Shown here: in pieces, positions 1-64,000 of the stretch
Numbering within the stretch: the stretch's first letter is position 1
Layout: each line of letters begins with the position of its first letter
Notes under the pieces: model-generated
What the model was told of the DNA's origin: nothing
Seen by the model: the letters and a program-made list of their open reading frames with translations, nothing else
The model's database searches: none
Source: Sphyrna mokarran
Lineage: Eukaryota
DNA length: 64,000 nt
Assembly (NCBI GenBank): GCA_024679065.1
Contig: JAGIQG010000001.1
Location: 151,590,001-151,654,000, forward strand
Direction: 5' to 3'
Position numbers and translations under genes: made by a program

Positions 1-225
1 TAGCTGTCTTCCAATGTTGTTTAAGTAGGCTTGTCCAATGCACAGACCTCTCCATAAGGATATTTTAAGGCTATTCTGGGACAAGCATGCTTGAATAAAA
101 TGGGGCTAAAGGGATATAGGGGGAAGGTGGGATCAGGGTATTGAATTTGATCAGCCATGATCATAGTGAATGGTTGAGCAGGCTCAAAGGAGGTAAAATA
201 GCATACTCTTGCTTCTATTGTCTAT
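1..225 (+). mobile_element. CR1-type 3' tail
   Basis: GATCAGCCATGATCATAGTGAATGG...GGCTCAAAGG...TACTCTTGCTTCTAT. Confidence 0.6.
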
Positions 226-1248
226 CAAGGAAAGAGGCTCTTCTGAGAACAGTTTCCCTTTATTCTCTTACCTTCTTCCTCCAATCAGTGTTAGTTATCC
301 TCCTAGTCCCAGCTGGGGATAAGGTTGCTTCAATCAGTTTAGGACTGCCAGAATGGCCTTTTGACAAAAATGAATAAATTAATATTAACTATTATTATTA
401 ACATTAATTTTGAATATGAATAAATTCTAGAATCAAGCAACAATTTATTCCCTATTAGCTGCACCACTGTCCTTTGTTTGTCAAGTTGCCCTATCTTAAT
501 AAAAGTTGAAGACACTGAATACATTTTTGAAATAATCTTGAATTAACTAAGGTAGAAATTCGAATCAGATTTCTTATTAGTATGTTATGGAAATTCTGCT
601 AGCTGCAAGGAAAAAAATGCTTGCAACCTGACATTTTGGCATTCTTTCTATATTTTTTGCTCCTCTGAACTTTTGTTTCTTGTTCCTCTTATTAATATTT
701 CAATCTGCATGCTTATCCTCCTTACAACTCTCATTGTTTTTTCAAAACACGTAGCATATTCTCGAAGCTCAAAGCTATTGAACTCCTTACCTCCTTTCAA
801 CCTTTCCCTCCTCCTTCAAGTTTCAATAACCTGCTTTAACAAATCCATATTTTCTTCTTTGTGATGTATTGAACAGTAGTGCTGTCCCATGCCTTAGCTT
901 CTTGACTTAAAACAAGAGTTTTGGTTAGATTGAAGCTGATTCCTACTCTTTTGGCATGTGTAGCCATCTATAGATGTAGTGATCAAAAGTAGTAGAGAAA
1001 ACATTGATCTTTCAATTCAAAATCAGTCCGTACATAGTACTGTTATTACACTGCTCTCATTCTTTCTGAGCTCACTTTTGTAGATGTAACACAAACGTAT
1101 ATTTATTAAGAATCAATGTTGTGACAGATATTGCAGCCTGAAATCTAAATCCACAGTTCAATGTGATATTGCGGGTTTTTTTGTGTGTTTTTTTCCAAGT
1201 ATTTCAATCGTCCTTGAGTTCCAGATTTTCTTTGATTTTCTCTTTCAG

Positions 1249-1418
1249 AAATTGTGGTGAAATTCTGCATAGGATGAAAGATTTATGCAGATATATAAAC
1301 AACTTTGATGATGAGGGCCATAGGAAGTATAAGCATCAAGTTGTTTATTCTACTTTACTGGTTTTCTTCAAGAATGCATTCCAGTACGTCGGCAGTATTC
1401 AGCCATCTCTATTTCAAG
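1249..1418 (+). CDS. INTS10: Integrator complex subunit 10, internal coding exon (first in window; upstream exons lie outside the window)
   Basis: tctttcAG acceptor and GTtagt donor. Translates NCGEILHRMKDLCRYINNFDDEGHRKYKHQVVYSTLLVFFKNAFQYVGSIQPSLFQ, matching human INTS10 as I recall it (GDILHRMKDLCRYMNNFD...VVYSTMLVFFKNAFQY). Confidence 0.96.
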
Positions 1419-1595
1419 GTTAGTTGAGGTGTTCTTAAGAAAATAACATTGTCTCAAGTAGACCAAAGTTAGAGTTCTAATATTCCTATATTATGCAGTG
1501 ATGTTTCACCTGTATGAAAATGCAAGGAGGAAAATAAAGAAAGCTGATAATTGGTCAAAAGAGAGAATAAATGTTTTTTAAAAAATTGTGTCTCC

Positions 1596-4130
1596 AGGAT
1601 GTAAGCATCGCTGGGTAGGTCAGCATTTATTGCCCATTTGTAACTGCTCTTCAGAAGATGGTGATAAGCTGTTGCCTTGAATCACTGCAGTACGTATACT
1701 GCTGTTCTGTCGACAGGTTGTAATTATTTTAAAACTGTACGAAACAAAACTAGAAGAAACCTGCGCCTTTCCAGATATCATTAAATTGATCGATTGCGGA
1801 AGAGTTTCTTGCAAGTTCATCAATTTCACAGAACTCAAAAAATTCTCAAGAGGAAAGTACAGAAAAATGTAATCTTGAAAACTGTTTTATTCAAGCATGG
1901 AGAAAATAAAATTGTATAATTTATTTTAGGAAGTACAGGAAAGTCTCATTGTTCAGATGTTAACAGGTTTCAAACTTCGGATAATTGAGCTTAAAAATGT
2001 CTATCTGTGGTGGAAGAATTGACTTTTTAATGAAATTAAATTTCAAGCTCTTTGATCTTGAACTTCCTAGGACTGGGAGAGCCATACAGTGAATGGATGG
2101 GAGATAAGTATGTATGCATCTGGTTTTGTTTGGACTCCAACCTTTTCTCATCACTATTCTCCATGCTCTACCTCTACCAATCATTCTGTAGCATTAGAAG
2201 AGTTAGAAGTAGTTGAGTGATGGATCATCTACCAGAAATTTTGTCTTATTTTAGGACAAGCAAGTGGTATACCTTGCATCCTGCAAGCATATTATACAGA
2301 TGAGGAAGTGGATAACTAATGCTAGAGTGATCGGTTACCATTAGAAAAGCAGTGACAGAAATATTTTAGGTTTTTAAAATTGAGGTTTCAATAATTTAAT
2401 TAAGTGCCAAAGCCTCTTTGCACCACCCACATCAGGGGAGTTATGAGATGCCACTGATAATTTTGACCCTGAGTAGATGCCCAGGGAGCACAGTAAATGG
2501 TACTAGTGCTTGCTTTTTAAGTAATTGAACCTATTCTGAGGATTTGGGAAAGAGATAATACGAGCACAACTGGACACTGGAAGTGATAACCCTGCCATAC
2601 TTCCACCAGCATTTTTCATTCAAGGAGTTTCAGAATCTTTAAAATAACATTCCTTATGACTGTTCTCTTTATTGCCTGTGTTATAACAATCTAGCCATTG
2701 TGCAATTTTAATCTGGTCAGTAGTTGCCCTTTAATCAATATCACTGAGCCAAACCAACTGGTCAGTTCATTGGGATGTCACTTCAAGGATGTTCCATTTA
2801 TCTACATGACCTTGTTTACTTGTTCATCTTGTAGATATTATGTACTACTGACATTATACACTCGTGGTGCAAGGAATGAACTTCTAAGATGTTGGCTGGA
2901 GTGATAACCAAGTGAGCTGCTTTGTCATGGATGAGGCAGAGCCCCTGGTCAACGCTAGCCTGGAGATATTGATAGAAGGGGATTCAGAAATTGTCAACCC
3001 AAGCCTAAATGTTATCCACATATGTTGCTGCATATGGACAGGGCTATTTCAGTATTGGAGGTGTCATGAATGGACATCTACCCAGTCAGGATCAAAATTA
3101 TCAGTGCATCTCACAATTCCCCTGATGTGAATGGTGTGAAGAGATTTGGGCACCTTAACTAAATTATGAAACCTCAATTTTAAAAACCTAAAATATTTCT
3201 GTCACTGCTTTTCTAATGGTAACCGATCACTCTAGTAATCATCAGTAAACATTCCCACTTTTGACATTATGATGGTGGGATTGTCATTGAAGCAACTGAA
3301 GATGGTTGTTTTGGAGCAGTGATGATTGGTCAGCAACATCCACAAACATCTTCCTTTGTGTTGACTCCAGACAATGGACCGTTTTATCTGTGATTCCATC
3401 AACTTCAATTTTGCTAGGGCTGCTTGATATAATACTTGGCCAAATGTTATTTGTTGTCAAGAGCAATCAATTTCACCTCACCTCTGAAATTCAGCTCTTG
3501 TTCATGTTTGGTCAAAGGCTGTAATGTGGCCTTGAGCTGAATGGCCAAGACAGAATCCAAGCTGAGCATCAGAATGGAGGTTATTGGTAAGATCTATGTA
3601 GTATTGTTGATGATGCCTTCACTTTGCCAATAACTGAGTGTAGGCTGATTGGATGCAAATTGGTAGGACTTGTCCTGTTTTCTGTGAACTGGACTTACCT
3701 CAGCAACTTTCCATAAATAAGCCAGTTTAAATAAGCAAGTTAAGCAAAATTAATTGGCACATTTTAGGCAGATTTATATTGATGCTATCATTCAGCGTTT
3801 ATGAAAGCAGTTTATGATGGACTGCTGAATTAATTCTGAATGCTCAAAACAAGATGACTTTTTTTCTTTGTGAGCAGAAATGTCTTTTTCCTCTCAAAGC
3901 ATTTGTTAACCTCTTTTTCCCCTTGTGTTCAGGGAGTTTCAGGATTTAGATCCAGGGATGATGGAGTGGTGATATATTACAAATTAGGATGGGATGTGAC
4001 GTGGAAGGGCACTTGCAAGCTGTGGTTTTCCCACATGGTACTCTTTTCTATCTAGGTAATAGAGATTATTAGTTTAACAGGTGCAGTTGAAGAAATCTTG
4101 CTGAGTTGCTGCAGAGTACAATGTAATATA
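1596..4130 (-). mobile_element. Fragmented CR1/L2-type LINE pieces (1596-1716, about 2905-2998, 3236-3715, 3933-4130) interleaved with other DNA
   Basis: Each piece aligns by eye to successive parts of the related copy at 57138-58450. Confidence 0.65.
2322..3235. repeat. Inverted repeat pair of about 160 bp (2322-2482 and 3068-3235)
   Basis: Outer ~68 bp identical (CTAGAGTGATCGGTTACC...TGAGGTTTCA versus its reverse complement); inner ~90 bp clearly diverged. Confidence 0.9.
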
Positions 4131-4201
4131 TATATGCTCTTGTTAATGCAAATGCTGTTTTATGCATATTGATTAATAGCTTAAACTAATTTTATTTTTA
4201 G

Positions 4202-4338
4202 CATCAAGCCCTTCCAACAACCAAGTTCCTCTTATTTTATTGGATGACTTGTCAAATATCTATGGTGACGTGGATATCGAGAGGGGTAAACACATTCATA
4301 AAAGACGGAAACTTGGAGACGGAAGGGAAAAAACGCTG
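4202..4338 (+). CDS. INTS10: INTS10 coding exon
   Basis: tttttAG and GTgagt. Translates [46 protein letters not shown]; phase is compatible with both neighbouring exons. Confidence 0.95.
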
Positions 4339-6565
4339 GTGAGTAATCTGTACCTCCTAAATTTTTCATTATTTTTGGAAAGTTATTCTTTTGCGTACTG
4401 TAAATGACTAGGTGTCAGATCTTTTGTAATATTATGCAAGGAAACACCATCTGTAGCCTTGGGTCAGTTTTTGCATAAGACCATGAGATGTAAGAGGAGA
4501 ATTAGGTTACTTGGCCCATTGAGTCTGCTCCACCATTCAATCATGGCAGATATTTTTTTCATCTCCATTCTCCTGCCTTTTCCTCATCACCCCTGATCCC
4601 CTTATTAATATATAGGTTCCACATATAGATATACCCAGCTCTTTCCCTCCCAACTCCAGAACTGCCTTTGTGTTACTGGCACGTTTAGTTGATGTTCAGT
4701 TGAGCCGCAATTTCTTGCAGATAAACCCCGGGATGGATGAAGCTATTATTATCAGCACCAACATATCTGAAGCCATCATTTTTTACTCCTGTCACAAATT
4801 TGCTATTAATTCCATCCTCTTCTCCTGCCAGTGTTTCATGTTGAACAAACTTATTTGAAATTTTTCTATCATCTTTGATGCTGAGCTCAGTTTCTGATCT
4901 CATGTCCTATCCAATACAAAGAACGCCTAGTTCCATCTCCATAACCACACTCATCCGGTCTTTGCTCAGCTCATCTGCTGAAATTCTCGTCTGTATCTTT
5001 GTTACCTCCAGACTTGACTCCATCCAATTAACAATCCACAGAGCATTAACTAGCTGCTGGACAGCCATCAGGAGTGGGGTTAAGTTCCTGCTTGCTTTTT
5101 CAGTGCACATCTGAAAGATTATGTCCACTATGGCTACCACCTCTTTTCTCTCAATGTAGTTTCTGTATCTTGTGCTAGTCTTTTTTTCCTCTTTGTAAGT
5201 TTTCTTTCTTTCAGTTCATCTATATGATTGTACTATACTTTGGTTAAAAGAGAACATTTCTATAAAGGTTTTTCCAGTACTGTGTGGAAGTATTTATCTG
5301 ATTTCAGTTGAGGAATTTGCTACCATTTGAACCATTAAGGAATATCCTCATGCATAGGCTGAAGGTCCATTCTTGCATGAAACATCAAACAAGGTAAACC
5401 AAAGAATCACAAACTACCCCATACCTTGTTGCCTTTCAGATAAATGTTTTTTTTCCAATTGTGCTTTCCATGTGCTATTGTAAAATTTAAACTACAAATT
5501 TTGTTCCTATCATCAAATTCACTTATTGTATACAGGATGCCTGATTTGTTATACTCTTGGGACACTCTTCATGATTTATTGTATCCAGGATAACACATGA
5601 CTATTGTGGAAGAGGGAAGTTAGACAATGAGAGTATTTGCTCCTGGTTAATTGCACGCTTTTAAGATCTAGAAGCTGTTTGGAAACTATTTCTTCCAGAC
5701 AGGGAAAATCTGGTTAATGCAATGATATTCTCATGTTTTAATTAGTTTCACAAAGCAGCAGCTTTGGTGGGCAGTAAATTGAGTGCAGACCTGTATGTGG
5801 TTTAATCATTATTCAATTTATTTATTCTTTGGACAACCCACTCTTCCAAATAATACTAAAGGCATTCATAACAGTGATTTCCCCCCCTCCCCACCCCAAA
5901 TAAAGTTGATAGTTAGATGTTGGGGTATATTTTCAGGATTATGGAACATATCCCTTGGTGTGTCATGGCTTTATAAATAGTGATAAGAGTGCAGATTGAT
6001 TTAATATACTAAATTCTGTTCTCTGTACTACAAAAAAGACATACGTACGTTGGAATGGTTATAGAGAAGATTACCAAAAGTTATCTTGAATAGAAAGGAT
6101 GACTTATGATTAAATATTTCAGCATACTAAAACTTTGCTGCTATAAAAAGCTTATGGAAGACCTTTCGGTTTAAGACATGAAAAACCTTGGTCGTGTGAG
6201 TTTTCTACTTTATAAGCTGCTTGTTCGCCATTGAATTGAGTAATGCCCACTTCTACTTGCGTACCACAGTATCACAGTATGTGAGCACTCTACAGCTAAA
6301 ATATGTTTATTAATAAATATTGATTTCAAATACTTGGATTTGTCAAGCTAGAAGAACTAAACAAATGAAAAATTAATTCACAATACAACAGATGTAAGAG
6401 TAACTTAAAAACATGCCATTTTTGTGGAATAATTTGCCCAACATAATAGTAAAGGAAAAGATATTAAAGATATCCAAAATGATCACTTACTTGGAGAATT
6501 ACAGTGCTAAAGGAATGTACAAGACCCAAATGACCTTTTCCCATTCTTGGCTCACATTCTGTTAT

Positions 6566-6865
6566 GGGCGGCATGGTGACACAGTGGTTAACATTGTTAC
6601 CTCACAGTGCCAAGTTCGATTGCTGGTTTAGTTCAGTATCTGTGTGGAATCTAAATGTTCTCCCTGCATCTGAATGGGTTTTCTGCTGTTTTTTGTTTCC
6701 TCCGATAGTCCAAAAGCTGTGCTGGTTAAGTGCATTGGCCAAGCTAAGTTAGCCTCTATGTATTGAAACCAGTGCTGGAATGTGGCAACTTGGGAATTTT
6801 CATAGTAACTAAGTTAATTACAGTGTTAATGCCCACCTACTTGTGACATTAATAAATAAACTTTA
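6566..6865 (+). mobile_element. tRNA-derived SINE (V-SINE/HE1-like)
   Basis: tRNA-like head GGGCGGCATGGTGACACAGTGGTTAACA, V-domain-like core, AATAAATAAACTTTA tail. Confidence 0.8.
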
Positions 6866-9390
6866 AAATTTTGAACTTTCACTCCGGATTGACATTGAAG
6901 GCGACGATCCTTAATCTACTATCCTTTAATATGGTGCAAAGTTGATTCTGTCACTAAGAACAATATTAGTTCTTATATACTAATTTATTGTCTACCGGGC
7001 CACATGACGTGAAGCCTTGTGTGATGAAGTACTTAAGAATCAGTTGTCTAAATTAGGGTGAATATAATCAGTGTCCTAAACATAGATCAACTGCACAATT
7101 CATGAAGAACTTGTGCTGATGAAAGACCAAATGGTTTCACTTGAGCCAAAGTTGAACCTCAGAACTTTGTGTACCTGGACTAGATGCCAGTTTGAGAGTA
7201 GTGGGTTACTGAGAACTCTGTGATCAGTCCATTCCTTGGTTATGCGGCCTGATTAAAATGGAATATTATTGCTATTTTGAATTGTTCCACTGACTTGGAA
7301 CAGTTACATAATACAATGATTGACTCCTTTCTCATTTGACAATGTTATTTGATTGCTGTGCTAGTTAGCAATCTTTTTGCATCAACGGCAAATATCATCA
7401 TCAATTATGAATCTTCAACTAGCTTGACTGCACTGTAGTTAAAATGTGGGGTCAACTACTACTGACATCCCCCAGCACCGACCTTCTGGACCACTAGGAG
7501 GATGTGGTATTTTATGCTCTCAGCAGCCTGCATAATTTGTTTTGCAACTCAGGCATCTTGTATTAGGCTATAAATTTCCTATTATATATATGCCACAGAA
7601 TCAATGATGATCCTTTTACCAAGTTTTTATAAATCAGAAATTGCACAGATGTCCACTATGCACTTCTGAGTTCTCCGATAAATTTCAAACGCTGTATCGT
7701 AAAGGCTAAAATAAACTTGTGAATTATTCACAAGTTATTACTGCACAACAGCAAAATAGATGCTACTAATAGTTACAGAACCTCAAGTCCACAATTTCAG
7801 TTAAAGTAGCTTATTCAGAGACTGTTTCTTACACGATCTGATGAACAGCAAATTCATAACTTTCATGATTATACATTATGTGAATGTAGTTCTGTATTTG
7901 GCCGTAGAAACTAACTGTTGCCTCCACGTGCAATCAAATAGCTGCAATATAAAACTAGTCAGCAGTAGAATTATGATGAGATGACCATCAACTAAAGGAG
8001 CAGTTTGCATTGACAACCTGATGATTTGCCATGTGCACCTAACACTGTCCTTGCATTGTTAGCAAATGCTTGCTTTAGTGAGGCACATAGATGGAAATTC
8101 ATTGTAGATGTCTGAATACTGCCTCCATGGCTTGAGTTAATAGAATCATACTTATGAATGTTTGGATTGTGAAAAAGCAAACTCTCTGCTTTCCAAATGC
8201 ATCCCTTACTCTTTACAAGTTAATAGTGCAGATGACTAACTGAAGCTGCCTGAAATTTTCATGAGCTGTTTGCAACTCAGATCAGCATCTTGATGCATTT
8301 AGTGTGAGGTCATGTAGTTCATTTGCAGATATAAAATATACTGTCTGTAAATGTAGGGCAAATTGCAATGATTTGAACATACCTGTTAGATATTTTGGGA
8401 TTGAACTATCAATCAAGAAGATGGTGGCTGTAGGGAACCTACTTAGGGGATGTTTTCAAGTGCAGATAGTGTCAGACTTCCATCCAGTGGTTTACCATCT
8501 GTGATAGCATTTATACTTGTATTAACCTTTTCCCTGCAATTTTGCCTCTGTGTTTAAAGTCCTTCTCCCAGCTGTTGGCCTTTTCCATGGCCTCAAATTC
8601 TCAGGCTGCGAATTATCTAGTGATAAGGATGATTGGCAAATCTGGCTATCTGCTGTGTAATCTGTTAATTCATATTATTGCTTGCCTTCAGAATTGAATA
8701 TATCTATCATATCCATAAAACCTGCCAGCTGATCATCTTTCCCTCAGGCCTCAATCACTCAGTTCCTCCTCTTCAACGCTTTGCCTGCTAGCATCAGTCT
8801 CTCATTTCAAGATTATTATGATTTCTCCAGCATATCACCCATAACCTTCTCTTCTCCAAGTGTTAGTGTTTTGAATCTTTCCTTTCTCTATCATCATGAC
8901 AGCTACCAACTGAGCCAGTGCTGACAGTTTACTGACAATAAATGCGGTTTTATATTAATGTGATTAAATGGAATGATTTTTAAAATATTAATGGTTTCCC
9001 AGTGACACAGCAGAGCACAACCATGTTTAGCTAAGTCATGTCATTATGATAGCTTCAAGTTTAGTGCTCTGCAGGTTGGATGATTTCTATTTGGGCAGTG
9101 ATAGGCATTGCAATTGACCATTAAGGAGAGAGAAAATCAGCTACATTTTCCATCCCAAATTGTCATCTTTTGCCTGGTGCAGTCAGTTAATCGTGGTTGA
9201 ATAGTCTGGAAATGTTCGTTGTTGAGGCTCACACATGTGAACCAACCACTTGTGCGAGGTACAAGAGAACACTGAAAGTGTTAAGTTATTCAGAAGTGGG
9301 AAAATTGGTGGAAAGTGTAACTCATAAGCAATATTAATTGTTTAACATTTAAATTTTAAAGATGTTACTTTATTTTACTTTATAATTTAG

Positions 9391-9544
9391 AGTTCTGACG
9401 ATGAAGAATGTTCTGGGAAAGGGCGTAATCGTCACATTGTTGTCAATAAGATTGAGCTGCCAAACTCAATTGATGTACTTGAAAACTTTAAGCTCGCAAG
9501 AGAAAGTTGGGAGTTGCTTCATTCTCAAGAGGCTTTAGAAAAAG
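9391..9544 (+). CDS. INTS10: INTS10 coding exon
   Basis: atttAG and GTagga. Translates SSDDEECSGKGRNRHIVVNKIELPNSIDVLENFKLARESWELLHSQEALEK. Confidence 0.95.
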
Positions 9545-10635
9545 GTAGGACTGATCCCATCTTATAGTGGGAATTAAATTTTTACTCTGTTAGGACCAAT
9601 TTATAAGAAGAAGATTTTGTCACTTATTTTCTCTCAAAATATCTGTGCAAACACACAAGGCTTTATCTTGCTATATTTTAGAGATTTGCAGTTAACAGCT
9701 GCTGCATCAGATTACTGAATTGGTTAACTTATTCCTGGCCTAATATAAGTGTGAAAGTGTTGAACAATTCAATCCCATTACAGGTTTTCCATAGGGGAAT
9801 TGTTCTCTAATTTACCCATAATTGTATTATGCTATAAATTCTATACTATTTATAGTACAATTCTGCCACTATTTTGTTAAAGTCTGTGACAAATTTAAAA
9901 TATGATTGCTGCGTTTGATTTTGTGGAGATTTGCTTGATGACTGATTTCCAGTGCCATTGCAAACTAAAATTGTATTGATACCAAAGGTACAAACAATAA
10001 AAGCATGATTGCAGCTGAAATATTCCTGGTCTTATCTGTGCAGTGAGTTACATGGTCTTACTGATGTTCATCCATTTGGTTTTTCTCCCGTAATTACGAT
10101 TGGAGATGTTAGGAAAGCAAAAGTGCAAGTTTTAATTTTTTTGAGAATTAGCTATGCCTGTATAAACTACACTGGAACCCTGTTATTATGTGGTCCAAAG
10201 GGCCCATATCTTGAGTCTTTATAGGTGAGGCCACATTTTAAAAAGGTCTTTTCAAGACCGTCACACCAGTAGTCAGAATAAAACAGAACTACAATGATCT
10301 GATTAAATTGGCCTCAAACAGATAACTCCTAAGACACTAGTCACATGTTCTACATAATGTGTAGTCACATTTTAAATCCTGCTTATATTTTTTCTCATTG
10401 TCATGAGCTCGCGCTCATGTTGAAATGGATACAACAACATTTTAAGTTTAAAATAAAAAGTATCAGTGGATTTCATTTAAATAATATTGTATATGAACTG
10501 GCCTCTAATTTAAACTTTAAAATTTGACAGGTGAATAAAAGTAAAAGAATTACAGGTTAAAAAAGATGACAAGGAAATTTGCAGAGGTAAACTGTTAAAC
10601 TATTAAATGACAGTCATGGATCAGTGATAACAAGT

Positions 10636-12077
10636 CTGCAAACATCCTGAGCTATTGCAGACATTTTCAGCCTCTCTTTACAACAATCTGAGGCTCCTAC
10701 TTACTTCAAGAAAGCGACTATCATCCCAGTGGTAAGAAAAATCAAGCAGCTTGCCTTAATGACTAGTGGTTGGTGGTTGTGACAGCCATCATTATGAAGT
10801 GCTTTAAAAGATCAGTCATAGCATGAATCAATTTCAGTCTTCTGGACTACCTGAATCCACTACAGTTTGCCTAGCACTGCAACAAGTCCACAGCAGACGC
10901 CATTTCTCTGGACCTGCACTCAACCCTGAAACACCTAGGTAACAAGGATACCTATGTCAGACTCCTATTTATTGACTACAGCTCAGCCTTCAATTATTAT
11001 TTCCATGAAACTTATCTCCAAATTCCGTGGCCTGGGCCTTGGTACCTCCCTATGCGACTGGATCCTGAACTTCCTAACTCTCAGACCACAATTAATTGGG
11101 ATTGGCAACAACACCTCCTCCATGATCATCTTCAATACGGGTGCCCCGCAAGACTGTGTTCTCAGCCCCATACTATACTCCTTGTACACCTGTGACTGTG
11201 TGACCAGATTCTCCTCCAATTTGTTTTTCAAGTTTGCTGACAACACCGCTGTAATGGGACGGATTTCAAACAATGACGAGACAGAGTACAGCAATGAGAT
11301 AGAGAATCTGGTGAACTGGTGCAGCAACATTAATCTCTTCCTTGGTGTCAACAAAATGAAGGATATTGTCACTGACTTCAGGAAGTGTAAAGGAGAACAT
11401 CTCCCTGTCTGCATCAATGAGGATAAAGTAGGAAGTGTCAAGAGCTTCAAGTTTTTAGGTGTCAGATTACCAACAACCTGTCCTGGTTCTTTCCATGCTG
11501 ACACTATAATTAAGAAAGCCCACCAACGCCTTTACTTTCTCAGAAGACGAAGGTAATTTGGCATGTCAGTTACGACTCTTATCAACTTTTATAGATGCAC
11601 CATAGAAAGCATCCTTTCAAGTTATATCATAGCTTGATATGGCTCCTGCTCTGCCCAAGATTGCAAGGAACCACAAAAGGTCGTGAATGTAGCCCAATCC
11701 ATTATGCAAACCAACCTTCCATCCTGTCTATAGACTCTGTCTATACCTCCTGCTGCATTGGCAAAGCAGCCAGCATAATTAAGGACCCTACGCACCCTGG
11801 ATATTGTCTCTTCCACTTCCTTCCTTTGTGAAAAAGATACAAAAATCTGAGGTCACAAATGACTCAAGAACAGCTTTCTTCCCTGCTGCTGTTAGATTTT
11901 TGAACCGACCTACCTTGCATTAGGTTGATTTTTCTCTACACCCTAACTGTGACTGTAACATTACATTCTGCACTCTCTTGTTTCTCTCTCTATGAATAGT
12001 ACATGTTGTCTGTATAGTGTGCAAGAAACAATGCTTTGCACTATATGTTAATACATGTGACAATAATAAATCAAATA
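10636..12077 (+). mobile_element. 5'-truncated Rex1/Babar-clade LINE (decayed reverse transcriptase plus 3' UTR)
   Basis: RT motifs [41 protein letters not shown] and KKAHQRLYFLRR with frameshifts; 3' tail CAATAATAAATCAAAT. Confidence 0.9.
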
Positions 12078-13214
12078 AGAGATAGACGAATGTTTCAATG
12101 ATTGTTCCACGGAATATTAACCAAGGACTGGTTAGTGCTATGGATCTTGCCCATTCTGCTTAAAAAGTTGGAGGGAAAGAGGGATGTCCATCCACAATCC
12201 CAACAGCTGCCCTATATTTGACACTAGGAGCAATGTTGACTATTTTAAGATTGGACTTCTATCTATTTCTCAGGAGGAATGATTCCGCCATTGAGAACTG
12301 CCAGGCAATCAGATTATTAGCCACAGGGAACCACCCTTGTGTCTGCAAGCAGTCCCCATTACTGAGGAGCCTGGATTGACAGATCAATCCAGGGTTGTGG
12401 TGTGGGAGGGGCTGCGCTTCAAGCAGCAAGTGAGGATTGGATTATCTTTGGGATGGGGACCGAAAGGAAATTTCCCCATCCTTACTCAACATTACGTTGC
12501 ATAGCTAAAACTGCTGAGATACCCGTATGGTGTGGTAAAATCCTGCAGCAATGAGATGAAGCCCTTAATTGGATGTTAATTGACCACTTAAGGTATTCCA
12601 TAAGCTCAAGGGTGACTGTGCTGGCTGATCTCTTCTGTGCTTTCTGCAAAGTTTGAAACAGGTCAGGAGTTGACAAATAGCAGATTGTGAATTTCCTTTG
12701 AAAATTCAATTTAGATCACCTCTGTGTTTCCCTGAACTTATTAGGGTATCTGAGGAGCTACCAGTTATAATAAATTCTATTTTGCACACCAATTCTTTTT
12801 TAGTTCTCTCTAAAGTTCTGAAAAGTTCGAGGATAGTTAACTATAAATGATGGACTTGGTTTACATGTATCAAAGCACCTGAAAGGAACTGGAAATATTT
12901 GAAGTTGATATCTAATTTTGGGGAAGAATTGTAGCTGCACACTTGTAAAATGTTGGGTTCCAATTTTTAAGCCTTATTATTTAAGTATCTGGAGATAAAG
13001 TGAAGAAATTAATTCCGAGGACATGGATTTGTTCATAGTTATCAAAATGAAAACTGCTCTTTTAAATGTTTGAAGGGTTATGCAAGAAACCCAAGCAATA
13101 AATCAGCACATCTTTGAAAGAGCGTGGTTTCCAAATTCTCTGTTGGTTACTATCTTTATCAGAAAAACCATAGAGTTGGATCTAAATCTTAACCAGCTGG
13201 TTTGTCAAAACTCA

Positions 13215-13540
13215 ACGAATCCCTACAATGCAGAAGAGGCCATTTGGCCTGTTAAGTCTGCACCGATGTTCTGGTCTGACAGAGAATCTTACCTAGTCTT
13301 ATCTCTGTAACCCCATATATTTCCCATAGATAATCCATCTAACCTGCACATATTGGGACACTGAGGGGCAATTTAGCATGGCCAATCCATTTCACCTGCT
13401 CGTCGTTGGACTGTGGAAAGAAACAGGAGCACCTGGAGGAAACCCACACAAACATGGGGAGAATGTACAAACTCCAGACAGTTACCCAAGGCCAGAATTG
13501 AACACAGGTCCCTTGGGTGAAGCAGCAGTGCTAACCACTT
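13215..13540 (-). mobile_element. tRNA-derived SINE (HE1-like)
   Basis: GAATCCCTACAATGCAGAAGAGGCCATT...GCAGCAGTGCTAACCACT. Confidence 0.8.
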
Positions 13541-14305
13541 TTAGAAGAAAATCTGGCAAACAGGAAGTTTATTCAAATCAGAAACAGAGATAGTAGAAAT
13601 AAAAAGGCATTCTAATGGCCACACAACAGTCAGTGTTAAGACTATTCTGATCCTGTGGCTTAATACTTTGACGGTACATCTTATTTTTTGCCCTTGGGTG
13701 TGCTCTGATTATGGTTTTTCCAGACATGTCAAGTATGTGAGCATACAAATTAGGAATAGGAATAGATTATTTGGCCCACGACCCTATTCCGGCATTCAAT
13801 AACATCATGGCTGATTTGGTTGTGTTCTCCACTTTCCTTACTACCTCCTATATTCTTTGACTTCATTGTGGACAAGCATATAAATTAGGAGTAAGAATGT
13901 CCTTTAAGAATAAACAATAATGGCTTCATTAACTTTTTGGCATGCTAATGCATTGTCAAAATAATAGAAAATATGCGCAAAGAGAAATTAATTTCAGAAA
14001 CTATTTTGAGGGTGCTAATTCAGAAGAGGTAGTTTATTATGTTAGTACAAAGAGAACCTTTAAATTAGGGACAATTAAGATCCATTTTTGTCATCAGACA
14101 GTGACATCTGGCATGGGATTGATCGACCTACAATTGTAGATCCTTTTATATTAATTACTTGTGCCAGTGATATTCCAGATTTGCTGATTTATTGGAATTC
14201 TGGAATTACAAATACTGAAAAACCTTTTTCCACTTTTTTTTCAACTGAGATACATTGTGTTATGATTATTGTAGAATTTATTTGTGATTATCTTTCATTC
14301 TTTAG

Positions 14306-14388
14306 AATTCACGCGAATCTGCATGTCTTGGAAGACTGAAACTTGGCTATGGTTGAGGATATTCATAACCGACATGATTGTATACCAG
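14306..14388 (+). CDS. INTS10: INTS10 coding exon
   Basis: ttctttAG and GTaagt. Translates [28 protein letters not shown]. Confidence 0.95.
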
Positions 14389-15449
14389 GTAAGTTACTTC
14401 AGGTCACACTGACTATGGAAGGACAGAAAGATCTTTTGCTGCAGTTATATTTGCTTAGCCTTATTAACTAAATGCTTATTCTGAATTTATTGATTGAAGT
14501 TATCCTTACAATAACATTTCTTATCGTGTGTCTCTCAGCTTGCGACTTTGAATCTCTTCTTGGTTAAGTACTTCAGTAAGTGTTTTTTCCCTATTTTATT
14601 ATTTTCTACTTTCCCATTTGTATTTCAACAAACATGTACACAATCACATTCAAACAAAAATTCTCCAATATCCAGCTGCTATAAAAATTCCTCATCTACC
14701 CCACTGTACACATCCCTAAAAAATAGGTTTTGCTTAACAGGATTCTCAGATTTGTTATTAAGCTTGGATTTTCCAATGTAATCTGTCCCCCACAGTCCAC
14801 TTAGTGTCTGAGTATCCTCTTTTTAAATAAATTCGATCACGTATCTTCCCCATTCCTAGTTGCCTGAAGGCATTGTCAACCATGTAGTTTGGAACTGTAG
14901 TTACATGGTGGTAGTTTCCTTCCTTGGGGACATTAGTAAACCAGTTAGGTTTTTTATAAAAATCTGGCAGGTTTTATGTACATTTTATCTGGTCATATTT
15001 TGACTTGTCACATTGGGAAATTTCTCAGTGTATCCCTGGTTCCTAGTACAGTGCCATTCTCCCAAGGTGAAATCTGCTTCCTTCCCCTTCTCATGCAGTT
15101 ATTTTCTATGAAGTTGATTCCTATGTTTGGATGCTAATGCAATATACTGAGTGTAATAAAGAAAATGTATTGTGTAAAATCTATCTCTGACCCAAAAAAA
15201 AATCAATTTTCCAGAAGGCAGTGATTACCACTGTAACTCAGTCAGACGGCAAATGCCATATTCATTCTCTCAAAACATTTTGTATACATCAATCTGAAAT
15301 ATTTTAGTTGGATTAAGTTTGAACTTCATTTTTGATATAATCCATGCTTCTTTTAGATATAAATCATTTGGCATTTCAGTGGTATCCTTTGTTGGTATCA
15401 ATGCATCGTGCCGTGATGTAGTTCTGCACATGGCAATATAGTAGTTTGG

Positions 15450-15850
15450 AGTATTGCTGCAAAAAGAGATGTTGAATTTTGTACCTTGCATCATCAGGGC
15501 ACTTCACAAGAATGCTGATTAGTTGGCAAGTGGACTCTGGTAGAGGCATTGCCATGGAAAATGCATTAGTTGACAGTGACTGACAGATAATTGCCAAGCA
15601 TTGTTAGAAATTTAAACCAAGCAGCTTGACCTTGATTGGTCAAGATATTGCCTGGGGGGAATGAATCAGCAAATGGCTATCACTTATTTTGTTTGGCTGA
15701 AATAGATGCAATGTGTTCTTTCTGTTTGCAAAGAGTAAGATCTTGTGTATTAATATATATGCCTCAGTACACATACGCACTGTACTGCAAGCCCAATTTA
15801 CAATCTTAAACTCTTAGCAAATGTTGTCCAGTCATTATGGAATAACATCT
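15450..15850 (-). mobile_element. Decayed repeat, probably a third Penelope-derived family (related copy at about 52780-52950)
   Basis: Shared TGCTGATT(A/G)GTT(G/A)GCAAGTG(G/T)ACTCTG block in both copies; minus-strand CTGATGA near 15490-15496. Confidence 0.5.
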
Positions 15851-16992
15851 AATATTTTGTTTTCTTAACTTACTGTTTTGAGTTTTGTAAGCATTGACTG
15901 GTTGGGTATAGCCTCTACCTTGCCCATTGTGAACAACAGCTGGGACATACTGTTTGATATGATCTGCCAGTCTTGAGATTCACAGTCTGCATAGCTAGCA
16001 TCACAGTAGCATTGCATTTATATACCAGATTACTCATTTGTGTGATGGGCAGAACGTTTTTTGGCTTTTCGGCAGTATCCTATTAGGCAATACCATTTGT
16101 GTTGCATTGTAGCAGTCTGAAACAATTAACTTCTCTTGTTGCTCAAATTTTTGACATACCTTACTCTTCCAAGATAATCTGAGGCAGATTGGGCATTTTT
16201 CAGGAACAAAAGTGAGGACATTAGTCTTGTTCATGAATTTGCATGTTACTTACCACAAAATGATCTGATCAATATATCCATTATCAAGAAGAATGTCTTT
16301 GATGTGCTCTGTTTTAGCATCAGGCTTGCATGGTGAGCAAATGGCCCAAACCCTTTATACAAGATTGATGAAAGCACTAATCTTATAGTGTATGAAACTA
16401 TGAGAATCTCAATGCTTTTTTTGACAAGTGAAGGTAGACTTGCAGTAGACTGTGGTAGAGAAACCCCTGATAGATTATTCAATTAATACATCAAGGAAAA
16501 GAAGTTAATTTGACAGTTCCATTTCAAATGTGATCTTGAGCACAGGACATTAAAACATACAAGGAAATAATGTGCAGCTGCAGATTTAAATATAACAAAT
16601 GTATGATCCACATTTTGGAAAAATGCAAGTGGCAGGGGGTTGGGTATCATTCCATCAAAAACATGTTTCTCATGGAACCCAACAAACTTTGACGTGTCAG
16701 TTTTTTTTCAGCAAAACACATGATATTGTCTTCTGTGCTGCTGAGGGGAGAGGAGGAATGATGGATAAAAACTAAATTTGACATCATATTAGTTATCAGA
16801 AGTTGCAGTTTTTATGATCTATTCAAATGTTAGTTTGCTGATTAAGAGAAAGCAGGATTATTGAATTGGTTTAAAAATAGGCCATAAATTTTTGACTTTT
16901 TTATTATGTATGATGGGATTATATAAATACCATAAGTGATTTATTTCCTTTTTTTATTGCCTTAGTATGTAATTGAATTTTTTTCTTTGAAG

Positions 16993-17139
16993 GGCCAGTA
17001 CAGAAAAGCAATAAACAGTCTTCATCAGTTAGGTGCTCTTCAAGGAGCCCAGCAACATGTCATGAATCAAGGTACACTCGAACAACAGAGAGCATTAATT
17101 CAAATGGCTGCCTGTCACTTTGCATTAGGAGAATATAGA
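16993..17139 (+). CDS. INTS10: INTS10 coding exon
   Basis: ttctttgaAG and GTaagt. Translates GQYRKAINSLHQLGALQGAQQHVMNQGTLEQQRALIQMAACHFALGEYR. Confidence 0.95.
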
Positions 17140-18047
17140 GTAAGTACACAATGGTAACACATTCTGAGCACTTGAAAATTGACTTTTGCCTGTCCACTTT
17201 ACAAACTTCAAACCTTCTATTGCATAATTGATCATTTTTGATAAGATATGGGAAATCTTGATAATCTGTTTGAAAACTTGGTTGCACATTTTTAATTTGC
17301 ATATTATTCATCAAAAGGGACAGTGGAGTTTTTGGATTTAAATGACCTTCTGGGTTAATGGTGTGGTGGGTTGCTGGAATTCAGCTGAGAGTTTTTCATG
17401 CAGTTAGATTCTAATTTAAGTAGTGGACACAATGTGAAAATGAAATGCTATTCCTTCAAAGATCGAAAGACAGCATAAAACTATTGCTGTTCTGTAACTT
17501 CCTTCTGTAAAGTAGGATGATTGTAAATGAGTAATGAGCTGGTTGCTATCACTGCTGTTGAATGAAACTAAGTTGGCTGCTCCTTTTATGGACATTGTAA
17601 AAGTTAAATGAAAAAATTATAATACATGAGGATTTGTTAAATGAGGAATCTTCTGCTGACCACAGTCTTTCAGATAAATTGCACTATCTGATTCATACAT
17701 GAACATTTTTTCTTTTTAAAACAAGTATTTAAATTTACTTCTGCCATTAATGATTGGGAAGGCCACTAAAACCATAAAAATGAGTTGGGAAGACTACAAA
17801 ACAAATCATAAAATTGAGTTCAATTGGATATATCTCTGAAAATGAGAAGTATGATGAGAAAAAGTAGACTAGTTTGATCTGTCAAAAATGGAATAGTTTA
17901 TCCAGATTTTCTAGCCTTCGATGTTTTTCTGAAGTCCCAATAGTATTTAAGCTCATAAATTGAGTATATGACTGTCATTTATTTTTTCACCATTGACAGT
18001 GTAATGAAGTCAATTGTGAATCTGACCTCCTTGTTTTCTTTCTATAG

Positions 18048-18156
18048 ATGACATGTGATAAAGTGTTGGATGTTATGTGCAGTATCATTCCATGTACACA
18101 AGATGTAGTGAAATTGCAGGAGGAAACTCCAAAAGTGAAACCTAGATTTAGGAAAG
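18048..18156 (+). CDS. INTS10: INTS10 coding exon
   Basis: ttctatAG and GTatgg. Translates MTCDKVLDVMCSIIPCTQDVVKLQEETPKVKPRFRK. Confidence 0.94.
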
Positions 18157-18469
18157 GTATGGTCTACAGTGAAATATTCAGATAGGTGTTATTTGAGGTT
18201 TATGAAGATGATCTGATTTGGCTATGCCTGCTTTCCTTCTACACTAATCACACAATGTAATTATATGTTGCTTCATTGGAACGCTTTGATCCAAGTATAT
18301 CTCTACAGTGTCACAGGAGCCTGTTTCCCTGTTCAATATGGGTGAAATATATTAGAATGAGGTGCACGATTCGTTTGACTCAATAATAAGTATTTGTGAT
18401 TTATATTTTCCAACTTCCTTTTGCATTGTATGATATAGTTTAGAGTGCAATTGAATAATTTCTAGTAAA

Positions 18470-18575
18470 GTAAAACAATGCCGATATTGGAACTCTGAAC
18501 TAAAGACAGAAAGTGCTGGAAGTATTCAGCACCCTTTGAGAGAGAAAAACAAAGTTAAAGTTTCAGATTGATTAA
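18470..18575 (-). mobile_element. Decayed Penelope-derived pseudo-LTR, family A
   Basis: GAAAGTGCTGGAAGTATTCAGCA...GAGAGAAAAACAAAGTTAA, the reverse complement of the family A tail. Confidence 0.5.
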
Positions 18576-19331
18576 CCTCATTTATAAGCTTAGAAAAGTC
18601 CGTGAAAGAGATGTCTTTTTGTTTTCACACATGAAATATCATTGGGACAAGTGGATTCTTGCCATCTGTTCCAAATCAAATCTAAATATTCAAATTGTCT
18701 ATGCCCTCTAAAACCTTAGAACTTCTACTAACAATGCTGATGCTGTTAGGATTTTGTGTTTTTTTTGGTCAATAGAATTTTGGTGATCATAATGGAAGAC
18801 ATTAAAATAATTGATATTTCACCATGAGTTCTGTTCCTATACTTGCATAAAGATATTGACACAAATTTCCTTGTACGGTGGAGCAAGTTAGAGCCCTGTA
18901 TTTTTGTGATAATTATGAGAGCACTAACCCAAAGATATAGATTGCTTAACCACATGTTGCTCAGTTCCTGAACTTGCAGCGTTATTGAGGAAACAACCAA
19001 TACTGCTTCTGAACTGCATTTGAGTCTTTGATTAATAGCAGCATAGTGGAGGTCTAGGAAATGGTTGCCCTCCAAGCATCTTAACTGAGTTTTATTTGTT
19101 GCCATTCAAAAGCAGGAAAGGAAAAAGCATGAGATTATTCCTGTATGCATTTTTTTAAAATTCTAATTAAGTATATTATCATTTGTATTAATTCCTGACA
19201 AGTGTTATATGTGGCCTAATTTAACATGCGCAGTAAATCTGAATTTATAGAAATTATAATTCTGCTTAATTTCTTAAAAGATTCAGTTGTAATGGTGTCA
19301 ATTTCAGTTTTTTTACCCCTTTTACTTCCAG

Positions 19332-19411
19332 CTTTAGACCTTAAACTGTTGCCCTGTACAAGCAAAGCTATGATGCCATACTGCCTTCAGTTAATGTTGG
19401 CCTGTTTTAAG
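19332..19411 (+). CDS. INTS10: INTS10 coding exon
   Basis: acttccAG and GTaagt. Translates [27 protein letters not shown]. Confidence 0.95.
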
Positions 19412-20034
19412 GTAAGTTGATTGACTGAATCTCTTTGTTAACATTAGTAAATTACAGTATTTATAATGGAAAATTTGAGTCAGTTCTGGTAAACACAAAA
19501 AATCTGAAGTGCAATAGATTTTTCCTCTTCTTTTCTTGAAGGCTGAATCTTACTGACTTTATTCACCTAGAGCATGGCTAACAAGTTTGATGGTTAACTA
19601 TAAAAAGAAGGAAAGGAGTATAGTATAGTAGCTTTCAGGAGCTCTGTATTCCCTATTGCATTTATGTATTCAGTTAAGAGTCATTATTATAATCATGATC
19701 AAGACCATATTCCCACTTCCCTGCCCCTCCATCATCCTCAAGTACTGAAACTAATGGCAAAGTTTCATTTGCTGTTTGGTTGAGTATGTTGACATAGCAT
19801 AAACTGGAAGTCAAAACTGAGTATCTGGATCAATTGGCTGTGCATTCATCCAGTAGGCAATTGGGGAAGATTTTATTTACCATTATCTGGATTATTAGCC
19901 CTTTTTTCCCACCTAACTGTAGGTTAGAGGAAAAATAGGTGGGCAACTGATTGCTGAAAGTATGCACTTTAGTGCTGGCTATGTTTCTATTTACTAAGGA
20001 TTTATCTGGCCTTTTATTGGTGTTTCATCCAATC

Positions 20035-20578
20035 CACAGAATTCCTACAGTGCAGAAGAAGCCATCAAGTCTACACTGACTCTGTCAGAGTATCTTACTA
20101 AGGTCTGCACCCTGCCCTGTCCTCGTAACCCCAAACATTTACCTGTTAAGCCTCCTAATCTACACATCTTGGGACACTAAGGGATAATTTAGCATAGCCA
20201 GTTCACCTAACCTGCACGTATTTGGACTGTGGGAGAAAACAGGAACATCGGGATGAAACCCATGCAGATGTAATTTGATTTGATTTATTATTGTCATGTA
20301 TATTAATACACAGTGAATAATATTTTTTACGCGATATACAGGTAAAGCAAACTGTTCATAGAAAAGAAAATAAGAGAGTTGTCTGTAGTGTTACAGTCAT
20401 AGCTAGGGTGTAAAGAAAGATCAGCTTAATGCAAGGTAAGGCCATTCAAAAGTCTGAGAGCCGGGAAGAAGCTGTTTTTGAGTCAGACTCAGAGTGTGCA
20501 AATTCCACACAGTCACCCTAAGCCAGACTCAAACCAAAATGAAGCAGCAGTGCTAACCATTGTGTCACCATGTCGCCG
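20035..20578 (-). mobile_element. HE1-like SINE interrupted by a Rex1 tail
   Basis: Same family motifs as 13215-13540, split at about 20270-20485. Confidence 0.75.
20275..20482 (-). mobile_element. 3' end of the same Rex1-like LINE family, nested in a SINE
   Basis: Reverse complement matches the tail at 11870-12077. Confidence 0.75.
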
Positions 20579-22657
20579 TTTGTTCAGAGGTTGTTGCATG
20601 GGGAATTATGGACACAAAACATACTGGGTAATAAATTGGGCACACTGGCCTTTTGGGCACCACGAAATACCCTTAGAGCTCCATATGATATCCAAGGCAT
20701 GGCAACACACTTGAGCGAATCATACCCAATATCACATTGACACAGATGTTACTACACACAATGAACATTTGCTGCAGGTATGCAGCAAGTAGATTGTGAC
20801 GTTTCTGATGCCATTTTGGAGATTGATGCTCCAGCCTTTTAACCTCTCACAGCTGAGCACACATTCAGCAATAGAAAGGGCACTTTATTAGCGCTTTTCA
20901 GGGGATGATCAGTTGCATATAGGTTAGTTGATGATTATTGCTCTAATTCCATTAGTGATGCTTTCTATAGTTGTTTCAAGTGCAAAAGTGTCCAGGAAGT
21001 CATTTAAGCACTTTTTTGTTACTTCAAAGCTTTTGCACAAACTTGGTGCTGCCAGAGATGGATCACTTGCAGGCATATGCCTTTGAATGCAGTGTGACTT
21101 GGAGAGTCAGCAGACTGTGCAGAGCAGGCCAGGTTACTGAAACAGAGAGGAGGGGAAAAAAGGTGATGAATTTTAATCCATTTGACTTTTACAATATCCT
21201 ACAGCTTGCTGTCCACTGTTACTTGAACAAGGCCACAAAGGTTACTACATTTCATTCTCCAAAGGGGCAGGCAGAGAGTGAGGAGGAGCACATAACTTTG
21301 TGAGGATTGCAGTTTCTCTATGGTTCCTTGTATATTTGAAAGAAAAAAGACACAAACAATGTTGTGATGTGGAGTAAAGTAAGCAATACTTCCAGTATCT
21401 GCACTTGTAAATCAGAAGAATGCATAAATTAAGAGGGAAGTGGGATTTGAGAGAAAAAAAGATTGAGTATGAGGCTGCCATTTTTGATGATTTCAGCTTA
21501 CCACTGGCCATGGCCTCAGCAATGGCTATCTCAATGACCTGAGGCCATCTTATACAGTACTGGCCTCAACAGCAACAATTAACTGCAGTCAGTCAACTGC
21601 CAACCATGTTGTCCTGCCAGAGAGAGGCATGAGAGTCAGTAAGACTTGGACATTTTATGTGGATGAAAAGGCTGTCATGGTTGAATAGTTGACAGTGTGT
21701 CTGTAATCTGTGAGCCGTGGATTTGAGGCGTGCAGTAGTGTCAAGTGGATAAAGTGAAACCTAATTGTTTGAGATTGTTGATAGGTAAATGGAATGTGTG
21801 GAGGATCAAACAGTAGCTGAGGTTATGGTATTGGTTATGATGTTTGAAGATTTCACAGCCAGAGGAAAGTTTTTTTTTCTCAGCATCTACCTTGCCAAGC
21901 TCTTAAGACTTTTAACTAGTATATTTTATGTAGCATATATTTTACCTTTCCATCTTTCAGAACAGGTATTAAGTAAAAAATCCCATCCAATTGCTAGATG
22001 AAACAGAAGTTTCTAAGGCCTTTTTGAAAAACAAACAGTTTTTTTCAGTAGCTTGGCCAATGTTTCATCTGCTATAAACAATGCAACCAAAAAGACCAAC
22101 TGGCTGTTTGTCATTTGCTAATTCTGGGAACTTGCTGTATGCAATTTGTTGCTCGATTTACCTACGTAGGAGTGAATTTACTTCAAAAATAACAAGCTAT
22201 AAATTATTTTAGGGCATGCTGAAGATGTGATGAGGAGATATGTGCATACAAGTTTGTTTATATGGTTTGGCAAATGTTCAATTTTGGTATGCGAGGTCCT
22301 ACATTTGCAAGTAAATAGAAAGTGAGTGTAATGCCTCTTGGAATAGAGCTTGCCAGTGAGGAGCCTCTGAAAGAGATGTAAGGATGACAAGTAATCCCTC
22401 CTGAATTATTAGTAAACAATACCAAACAGTAATAAATAATTCAAATGAAGTGTGGGTTAAAATAACAAATCCGTCATCTGGGGATCAATTATTGCGCTGG
22501 GGATACACATTTGTGCACCAACACTTCGTGTCGTCTCATCATCATTTACATTTTTTTCAGTTGTTCATTGACAGAATAAAACCAAAGCACTGAAAAATAA
22601 TTCTGCAATTTCTTGTTTCCTTCAGAGAGATTTAACAAATAACTTTGCTTTTTGTAG

Positions 22658-22820
22658 TTGAGAGCCTTTACAGACATACGAGATGATCTAGCTTTAGGTC
22701 ATGTGATTGTACTGCTCCAGCTGGACTGGCCTCGTGGAGAGAACCTGTTTCTCAAAGCAGTTGATAAAATCTGTCAGCAAGGATCATTTCAATATGAAAA
22801 CTTCTTCAATTATGTCACGA
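22658..22820 (+). CDS. INTS10: INTS10 coding exon followed by a U12-type donor
   Basis: ttttgtAG acceptor. Translates [54 protein letters not shown]. Donor is GTATCCTTT. Confidence 0.95.
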
Positions 22821-24275
22821 GTATCCTTTTACTGTTTTATTGTTTGCTCGGAACGTCTAAAATGCCGTCCTGTTTATTAATCACCTTTTATCTGTGAGTT
22901 TGATGTCAGAAGGCAATGGATTCAACTTCTATTCCTAAGACTTCACTTTGTTGCACTACTGAGAAACTGCTGTATTGGTGGAAGGGCCATTTTTGAATTG
23001 GGATGCTAAATTCAGGTCCTGTCTGGTCAGTCAGGTAGGTATAAAGAATGTGCCTGCACTGTGAAGAACAGATGATTTCTAATCATGTGTTGGCCAACAT
23101 TACTCCACACCAGCAGAATTGATGAATTTGTCTTTCAATTTATTTCTGCCAGTGTAATCTGACTGCACAAATTAACTGGTAGCTTCTACACTCATGATAG
23201 TGCTTAAACTTAATTAGTTGAAAAGCATTTGGAGCTTCGTATCTATCTGTTATTTTCAGCTGTTGTGTTTGGAAATCAGGAGCTCAAAAGATTAGAAACC
23301 AAAGTGTGTATCACCTCTAGATTTAGTATCAAATGAAGTGTGTAAGAATATTTGGAGGTCAATGACACTTGTGTTAATGAATTTCTGTTATTCTGTTGTT
23401 ATAGCATTTGTTTCTACTATGAGAAAAAGCATTTAATTGGATATTGCACTGTAGTATCTGTGCATCCCCCTGGCTGTGCACATGTCTAATTCTTTAACTT
23501 GAAACAAACTTTCTTGCCTTATTTGATTAGGTAGTTAAGGGAGCTCTGGTGCCACTGAAATCATTCCAGTTTGAATATGACTTCAGTGTTGATTGTGCTG
23601 CAATTTGTATTTTCAACAGATTCAACAGAAAGTCAGATCTCATATCGTGAACTTTAGGTGAAACACACACCAAGAATGGAAAAGAAAAATACTGAATTGT
23701 GCACTCATTTGGCTCCAACATGTTACTGAAGTCTGTGATAGAACATGCATAGTTACAATGCAGTGCTGGGCCCATGTGCAGTAACCACATAAGTGAAAAT
23801 GGAAGCAGCAGTATCCAAGTGTATTCTTTTCACATTGCATTAAAATGAAAATGCATTATTAGAACGCTCTTAAAATGGAATATCTCTGTACTGAAGTAAC
23901 ATTTTGTAATTTAATATAACTTTTAGCAATTAGAGTGCATGAGTAAAAAGGGGTAGAAAAATATGCTGTAAAGCTAAGGTGATTAGGGATGAAATAGAAG
24001 GAGATTCATGTGGAGCATAAATATCATTGCGGCTGAGTGACTTGCTTCTATATTGTATGTTCTCTGTAATTCTGTGTAATTTGTTTATACTTCAAGAGTT
24101 TACAAGACGTGATATTCTTGCATCTGAATTAATCAGATGAAATTGAATTCTGAATGTGCTCTCAGATTGGTGGTAGAAGAATACATTCTGCATCTTTTGT
24201 GAATTTATTAAAATGAACTAATGGAGTGTTATACTAAAATAACAATAGTCAACTTATCCTTAATCACATCTGTCG
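22821..24275 (+). other. Minor-spliceosome (U12-type) intron of INTS10, apparent GT-CG termini
   Basis: 5' splice site GTATCCTTTT at 22821-22830 matches the U12 consensus RTATCCTTT. Branch site TCCTTAAT at 24257-24264 (consensus TCCTTRAY) lies about 12 nt before the junction that restores the conserved YVT-N-IDMLEEF. No polypyrimidine tract. Confidence 0.85.
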
Positions 24276-24369
24276 ACATTGACATGTTGGAAGAATTTGC
24301 TTATCTCAGAACTACAGAAGGTGGTAAAATTCATCTAGAGCTCTTGCCAAATCAAGGTCTCCTGATAAA
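24276..24369 (+). CDS. INTS10: INTS10 coding exon (5' boundary non-canonical)
   Basis: Translates (N)[31 protein letters not shown]; donor GTgagt. Start inferred from homology and U12 branch-point spacing. Confidence 0.88.
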
Positions 24370-26351
24370 GTGAGTACTAAGCTTGTAAGATGATTATTGG
24401 CGCATACTGTGACTCATTGGAATTTTGCTGTTTGAGTAGCTCATGTTGCTCCTTGCTTTGTTACAGCATGTTGCAAGGAATATGTGTTGCAATTACTAAG
24501 GGAAAAAGATGCTGGAAAGAGTTAAATCTCTGAGAAGGCCAACAGTAGTTTGAAGTATCTTGGGAGATTAGTGAATAATTAACATTTCTTTTAAGCATTT
24601 AAGTTTTTCAGATTTTTGAATGTCCTTGGAACAGTTAGATTTTAAAGTTTCTTTTAAACATCAGTTAAATTTTTCTTTTGCTCAATTTAGTGATGGTTTT
24701 AAAATTTCTGAATGGTTAATTATGTTTATCCAGTGATTATTGTTACCATCCAGACCTGAAAAATCAAAGTTTTGTACTTCAAGTTTGTTGCAATGTACTT
24801 GGATTAGGGAGGGGACACTTGACCAAAGTTGTCAGTTGTGAACGCTATCCAGTACTTCCACTGAAAGTGTACACGTGGACACCAAATGAGTGTTAGATTA
24901 GATTTGATTGCGTTACTCCCTATTGTTGAGTAGACATCTGATGGTACTGATGCTCACAGGGGAATGAAATATTTTAGATGGGTTGCTTTTGTCAATGCAG
25001 TAATTATATTGACATACATCATTGTGAATGATGGGCTCCATTTGCTGGTGATGTTTGTGTACACCACACTGTTTTTCAGTGAAACCGCTATCAAATTAAA
25101 CTTGTTTAACCTTGGTTCAAAAGTTCATGCAGTTCCCTTGTTTTCATCAGATTCCCGACAGCAGTAATTAGCTGCCCTCTTATGCATCACAAAAGGCTGA
25201 TAAGTAAAAAGCATGCAAAGAGCAGGGTTATTTTCCTTCACAAACTCCAAAGTGTCTCTTTTCTTGTTAAAAGTGAAACTTTAATCATCTTGGTACAGGT
25301 ATACAAATATTTAGAACATACAATAAACCCACACTGTCTCTCTCTTGCACTGCTTTCTACACTATGGCCATACATCAAGGCTGTACACTGGATACAGTGT
25401 TGTTGGTTTTCAGTGCACATGTGGACCAGTGTGCAAGTGGCCATCACTGGTGTCAACTTACGTTGGAGGGAGATCAATTAGTACTACTTTTGCTGGGTTT
25501 CAGTAAGGCATCACATTTTTAAAATAGAAGGAAGTAAAAAGAGACAAAAAAAAGAAAAAACCCACTCCCTTTCTCATTATTGTCCCCACTGCCTCAGATA
25601 CTAACAACTGAGATAGAACTCTATTTAAATGCCATGGTATAGTACAATTGATTTGCGTGTGGATGTAATGCATGCGCGTGAGTGTGTATATTATAATAAT
25701 GATTACTGGAACCAAGAATTTTTGGAATTGCAGGTAAGGTCCAGTTTTCTCTTGATAACTAAATTATCTTTTCTTTTGAGAATTTCAGAGATAAACAACA
25801 CTTCAATAATTAACTTTCCTGCTGAGAAATTGTTTTAGTCAATGGGGAACTTGAGGAATTGTTCTTGTGTGAAAAATAATTGTTTTATTTAAAAACATCT
25901 TTCTGTTGTGGCCAGCTGTACTAACATACTGTTTCATTTTCACCTTTGGGCAGTTCAAGTAGCTAGCTGGACTGTATAAACTGAACAGCACTGTTTTTTT
26001 GAGAAATTAGATTTAATTTACATTTGTAATACACATGTCACTGATGTATTTTAACTGGCAAAGAAGCCAGGAGCTATGATTGAATTAATTGGAAATAATT
26101 TCCTCTCCTACCCTACAGAAAGATTTGGAATTTATATTGGACAGATCAAAGTAAAAAAAAAAATCTTGACCTGTTATACAAAATGGACACTCTAATGTAA
26201 AAAATGTTTTACAGTTCTATTCATCTGCTGAATCTGTAAATAACACATTTAGCTACTCTAGATGTTACAATTTCTCCCAAAAACGAGATATTTTCTGAAC
26301 TCTTGGATGAACATGAGGGAAAAAATGTTAAAAGGGGGTTAGAGTAGCTAA

Positions 26352-27240
26352 TGAAATAAGGAAAATGCTACAGATGCTGGAATCTGAAACAAGCCATGAG
26401 GATGCCGGAAAAACTCGGCAAGTCTGCCAGCATCTATCGGGCAAGAAACAGAGTTAACTTTTCAACAGAATCAAAAGAAGGGAGAATGTGTTAGAGTTAT
26501 GGAAACTACAACAAAAAAGTAGCAACTTTAAGAGCAAACAATACATGGACTGATGTGAGAGGGGAAGGAAACATTTGTATTAAGACCGTGCGTATGTGGA
26601 ATACAAAAAGAAGTGGGAGGTTTAAGATGAGATGCTGCTGCTTCAGTCAGTGCTGGGCTTCACTGGAGCATTGCAGCAGGCCAAGAAAGAACACATGCTG
26701 AGTTAAAACAGCTAGCAGCAGGAAGATTGCAGTCAGGCTTACAGACTGAATGAAGGTGGTTCCGCAAAGCAGTCACGCAGTGCGCATTTAGTTTCTCCAT
26801 TGTAGAAGAGATTGTATTTGGAATACATTTGGAGCAGCGAATACAATAAACCAAAATGAAGGAAGTGCAAGTGAAATGCTTTTTAACCATTTATTAATGG
26901 TTTTACCTGAAAAGAGTATTTGGGGCCTTAAATGGTGAGAAGGTAAAAGAGCAGGTTTCGCATCTTCTGTGATTGCTTCGGAAGGGGATAAGGAGTCAGG
27001 TGTGATTGAGGAGTGGACCAGGGTGTCATGGCGGGAGTGGTCGCTATGGAATGCTGACACTGGGGTGAGGGGAAGATGTGTTTCATGATAGAATCGTGAT
27101 GAAGCTTGCAGAATTGGCAGATCCTTTGCATGCAGAGGCCAGTGAGGTGGAAAGTGAGGGCAAGAGGACCCTATTCCGGTTCTGGGAGGAAGGGGAAGGG
27201 AAGGAGTAAGGCCTGGCACATGGGAAATGGTCGAACATGT
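26352..27240 (-). mobile_element. Penelope-like element remnant (GIY-YIG endonuclease region plus pseudo-LTR tail)
   Basis: Minus frame HFTCTSFILVYCIRCSKC...LRNHLHSVCK...AASCFNS resembles PLE endonuclease FTCxSxNxVYCIxC...EHLRSV. Tail ACAGATGCTGG...AAACAGAGTTAAC is shared with 27928-28127 and 48538-48640. Confidence 0.8.
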
Positions 27241-27589
27241 AGTTGTAATATGGAGCTAGCACTGGCATTACTGGTATATAAAATAGTAGAATGGTTACAG
27301 TATGGAAGGAAACCTTTTTTATTTGTTTGTGGGACATAAGTGTCATTGGCTGGCCAACATTTATTGCCCATCCCTGGTTGCCCTTGGGCAGTTGAGAGTC
27401 AACCACATTGCTGTCTCTCGAGTCGCATATAGGTCAGACTGGGTGAGGATTGCAGATTTTCTTCCTGAAGGATATCTGTTGATACCTTTCATACCCATGC
27501 CCTCCTAATCCCCTAAGCCTTTCTTTTCAGATATTGATCCAATTCCCTTTTGAATCATGTGGAGGCCTTTAATCATCAAGTTGGCATTA

Positions 27590-27860
27590 ACTCTCTGACG
27601 CGCATCTTAGCCAGACCCTCTCCCCTTCCCTATCCCTGCAATCTTGTGCATTTACCACGGCTAATCTACCTAAGCTAGACACTAAGGGGCAATTTACTGT
27701 GGCCAGTCTATCTAACCTGCATATCTTTGGGTTGCGGGAGGAAACCCACACAGATGTGGGAACAAAATGCAAATTCCACACAGTCACCCAAGGCTGGAAT
27801 TGACTCTGGGTCCCGGGCCTGTGAGGCAGTAGTGCTAACCGCTGTGACATCATGCTGCCT
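27590..27860 (-). mobile_element. HE1-like SINE
   Basis: GACACTAAGGGGCAATTTA...GTGAGGCAGTAGTGCTAACC. Confidence 0.8.
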
Positions 27861-27927
27861 TTTTGTGTTTTGAATGTCAGAATTGAATGTATTCTCAGAC
27901 AGTAAATTCCACTCGCTGTGTTTCCAT

Positions 27928-28127
27928 CTGTGGAGAGAGAAACAGAGTTAACATTTTAAGTCCAGTATGACACTTTGGAAGAAGTTCGATTCTAAATGAG
28001 AGTCATATAGGACTTGAAACATTAACTAACTCTGTTTCTCTCCCCACAGGTAGTGGCAGACCTGCTGAGTTTTTCTAGCATTTTCTATGTTTATTTCAGA
28101 TCTTCAGATCTATGGTATTTTACTTTT
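27928..28127 (+). mobile_element. Palindromic Penelope-derived pseudo-LTR element, family A
   Basis: Inverted arms CTGTGGAGAGAGAAACAGAGTTAA...TAACTCTGTTTCTCTCCCCACAG (27928-28049), then tail GACCTGCTGAGT...AGCATT. Hammerhead core decayed. Confidence 0.7.
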
Positions 28128-29010
28128 AGTTCAACATGATTTGCCCTTAACAAATCTGTGCTGTCTTTGCTTAATTAATCCATATTGGTCCAAGTGGCTA
28201 TTAGTTTTGTCCCAAATCATTGTTGCTAAAAGTTTTCCTGCCGCCATAGTTAAACTGACTAGCCTGTAATTGCTACACTTGTCATTCCATCCTCTTTTGA
28301 ACAATATTTGCAATTCTCCAGTTCTCTAGCAGCATCCCTACATCTAAGTACGCTTGGATGCATCTCATTCGGTCCTATCTATCCAATACCACCTTCTTAT
28401 CAGTTTTAAACTAAACAAGTGTCTGAACTATCTCTTCTTTCACCATGACCTGGCTAGCATCCTCTTCCTTCACCATGACCTGGCTAGCATCCTCTTCCTT
28501 GGTAAAGACAGATGCAAAGTTAATTTAGTAGTTCAGCCATGCCCCATGCTTCCAAGTGTAAATCCCCTTTTTGTTCCCTAAGTATCCCAAACCTTTAATA
28601 TCCATTTTTTTCTATTCATACACCCATAGAAGATTTTTAGATTGGTTTTTATGTTCACTGTCAGTCAATCTCTTCCTCACCTGCTGTTTGCTACTCTTAT
28701 TTGTTTTATTCCCTTCCAAACCTTCTATATTAAGCATAATTCTCAGTTAGGTTATCCAACTGAAATCTGTTACATGCACCCTTTTTGCTGTTTCATTTTA
28801 CTGCCTAACTCAGAGAACTTTGGATTTGTTTGCCCTACCTCTTCCCCTAATGGAAATGTACCTTGACTATATCTGAACTACCTCATTAAAGGCAGCTCTC
28901 TGTTCAGTTATAACTTTGCCTGCCAAATGTTGGATCCAACCCAGATAAATTGGAAGCATTCTCATCCTGTTGAAGATGGCTCTCCACTAATTAATTATTC
29001 TTACTCTAGA
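28128..29010 (-). mobile_element. Decayed CR1 LINE ORF2 fragment
   Basis: LFKRG..DKCSNYRLVSLT..AGKLL..I..QRQHRFVKGKSC. Confidence 0.75.
28432..28500. repeat. Perfect 30-bp tandem duplication
   Basis: CACCATGACCTGGCTAGCATCCTCTTCCTT at 28441-28470 and 28471-28500. Confidence 0.95.
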
Positions 29011-29020
29011 TTGAGATGTA

Positions 29021-29147
29021 GCGTGGGATTTTCCAACTGTGCTCTCCCCAAAGCCAGAAAATTCTGCTCGAGGTGAACAGACCTTTAGATGGACTCCCCC
29101 CTGCCCGCCGCAATTCCTGTGGCAGGAGAATAGGGAAAATTCCTCTC
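29021..29147. mobile_element. Short MITE-like element
   Basis: Imperfect terminal inverted repeats GTGGGATTTTCC...GGAAAATTCCTC with a GC-rich interior. Confidence 0.5.
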
Positions 29148-29280
29148 ATAGTCTCCAACAAATCATTGACGTGTATTCATGTTGCACTGAAAACTAATGT
29201 GTCTATTAGAATAAATTATTGGTTTATTAAAAGCATCTAAAGTTAAACCTTTTTTTTGCTTTCTTTTAAAAAGTGTGGTC

Positions 29281-30575
29281 TGCATGCCAATTAATATGAC
29301 ATAAAAATGTTTTGGTAGTGGATTGGGGAGGAGGGGGGTGTCATATTTGTTAAGGATCTGTAGGTTTCATAGTGCTGTGTCCTTGATTTGATGATCTTAC
29401 CAACTTGCTATTGTTTGTTATTGTGCTTTTCCCCATTGTTACATTAATTTTGGCAGTTTAAAGTGCTGCTGCTTATCCTAAAAAAGGAAAGATTTTTTCT
29501 GATTTGAATAAAGAAGTATTTCTACTTTTGGTCATTCTTTATAGAACTTGGCATGTTATCACATCTCTTCAGTTTTCTTTTCCAAGGCTGTTCTGCATGC
29601 ATGATCTTGTAGAAAATGAGCTGTGAAGTCATGTACTGTCAAGCTTCCAGTTATGTGTCTACATTGGTGAAACCTCTTATTAACTGTAATAAATGTAATT
29701 GGGAGAAAAAGCAAATGGGCAAATGAAACAAGAATTGCCAATAAAAGAGCATTGATGGAAGTTTGAGATAAAGTCATCTGTCTTTACTGTCAAATGAGAT
29801 GCATGGCCTGGTGAGGTTGTAAGGGAAAAATCAGACTTCTTGACCTTGAGCAGATGTGATGATGAAATCCTGCACGCATTTTCTCTGCTGTAAAAACATT
29901 AGTTCTTGATTTCACTGCACCTGTTTTTTTAAACCCGTGATTCAAAAGGTGTGCATGTCTTGCATTTTATTATGTTGCATGTTTTAACTAATAAAAAGCC
30001 TATGTATTTTGTGCATGTAAATTATGAATTTGAAAGTTATTATGTACTCTGTTCACTTCCTTCCAGTTATCTTTTTCCTGTTGGCAACAGGTAGAAGTTT
30101 TGTGCTATTGGTGAATATGTGTGAGTGTTGAATGTATTGTTGATGTTTACTGTTTTCAAGGAATTCTAGCCCTCCACTGGGGGTTCTTCCGCAGGAGTTC
30201 AAACTGCAGCCCAGCAGTCAGACAGCTGACAGGTACCACACGACCTGTTCGTCATGTGCTGTGTTTGTCACATGTTAACCCATGGGTTTTTAAATTTTTT
30301 AAAAAGTGTCTTTATTTTTTGTTTACACAATCCATGATTTAAGCATCATGCCATTCAGTGATCATTTTAGTATATTGTACTTCACAAAATGCAAACTTTG
30401 CCATGAGATTATTTCAATATTTTTTTGTTTGAAGGGATGTCTCTGACTATATTTTGGAAGTTATTATGAAATGAGTGCAGCAAGGGAGCATTTATCACAA
30501 TAAAGACAATGTTATCCATTCCAATGTATTTGCACTATTGCTTTTTAAAAAAAAATCAACCAACAAATTTGCATG
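29281..30575 (+). promoter_or_regulatory. RBFOX (TGCATG) splicing-regulatory cluster around the INTS10 cassette exon
   Basis: TGCATG at 29281, 29594, 29598, 29800, 29952, 29976, 30012 and 30570; QKI-like ACTAAT at 29987. Confidence 0.65.
30161..30232 (+). CDS. INTS10: INTS10 alternative (cassette) exon, 72 nt, frame-preserving
   Basis: tgttttcaAG and GTacca; phase 2-2. Translates (K)NSSPPLGVLPQEFKLQPSSQTADR, resembling an insert I recall from long amniote INTS10 isoforms (SSPPMGLLQQEF...QPSIQTADR). Confidence 0.75.
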
Positions 30576-30934
30576 CTTTAGTTAGAAAGCATGTGGGTCA
30601 TAAATCATTGTTCATCAAAATGTCCTTAAATATTTACCCAATCAACTTTTATATAATTAGTGCAAAATAATTTAATCATAAATTTGGGAATTTGGCTGGA
30701 TAAATGAAAATATATTTAGATTGAATAATTCAATGTATTTAAAACATCATTTCAAATATTGACAATCTTCCAATGCATAATTATATATTTAAATATTATT
30801 AATCTCTAGTAAGTTAAATTTTAATAACTTGAAATTTTCTTATGGTAGGATATTGCCAAAGGATGAAAAGTTATTTACAGTTGACAGGAATGTGTAGCCA
30901 GATGGGTAATTAGCTTTTTCAATTTGTGTTGCAG

Positions 30935-31091
30935 ACATCACACTGTAACCCGAGGTATTACGAAAGGAGTGAAAGAAGATTTCCGATTAGCCATGGAGCG
31001 GCAGGTTTCCCGCTGTGGGGAAAATCTAATGGTGGTGTTGCATAGATTTTGCATTAATGAGAAGATCATATTGCTTCAAACTCTGATGTGA
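30935..31091 (+). CDS. INTS10: INTS10 terminal coding exon, stop TGA at 31089-31091
   Basis: tgttgcAG acceptor. Translates [51 protein letters not shown], nearly identical to the human C-terminus as I recall it. Confidence 0.97.
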
Positions 31092-31654
31092 CAGACACAT
31101 GCAAGCATTTTCCTTTTAGAACTTACAGATGATTGTGTCAATCTGCTGAAGTGCACTGCTCTTATCATGTGCATAGTGAAGTTTGTTATTGGATTTTAGA
31201 GTCTATCTTAATGGAACTCAAGACATACTTGAAAGGATATGTTCCAATTCCACTGAAAAATTGCTAATATCGATGCCTTAAGTAATCCAGTTTTGATGAA
31301 TGTTTGCATTCATTAAGACCAGAGATCTCAGTGCTAAAAGATTAGAATCATTTTCCTTTATGGTCATTTTTGTCAGCTTCGACTGTTGTAAGCAGGCAGA
31401 CCTGGCTTTAGCCAGTTTGGTAGAGAAAAAATTCTCCCTGTACCCTTAGCCCGACAATGTGCTTTAATTCTGCACTACCTGATATGTTACACCAAGTTCT
31501 TGTGGGAACCTAAGATGGTCAAATATTTGTATGGCGATTTTGGTGATATGGCATCAATCAAAGCTGAGCTGACGTTTTCCAAACTAATTTAACCTGGGTC
31601 TGTTGCAGTCACAGAAATAGGAGACTTCCTCACCATCTCTGGCTGGGTAGCCTA

Positions 31655-31759
31655 AATAAAAGGATTGTGCTATAACTCTGTCCTCTCAATAGTATAACAT
31701 ACTGAACAAAAAAATTAGCATGATCATTTTTAATTCAAATGTCACACAAAAGTAATAAA
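31655..31759 (+). terminator. Candidate INTS10 polyadenylation signals (AATAAA at 31655 and 31754)
   Basis: AATAAA hexamers about 0.6 kb after the stop. Motif evidence only; a longer UTR is possible. Confidence 0.35.
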
Positions 31760-32785
31760 ATTCAGGTCCTCTTCAGTGGGCCCATTTGCTGGCCCCAATA
31801 GAATGAGAGAACCTCCCACAAAAAATCCAAGCAACGACCTTTATTTAACTTTTTTTGAATCAATTACAATTCCAGCCGTATAAGTTCCAGACCATAATAT
31901 CTGCTATCAGTAGAACTCAATTAATTGACAATTTCCAAACTGAATACCTCATCCTGAATTATTTCTGCCCCATGGAGATGAATGCGCTAACTTAAAACTT
32001 GCATTTAAAATGAATGACTTTTTACAAAGTATTTTTAATACTATTTTTTTTATCACGATGCAACATTAATTAATTCCTTCCAGTAGTGGAACTAGAGCTT
32101 GCAGAACTTATTTGCTAATGAATGGAAATCTGAGAGAAATGCATTTCTGGGAGACAAAATATTTGTAAAAAAACGTCAATCTCTGCCATAAGCTTAAACA
32201 TTTTATATTTTTCCATCGGCTGGAGAACATTTGGTTTTCCTTATCGTTTCACAGCAGCTTGTGTGAGATGGAACTAACTAATTTTTCAAAGTGATAGTTC
32301 TGTTAAATATTAAAATGAATCACTGAGGTTCTTTTCCCATTTTTGTTTTCAACTAAGCAGTTAAATTGTGACTTATATTTTATAATTCTCAATGTCTCAC
32401 CTGCTTTAAACACTTGCCCCACTGCTAATTGTTCAATTGCAAGGTTTTAAGCACCATCCCACAGTCAGCTGAAGAACCAGGGGAATTTTCAGTGGATTTG
32501 CCCAACTTTTTTGTGTTTATTCCACTTAAATCCAATCAATTCCAATTCAGAATCTCAACAAATTGAGACATTCCTGATCCAAGCTAACAAGACATGGCTC
32601 TCACCACCTGTCTTGGGCTTCATGTACGTGATCCAAGCTGATTGGAATAGGCATACTCCTCCTCCAAGACTTAATTTCATTTGCATCTTAGCCGAAAGGC
32701 TGAGATGCTGCTTTTAAAAATTGCTTAAAATGAAGCTAAAATGTAACCTAATGATGTCAACCAAGCATAGCATGTCGATAGCATG

Positions 32786-32816
32786 CTTGATCTTACCCAA
32801 AAGGCCAAGAAGCGAT
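32786..32816 (-). pseudogene. 3'-truncated U2 snRNA fragment (first 31 nt)
   Basis: Reverse complement ATCGCTTCTTGGCCTTTTGGGTAAGATCAAG versus U2 5' end ATCGCTTCTCGGCCTTTTGGCTAAGATCAAG: 29/31 identical, starting exactly at U2 nt 1. Confidence 0.85.
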
Positions 32817-34529
32817 TTGCGTTTACCTAATCTTACACTTGAACTTTATAAATGGCTGTTTGTAGCAGTAGATTGAGAGAACAGCTGCAAAAATTCCAAA
32901 CACAGATCTTTACTTAACTTTTTCTGTGTAGATGCAGAGCTGTAATCGGAACAACTGATGACCGATAGATGTTGGACCAAATGCATCCCTTTTTAGAGTA
33001 CCTACATACTGTAACTTCTCCAGCCGTATTCCAAAAATTGAATCAGTGTACTACTGATTTTGATGAACCATTCCCTTGGCAATCAAAAGGCTTTTTAGGA
33101 ACAACTTATCTTTCAAGTGAAAGTAATCCAGTGCTATAGTGAGGGAGTAAAGAGATCATAACTCAAGTTATCTCGAAGAAAGGAAAGATTGTTCTGGGAT
33201 ATCATAACGGGCTCACAGACTGAAACAGATGGACTTAAGTGCTCACCTGTAGTCTAAGCGTCAGGCACATCTGATTATTCCCAGATACTTCTCCATTCTA
33301 TTTACTTGAGAGTGTAATACATTCACTTCAGTGGCCTTCAATGTCTGTGGTTTTGGTAAAGCAGTACTTCATCATGAAATGCAATGAAGATACAGAGGAG
33401 ATTTATTTTAGGAAGTTATCAACCAACTATCCAGTGTGGACGTAGTAACATTGAATTGTTCGTGGAACGTAATGTAGTTTTAGTCCACGTAAGTGTTTTT
33501 TACAAATCTGCTGTACAAGTTTACAGAACTGTTGTAATTTACATGCGCTTGTATTTTTATGTAAAAAGTTTCCTAAAAATGCCATTTTGTCTTTATTGTG
33601 ATGTGTTGCATTTGAGCTACACCACGTTTACTAATGCTGTTTGTTTCATATATATTTGAACCTCTTGTCAAATTACCTGATATTTAAATATACCTACCTG
33701 AATGTGTGAAAGAGGATTCAAATTAGTTTCGATTTCTTCTATGTATGAGTTAGGTCAAATTGGTCAAAAAATCATTGCTGTTTTTACTTGCCCATAAGCA
33801 AAGTTAACACACTTGGTAAACACGTTATAAAAGCCATTATCTAATGCTTGTGGAGAAGGCACCATTTATTTTTCATTTTCAAGATAAGGAATAACTTGTA
33901 ATCCAAATTATATCCAAATTTCTCTGATAGCTTGTGTGCATCCTTGGATATTTTCTATGCACAAAAGCAAGTTGTAGGTTTTCAGATTGCTTTAAGTCTT
34001 CAAATTTGATTCACCCATGCCTAATCATGATTAGTTATTAGTCTCCTCAGGGTTATGATTGTCCATCATGAAATTATTACATACCAGATTCTAAAACTTT
34101 CTCTTGTCTTCATTCTGCAGTGTAAACTTCATCTGTTCTCATTATAAATTGGAAGCTGTTCCAGTGATGTTTTCCATATCACCCAGTCCACTTGCTTTCA
34201 AGAATGATCCTTAAACGTGATGGTAAAATAGTAAGTGCTTTAGTGCAGTTTTAGTTTAATGAAAAATGTGGATTCTCATAAATGGATAGTCCATTAGTGT
34301 ACTGTAGTGATTGCCAAATTGTTTCCATTGCCTCTCAAGTTCAGTAAATCCATCATTCCCTTTTAAAACATATAATCTCAATCATGCATTTTTCAGTTAG
34401 TTGCTGAGCAAACCTTAAAAACATCCATAGTATATTTATACAAAATTGGACATCTGAGAATAGATTTTATGAAGTTATACTTCCAAAAGTGAATGTTGCA
34501 GAATCGGGAATGAAGACCATGTAACCAAA

Positions 34530-35150
34530 AACAAGAACATAAGAAGTAGAAGCAGGAGTAGACCATATGGCCCTTCAAATCTGCTCTGTCATTTAATGCA
34601 ATCATAGCTGATCTTGGACTTCAACTCCCCTACCCTGCCTGTTCCCCATATCACATGATTCTCTGGGAGACCAATAATCTATCTTTCTGAGCCTTAAATT
34701 CAATGATGGAGCTTCCACAGCCCTCTGAGATAGAAAATTTCAAAGATTTGTTACCCTTTTGAGTGAAGTAATTTTGCCTGTTCTCAATTCTAAATAATCG
34801 GTCCCTTACCCTGAGATTGCGCCACATTTTAGATTCCCTGACCAGCAGAAACAATTTCTCGGCAAATACACAATGAAACCCCTTCTGAATCTTGTATGTT
34901 TCAATAAGATTACTTCTCATTTTTCTAAATTCCATAGAAAATAGACACAATCTGTTCAGCCTTTCACATTAAGGCAACCCCCTCATCAACAGACCAATTT
35001 AGTGAACCTTTGCTGTATTGCTTCCAAGGCAAGTATCTCTTAAATGTGGAGACAAAGACTGCAGAGGTAGCCTCACCAAGACCCTGTGCAACTTGTGCTA
35101 GACTTCTTTATTTCTGGACTTCAGTCCCTTTGCAATAAAGGCTGACATGC
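34530..35150 (-). mobile_element. CR1 LINE 3' fragment
   Basis: Minus frame LFSMEFRKMRSNLIETYKIQKG..., typical of the CR1 ORF2 C-terminus, with a TTCTTATGTTCTT tail. Confidence 0.85.
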
Positions 35151-35504
35151 CACTGCAGGATTCCATCTGTACTTATTACAGTTGAAGTATACCCCATAGG
35201 GATATTGTTAGTATAGAAGCTCATTAAGTGAATTAGAGATAGCCCTATTATACTTCAGTGTCAGTTCTACAGTGGTTACATGCTAAAAGTGCTGAATTGC
35301 AAGATTATCCCTCAATATTTTGCATCTGATGCAGTTGCTATAGCATTGAGTCTAGTTGCCCTGTCAGGACATACTTGTTCCCTAGTTATCAGATGTTGGT
35401 GCAGCTTGCAAGATCAGTATTAAATCTTGCAATATATTTTTATAGGCAAGAAGGAATATAAATCAGGAAAATTTTGAGTTTACTATATCCTCACATTGTT
35501 AACC

Positions 35505-35870
35505 TGGGCTCAATTGTAGCAGTGGCCTTTGTATTAGAGGGTTGTGGACTTGAACACCCCTGTGCATTACTGAAAGTGCCACACTGGTGGAGGTGCCATT
35601 TTTCTAATGAGACAATGAATTGGGCCCTATCAGTCTGCCTTCTCATCTCAAGAGGATGTAAAGGATCGTATAGCATTCTTCATGGTAAAGTTCTTGGTGA
35701 CATTTGTCCCTAGACCAACATCATTAAAATGTTGTGTGGCCATTTATCTCATTATGGTTGTGGGATGTTGCTACATTGTAACAATAACTTACCGCTCAAA
35801 AGTGCATAATTGGCTATAAAGTACATTTGCAAGTCCTGAAGTTGGAAATGTGTTATATAATTGCAAGCTC
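35505..35870 (+). mobile_element. Old Deu-domain SINE (SacSINE1/AmnSINE-like); related copies at about 22890-23240 (+), 56055-56440 (+) and 42350-42660 (-)
   Basis: GGTTGTGG...TGCATTACTGA...GGAGGTGCCATTTTT..ATGAGAC.. core and tail recur in all four copies. Family name is from recall. Confidence 0.55.
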
Positions 35871-37814
35871 GCTCATTTGCTTGTTTTTAGAGAGCATCTG
35901 CGATAGTTTCACAAAAGAACAATCTGTATCTTGGTTCCGTTTATGTAGTTTCAAAAACTTTATTTAATGTCAGAAATTTTGAAATAATGCATGATAAATG
36001 TATCTATAAAACTAATGAAACTGGTTTACTAACAGATGCTGCAGTTAGCACATGGTATTTATTTTTTGTAAAATCTAATCCAACATAACTGCAGAAGCAA
36101 CTTTGATCAGTGTATTTATTTATATGGAAACACAATAGCAGAAACAATTTGAGCACATAATCCAGGTTGACGTTTTATTGCAATACTGAGTGATAGCTGC
36201 ATCATCTTCCAGAAATGATCTTACCTTAAAACATCTAGCTACTCAGATGAACTTAAACACCTGAGGAACTAATCAGAGAGCAGAAGAAATTGCCACATGG
36301 CTGCAGAAACTCTTCAGATCTGCTTATGGTGGTTTGTATGGCATAGATCACTAATGTTATCTTTATGTAACTGGAACAGTTGCATCAACTGTACATTTCC
36401 ATATGTTAGGGAGAAAAATACAGCTATTTAGCTATAGTGAACTTCACACACTCACTCTCAAGAAATCCAGACAAACGACTTTTGGAGTTTTAGACAGGTC
36501 TTTAGTATGTACTATAGTGCAGACGGCCCCAATGCTCCAACTAGTGGCACATCAGGAAGAGCTCTGATTCAAGGATTGTACAGGCAGTTATTGTGAATAT
36601 CCAGTTACAAGTAATTAGCACATACCAATCAAAGATGTACATATGCTCAGAGGTTATCTCTTTCCACTCAACCATTGATTAGGTTTGCGTAATTTATGAG
36701 TGCAACTAACCAATTACAGTATGTGCACGTCAACTTGATTATAATATTCAATCAATGTAAAAGTTTGTACGTCATTTAGTTTGATTTACCACTAGCTATA
36801 ATTTGTTATCAATATTAATTATGTCTGACTTGTGGATCTCAATTATCCTCTCTGTCCAGGGTTCCACGTTCTTAATGAATTCTCTCAAGCAAGGGATGTT
36901 TGATAGACAAACTTTTTTGTTCAGACTGTAGATAGTATTGCCTTCCTATGTTATCTTTAGATCTTTTGGTTGTCAAAGCAAATGGTAGAGATCTCACATT
37001 GTTAAGATAGACCTTGAGATCTAATATCTGAAGTTCTGCCTGGAAACTAGCCCTGGCTGATTGTGTTGTTGAGGTGCCTCCTTGCAGCTAACAGCCTGCT
37101 TCTCTCAGATAAACTGAAGATTTCAACTCCTTTAGTAAATAATGAAGATAATAAACATATACTAAAGTTTTAAACCAATTTTTCAATATAATGTCCTCCT
37201 TTCACGCTATTTTCTGCTTCTGGATCTAGCGTGCCTGAACTGCATCACTGGAATCAACATCTGAACTCTATTGCACTCTGTGTTCGTAGTGCCTTTCAAC
37301 AAGTTCCAGATGAACCAGAAATTTTGGTTTCCAATCTCAGTTTCAATTATAGACTCTGCAAACTGACCTTTCCAGGTTCTATTCTTTGTTTCCATTTTCA
37401 ATTAGAGTCTATCTCAAAAATATAGAAGTTTTGAAACCATGGTTCTATCAGAACATGAAGAATGTTGCCTTTGCTGTCATTCTGCAAATAAACCTATGCT
37501 ACCATTCTAAGCGACTTCCTGTACTTCCTGCTCATATTTTGCCTTGTTATTCTTCTAAAATTAACATCTTGAACTTATCTACAGCAACCCTTAATAGCAT
37601 TCACTATTTATTTTCTCTCAGATGTGTTTAATCTAATCCATGCCTCTCTCTAGTCCTGATTATTTCTGATGACTTACAAGCAAAAAAAACTAAGAAGATT
37701 GCCCTGCCTCTATGTATAAAAAGGATGGCTGACCAGTTAGCATCCCACACATAATATTGAGCTTTCCTTAACAGCTCACATCACTCTTTCTGAACTCCAC
37801 TGCTTTAGCCTAAC

Positions 37815-38105
37815 GGGGGTGACATAGTGGCATAGTCTCTCACAATGCTATCTTACAACACCATGAATTCAGGTTCAATTGTGGCTTTGGGCGACTGTGT
37901 AAGGTTTGCAAATTCTCCCTGTGTCTGCATGAGTTTTCTCGGGTTCTCCCACAGTCTCCCAAGATGTGCAGGTGAGGTGGATTGGCCATGGTAAATGCAC
38001 ATGGTTACAGGATAGCAAAGGGGAGGGCTTGGCTGGGATGCTGTTTTGGAGAGACAGTGCAGTCTCTTGGGTAGATCGGCTTCCTTCTTAATGTAGACAT
38101 TCTAG
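37815..38105 (+). mobile_element. HE1-like SINE
   Basis: tRNA-like head and CCAAGATGTGCAGGTGAGGTGGATTGGCCATG core. Confidence 0.75.
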
Positions 38106-38464
38106 GTTCATAATCTATCTTTTTAGAAATACTTGATGTGCCTCTGGTTGTTTAACTCTTCACATTCTAATACTAGCCAATAAGAATTCAAATTGACAAT
38201 AATCCCAGTAAAAAATACTACTTTAAATCAAAAAAGGCATCCTGACTTTCTGGACCACATCTTTTGCCATCTGGAAAAAAGACTGTTTTGGACTAAAATA
38301 CTTACGTAACCTGTACTTGCAGAACATTAAATACCAACCCTAGAGGGATAATGTTTGACAAAATGTTGACTTTTGTGATGTTTGTATCTGATATAGAAAC
38401 AGCTTATATCCTTACAGGTATCATTCTGATGCTTATACCATGATATTGTTCCAGCTGTCATATC

Positions 38465-38750
38465 ATAGAATCCCTACAGGGCAGAAAGAGGCCATTTGGC
38501 CCATTGAGCCTGCACTGACAGCAATTTCATCCAGTTCCTATCCCTGTAACTCCATGTATTTATCCTGCTAATCCCCCGAAACAGGGTAATTTACCATAGC
38601 CAATCAACATAACCTCTACATCTTTGGACTGTAGGAGGAAATCCATGCAGACATGGAGAGAAGGTGCAAACTCCGCACAGTCACCTAAGGCCAGAATTGA
38701 ATCCAGGTCTCTGGTACTGTGAGGTGGCAATGCTAACCACTGTGCTGACC
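38465..38750 (-). mobile_element. HE1-like SINE
   Basis: AGAATCCCTACAGGGCAGAAAGAGGCCATT...TGCTAACCACTGTGC. Confidence 0.8.
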
Positions 38751-39884
38751 TATAAATGTTAGCAGATGATAAACTGCATTTCAACAAAGATATTTGTAAA
38801 ATTGGATTAGTTATATGACCAAGCAAATTACACTTGAGAGATTTTCTCAGCCTAGAAATGAGTTTCCAATCAGTTACATTTTCTTTAAAAGCTATATTAG
38901 ATACAAATTGCCAGGAGTTATCTTGCTGTTTAATGGCACTCTTCCATTATACTTTCCTAGTAGAGAATAATATCTGGCATATGTTAGATTAACAAGGTGT
39001 GGGGAAATGTGGTGAGGTTGGTGTGAGTAATGGTTATGGTCATTTACAATTAGTTAAATAGTTAATGGAAAATGGAAACTATTTATGTTCAAAAAAACTA
39101 TAAATGAATTCTCTGGAGAATGCAAACACGCCTGACAGCTGCCAAGTGATTAGGGAAATGTTGTTCAGGCAGCTAGTCTCACAGCAATTTAAACAAGGAT
39201 GGAACTTCAGCCAATGCCTCAAGCTGTTTTTTTTCCCCATGGAATATTTATGGTTGGGTATCAAACCCTCTGGCATGAAGAATTGATCTAATTTCTATAT
39301 GTTTTCTTGTTATAGTGTGTGTACACTTGCCTAAAAACACATTTGGATCACCAACATTTCTCACACCAACTTTTGCTGCATTAGAGTTAGGTTGTGCTGA
39401 AGTACTAAAAGTAAACATCTGTCTATTTTTCTTAAAAATAAAGGGAATGAGACGAATAACAAACCAATTATGACAAATATTGAGTGAATAGAGAATTAAA
39501 ACTCATATAGAATGAAATGATATAGAAATAAACGCATAAGGATTGATACAGGAGGCAGAAGCCCATGAACTACTGTTCGAACATGATTAAATTTTCTTCT
39601 TGTTAGCCTCCCACCTTGTACCATCCAAAAATTTCAGCTTAACCAAACCTTTGCTGCTTATATCTGTGTGTTCGCTGAGCCACCTGTCTGGTAATGTCCT
39701 GATTTATAAATTTCCATACTATCAAATCCTCCCATATCTTTGTCCTTATCTTTGTAACCTGCTCAAGCTCTTCCACTTACCAAGGGCTTTGTGTTCCTTC
39801 AATTCTGGTCTCTTGTGACAGCCTGATGTTCATGTCTCTGCTTTTGATGGTGATGCTTTCTGTTGCATATGCCTACAGGTCTGG

Positions 39885-40172
39885 AAGGAGGCCATTTGGC
39901 CCATCAAGTCTGCACTGGCCACAATCCCACTCAAGTCCTATTCCATACACCCACACATTTATCCTACTGATCCCCTGACACTAGAGTTAACTTAGCATTG
40001 CCAGTCAACTTAATCCACACATCTTTGGACCGTGGAAGGAAACTGGAGCAGCCAGAGGAAACGTACGCAGACACAGGGAGAATTTGCAAATTCCACACAC
40101 GTAGTCACCCAAGCCAGGAATTGAAGCCAGGTCCTGGTGCTGTGAGGCAATAGTGCATGCCACTGGGCCACC
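39885..40172 (-). mobile_element. HE1-like SINE
   Basis: Same family motifs as the other HE1-like copies. Confidence 0.8.
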
Positions 40173-40799
40173 CCACAAAACACTGCCAGAACGGAAACTT
40201 TAACTTGAACCCTCTGATTAAACTTTGGTCCGATTGAGGTATTAGTTGAAGTGCAGTAATGATTTGAAATACTGAAAAGTAGACCATTTTGGACAAAGAA
40301 AATGGCAATTTTAGTCAGCTGGCAGTGCAATCTTTGACAAAATAATACATGACTATTTGCTGCCTCCCTTGAACTGTCTGCCACTGCAGGTATGACAGGG
40401 TGTTCAAAAGAGTAAATGGATCTGCTGGAGCTAGCAGGATTTTACAATCAATGAAAAACATTTGAGCTGTTATCATTATTGTAGAAAATTGGACAATCAA
40501 TATGCAAACAGCAAACAAAATTGCCAGATAATCTGTTTTTACTATTGGTGAGTGAGGGATAAATATTTGACAGGTTAATTAGGAAAAGCAATGTCAGGTG
40601 TGAAAGAATCTGTTAAATTGAAACTATATTTAACAAGAACTTGCCACAAGTAGATACTGAGAAAGGTATTTTAATGTTTTTGTACAAGAATGAGTGAGCA
40701 ACAAGTAGGTTAGCCAGATGCAAGACTGGAATATTTAAGTACAAGCCAAGGAATGCTTTGTATAAGTGGGGAGCCCAATATTAGTGAAGATGATGACAT

Positions 40800-41270
40800 G
40801 AATGCTGTTCAAAGCAGCTCCATAGCACATGGAGCAAATTAATGCACAAGTTTAGAAACAATTGCGAAAACAGAATTGATGATCAGGCATTTTTGTCATA
40901 TGGTGTCTGGCTAAAGGACATCACGGAATGAATGCAGAATATTTTGCCAGAGGCAAGGGCAAGCAGGTTAACAAAAGTTGTCCTTGATGTTGGAATTAAT
41001 GATGCCAATACAAAAAGAGTTGAGACCTTGCGGAGGTCCAGGGATCTAATGAACAGGAGTTCAAGGGCAGTAATCTCTGGATACTCATACTGTCTCATTC
41101 GAGAGAGTACCAAATTATTAAGGAAAGACAGGTTGGAGACTGATGCGAGGGAAAGGGCTGTGGGGGGTCCTGGTATGGGGCATCTGAATCAGTTCTGCTG
41201 CTGGGGAGGCCTGTATAATATGGAAACTGGAGGCGCAAGTAACCATATGAGATGATGCTATAATGGAAAT
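40800..41270 (+). mobile_element. CR1 ORF1 SGNH/esterase remnant
   Basis: ILPEARA...VVLDVGINDA...AVISG resembles CR1 ORF1 esterase blocks LPGAR, VHVGTND and VVISG. Confidence 0.55.
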
Positions 41271-43099
41271 AAAGATCTGACAAAAACAAGGGGAGGTATG
41301 AGCACTATTTTTAGTCCAACTTACAAAATATTCAGGGGAAAAATAGTGACCAAAATGAATAAGGGCAGGATTGAGCAAATATACTGTTTTAGCAATGGAA
41401 CAGGATGCTGTATTTGTATAGAAGCTATTTGATTATAATTAAGAAACAATGTTGATTTACAGTGTTAGCTGTATATGTTTTCAGTTCTCTTACTGAAGGT
41501 TGGTACAACTAATAGCACCGTGGCCTACGTGATGGATAGGGCAAGGAAGACGGTTCCCAAACTCAGTGCAGCTGGAAAGGGGAGGCCAAGCCTTGTGCTC
41601 TTACCACCAATCTGATCCATATCCCTCTAACCAACTCCCAAAGGAGTCTGAGTTACTGTGGCATCATACACTTTTACATACATTGTAGTAGCCTGAAGTT
41701 ATGACGCCTCCAATTTCTATCCCTTACAAAGCTGGCCAGGCAAATATACGCTGTCCTTGGTGTATATTGGCAAGATAGCAAATTTGACATTTAACTTTTT
41801 TTTTGGTTATGTTACGAATACAACTTCCTTGGTAATCAAATCCTGTGGAATTTAGTATGAACCACTACGCCACAAGACCTCCAAGTGTATAGGATCGGCC
41901 AGAAAATAATGAACTGAACTCAAGGAACACATTTTTAGGCAAACTGCAGAAACATTCCAGAAATTTAAGTGAATGATATAAATGGAAGGCTTCAATTTTC
42001 CTCATGTGACCTGAGAGAGACTGCATGGATCAGGTGGAAGGTGGAAAATCAGCCTGATTTTGCTGAATGGTGGAGTAGGCTCGAAGGGCCAAGTATCTGG
42101 CTCCAATTTCTATTTCTCACATAACAATCCAGCACTGCTTCCTTCCTCATATGACCAAAAGTAGATTATGGCTCACTGGGACAGCATTTGGAAACAATGA
42201 TTACACTATAATTAGTTTTAGAGTGCTTATCAAAAAGGACATGGAACATTCAAATATGAAACTCCTCAATTGGCAGAGGCTTCATTTTAGTGTGGATTGA
42301 ACTCAATGACTGGCTAATAAACAGTAAATGTTCATTGGGAGCTCTAAGAAAAAAATTGCATTTATATAGCACTTTTCCTGACCTTGGGACATATTTATGG
42401 CTAATGAAGTACTTTTGATATGTAGTTACTGTTGTGTAAGAAATAGGATGGTCTATTTGTACAAGTTCCCATAAATAGCAATGTGATAATAACCAGATTA
42501 TCTGTTTTTGTGATGTTTGAGGAATAATTATTGGTCAGGTTCACCCTTTTTTCAGAACAGTATAATGGTATCTTGTGTATTCATTTGATGTCTTAGCCAA
42601 ACACTGGCATTTATGATAGTTCTGTACACCCTCAAATGTTAGCCTTGAGCATAAAAATCAAGTTTAGAAGTGATACACTTAGATAATACAACAGAGAACC
42701 ATGTAACCAAGTCATTAAATGCGGTGAATTGTTGAGGCCCCATCATCAATCCTTGTGGGACACTACTAATCATTTCAAATACTAACTATTGTTTTTCTAC
42801 TTTCTCTTAAAAGTTTAACCAATTGCCTAACCAGAGCAATAATTTGCTGCCAGTTTAATAAGCTTCAACTTTAGTTAACAGTCTCTTATATGGCATCTTA
42901 TCTAAAGGCTTCTGCATATAAAATACATCGATAACATTTCCAGTCTATTAAAAAAATTAAATTAGTTTTTTTTAAAAACATGACTCTTTTCATAATGATT
43001 TTCTCTTAACAGCTCAAATTTCTTCTCAGCACTCTCTGCCTTTAATTATAGATTCCAGTAACTTACCTACCATAGATTTTAAACAAGCATGTAATAGTC

Positions 43100-43940
43100 T
43101 TGATAGCAAATTTGAAGCTCAGTGGATTATAGAGACAGTGGCTGCATGGATAAAGAATTGGTTACAGGACAGAAAGCATAGTAGTGGTAAATTGTTTTTA
43201 AGAATGGAGACAGATACCTAGGATCAATATTAGGACCATTTGTGATGTATATAAGTGACTTGGTATATAATACAGAAATTCTAAGTTTATGTATAAAATA
43301 AAACTCAAATGTAGTAACAGGAAAAGGAAGATGGTTACAGACTTTAGAAGTGAAATGCTCAGACACATGACGGATGAAATTTAATGCAGGGAAGTGTGAA
43401 GTGATTAACTTTTGGTGGACAGGATAAGGTGAAGTCCTATATCTAAATGGTAGAATTATAAATATGAGGTATAGGGAGAGAGAGAGAGAGACCTGGAAGT
43501 TACATGTACAAGGCATTGAATATTTCAGAGTAAGTTGAGAAGAACTGTTAAGTAGATCTATGGAAGATTTGATATCTAGAGCAACATCAGGGAAATAATG
43601 CTAAGCCTTTATAAAATTGTTTAGGTATCAGCTGGATATTTGCGCTCTAATCTGAGCACCACACTTCCTGAAGGATTCAAGGTATTTGAGATGCTGCAGA
43701 GATTTACTAGAATGATACCAAGAATAAAGAGCTTTAGTTGCATAGTAATACTGGAGAAATCCTGGAGAAACTGGGGTTGTTTTTCATTGAGCAGGGAAGA
43801 TTCAGAGAAGAGTTGATAGAGGTATTCAAAATCATGAAGGGTGTTAATAGCGACAATAAGAAGAAACTTTTTCCAGTGAGAAAGGGAGGTCATTGGCCAC
43901 AGAATATTTGGCAAAGGAAACAGATGTAGCATGAAGAAAC
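43100..43940 (+). mobile_element. Decayed CR1 LINE ORF2 fragment
   Basis: WIKNWLQDRK, FNAGKCEVI and LEKLGLFFIEQGRFREELIEVFKIMKG. Confidence 0.8.
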
Positions 43941-43944
43941 TCTA

Positions 43945-44825
43945 AATAAGAAATAGGAGTAGGAGTAGGCCATCCAGCCCCTTGAGCCTGCCCTGCCATT
44001 CAATAATCTATAGTGGTTCAGTACCACTTCCCTACTTTCTCCCTATATCTCTTAATTACTTTATCCACCCTTGACTTGAACATATTCAGTGAGGAAGCCT
44101 CCACCACCTCATCAGGCAGAGAATTCCAAAGATTCACTTGCATGAAGAAACTCCTCCGCAACTCTGATCTAATTGCCACCCCCCCCTTCCAATGTTGAGG
44201 CTGTGCCCTCTAGTCCTGCTATCTTTGCTAAGTGGGAAGAGTCTCTCAACCTCTACCCTATCCATCCCCTTCATTATCTTATACGTCTCTATAAGATCCC
44301 ATCTCAGCCTTCTAAACTCCAAGGAGTACAAACGTAGCCTATTCAGTCTCTCCCCATAATCCAACACCCTCATCTCCTGTATCAGCCTAGTAAACCCCCC
44401 TCCAAGGCCAATATATCCTTCCGTGAATGTGGTGATCAAAACTGCACACGGTACTCCAGCTGTGGCCTGACCAGTACCCTATACAGCTGCAACAGAACCT
44501 CCCTATTTTTATATTCTATCCCCCCTAACTATAAAGGCCAACATTGAATGCGCCTTCTTAATCACCTGCTGCACCGGCATACTGTGTTTTTGCGATTCAT
44601 GCACAAGGACCACCCCCACCCACACCCCCCAGGTCCCTCTGCACCGTCGCATGCTGCAGCTTTTCTCCATTTAAATAGTCTTTCCTACCATTATTCTTAC
44701 CAAAGTGGATAACCTTACACTGGCTAACATTGTACTCCATCTGCCAAGTCCTCACCCACTCACAACTTATCCAGATCCCTCTGCAGGCTTTCCACACCCT
44801 CCATGCAATTTGCTTTTCCATGCAT
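43945..44825 (-). mobile_element. CR1 LINE 3' fragment
   Basis: TWQMEYNVSQCKVIHFGKNN and LNRLRLYSLEFRRLRWDLIETYKIMKGMDRV. Confidence 0.88.
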
Positions 44826-45569
44826 CTTTGGGTCATTATGAGTTCTTATGATCTGAAATGCACTGTCTGAAAAAAGAATGGAAGCAAATTCAATTGTAAC
44901 TTTCAAAAAGCAACGACAAATACTTGGAAGAGGAATGTTTACAGGTCTGTGGAGAAATGAGAAGGTGAAAGGATGAAGGGCCATATGACTTCTGCGTTCT
45001 ATCATTTTTATGATCACTTCCATAGGATTTCAAATTAAGGCTATGTATGCACAGAGTTCACCTTACTTTTAATCTCTAAAATGAAATCAGAGCTTTACAA
45101 CTGTAAAGGAAGTGGATTAAAACTTTCATCAGCATCCTGCAAGATTTTGAGATGACAGCATGTGAGTTATGGAAATGGAATGGGCTTTAAGATGAGGCTA
45201 TTGGTGGTTCTGATCAGACCTGCATTGGAGCAGGAAGAAGCTGGAAGATTGTGGTTGGAAACTGCAGTTATGGGTGAAGGGGAAGAGCTAGACTGGATTG
45301 GGATCAAAAAGTGGCAACATGGAACTGAGGCCACTGACTTTGGGGATGGTAAAGTGAAGACAACTAATCTTATACATTTCTTTATGGAGGCAAAAGCTCC
45401 ATTTCTTATACTGATTGGCAGATGAAGGTTAGGTTTTGGAAACACAGGATAGGTGGTGGGTTCAGAGTGCAGTCTCCCTGAACTGCCACATAGCAGGAAC
45501 TTGGGCGTATGGTGCTTCTTGGCAGCAGACTCTGGGGATGCTTAAGCTCAACAACACCTGGGGTACTGG

Positions 45570-45930
45570 AATGTGGCATTACTAAGATGGCACATAAGCC
45601 ATTTGGCTTCTCAAGTCTACTCTGCCATTCAAATAGATCATGGTTGATCTTCCATCTCTCTAATTTTCCTGTACCAGCTCCGTAATCTGAAACTATGTCC
45701 CCTGGTAGTGAACCCTTGTAGCCAGGGAAACAGCTTGCATCTACCCAACATACCCAAGAATTTTTTACCTTCAATAAGATCACCTTTCAGTCTTCTTAAT
45801 TCTAGATATGATAAGGCCAATCACCTGAACTTTTTCTCAAAAGGCAATCCAGCCATTGTAAAAAACAATCTAATGAAACTTTGTTGCATTCCCTATAGCA
45901 AGCTTATCTTTCCTCAGGTAAGGAAACCAG
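45570..45930 (-). mobile_element. CR1 LINE 3' fragment
   Basis: LELRRLKGDLIE...TRGHSFRLR. Confidence 0.7.
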
Positions 45931-46405
45931 CTATCATGTGGGTTCTTGGTACCAAGAGCACATATATTTTAATGAATTTGCCCCATTTACAAAACGTAAC
46001 TAATTTTACTTTTTACTCTTTTACCCAGAGTAAATACATACATTACCCAAATATATCCTCTTTTATTAAATTTATGTATGACCTATATGAAGACAGTATA
46101 TGATATTTACACAATTTCACCAGTCTGGAAAGGTTGCTCTTTCTAATTATCTGTGAGATGTTGAAAAGCAATAATGGATATATTTTGCCAGTGGTTGCCT
46201 CCTTCATTGCCTAATGTTCCTCTTTCTTTCTAACATTGCATCAGTGTGCTTCTTCTGAGCCTTCTTTGATTACCAAGGTTTTCCTTGCGTTGTCTTAAAG
46301 TTTGCTTTTCCAGAGCCCTTTTTCTTTCATTATTCCTGAGGAAATGGTTCCTCTTCTTGTCCCCACGCCCTTTTGGGAATTCGCCTTCTCTGCTGGCTGG
46401 AATAT

Positions 46406-46637
46406 ACTGTAGAGATGCCGGCATTGGACTGGGGTAAACTCAGTAAAGTTTTACAACACCAATTTTAAATCCAACCAATTTATTTGATAGTAAATTCGTG
46501 AGCTTTTGACTTTATAGCCTTCGTCAGTCATTGAAGACCAGAACACCTTTTGCCTGATGAAGGCTATTAAAGTCGAAAGCTCGCAAATTTACTATCAAAT
46601 AAATTGGTTGGATTTAAAATTGGTGTTGTAAAACTTT
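46406..46637 (-). mobile_element. Palindromic Penelope-derived element, family B, copy 1, with hammerhead ribozyme motifs
   Basis: About 87-bp inverted arms 46441-46527 and 46554-46641; one-sided tail GAGATGCCGGCATTGGACTGGGGTAAAC; flanking direct repeat GCTGGAATAT at 46396-46405 and 46638-46647. Confidence 0.85.
46549..46587 (+). ncRNA. Putative minimal type I hammerhead ribozyme
   Basis: TTTGC-CTGATGA-A-GGCT attaa AGTC-GAAA-GC-TC-GCAAA: stem I TTTGC/GCAAA, intact CUGANGA and GAAA boxes, 4-bp stem II, palindromic AGCT stem III, UC cleavage site. Confidence 0.65.
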
Positions 46638-46879
46638 GCTGGAATATTTGTCATCAAAGCTATGCTACCACTTGTACTCTGAACCAGGTTTTGAGTGGTT
46701 TCCTTTTCTTTATACATGAATGCTGGGCTTCCCCCTGGGTCCAAGAACTTACATTGCAGAATTAAAAAACATATTTTTACTCCCTTCTTGAAATTATGAA
46801 GTCAATGCACAGAGTAAATTAAGTGAGCCAGAATCCATTTTTAAAATTTAATTATGTCAAAAATAGGCTTAAATTACAA

Positions 46880-47125
46880 GGGCAAAGAAGTTACTGTGAA
46901 AATCCTTTATTCACCACCCTCTGGCACCTGTTCAGGTACACTGAGGGCAAATTTAACATAGCCAATGTATCTAACCAGCACATCGTTCTGACTGTGGGAG
47001 GAAACTGGAGCACCCAGAAGAAGCCCACGCAGATGTGGGAAGAATATGCAGACTTTGCACAATGACCCAGACTAGGGATTGAACCCAGGTCCCTATGAGG
47101 CAGCAGTGCTAACCACTATGCCACT
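46880..47125 (-). mobile_element. tRNA-derived SINE
   Basis: GGGAGGAAACTGGAGCACCCAGAAGAAGCCCACGCAG...GCAGCAGTGCTAACCACTATGCCAC. Confidence 0.75.
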
Positions 47126-48537
47126 CATTGCTTGCTCCACTAACCAAATTGTAATTGAATTCAATTCATGATCTCTACAACATCCAAGCTGACAATAAAA
47201 AAAAATTGCACTCCCATCTTGGGTTTGATCTTAGCCAAAGGCTAAAAGGAATTTTGTGCAGATACAGATTGCCACCGGACTGCACATGTGGAAAGGCCAA
47301 AGTCCGTCAGAAATTGAAGTTCCCAACCTCCATCTCAACAGTAAGATTTCAGTTTTATAATATTCTCCACAGGTATTTCTTGTGAAAGACCACTGGTTAG
47401 CCTAACAAGGCCAACGTGACCTCTGTCTCCTTGAACCAGATTAAGTTGACCTAACAACCCAACACAAATCTACATCAGCTTGAAACAAAGTTCTAAGAAA
47501 ATCCATGGAAGTGAATAACTGCAATTGAACAAAAACTAATTTGTTGTAACATTAGGAAAATAAATACTTGGCACAATGGGAATCTGCCCAAGAGATGTAA
47601 TGAGGGTCTGGTGGCTGGATTTCTTCATTTTCCTCATCCCTAAACACAGCCTAATCAAATTTCTTACAATGGATTCGCGACTTTGTCAGGATTCCTATTA
47701 TGTCACTGCTGGGGATGAGGACAATTGTGGGAAAACTTTCCCCTGACATAAACGATGATTTGGGCACCTTGTGAGATTTTTTTTCCACTTCCATTACTTG
47801 AACCGCCCAAGAAGAATGGGAGTGGAAACGCTTGTCCTATGTTTCTGCAACCTATTCAGCACCAGCATCTTTGAAGATTCCATATGCAAGTAGGAGAAAC
47901 ACCTAACAGATCGTAAAGGAATTTGCTGTCTCAATAGATGTAATTTTTTTTTTAGAAGAAATTGATTTGGAGTCTCAGCTCAATTTTTAGATCTTCTGCT
48001 GCATTTCCTGCATGCTTACATTGGAAGTGTATGAGAGGTACAGATTTTCAGTCTGTTACAAACAACTGTATTGCAGATCAATAGATTTCCAACACTGGCT
48101 CATGACCTGGTGCCTAATAGACTGTGGTAGGTATGGGAGGGAGGATAAAAGCAAAGATCTTCATCTAATAGTCTCACCAAATAAATACCAACTTCTTCCA
48201 TCATGTTTTGTTTAGAGGTTTCAAATTTCCTTTCAGATTCTGATTACTTAGAATTTAGAATCTCTTTAACGGGCTGACATTTAATTTATCTCTCAGTTTT
48301 TAAATTTAGTTTATTTTGGTTACCCAATAGAACTGCATAACCTTTGATCAAAGTTCTGATTAGAATAAGTAAGTAAGCTCTGGTGCCTTTGTTCAGTGGG
48401 AATGGATGGATTGCGAAACTCACATTTCTGCAGCATCTCTAGCACCAACTTTGAAGCTTCCTTATGCAGTTGGGAAAAACATCCAACCATTCATAGAAGA
48501 AATTGTTGCCTCAGTTGATGCTTTTAGGAAGAACATT

Positions 48538-48640
48538 CTGATGAAGAGTCGTCATTGACCTGAAATGTTAACTTTATTTCTCTCTATAGGTACCTCCTGA
48601 CCTGCTGAGTATTTCCAGCATTTTCTGTTTTTATTCCTTT
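48538..48640 (+). mobile_element. Penelope-derived pseudo-LTR, family A, with hammerhead-like core
   Basis: CTGATGA-(gtc...gac)-GAAA-TGTT followed by CTGACCTGCTGAGTATTTCCAGCATT. Confidence 0.7.
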
Positions 48641-49868
48641 TTTGGAAGAGATTGCCTATCTGGGTCCCAGTCCAATTTTCAGATTTCTGCTGCATTCCTG
48701 GCACATTTATGTAAAAATGCATGAGGGGTATGAATTTTCAGCCCAAGTCCACTCCACTATTTCCTATTAAGATGTTATATGAGGATTCTGTGGTTAAAAT
48801 GACACGTAACCCATGTTTCATTTTTACTTTGGTAAGTCTGACACATTAAAATCAAACCTCAAGTGTTTTTCCTCCATTATTCTTATGAAAAACCAACAGT
48901 TTACTTCAGGGTCTTTGATTTTTTAACCAAAATGTAGAATTTACTTGACCACTGATGCATCTTTTCATTGCTGATATTCCGAAAGATCAAGATACTGAGC
49001 ACTGTAGAAGCAATCAAATTCCTCTTTCCTTCTTTAAAGATGCGCCTTATATCCTCTCAGAGCAATCTTTTGGACATCAGCCCAAATATTTTGTAATGTA
49101 GCTTGGAATCCAATTGTATTGGTAATGTTTTTATAAAGCATCTTGTGATGTTTTAATCACATTGAAAGTTCTAAATAAATAGGAGATTTGGTAATTGTGG
49201 AAAGGTTTGTAGAGGGAGCTGAAGGCAGCTGAAAGCAGAGTCAGCAATGACGGCACAAATTAAAATTGTGGGTGTGTAAAGGGGCAAATGGCAGAGTGCC
49301 GGGAACTGGAAAGGTTGTAGGGAAGGAAATTACAAAAATGAGGAGAGGCAAGTATATGAAAGGGTTTAACAAACAAGGCTGAGAAGTTTATTGCCGCAGC
49401 CAATGAAAGTCAGCAAATATGACTCAATGGGATTTGGTGCAAATTAGGATACGGGCGTCAGAGTCTTGAATGCACCATTCTAGCCATTTGTGCACAATCA
49501 GCTACATATCCCAATCAGCTACATATAACATCAAGCTCGTTATGGCTAATAGGGTCTGTGCACACATGAATAAGACAGAAAGAGAACATAAAATTGGCAG
49601 AGTTCACCAAATGGTTTTTTCCAGCTTAACAAAATACACTGCCTAGTCATTGAATATGAATAAACATATTAAATACCATTTGGTCCATGGTAGGGAGGTG
49701 GCTTGGGGATGAACATTATGTGATAAATTTCAACTCATCAGGGTATTTGCACAAATTATTAGAAAATAAATTCAAACACCCTGAGCAGAATATTGTCATT
49801 GATTTAATTTTACATTTACATTATGACTGACATTTCCGTAACTTGCATTAAAATACAAGTAGTGTAGC

Positions 49869-49940
49869 TTTATTATAATGAGTAACCATGACTATGTGCA
49901 ATTTACAGAGAGAAAAGGTTCTTCAGCCAATATATTTATT
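49869..49940 (-). terminator. Candidate GAB1 polyadenylation signals (minus-strand AATAAA at 49940-49935 and 49874-49869)
   Basis: Hexamers at the end of about 1.6 kb of repeat-free AU-rich sequence after the stop. Motif evidence only. Confidence 0.4.
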
Positions 49941-51459
49941 TTAGATACAAAGGCTGTGAGTTGGAAAACTACAAACATACACGTAAAATCATCATTCATT
50001 CAAGATTTAATGATAAAATCTTTGATGGACTTCAACATTTTTATGCATATAGACAATTTCTGTAAATACAAAGGTTAGTAACTTTTAGTACATTTACAGT
50101 TTGTAAGCACTTTATAAGTGATCTGAAGAGAAAAAGTTTTTATGTACAACACAATTATCACATTCGAGATAAGGCGGTGGTTACATTAGTGAAATGATGT
50201 AGATGGCTCCTGGAGATGAGGGTTTCACATAACTGCTGTTATAAAGCAGCAGGTGGCATTTGTTTTTAAATCTAGGTACTGCATCCCAGATCTCCAAATG
50301 CAAAAGCATTGATGCAACTATCTGTAAAATCAAACTTAAGAGCTGAAAGTAGGACAAAAAATTGCACAGTTTTTGCTAAAACGGAATTTGTATATTTTGA
50401 AATAAGGCTCTCAGATACAAGCACGCTAGAATTTGCCAGAAGGTACCACCTGAGCATAAACGTTATGAGACATTTTTGTGGCATATCAAACTAGTTTTTC
50501 TCTGGATCAGTGATATGGAATGCACGACTCTACCCTGCTGAATCTGCACTCTAAGTTTATTTTTAAATCCAGGCATGTAAATCATATTAAAAGGAATAAA
50601 ATTTCAACTTTCCAGAGTTATGAACTCAACAACTGTTGAGTGAGTGTTCCTCCTCTGCATTAGCAATGACATATACACCAAAGAATGCAAAATCATTGGC
50701 ATCTATGGTTCATACTGCTTTCAAATCTGGAAAGGAACTTGATGGGATTTTTGAATTTTCTTTTTGTAGATAATTATTGGTAATGGTCATCTAAAGGTCA
50801 CTGCCAGCAATGTTGCTCTAGAGTTTGAATGAGTATTAGTAGTTCTACTGTAACTACTTCTGTTAAGTCTAATGTGTCAAAAAAATTGTCTTAACTAAAC
50901 CTAGCTTAAATAAACCTAGACTTTGATTTTTTTTAAAAAAAACTTGAAAATTAGTTTAGCTAGAATGTACTTTTCAGACTGGATGTTTAAAATTTTCCAT
51001 TTGGACTAGAATTTTTTTTTAAAAAGTGAAGTTATTTTCTACATAGATAGGATTGACTTTTGAGGCCAGATGCCTGCAATAACTAACAGCTGGTCCTTGT
51101 ACCCTAAGTAACTCTTCCAAATGATATTTTAAAACTGAATATTAGAGCGCTTAAAGCATCCCAAGTCCAAATGCAGTGAACATGCAGAGTCAAAGGTAGT
51201 CTCCGCAGACAATGTATAAAATCCATACAACTTGCACTTAATTAGTTATCACCTTGGTTCCAATAATTTCCCCTTTCTGATGATGTATGTTGCTTGTATG
51301 TAAAGTTTTGACTCTCTGGCCATTAAATCACCTCTGACCGCTTTATAAACAGACTGATGGCTTACTTGCGTAGGGCACACTGGCTAGAAGGCCATTAGCG
51401 GCAGGATAGTAAAGGCATCTCAACAAGGCATGATGGTCTGTTTGAATGACGGTGTTGGG

Positions 51460-51615
51460 TCACTTTGCATTTTTAGCTGGGGTCTCTGACTCAGTAGACT
51501 GTCTTTCATCAGTCCATGCCTTTCTGGTGTTCTTCAGTGCAAGTGTTCTCTCTTGGTCCACCAATACATAATCTACTTTTTCATCGGCTGGTACTGTACC
51601 TGTACCATTACTTTT
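51460..51615 (-). CDS. GAB1: GAB1-type terminal coding exon, stop TGA at 51462-51460
   Basis: ttatttcAG acceptor. Translates [51 protein letters not shown] (human ...[38 protein letters not shown]). Confidence 0.93.
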
Positions 51616-51839
51616 CTGAAATAAAACAAACAGAAAATTGCAGTACTACTCAGTTTTTACTCCAAGCAATTACCATCTGCAAGTTCAATTATCTGAAGAT
51701 GGCACTGGAGCAAGGCGGCTTGTTGCGAGCTGCCCCCAGCATAATCTCTAATTCTGTCTTTTACTCTCATCCTAGGCTTTTAAAACTGTGTTCTAACTCT
51801 TTTAAATCTTCTAATGATTCTCTATTTCAGTCTCTTTCA

Positions 51840-51957
51840 TTCTGCACTTTCCCCTTTTCTTCTCGCCTATGTATTCTATGAATGGTGTGCTCTCTGTTTT
51901 TGGACATAAGGAACAATTCTTATCCAATATTTGTGACAATAATAAATCAAATCAATA
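51840..51957 (+). mobile_element. Rex1-like LINE 3' tail fragment
   Basis: Ends GTGACAATAATAAATCAAATCAA, like 12056-12077. Confidence 0.6.
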
Positions 51958-52456
51958 ATCAAGGAGAAACTTGAAGGAATGCAAGCCAATAAAGAATTGT
52001 ATTGGCTGGATACATAACAATATCAAAGTGGAATTATATTTCCAAAGTCAGGCACATCTGAGTCAACACTATAATAAATCTGAAGTGCCAAATTCTGTGT
52101 AAATTATCAGTTGTTCCAGCATACTTGGACACTAGCCTTTAACAACAATAGTTTGTCAATGCTGTACTTCTGGATTAAAGGAAGGTTTGGAATCTCTGAA
52201 ATAAAACTATTATGTAGAAACTCATAAGGTGAATTACCCAATCAAAAGCAACTCTTATACTTTAAAAAAATTGCAGACGTCACATGTATTGGGATACAAT
52301 GAATTGCAGATTATAGTCATGTTTAAATGGTCCTAGTACAATATAGCATAACTGGATAGTGGTGTTATAATGGCATTTTTGTAGCCAATTATGGATACAT
52401 TTTAAACATTATGTGCAATGGACTGCAAGCACTCATCAGCAGTACATGAAGTGTAC

Positions 52457-52585
52457 CTTTCGAGGCGGTGTTGATTTTCCAGGGTCTAGATCCAGGTCTA
52501 AGTATTCCACTTGTTGTTTGTCACCTTTAGATCTTGTTAAACTGCTTCCCCCATCACCACATTGCAGTGCTCCTTGTTTCATGGT
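52457..52585 (-). CDS. GAB1: GAB1-type coding exon with the SHP2-binding YLDL motif
   Basis: ttttttgcAG and GTacac. Translates [43 protein letters not shown]. Confidence 0.93.
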
Positions 52586-53993
52586 CTGCAAAAAAGTCAA
52601 CAGGTAAATTTGACATGACCACAGGGACAAAATGTACAGCTTAATATCACCAACCTTTCCCAACTAGTTGTTGCAATACAATAGAGAATAGGTTGCTTTC
52701 TAGTGGACAAAATTGCAATTATAAGGTAATTACATTTGATAATCTGTTTTGATTGTTGAACTTTAATCAGGTCAAACATTGTGCAAATTTAGTTGTTTAG
52801 TACAGTATTGCTGGAAAAAGACACGTTGTCGAAGCTTTTTGCCTACTAGTTATCATGATAACGTGCAAGAATGACAAATAAAAAGGAACAACTTCATGAG
52901 AAAAGGATGCTGATTGGTTAGCAAGTGTACTCTGATTGGTAAAGGCATCGTCATAACTTAATTCATGCATTCAGTTTTACAGCAATACTAAAGACATATT
53001 TATTAAATAATTGTTTTCATCAATGCAGTAATCTAGGTTCTACATCTACTTGTTGATGAGGTTGCTGAAATCCAGTTAAAGGGAAGATGTGCCTGACAAA
53101 CAGGCCCCTCTGGAATCACTACGTAGTCAGCATTAGTCAAATGGTTGCAGGAAAATCTTTTCTTTCTTCAGCAATACCTCTATTAACAAAGGAGGGACAG
53201 GAAAAAAACTCATTCAACTAATGTAGTCAACTTCAATTGTCAGTTTGGGTCTCTTAATGCCTGGTCAGAAGAGAAACACAAAGACTGTATGATTACCAAG
53301 GGCTGGCTGGAGAATATTATTTTGTTTCATCTTGTTTCAAGATTTTTAGAAAGTTCTCGAGAGGCAGTATGAGATTATGTGAGGTCATGTCATAAAACAG
53401 TTAAATTAAAATGAAAATAAATGATCCTATTGGTTCAGAAAAGTGAGAAGAAACTAATAGTAGGAACCTATATTTCTGTGTGATGTACAAATGATAATTA
53501 GTTTGGCTGCTGAAAGATACTTTCTGAATGCTAAGCATTCTCTGGAGGGAGAAAAACAGCAACCTGACCTACACTGATTAAGTGTCAGTGTTCAAAGCAG
53601 GAATCTAACTTTTCTCCTGTCCCCAGGGTGGGAAGTAGTTCAGGCGAGTTCAAATGAGCTCCTCTGTATCCTATTTCAACAGGAAATTAACTGAAGCAAT
53701 TAATACATGACAAATTGTGATTCTGAATTGCTTACATCAGATGATAGTTGTCAATTCATGAACTCAAAATATGTCTCATTATATCCAGTAAGAACAGAAG
53801 CAATTGCAATGAATGAGTCCTGCAATCTCACTACCATTACCTGGGACCGTTTAAAAATAAATGTACTTCCTTGATTATGTATTTCTAGCTGAAACAAAAT
53901 TGCTGTTTCGAGAGTCTTCTGAAGAAGAATTAATAATATTTATAGCCCTTCTAGAAGTTAATTGGCACATTATGCCTTCTTGTAAGCAATTAT

Positions 53994-54262
53994 GTAAGAG
54001 TCTGGCAACACCAAATTTAAATCCAACCGATTTATTTGATAGTAAACCTGCTAGCCTTCGGCGTTTGTGCCTTCGTCAGGCGAATGAGGTGTTCTGGTCT
54101 CCAAAAGCATGCTTATGGAGACCAGAACACCTCATTCGCCTGACGAAGGCACAAACACCGAAAGCTAGCAGGTTTACTATCAAATAAATCGGCTGGATTT
54201 AAAATTGATGTTGCCAGACTTTTACTGAGTTTACCCCAGTCCAAAGCTGGCATCTCTACATC
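53994..54262 (+). mobile_element. Palindromic Penelope-derived element, family B, copy 2
   Basis: About 110-bp near-perfect inverted arms 53994-54103 and 54116-54225; tail TTTACCCCAGTCCAAAGCTGGCATCTCTACATC; TSD GTAAGCAA(T/A)TAT at 53982-53993 and 54263-54274; CTGACGA...GAAA core. Confidence 0.88.
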
Positions 54263-55303
54263 GTAAGCAAATATCCCAGAAGCATTATAGTTACAGAAAC
54301 ACCTGAACATCATTTCTCTTTAAGACTCTGTACATTTGTAACATATTAACAGTGTTAACTGAACTGACTGCTCAAGAGTGGCTCACCATAAATAACAATG
54401 CTTTACACTGAAAACCTCTTTTCATTAAAAATACACAGTCTTACTGAAAAACAGCTGCTTACAGAAATGAAAGCTGTGGTTCCAAAATCATCCCACCTCA
54501 TCTCTTCTGTCCATTCCCATGTTGATACTTCTCGCTCAATGGGTGTAATAGGAACAGTACAATAGAAGGACTCTTCACTGAAAAGAAATGAAGGGACAGA
54601 AAAGAAAGGAAATGGTAAACTTAAAGAAAGGAGAAACCAGAGCAAGTAGAAAGCTTCAGAAAACTCCGAGGAAAAGCCATGATGTAGAATAGCACAGACC
54701 TGAGTGGAAAAAAAATGAAGTAGATGGGAAAACAATACAAAAATAGTATTAGAAGATGACAGTATTCGAAAGGGCAACACAGGCGTTTTGGTGTCTTAAG
54801 GGAGCTAGGATAAAAAATAAGATAGCTTCTAACATAAATCATAAAAGGAAACAAAGGAAAAGGAGTGATTAAAGAGAAATACAAACCAAATGAGAGAATT
54901 CACAGATACAGAAGGAGTCCTTCCAAGTGTATTATTCCAAACTGAGAACATGACAAATCCAATCCCATTTTGCAAAAGATAAGGTATAGATTATCATGAC
55001 TTACCCAAATGCAGATTTACTAATAACTAATACCTCAACTTTTTTTTTAGTAACACTAAAGTAGCCATGCAATGATACTATATACAATTTTAATAAGAAA
55101 TGGAACTTCTTTTTAAACAGGATGTTTCATGAGAAGAATCAAATCAACCTACGTTAAAATCAGAAGGATGATCACCACTGTTGCAAATTTTAATGGTGAA
55201 TGCTTCAAAATATTCTACCTACATTGCACTATACTTTGTTTCTCTGCTGAGACTGTGACATGATAATGCTATATGAAAATCGATGAATCTGAAGGTTACA
55301 TAC

Positions 55304-55430
55304 TGGATCGTCTGTGGAGGGAGCAGACTCCATGGCCACGTAGTTCTCTTCACTATCCTCCTGTGAGTCAGTGCTGGAAGCAGTGCTGTGTATGGAAGCT
55401 GGTCGGGGATTGACAGGAAACCTGGAGTGG
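55304..55430 (-). CDS. GAB1: GAB1-type coding exon with a YxxM (PI3K p85) motif
   Basis: aatcAG and GTatgt. Translates [43 protein letters not shown]. An alternative in-frame acceptor lies 6 nt upstream (exon edge 55436). Confidence 0.9.
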
Positions 55431-57137
55431 CTGATTCTTAGGGATTATTGGGGAAGGAAGAGAAGCAAGAATCCAAACAATTACACTTTATGATCTTCCC
55501 ATATACACGATCAGCATTTGCAAAGTATAACACTGTATGTGAAGCAGTGGACCGAACCAAAGACTCATGGATAAACCACAAATTATACTCAACTCAGGAC
55601 ATGATAAAAATCACGCCAAGTTAATTAATAAAATATATTGTGTAAATGAGTTTAAAAGCAGAGATAAATCCAAGTTTGTCCCATGTCCAATTTTATTGAT
55701 GTACAGACTGCTTGGAATAATTTTTTCAAATTAATTTTCCAAGTAGAACAGTTTTTGGTAATTAGTATCAAATGTGAATTCATGTAAAATGAAAAAATGA
55801 CAATCATATAGGACATTAATTGAAAATAAGTGAGTAGGAGCCTGAAACAGATCATTAGCTCCCAAATAAGCTTTTCACTGGACTTACGTCCAATGTTATA
55901 AAAAAAATTTGTGTATTATCCAATTCATGAGATTAATCTACTTTCGCTAAATGTAGGCAAATAATTCCAATAATAGGGCAGATGCAAACGTCGAATTCTT
56001 AAGTGGAATTAAATTGACTTAATCTCCTCAAATTGAATGAAAATACTTATGTTCAACTGAAAGTTGTGGGTTCATGCCTTGATGTAGAAAGTTTGGTGCA
56101 TAATTTTTGCCAGCTATTCAATGTGGTTCTGAAGGAGTACTGCACTATCGGAAGAACTGTCTTTATAATGTGATGCTAAGTTCAGGTCCTGTCTCTCCCC
56201 CTTTGTGTAAAATGTTCCACACCACTATTCAAATGAAGAGGGTACTTGTCCCATTGCGCTGACTTACATGAATCCGTTAATCAACATTATTAAAACAAAT
56301 GATTTGTTAATTTCTTTCAATGCTGTTTGTGTAACCTAGTCATTATCCCTACATTAAAACAATTGACTACACTTCAAATATATCTTACCGACTTGGAAGA
56401 GCTATGGAGCATTGGTCATGAAACGTGCTAAAGTAAGTGCACATACTTTCTTTCATTTTAACATAAAACAATGCAAAAAGATTTTTAATTTCTAGCATCA
56501 GTTTACAAGAATATGTTGAGGCATAGCCATTATTCTTCCAAAGACTTGAGAAAACAAGACTATCAATTTTACCAAAAATGTTCAAATACTGGGACCTTAT
56601 CTGGTGCAGGATAAAAGTTTCAGTGTATTGCATTGACGAGTGTTAAGAATACATTGCACTGTACTAAATGATGCATCAGCTGCTCTGGAAATGAAAAATG
56701 ATGGTGTTTAAATTCTCATTAAATTGCCCTTGTGCACCACCTCATGGCCAGCTTAAGAACAGCACAGCCAGAAGCCTTTCTGCTGATTTACCCTTCTGCA
56801 AGTAGTTTATGATCCAATCAGAAAACAGGGAGCTAGAAAATAAGGATGGCAGAAAACAAAAGATGGTCCATTTGCTGCACACATTTCTTATGTGCTCCTT
56901 TAGCTTTACAGGTAAAGTTGTCCAGTTTTAACACAACAGATTGTCATATTGTGAAATGCAAAAATAGACTTGTGATCACAGAAGATAGGGATTACATTAA
57001 CATAAAAAATTTGCAACTCATCTGGAATTTAAATTATGGGGATAAATTTATGCATGTCTGATTTCTAAAATATTTTCTGGATGTGGACACCACTCAAAAA
57101 TTTAGTGTTCAAAAATGTTTTTAGATGTATTCTTTCA

Positions 57138-58450
57138 AGGGATGTGGGCATTGCTACTAAAGCCAGCATTTATTGTCTATCCCTAATTGCCCTCCAGAGG
57201 GTGATGATAAGTTTTCTTCTTGAATACTGCAGTCCATCTGGTGTAGGTACATTCAGCGTTGTAAGGAAAGGAATTCCAGGATTTTTGATCTAGTGACATT
57301 GAAGGAATGGTGATACATTTTCCAAGTTAGGAAAATATGTGGCTTGAAGGAGAACTTGAAGAGGGAAGTGTTCTTAATCATCCGTGCCCTTGTCCTTATA
57401 AATGCAGAAGTCACAGTTTTAGAAGGTGCAGTCAAAGAAGCCATGGTGAGTTGCTGCAGCACGTATTGTAGATGGCAAACACTTGTCAACATGTATAATT
57501 TAGGTGGTGGATGGCGTACCAATTAATTGAGTTGCTTTGTCCTGGATGGTGTCGAGGTTCTTGACCATTGTTGGAGCTACATTTGTCCAGGCAAATGGAG
57601 AGTATTCCATTACACTCCTAACTTGTGCTCTGTTGATGATGGACAGACTTTGGGGAGTCAGGAGGTGAATCATGTGCTGCGGAATTTCCAGCCTCTGAAC
57701 TGTTCTTGTAGCACAGTATTTATATAATTACAGTTCAATTATCAATATCTTGGAGAGTTGGAGTTGGGGTGAAGTGGTAAGACACCATGCACCAGAAAAT
57801 GAACTGGACCTGCCATACAAATATTGTGCACACACACACACCACTCTGCTTTGGAACTCTCATGCAACCCCTTCACTGTCACTATGTCAAAATCCTAGAA
57901 CTTCCTTCCTAATAGCACTATGGGTGTTCCTACAATACATGATTCAAGAAGGCAGCTCGCCACCAACTTCTAAGGAGCAACAAATGCTGACCCTGACAAT
58001 GATGCCTATACCCCCTGAATGAAAATGTTTTGAAAAAGGAATAGCTAAGCTTCTGGTCAATGGTAGGCTCAAGGACGTTGATAGTGAGGGATTCAGTGAT
58101 CGTAATGCCATTCAATGTCATGGGGAGATGGTAAGAATCTCTCTTGTTATAGATGGTCATTGCCTGACACTTACGCAAATGTTATTTGCCACTTAACAAC
58201 TGAAGCCTGAATGCTGTTCAGGTCTTGCTGCTTTGCATATGAATTACTTTTATATCCAGGAATTGCGAATGGTGCAATCAGTGAACATCTCCACTTCTGA
58301 CCTTAGGACGAAAGGAAGGTAATTGATAAAAGCACCTGAATATGGTTGAGCCTAGGATATTGCTTTAAGAAACTCCTGTGTCCTGGGACTGAAGTAATTG
58401 ACCTTTAATAACTACAACCACTTTCTTGTCTGTTCAATATGACTTCAACA
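57138..58450 (-). mobile_element. Decayed CR1/L2-type LINE 3' region with an internal oppositely oriented piece (about 57800-58030)
   Basis: Minus frame KCQAMTIYNKR..HLPMTLNGITITESLTINVL..TIDQKLS is typical of post-RT sequence; 3' end motif CCAGCATTTATTG.CTATCCCTAATTGCCCT. Confidence 0.75.
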
Positions 58451-59176
58451 GTGATGAGCTCTCCCTCCAATTCGTACGAAAACTGATCCAAAGATTTCCA
58501 AGGATTTATAATTATACCCATACAACTAGTTTATCTTTCAGTCATATTTAGCTTTAGTTGGCCTAATTTTTGCATCCTCACCAATCCAAAGCTTGGAAAC
58601 AGATGAAAAATAGATTGTACTACTTTCAATAGCCAAGCTAATCAGTAGATGTTACATAGCTAAGTTAGGGAGACTGAAAAAGCATATGCTTATCAAGAAT
58701 GGAATCGAGAATGCATTGATGTACTTTTATAAATGAATTTTTAATTTCTTTTTAAAATCCAAGCTAACATCTATATCACCCAAATTTGGTGGAATCAAAC
58801 ATTGTGACCACATCCAAACCTTCATGGAGAAAAAGTTAATGTATAAAGCAACCAATTAATATTTTATGCACAATTTTCAAGCAATACAGGCTGAAATTAC
58901 AAAATATATGTGATCCTAAAACAGAAACATTCCTGCAAAAAAATGAACACATAGGGATTTATCACACTGATAATCTCTATTTAACTAATAATGAATAGAA
59001 TAGACTGGAAGATTTAGCTATTCAATATAGGCAATTAAACATTTCAGAACTAGGCTTTTTCCAGTCAACAGTTTGATGTATTTCTGTGCAATATACTGTA
59101 AAAGTAACCATAAAGGTGGTACAAACAAGCTCTGGCTTGCAAGGATTACATTCTTTCAGCTGATACACAAGCCAAG

Positions 59177-60570
59177 TGCCACAAATAGATTCTGGTGTTT
59201 GTTTTGTTATTACAGCAATGCAAGTTTTTCTTTCTACAGAACAGGGTGTGGACCAGTAAATCAAACACTCCTACAACATTGTGCTATGTATATTTCAGAA
59301 TTCAATCAAGAGCCCAGTTAATAATTTTGTGGGGTTAAGTTTTAATATCAGTACTTCTAGGTAATAGATGAAAGGAACAGTAGTTTATACAGTATACCCC
59401 CTTGCAAAAAAGAGCACAGTGCCTGAAGTCACAGCATACAATTATAAAGCCTTCAGTAAAATATAAATTATGCAAGGTTACACGTTAAATAAATAAAAAC
59501 AAATCTAGGTGGAATTGCCCATTTTTGAAATTAAGTGCAGTGGTGGTTGGGTTCCATGACACATCCTGCTGGGCAGTGTGGTGGGAAATAATACCTGATT
59601 TCACACTTGTTCGCTCATTAATTACGTATGATTTTATCTCTGAATTACGTGGCGGGTCGAGAACTGATTCGCTCGCCCTTACTGTCAGCTGGTACCATAC
59701 TTAAACACTAAAATCACTCTGTCTAACTCAGCCTTCAGAAGAGGAGGTATGGCAATGGCCGTGGCAAAGAAAAACGTTGCTCCAAGATTTTGCAATGACT
59801 CTGTGGGGGCTCTTATGAATGATGTGAACACTAGGATACCCTCTACACTAGGGGTATTCAGGATGTCTAACAGCCTCATCGGCCTGGTATACCTTTGTGA
59901 GGGTGGTGAGCTCATTGGGTAACCGCCCTCAAAAAGGCAATTCAGTGCAGGAAGACAATGACTGATTTCATCTGCTTCGCCAGGGTAAGTCACCCTTCTC
60001 CTCATTCCAATCTCATATTCTCAATATGGCATCATGCATTCCAAGGGTTACACTGCTCAGCAATCTCACACAATATTAGCATGGACACATCATCAACATT
60101 TCATCTATCATGCTGCACAAACTCCATCTATATTGGGGAGGGCTCAGCACACACACAAGGTATGCATGCTTCCCAACTCTCTTCATCATATTCCATCAAC
60201 ATATCTTCATCCAGTCCAAGCTTGCCTAGAAAAAAAGAGGGAGACATCCCAAGCTGGGAAAAGAGCGACGAATGCAACAAATACATTTTGGTGTTTGTTG
60301 TGTTATTATAGCAATGCACATTTTTCTTTCCACAGAACAGGATGCAGACCAGAAAATCAGAGTCCCTACCGTGTAGAAGGAGGAAGCCATTCGACCCATC
60401 GAGCTTGCACCAACAACAAGCTCACCTAGGCCCTATCCTCTTAACCTCGTGTATTTACCCCGCTAATCTCCCGACACCAAAGATCAACTTACATGGCCAA
60501 TCAATCTAATCTATACATCAAACACTCCTAAATGCTGTATCATGTATATTGCATAGAATTCAATCAAAGA
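59177..60570 (+). repeat. Direct duplication of about 135 bp (59177-59311 and 60273-60570); second copy split by a SINE fragment at about 60360-60517
   Basis: ACAAATA.ATT.TGGTGTTTGTT.TGTTATTA.AGCAATGCA...CAGAACAGG...AAATCA|AACACTCCTA...GAATTCAATCAA occurs in both copies. Confidence 0.85.
59748..59989 (+). mobile_element. Decayed PIF/Harbinger Myb/SANT (NAIF1-like) exon within a larger DNA-transposon remnant
   Basis: KKNVAPRFCNDSVGALMNDVNTR ... (frameshift) ... KKAIQCRKTMTDFICFAR followed by a GTAAGT donor; resembles the PRFS..L..L and QCRKR..DL motifs. Confidence 0.55.
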
Positions 60571-61674
60571 TTCATTCTTGGACCTCTTTGGACACATTAT
60601 AAAATGTGTAACCTTATCAAAACATCCCCTGTTATCTTTTATGCTGATTAACCTTAACTAGCTCTTCAGCAAAGAGTAGATTCCATTTGGTCTGTGATCC
60701 ATGCCAACTGGATGAAGAATCTTAGAGATTGATCTAGCAAGTCTGCAGCAGCCGTGTTTTCCAGATACTTGACCTCATTTCCATTCTCACATTCCTCTCT
60801 GTTGAAGCTCAAATTAAGTGACTCCACTGTGAAGCTAGTGACTCCTGCAATCTTTTTAAAGCACTTAAAAGGCAACAGTTCCAATGTAACTTTCTCCAGG
60901 GGATCTTTCACTTTTCTCCTATCTCTGATTCCATTTCAATATTTTGAATGCAAATAGATCGAGGCTGCCCCACAACATGGGGTCCCGAGGGGAGCCTTGG
61001 GATCCTCTGATTTACTGACTCGGAATTCTTCCCGCCAGATACTTTTTCACATGGGATTTGTTAGTGTGCCATTATTTCAATTTGCCAAGATAATGGCACA
61101 CAGATTTTATTAGACCAGCTTTGATCATCCCCCAATGAATGCTATTATTCCTCCAATTTTCCTGGAATCCTACAGTTTCAGGTAGAGCTCCCCTATTATT
61201 CTACAACACCACTCTTCACTAATCCTGGATCCTAGTTATAGTGGTCAGGATGCCATCCTTCCCGCCTGTATCTATACCTTTAATGACATCATGCCACTGT
61301 GGACCTTGACCCTCCCTATTGAGGCTGTGAGAATTGTCACAGGAGAAACCCAGGAAAGTCTTGAATAGCCCCTCTGTATTATCATTTCCCCCTTTACAAG
61401 CCACAGGTGTCTCCCCCGACTCTTAGCATCCCATCTATGGCCCAGTATCAAGACAGATAAGACCTCAGCCGATGACAGCAAGATCATGGCCTACACACCA
61501 AACCATGTCTCATTCCAGTTGAGCACATAGGCCTTGCTCCTCCCTGGTGGGATTACAACAGGCATGTCATGCATAGCCCGAAAAACCCTGAACTTAATTC
61601 AATCTCACACTCTGACCATCAGGTATGCTAAGTCCCAGGAATAATTTCCCTCTTGCACCCTGATTACTTGGCCC

Positions 61675-61885
61675 CAGTAAGAAGTCTGATAACACCAGGT
61701 TTAAGTACAACCAATTTATTTGATAGTAAACTCACAAACTCTCAGGGTTTGCCAGGTGAACACCTGACAAAGGGCAAATCCCAAAAGCTTGTGAGTTTAC
61801 TATCAAATTGGTTGGACTTAAACCTGGTGTTGTCAGACTTCTTACTGTGTTTATCCCATTCCAATGCCGGCAGCTCTACATCATA
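61675..61885 (+). mobile_element. Palindromic Penelope-derived element, family B, copy 3 (decayed)
   Basis: Inverted arms CAGTAAGAAGTCTGA...TCAGACTTCTTACTG (61675-61847) and the same tail CCAATGCCGGCAGCTCTACATC. Hammerhead boxes mutated (CTGACAA, CAAAA). Confidence 0.8.
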
Positions 61886-63154
61886 CTTGATCTCAGAGCA
61901 GCAATTTTGAACATCTTTCTCTTAATTCTCCCATTCCTTTTTGATTGCTGACAACAGTGTTCCTCCCCCTACAATGGCCCTCATGAGCAAGCCTCTCTCA
62001 TCCCTTACATCCTTGAATCTCGGTGCAAGCCTTAATCACTTATGCCACACTCCCCACCCTCTTTTGCAAACTGCATGCACCCATTCCAATTCATTTAGTT
62101 TTGTTGCCATTCCACTCCTTACTGTGTCTGTGTTTCAGTCTTTAATATTGGGTTCTAACTTCCTCCACCTATGGTCTCCCATCTGCCTCTGCCATTGTTT
62201 TCCCAACTCCTCCAGCCCCATTGTTGTCCATTGTCCCCTCCCCTACCCAGGCCCATCTCCCTGGTCGCAAAGCTCATCTTTGTCTGGTTTGCTGTCCTGT
62301 CTGGGCATCCAGGTAACCTTCTTGGACACTGCAGGAAGCCAATAAGGAGAGCAAGTCTACACTGCCACATTACTGGTGCAGTGTTTCCCAGGCCTTGGCA
62401 AGACTCGGATCAGCACTTCTGCAGATAGGCTTTAAGTGTCACACTCATCTTGAATTCATGAGTGAAGCAGTGGCCCATTTCCAAACATGTTTCAGACTGC
62501 TCTTATTTTTTACTAACGTGGTGCTAGATTAGGAAGGCTGAGAGAGTCCGGCAAATGGAATTTTTAATGAGCAGTCATGAAAAAGGTTAAGGTATGCAAA
62601 TGGGATTCCTGCCTGGATTAATGGGAAATGCAACCCACCATCCATCATTGTCTATGAAATATTGTGTTTTTCTCACACCATTTCTTCACAATAGCAAACT
62701 GGCCACTGCCTGACTCTTGGTGATGAGTGATGAGAAAATTCAAAACTGTTTTGGGTTTCCAATTTTTGACTCCTCTCCCACCACAAAAGCTGTCATGGAG
62801 AAAATTCCGTCCTCTGTTCATTAAATAAGCTTAATGCATATAATCTTAATTCTTTTGCCGGCGTGAATCTGTGCTCCAGAATAGGATGGTACATGAAGAA
62901 AAGATAAAGCAAGTATAACTGTTGAGAATGAAAGATTGAGATCATGTGGCAAATAATGTGAGCCTATAGAAAGTGAGAATTAGGTTCAAATCATTTTGGG
63001 ATCCTAGATCTGAAGAACAGGTAACCTGGAACGTCAACAGAACGGGAATTTTGTGTTAAAGAAGTGGGAAACTGAGGAAATGCAAGTCAGGATTCATATC
63101 TTAGGTTGTCAGAGACAGGAGTAGTGATAGGAGAGAATACAAGATTCATCTTAA

Positions 63155-63428
63155 AAGTTAAAGCTTGTTTATTAGGCACAAATAAGGTTTACATTAACGC
63201 TGCAATGAAGTTGCTGTGGAATTCCCCTAGTTGCCAGAGTCTGGTGCCTGTTTGGGTCAATCAGCATGTCTTTCAGAATGTGGGAGGAAACTGAAGCACC
63301 TGGAAGAAACCTACGCTGACACGGGAAGAGTGTGCAAACTCCACACTGACAGTGACCCAAGCTAGGAATCGAACCTGAGTCGCTGACACTGTGAAACAGC
63401 AGTGCTAACCACTGAGCTATCGTGCCAT
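63155..63428 (-). mobile_element. tRNA-derived SINE (same tail type as 6566-6865)
   Basis: TACATTAACGCTGCAATGAAGTT...GCAGTGCTAACCACTGAGCTATCGTGCC. Confidence 0.8.
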
Positions 63429-63715
63429 TCTGTGTATGCATTGTGTCAGTTTGATAGCAGAGTCAGAATGGGAAACTCAAAAGTTTCTAGTAACTTTGTT
63501 CAAATCTCCATGCTAACTTGAGGTAACTGCCTTTTTGTGTCTTGATACACTGCTCTACCGTTCACACCTTTAAATTTCCACGAACATTTAAAACACATAA
63601 TTAATGCAAAATCAGCTGTACTTAAGGATTGATATATCCAAACCTTGTTGAACAAATGCAATGTGACAAAAACGCAATACTTTACAGATAATATTAAGTG
63701 ATTGTTAGGACTTAC

Positions 63716-63815
63716 TCTCTGGTAAAGGTTTTGGTCACTGGCGATCTCACTGGAGCTAATTCTTGCATTTCTTCAAATTCAGGTAAAGGTTTAATTTCCA
63801 ATGGGGCAGGTTTAA
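63716..63815 (-). CDS. GAB1: GRB2-associated binding protein 1 (GAB1-type) coding exon; upstream exons lie beyond the window
   Basis: Minus strand tatacacAG and GTaagt. Translates [33 protein letters not shown] (human GAB1 [31 protein letters not shown]). Confidence 0.9.
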
Positions 63816-64000
63816 CTGTGTATAAAAAATGCACATGAATATACTTGCTGTAGGAAATTGCTGGGCGTCATTTAACAAACAGCATACAAAATATTAAATA
63901 TGCTGGTGGCATGCTTACAACTCAGAGCATCATTTAAAATTGGAAAAGTATACAACTTGTAAATATCACAGACATATTAATTGGGGATTATTGAGGCCTT

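Follow-up and report, generated by a model that had tools for sequence, protein, structure and literature searches.

A hammerhead-bearing palindrome of Sphyrna mokarran as a probable truncated insertion of an abundant Neptune-type Penelope-like element

In the shark Sphyrna mokarran a palindrome with a hammerhead ribozyme motif lies between two genes that converge on it, which raises the question whether it is a mobile element in its own right, a ribozyme retained for its effect on neighbouring transcripts, or the remnant of something larger. The window analysed here is the whole stretch of 64,000 nucleotides around it (contig JAGIQG010000001.1, positions 151,590,001 to 151,654,000 of the forward strand). 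Judged from the coding ends, the convergent arrangement described in the initial annotation is correct: the last coding exon of INTS10 (+ strand) ends at 31088, 15.3 kb from the element, and the stop codon of GAB1 (− strand) lies at 51460, 4.8 kb from it. Pfam scans of 83 + 7 open reading frames of the window gave confident names only to INTS10 and to a LINE-type reverse transcriptase; a fragment of the latter kind occupies 10939-11553, within an INTS10 intron.

The 252 nucleotides of the palindrome (46396..46647) fold to −140 kcal/mol, which none of 200 shuffled sequences equalled. The inverted arms (46441-46514 and 46568-46641) match at 95% over 74 nt and differ from each other by four CpG changes and one insertion. 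Both the hairpin and the 10-bp direct repeat that had been annotated around it are confirmed, and no tandem array is present at the locus (Table 1). The left arm had been described as a mirror copy of the ribozyme in which GAAA is changed to AAAA. This change is indeed there, but the damage is greater: stem I has lost its 5′ strand and carries an altered first base on its 3′ side. CpG decay and a junction that took away stem I together account for the mutated mirror.

Table 1. Features of the palindromic element, in positions of the window
Feature	Position	Strand	Remark
Left target-site duplication copy	46396..46405	+	10 exact bp; family mode 12-13
PLE tail, one-sided, 33 unpaired nt	46408..46440	-	in the full-length copy L062 the tail reaches the ORF start codon
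Left arm, tail-bearing pLTR copy	46441..46527	-	stops at hammerhead core
Broken hammerhead	46494..46527	-	CTGACGA retained, GAAA to AAAA (CpG), stem I 5′ strand absent
Centre	46528..46548	+	~2 filler bases and pLTR sequence upstream of the ribozyme, right arm only
Minimal type I hammerhead motif	46549..46587	+	core bases complete; predicted cut after C46582
Right arm, pLTR copy without tail	46530..46637	+	
Right target-site duplication copy	46638..46647	+	10 bp

The motif in the right arm is exactly as first described, with stem I at 46549-46553/46583-46587, CTGATGA at 46554-46560, stem II at 46562-46565/46571-46574, GAAA at 46575-46578, an AGCT stem III and C46582 in the predicted cut position. 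It contains all parts of a minimal type I hammerhead, namely CUGANGA, GAAA, the UH site, stems I and II and a palindromic stem III. A minimal-hammerhead descriptor matches the 64 kb window once, at 46554 (+), against a mean of 0.01 matches per shuffle, and in its strict version finds nothing in 100 shuffles. The covariance-model search that had been proposed as a check returned no Rfam hammerhead family at the locus at E<=10; the Rfam microRNA matches there fall below the gathering score and are dismissed as generic long-hairpin similarity.

Conservation across genomic copies, the absence of which had been named as part of a refutation, is present. From 272 distinct arms collected, the 236 that span the motif were scored; both boxes and the UH site are kept in 176 of these, and both ribozymes survive in most copies. 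AGCT forms stem III in 223 arms, and the free position N7 is variable. The AAAA form occurs in 28 of the 236 arms and every time follows a C, which identifies it as CpG decay. With both arms mostly intact across the family and all AAAA arms in CpG context, the notion of one live and one deliberately dead ribozyme is not supported. From one subfamily to the next stem II changes in both length and sequence while its pairing is retained, and its second pair is paired in 235 of 235 arms, in three pair types. Among the 42 distinct arms with the stem II length of the window copy, whose rows are related, 94% of the cells are paired and 14 cells show a double-sided change (0 of 500 shuffles). The covariation in these related rows is modest, as double-sided change is found in two pairs only, a count reached by 470 of 500 shuffles. 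Pairing that is kept through sequence change nevertheless points to selection on the hammerhead fold in the parent elements.

At the window locus itself the situation is different. Relative to the hairpin, the hammerhead fold is calculated to cost 41.8 kcal/mol, against 2.6 kcal/mol for the right arm alone, and a read-through RNA is predicted to hold the ribozyme trapped against the complementary arm. Since that arm would sequester the motif, a role in read-through RNA is unlikely, and the ribozyme is probably not active at this site. For comparison, the available text of Cervera and De la Pena 2014 (PMC4209133) gives no cleavage for single minimal motifs and weak cleavage for dimers. We regard it as extremely improbable that the ribozyme or hairpin has been kept to cut or terminate INTS10 or GAB1 read-through RNA. 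The position between convergent genes, the complete right motif and an AATAAA in each arm (46598, +, and 46479, −) would suit such a function; however, it is the broken motif that the strand facing GAB1 transcripts carries, the complete one comes after its own complement, the differences between the arms are those of neutral decay, and the same window holds two further copies of the family. The window ribozyme is likely a passenger, trapped in a long hairpin and decaying at CpG sites.

The origin of the arms becomes evident from their relatives. A first look yielded 2,718 family candidates in the 2.77-Gb genome (40 of them scored), and genome-wide counts are 7,450 for a 32-mer upstream of the ribozyme and 8,150 for a 29-mer downstream of it. 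The 29 best other copies all have both outer ends in common, with flanks and centre individual to each. In 16 stretches picked for close hit pairs, the same inverted arms enclose inserts of 0.17 to 3.5 kb, and one copy (L062) has the direct order pLTR-ORF-pLTR, its tail continuing into the ORF start codon. Another copy (L063) contains a 660-aa open stretch that matches RVT_1 at E 2e-9 and GIY-YIG at E 3e-4; the latter match falls narrowly short of the cut-off, which GIY-YIG passes in L062 and L065. A single ORF with a reverse transcriptase of the Penelope-like element (PLE) type, a C-terminal GIY-YIG domain and a CCHH motif is present in L063; the window copy lacks it. The L063 protein further has the motif DKG and a CX4CxxC linker (residue 554), and its closest relatives are shark sequences with 83-88% identity. 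A CX2-5CxxC linker upstream of GIY-YIG is assigned to Neptune and Nematis, and stated to be absent in Penelope/Poseidon, in the accessible part of PMC8557442. By these motif definitions, not by a tree, the family would be classed as Neptune-type. Among the copies L202-L226 the ORF starts are 99% alike, yet the adjacent ribozyme stem II varies widely, which echoes the high hammerhead variability noted for metazoan PLEs in the part of PMC4209133 at hand. The pLTR (L062:420-500) also shows a CCAAT box. With it come two GT sites that look like splice donors, a CTAAT like a branch point and, 19 nt ahead of the core, a CAG like an acceptor; these signals resemble the Drosophila Penelope intron, which ends at helix I.

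The layout of the window element is equally familiar. As described in the available portions of PMC8557442 and PMC3846280, an EN+ PLE insertion unit consists of an inverted 5′-truncated pLTR, a one-sided 30-40-bp tail and a target duplication. The family likewise has pLTRs in direct or inverted order with a one-sided tail of 30-40 bp, and 50 of 53 short palindromes are flanked by a target-site duplication of at least 8 bp. The head-to-head pLTRs, the variable 5′ truncation and the partial tandems are also shared with the units described there. Unlike in those descriptions, both halves are here cut to ~90-130 nt in thousands of copies, and the duplication, which surrounds the centre of a symmetric site, keeps closely to 12-15 bp (72 of 85). 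The motif itself resembles the minimal hammerheads of metazoan PLEs in the extra base after CUGANGA, the G-C closing pair, the palindromic stem III and the many variable subfamilies, and opposite-strand hammerhead pairs 100-700 bp apart were there taken to be truncated PLEs (PMC4209133, as far as the text seen extends); that same portion names no sharks and does not describe the end pile-up at the motif that is reported below. The element also shares with animal non-LTR retrozymes (10.64898/2026.07.22.740005, in part) that it is non-coding, hammerhead-bearing and PLE-derived. In contrast to these retrozymes, which are described as head-to-tail tandems with the ribozymes on one strand, it is head-to-head with one motif per strand; with inverted arms and no tandem array at the locus, an assignment to the non-LTR retrozymes was rejected.

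The inverted pLTRs, the one-sided 33-nt tail and the target duplication of the window element are therefore all published features, and the locus is an ordinary PLE-derived retroelement stub. The family comparison upholds the PLE origin, pLTR hammerhead, inverted pLTR layout and target duplication proposed initially. It contradicts the proposal of a distinct non-autonomous element, as the same arms flank inserts of very different length as well as direct pLTR-ORF-pLTR copies, and the centres are mostly unique. No new mobile family is represented here; the element stands at the short extreme of the range of sizes in which a very abundant Neptune-type PLE occurs.

Short palindromes are nonetheless strikingly frequent. 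Genome-wide, inverted anchor pairs number 141, 383, 1094, 526 and 158 in successive 30-nt gap bins from 0 to 150, giving at least 2,300 short palindromes (2,302 with exact anchors and a gap up to 150), and the peak corresponds to arms that both just include the ribozyme; for the window copy this gap is 91. This excess (1094 + 526, against 66 pairs at gap 301-330) would be expected of a self-propagating non-autonomous mini-element, in which the ribozyme frees a hairpin RNA that is re-inserted by PLE protein. In rotifers, pLTRs suffice for mobilisation in trans (PMC3846280, in the text available), and the pairs L002/L004 and L014/L023 share both centre and stem II type. Self-propagation is nevertheless very unlikely, since the centres are distinct in 46 of 52 palindromes, which have no shared internal structure, no stem II subfamily of the long element is without short palindromes, the size series is continuous, and the ribozyme is predicted to be unable to fold in the hairpin. 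Three of the five repeated centres span different stem II types. As the centres differ between copies, the short palindromes were likely made afresh at each insertion.

The positions at which the arms end bear on how this happened. They were recorded in 90 position-ordered loci that cover the first 96 of 100 anchor matches listed. Of the 95 exact-anchor arms among these matches, 22 have their end 0-29 nt upstream of the core and 2 in the 30 nt beyond; 13 stop inside the motif, and 33 extend beyond the 289-nt limit. Close to the ORF end there is a second, weaker cluster of 5′ ends, at ~240-290 nt upstream of the core (10 of the 95 arms among the matches listed). Arms with and without a tail end at the same place (medians +4 and +8). 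Eleven arms without a near mirror partner, two of which have a very short partner, end in the 0-29 nt zone as well, against one in the next 30 nt, so that hairpin instability alone is not the source of the pile-up.

Several causes of this pile-up were considered and rejected. A trace of ribozyme cleavage does not agree with the low number of palindromes in the 0-30 gap bin, nor with 111 arms that show no excess near the cut site. Run-off at a capped RNA start is argued against by the ORF-bearing copies, of which 0 of 17 end in the 0-29 nt zone and 8 of 17 end 77-136 nt upstream (8 more loci of the 25 have no scorable anchor); with G as the next base beyond the arm end in only 6 of 30 cases, such a run-off gains no support there either. 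For a spliced template, no junction was seen in 18 non-standard copies of 137, and two candidate splice junctions had 0 matches genome-wide. A stop after a fixed length is incompatible with tail and tail-less arms that end together, not 33 nt apart. A stop of the cDNA at the folded or protein-bound motif is our tentative explanation.

The two arms of a palindrome share the stem II type in 48 of 50 cases, against 9% between insertions. Arm length and junctions were compared in 66 palindromes, ~30 of them picked for likeness to the window element and 35 by gap size, so that the proportions are not genome-wide. In this set it is the tail-less arm that extends further upstream in 27 palindromes and the tail arm that does so in 14, with both equal in 25; the junctions show microhomology in 17, are near-blunt in 20 and contain filler in 29. 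A mirror formed by fold-back, with the cDNA snapping back to serve as its own template, or by the loss of central sequence from a long palindrome once it was inserted, would readily give both arms one sequence type; the centres often lie on short self-complementary words, and junction palindromes were read as self-priming by Arkhipova 2013 (PMC3846280, in the portion available). In the 27 palindromes with additional upstream sequence, however, the tail-less arm cannot be a copy of the tail arm, filler occupies the 29 centres mentioned, and the 11 near-partnerless arms share the end zone, which makes these routes improbable.

Overall, two start sites with priming from both target ends account for the pattern better than fold-back or self-propagation. 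Most probably, the window element is a 5′-truncated insertion of the Neptune-type PLE with two head-to-head ribozyme-bearing ends, for which double-primed reverse transcription is likely. Double priming is here read from fossil insertions, and deletions of the centre after insertion could also yield unequal arms and unique centres.

Further information comes from the target sites. Of 85 insertions picked for a duplication of 9-20 bp, 72 fall within 12-15 bp. Measured from the centre, CTG is found 7-12 nt to the left in 60 of the 85 and CAG 7-12 nt to the right in 56, and both are present in 37, against 11%, 10% and 1.2% at random window positions; the swapped orientation was found in none. After similar sites had been collapsed, 67 independent sites remained, with the left CTG in 48, the right CAG in 41 and both in 27. 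The spacer is 16 in 15 and 17 in 10 of these (background 0.2% and 0.1%), and on the left as on the right, motif and duplication are most often 2 nt apart. Among 35 sites with exact motifs, 34 have the 12-13-nt core fully duplicated on the tail side, and 20 have it so on both. Among 90 held-out element ends outside the 85, CAG starts 11-15 nt out in 56 and CTG in 1 (background 8.4%). The window site is a poor fit, with its 10-bp duplication, a left CTG and CAT instead of CAG on the right. A fixed register of the element ends with TG was rejected, as the ends scatter over 7-10 nt.

Two-fold symmetry is a feature of the empty sites, in which CTG-N16(17)-CAG brackets a 12-13-bp duplication. From this symmetry and the duplication we infer a symmetric cut, as from a dimer, that would leave 12-13-nt 3′ overhangs. 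A published PLE target of the CTG-N16-CAG type was not found in a search that lay outside Repbase, Dfam, subscription papers and supplements, and PMC12602865 holds nothing on targets. Twelve of the 85 insertions (L012, L013, L019, L055, L067, L068, L083, L085, L136, L137, L141, L199) lie in similar target sequences, apparently one spot with a perfect CTG-N16-CAG in a LINE, which we take to be CR1-like. At the element's own ORF start (L062:643-664), ATG, 16 bases and CAT follow each other in 25 of 25 loci, with the TG-N16-CA geometry of the target; this could favour insertion into own copies and the formation of tandems.

A possible course of events combines these observations. The element protein, probably as a dimer, would nick each strand ~2 nt 5′ of CAG and thereby create 12-13-nt 3′ overhangs, each of which would prime cDNA synthesis on the same RNA variant. 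One cDNA would start where the tail ends, next to the ATG, and the other ~33 nt further in; both would stop soon after the ribozyme, and the two would then be connected by end-joining with microhomology or filler. Related behaviour is reported for the Poseidon element PAc of Anolis, whose protein cuts and extends both strands in vitro and is predicted to be a dimer, with two internal start sites that bound the tail and a ribozyme cleavage that is dispensable in vitro (Frangieh 2024, PMC11167929, in the text available). According to the same text, PAc prefers ATT and starts 111-118 nt inside the ORF, whereas the shark family uses CTG-N16-CAG and has a tail ending at the ATG; its protein, unlike that of the Poseidon element, has the Neptune/Nematis linker. 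In the stretch from ribozyme to tail (L062:570-630) a long hairpin is present, the 3′ side of which includes the end of the tail-less arm, and it is like the stem-loop at the PAc start sites.

The Neptune element may, as a proposal that we advance with reserve, be a two-fold symmetric dimer integrator that reads CTG-N16-CAG, leaves 12-nt 3′ overhangs and has both ends primed on one RNA variant, with the hammerhead serving as a landmark for the cDNA stop and not as scissors. If so, the complete insertion cycle of a PLE would be recorded in fossil form by the thousands of mini-palindromes. The family statistics outweigh the single locus, as they bear on target cutting by PLEs and on the origin of tailed inverted repeats. 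The symmetric target and the end pile-up are the parts of the finding worth an experiment, and the symmetric target with its fixed stagger provides a precise substrate and a yes/no prediction for an existing in vitro assay.

Two further members of the family were noticed in the window. A second short palindrome, of another stem II subfamily, lies within GAB1 at 54006-54262, with the tail on the right, a duplication of ~12 bp and a CAG half-site. A third palindromic copy, more diverged and of a related subfamily, occupies 61675-61884.
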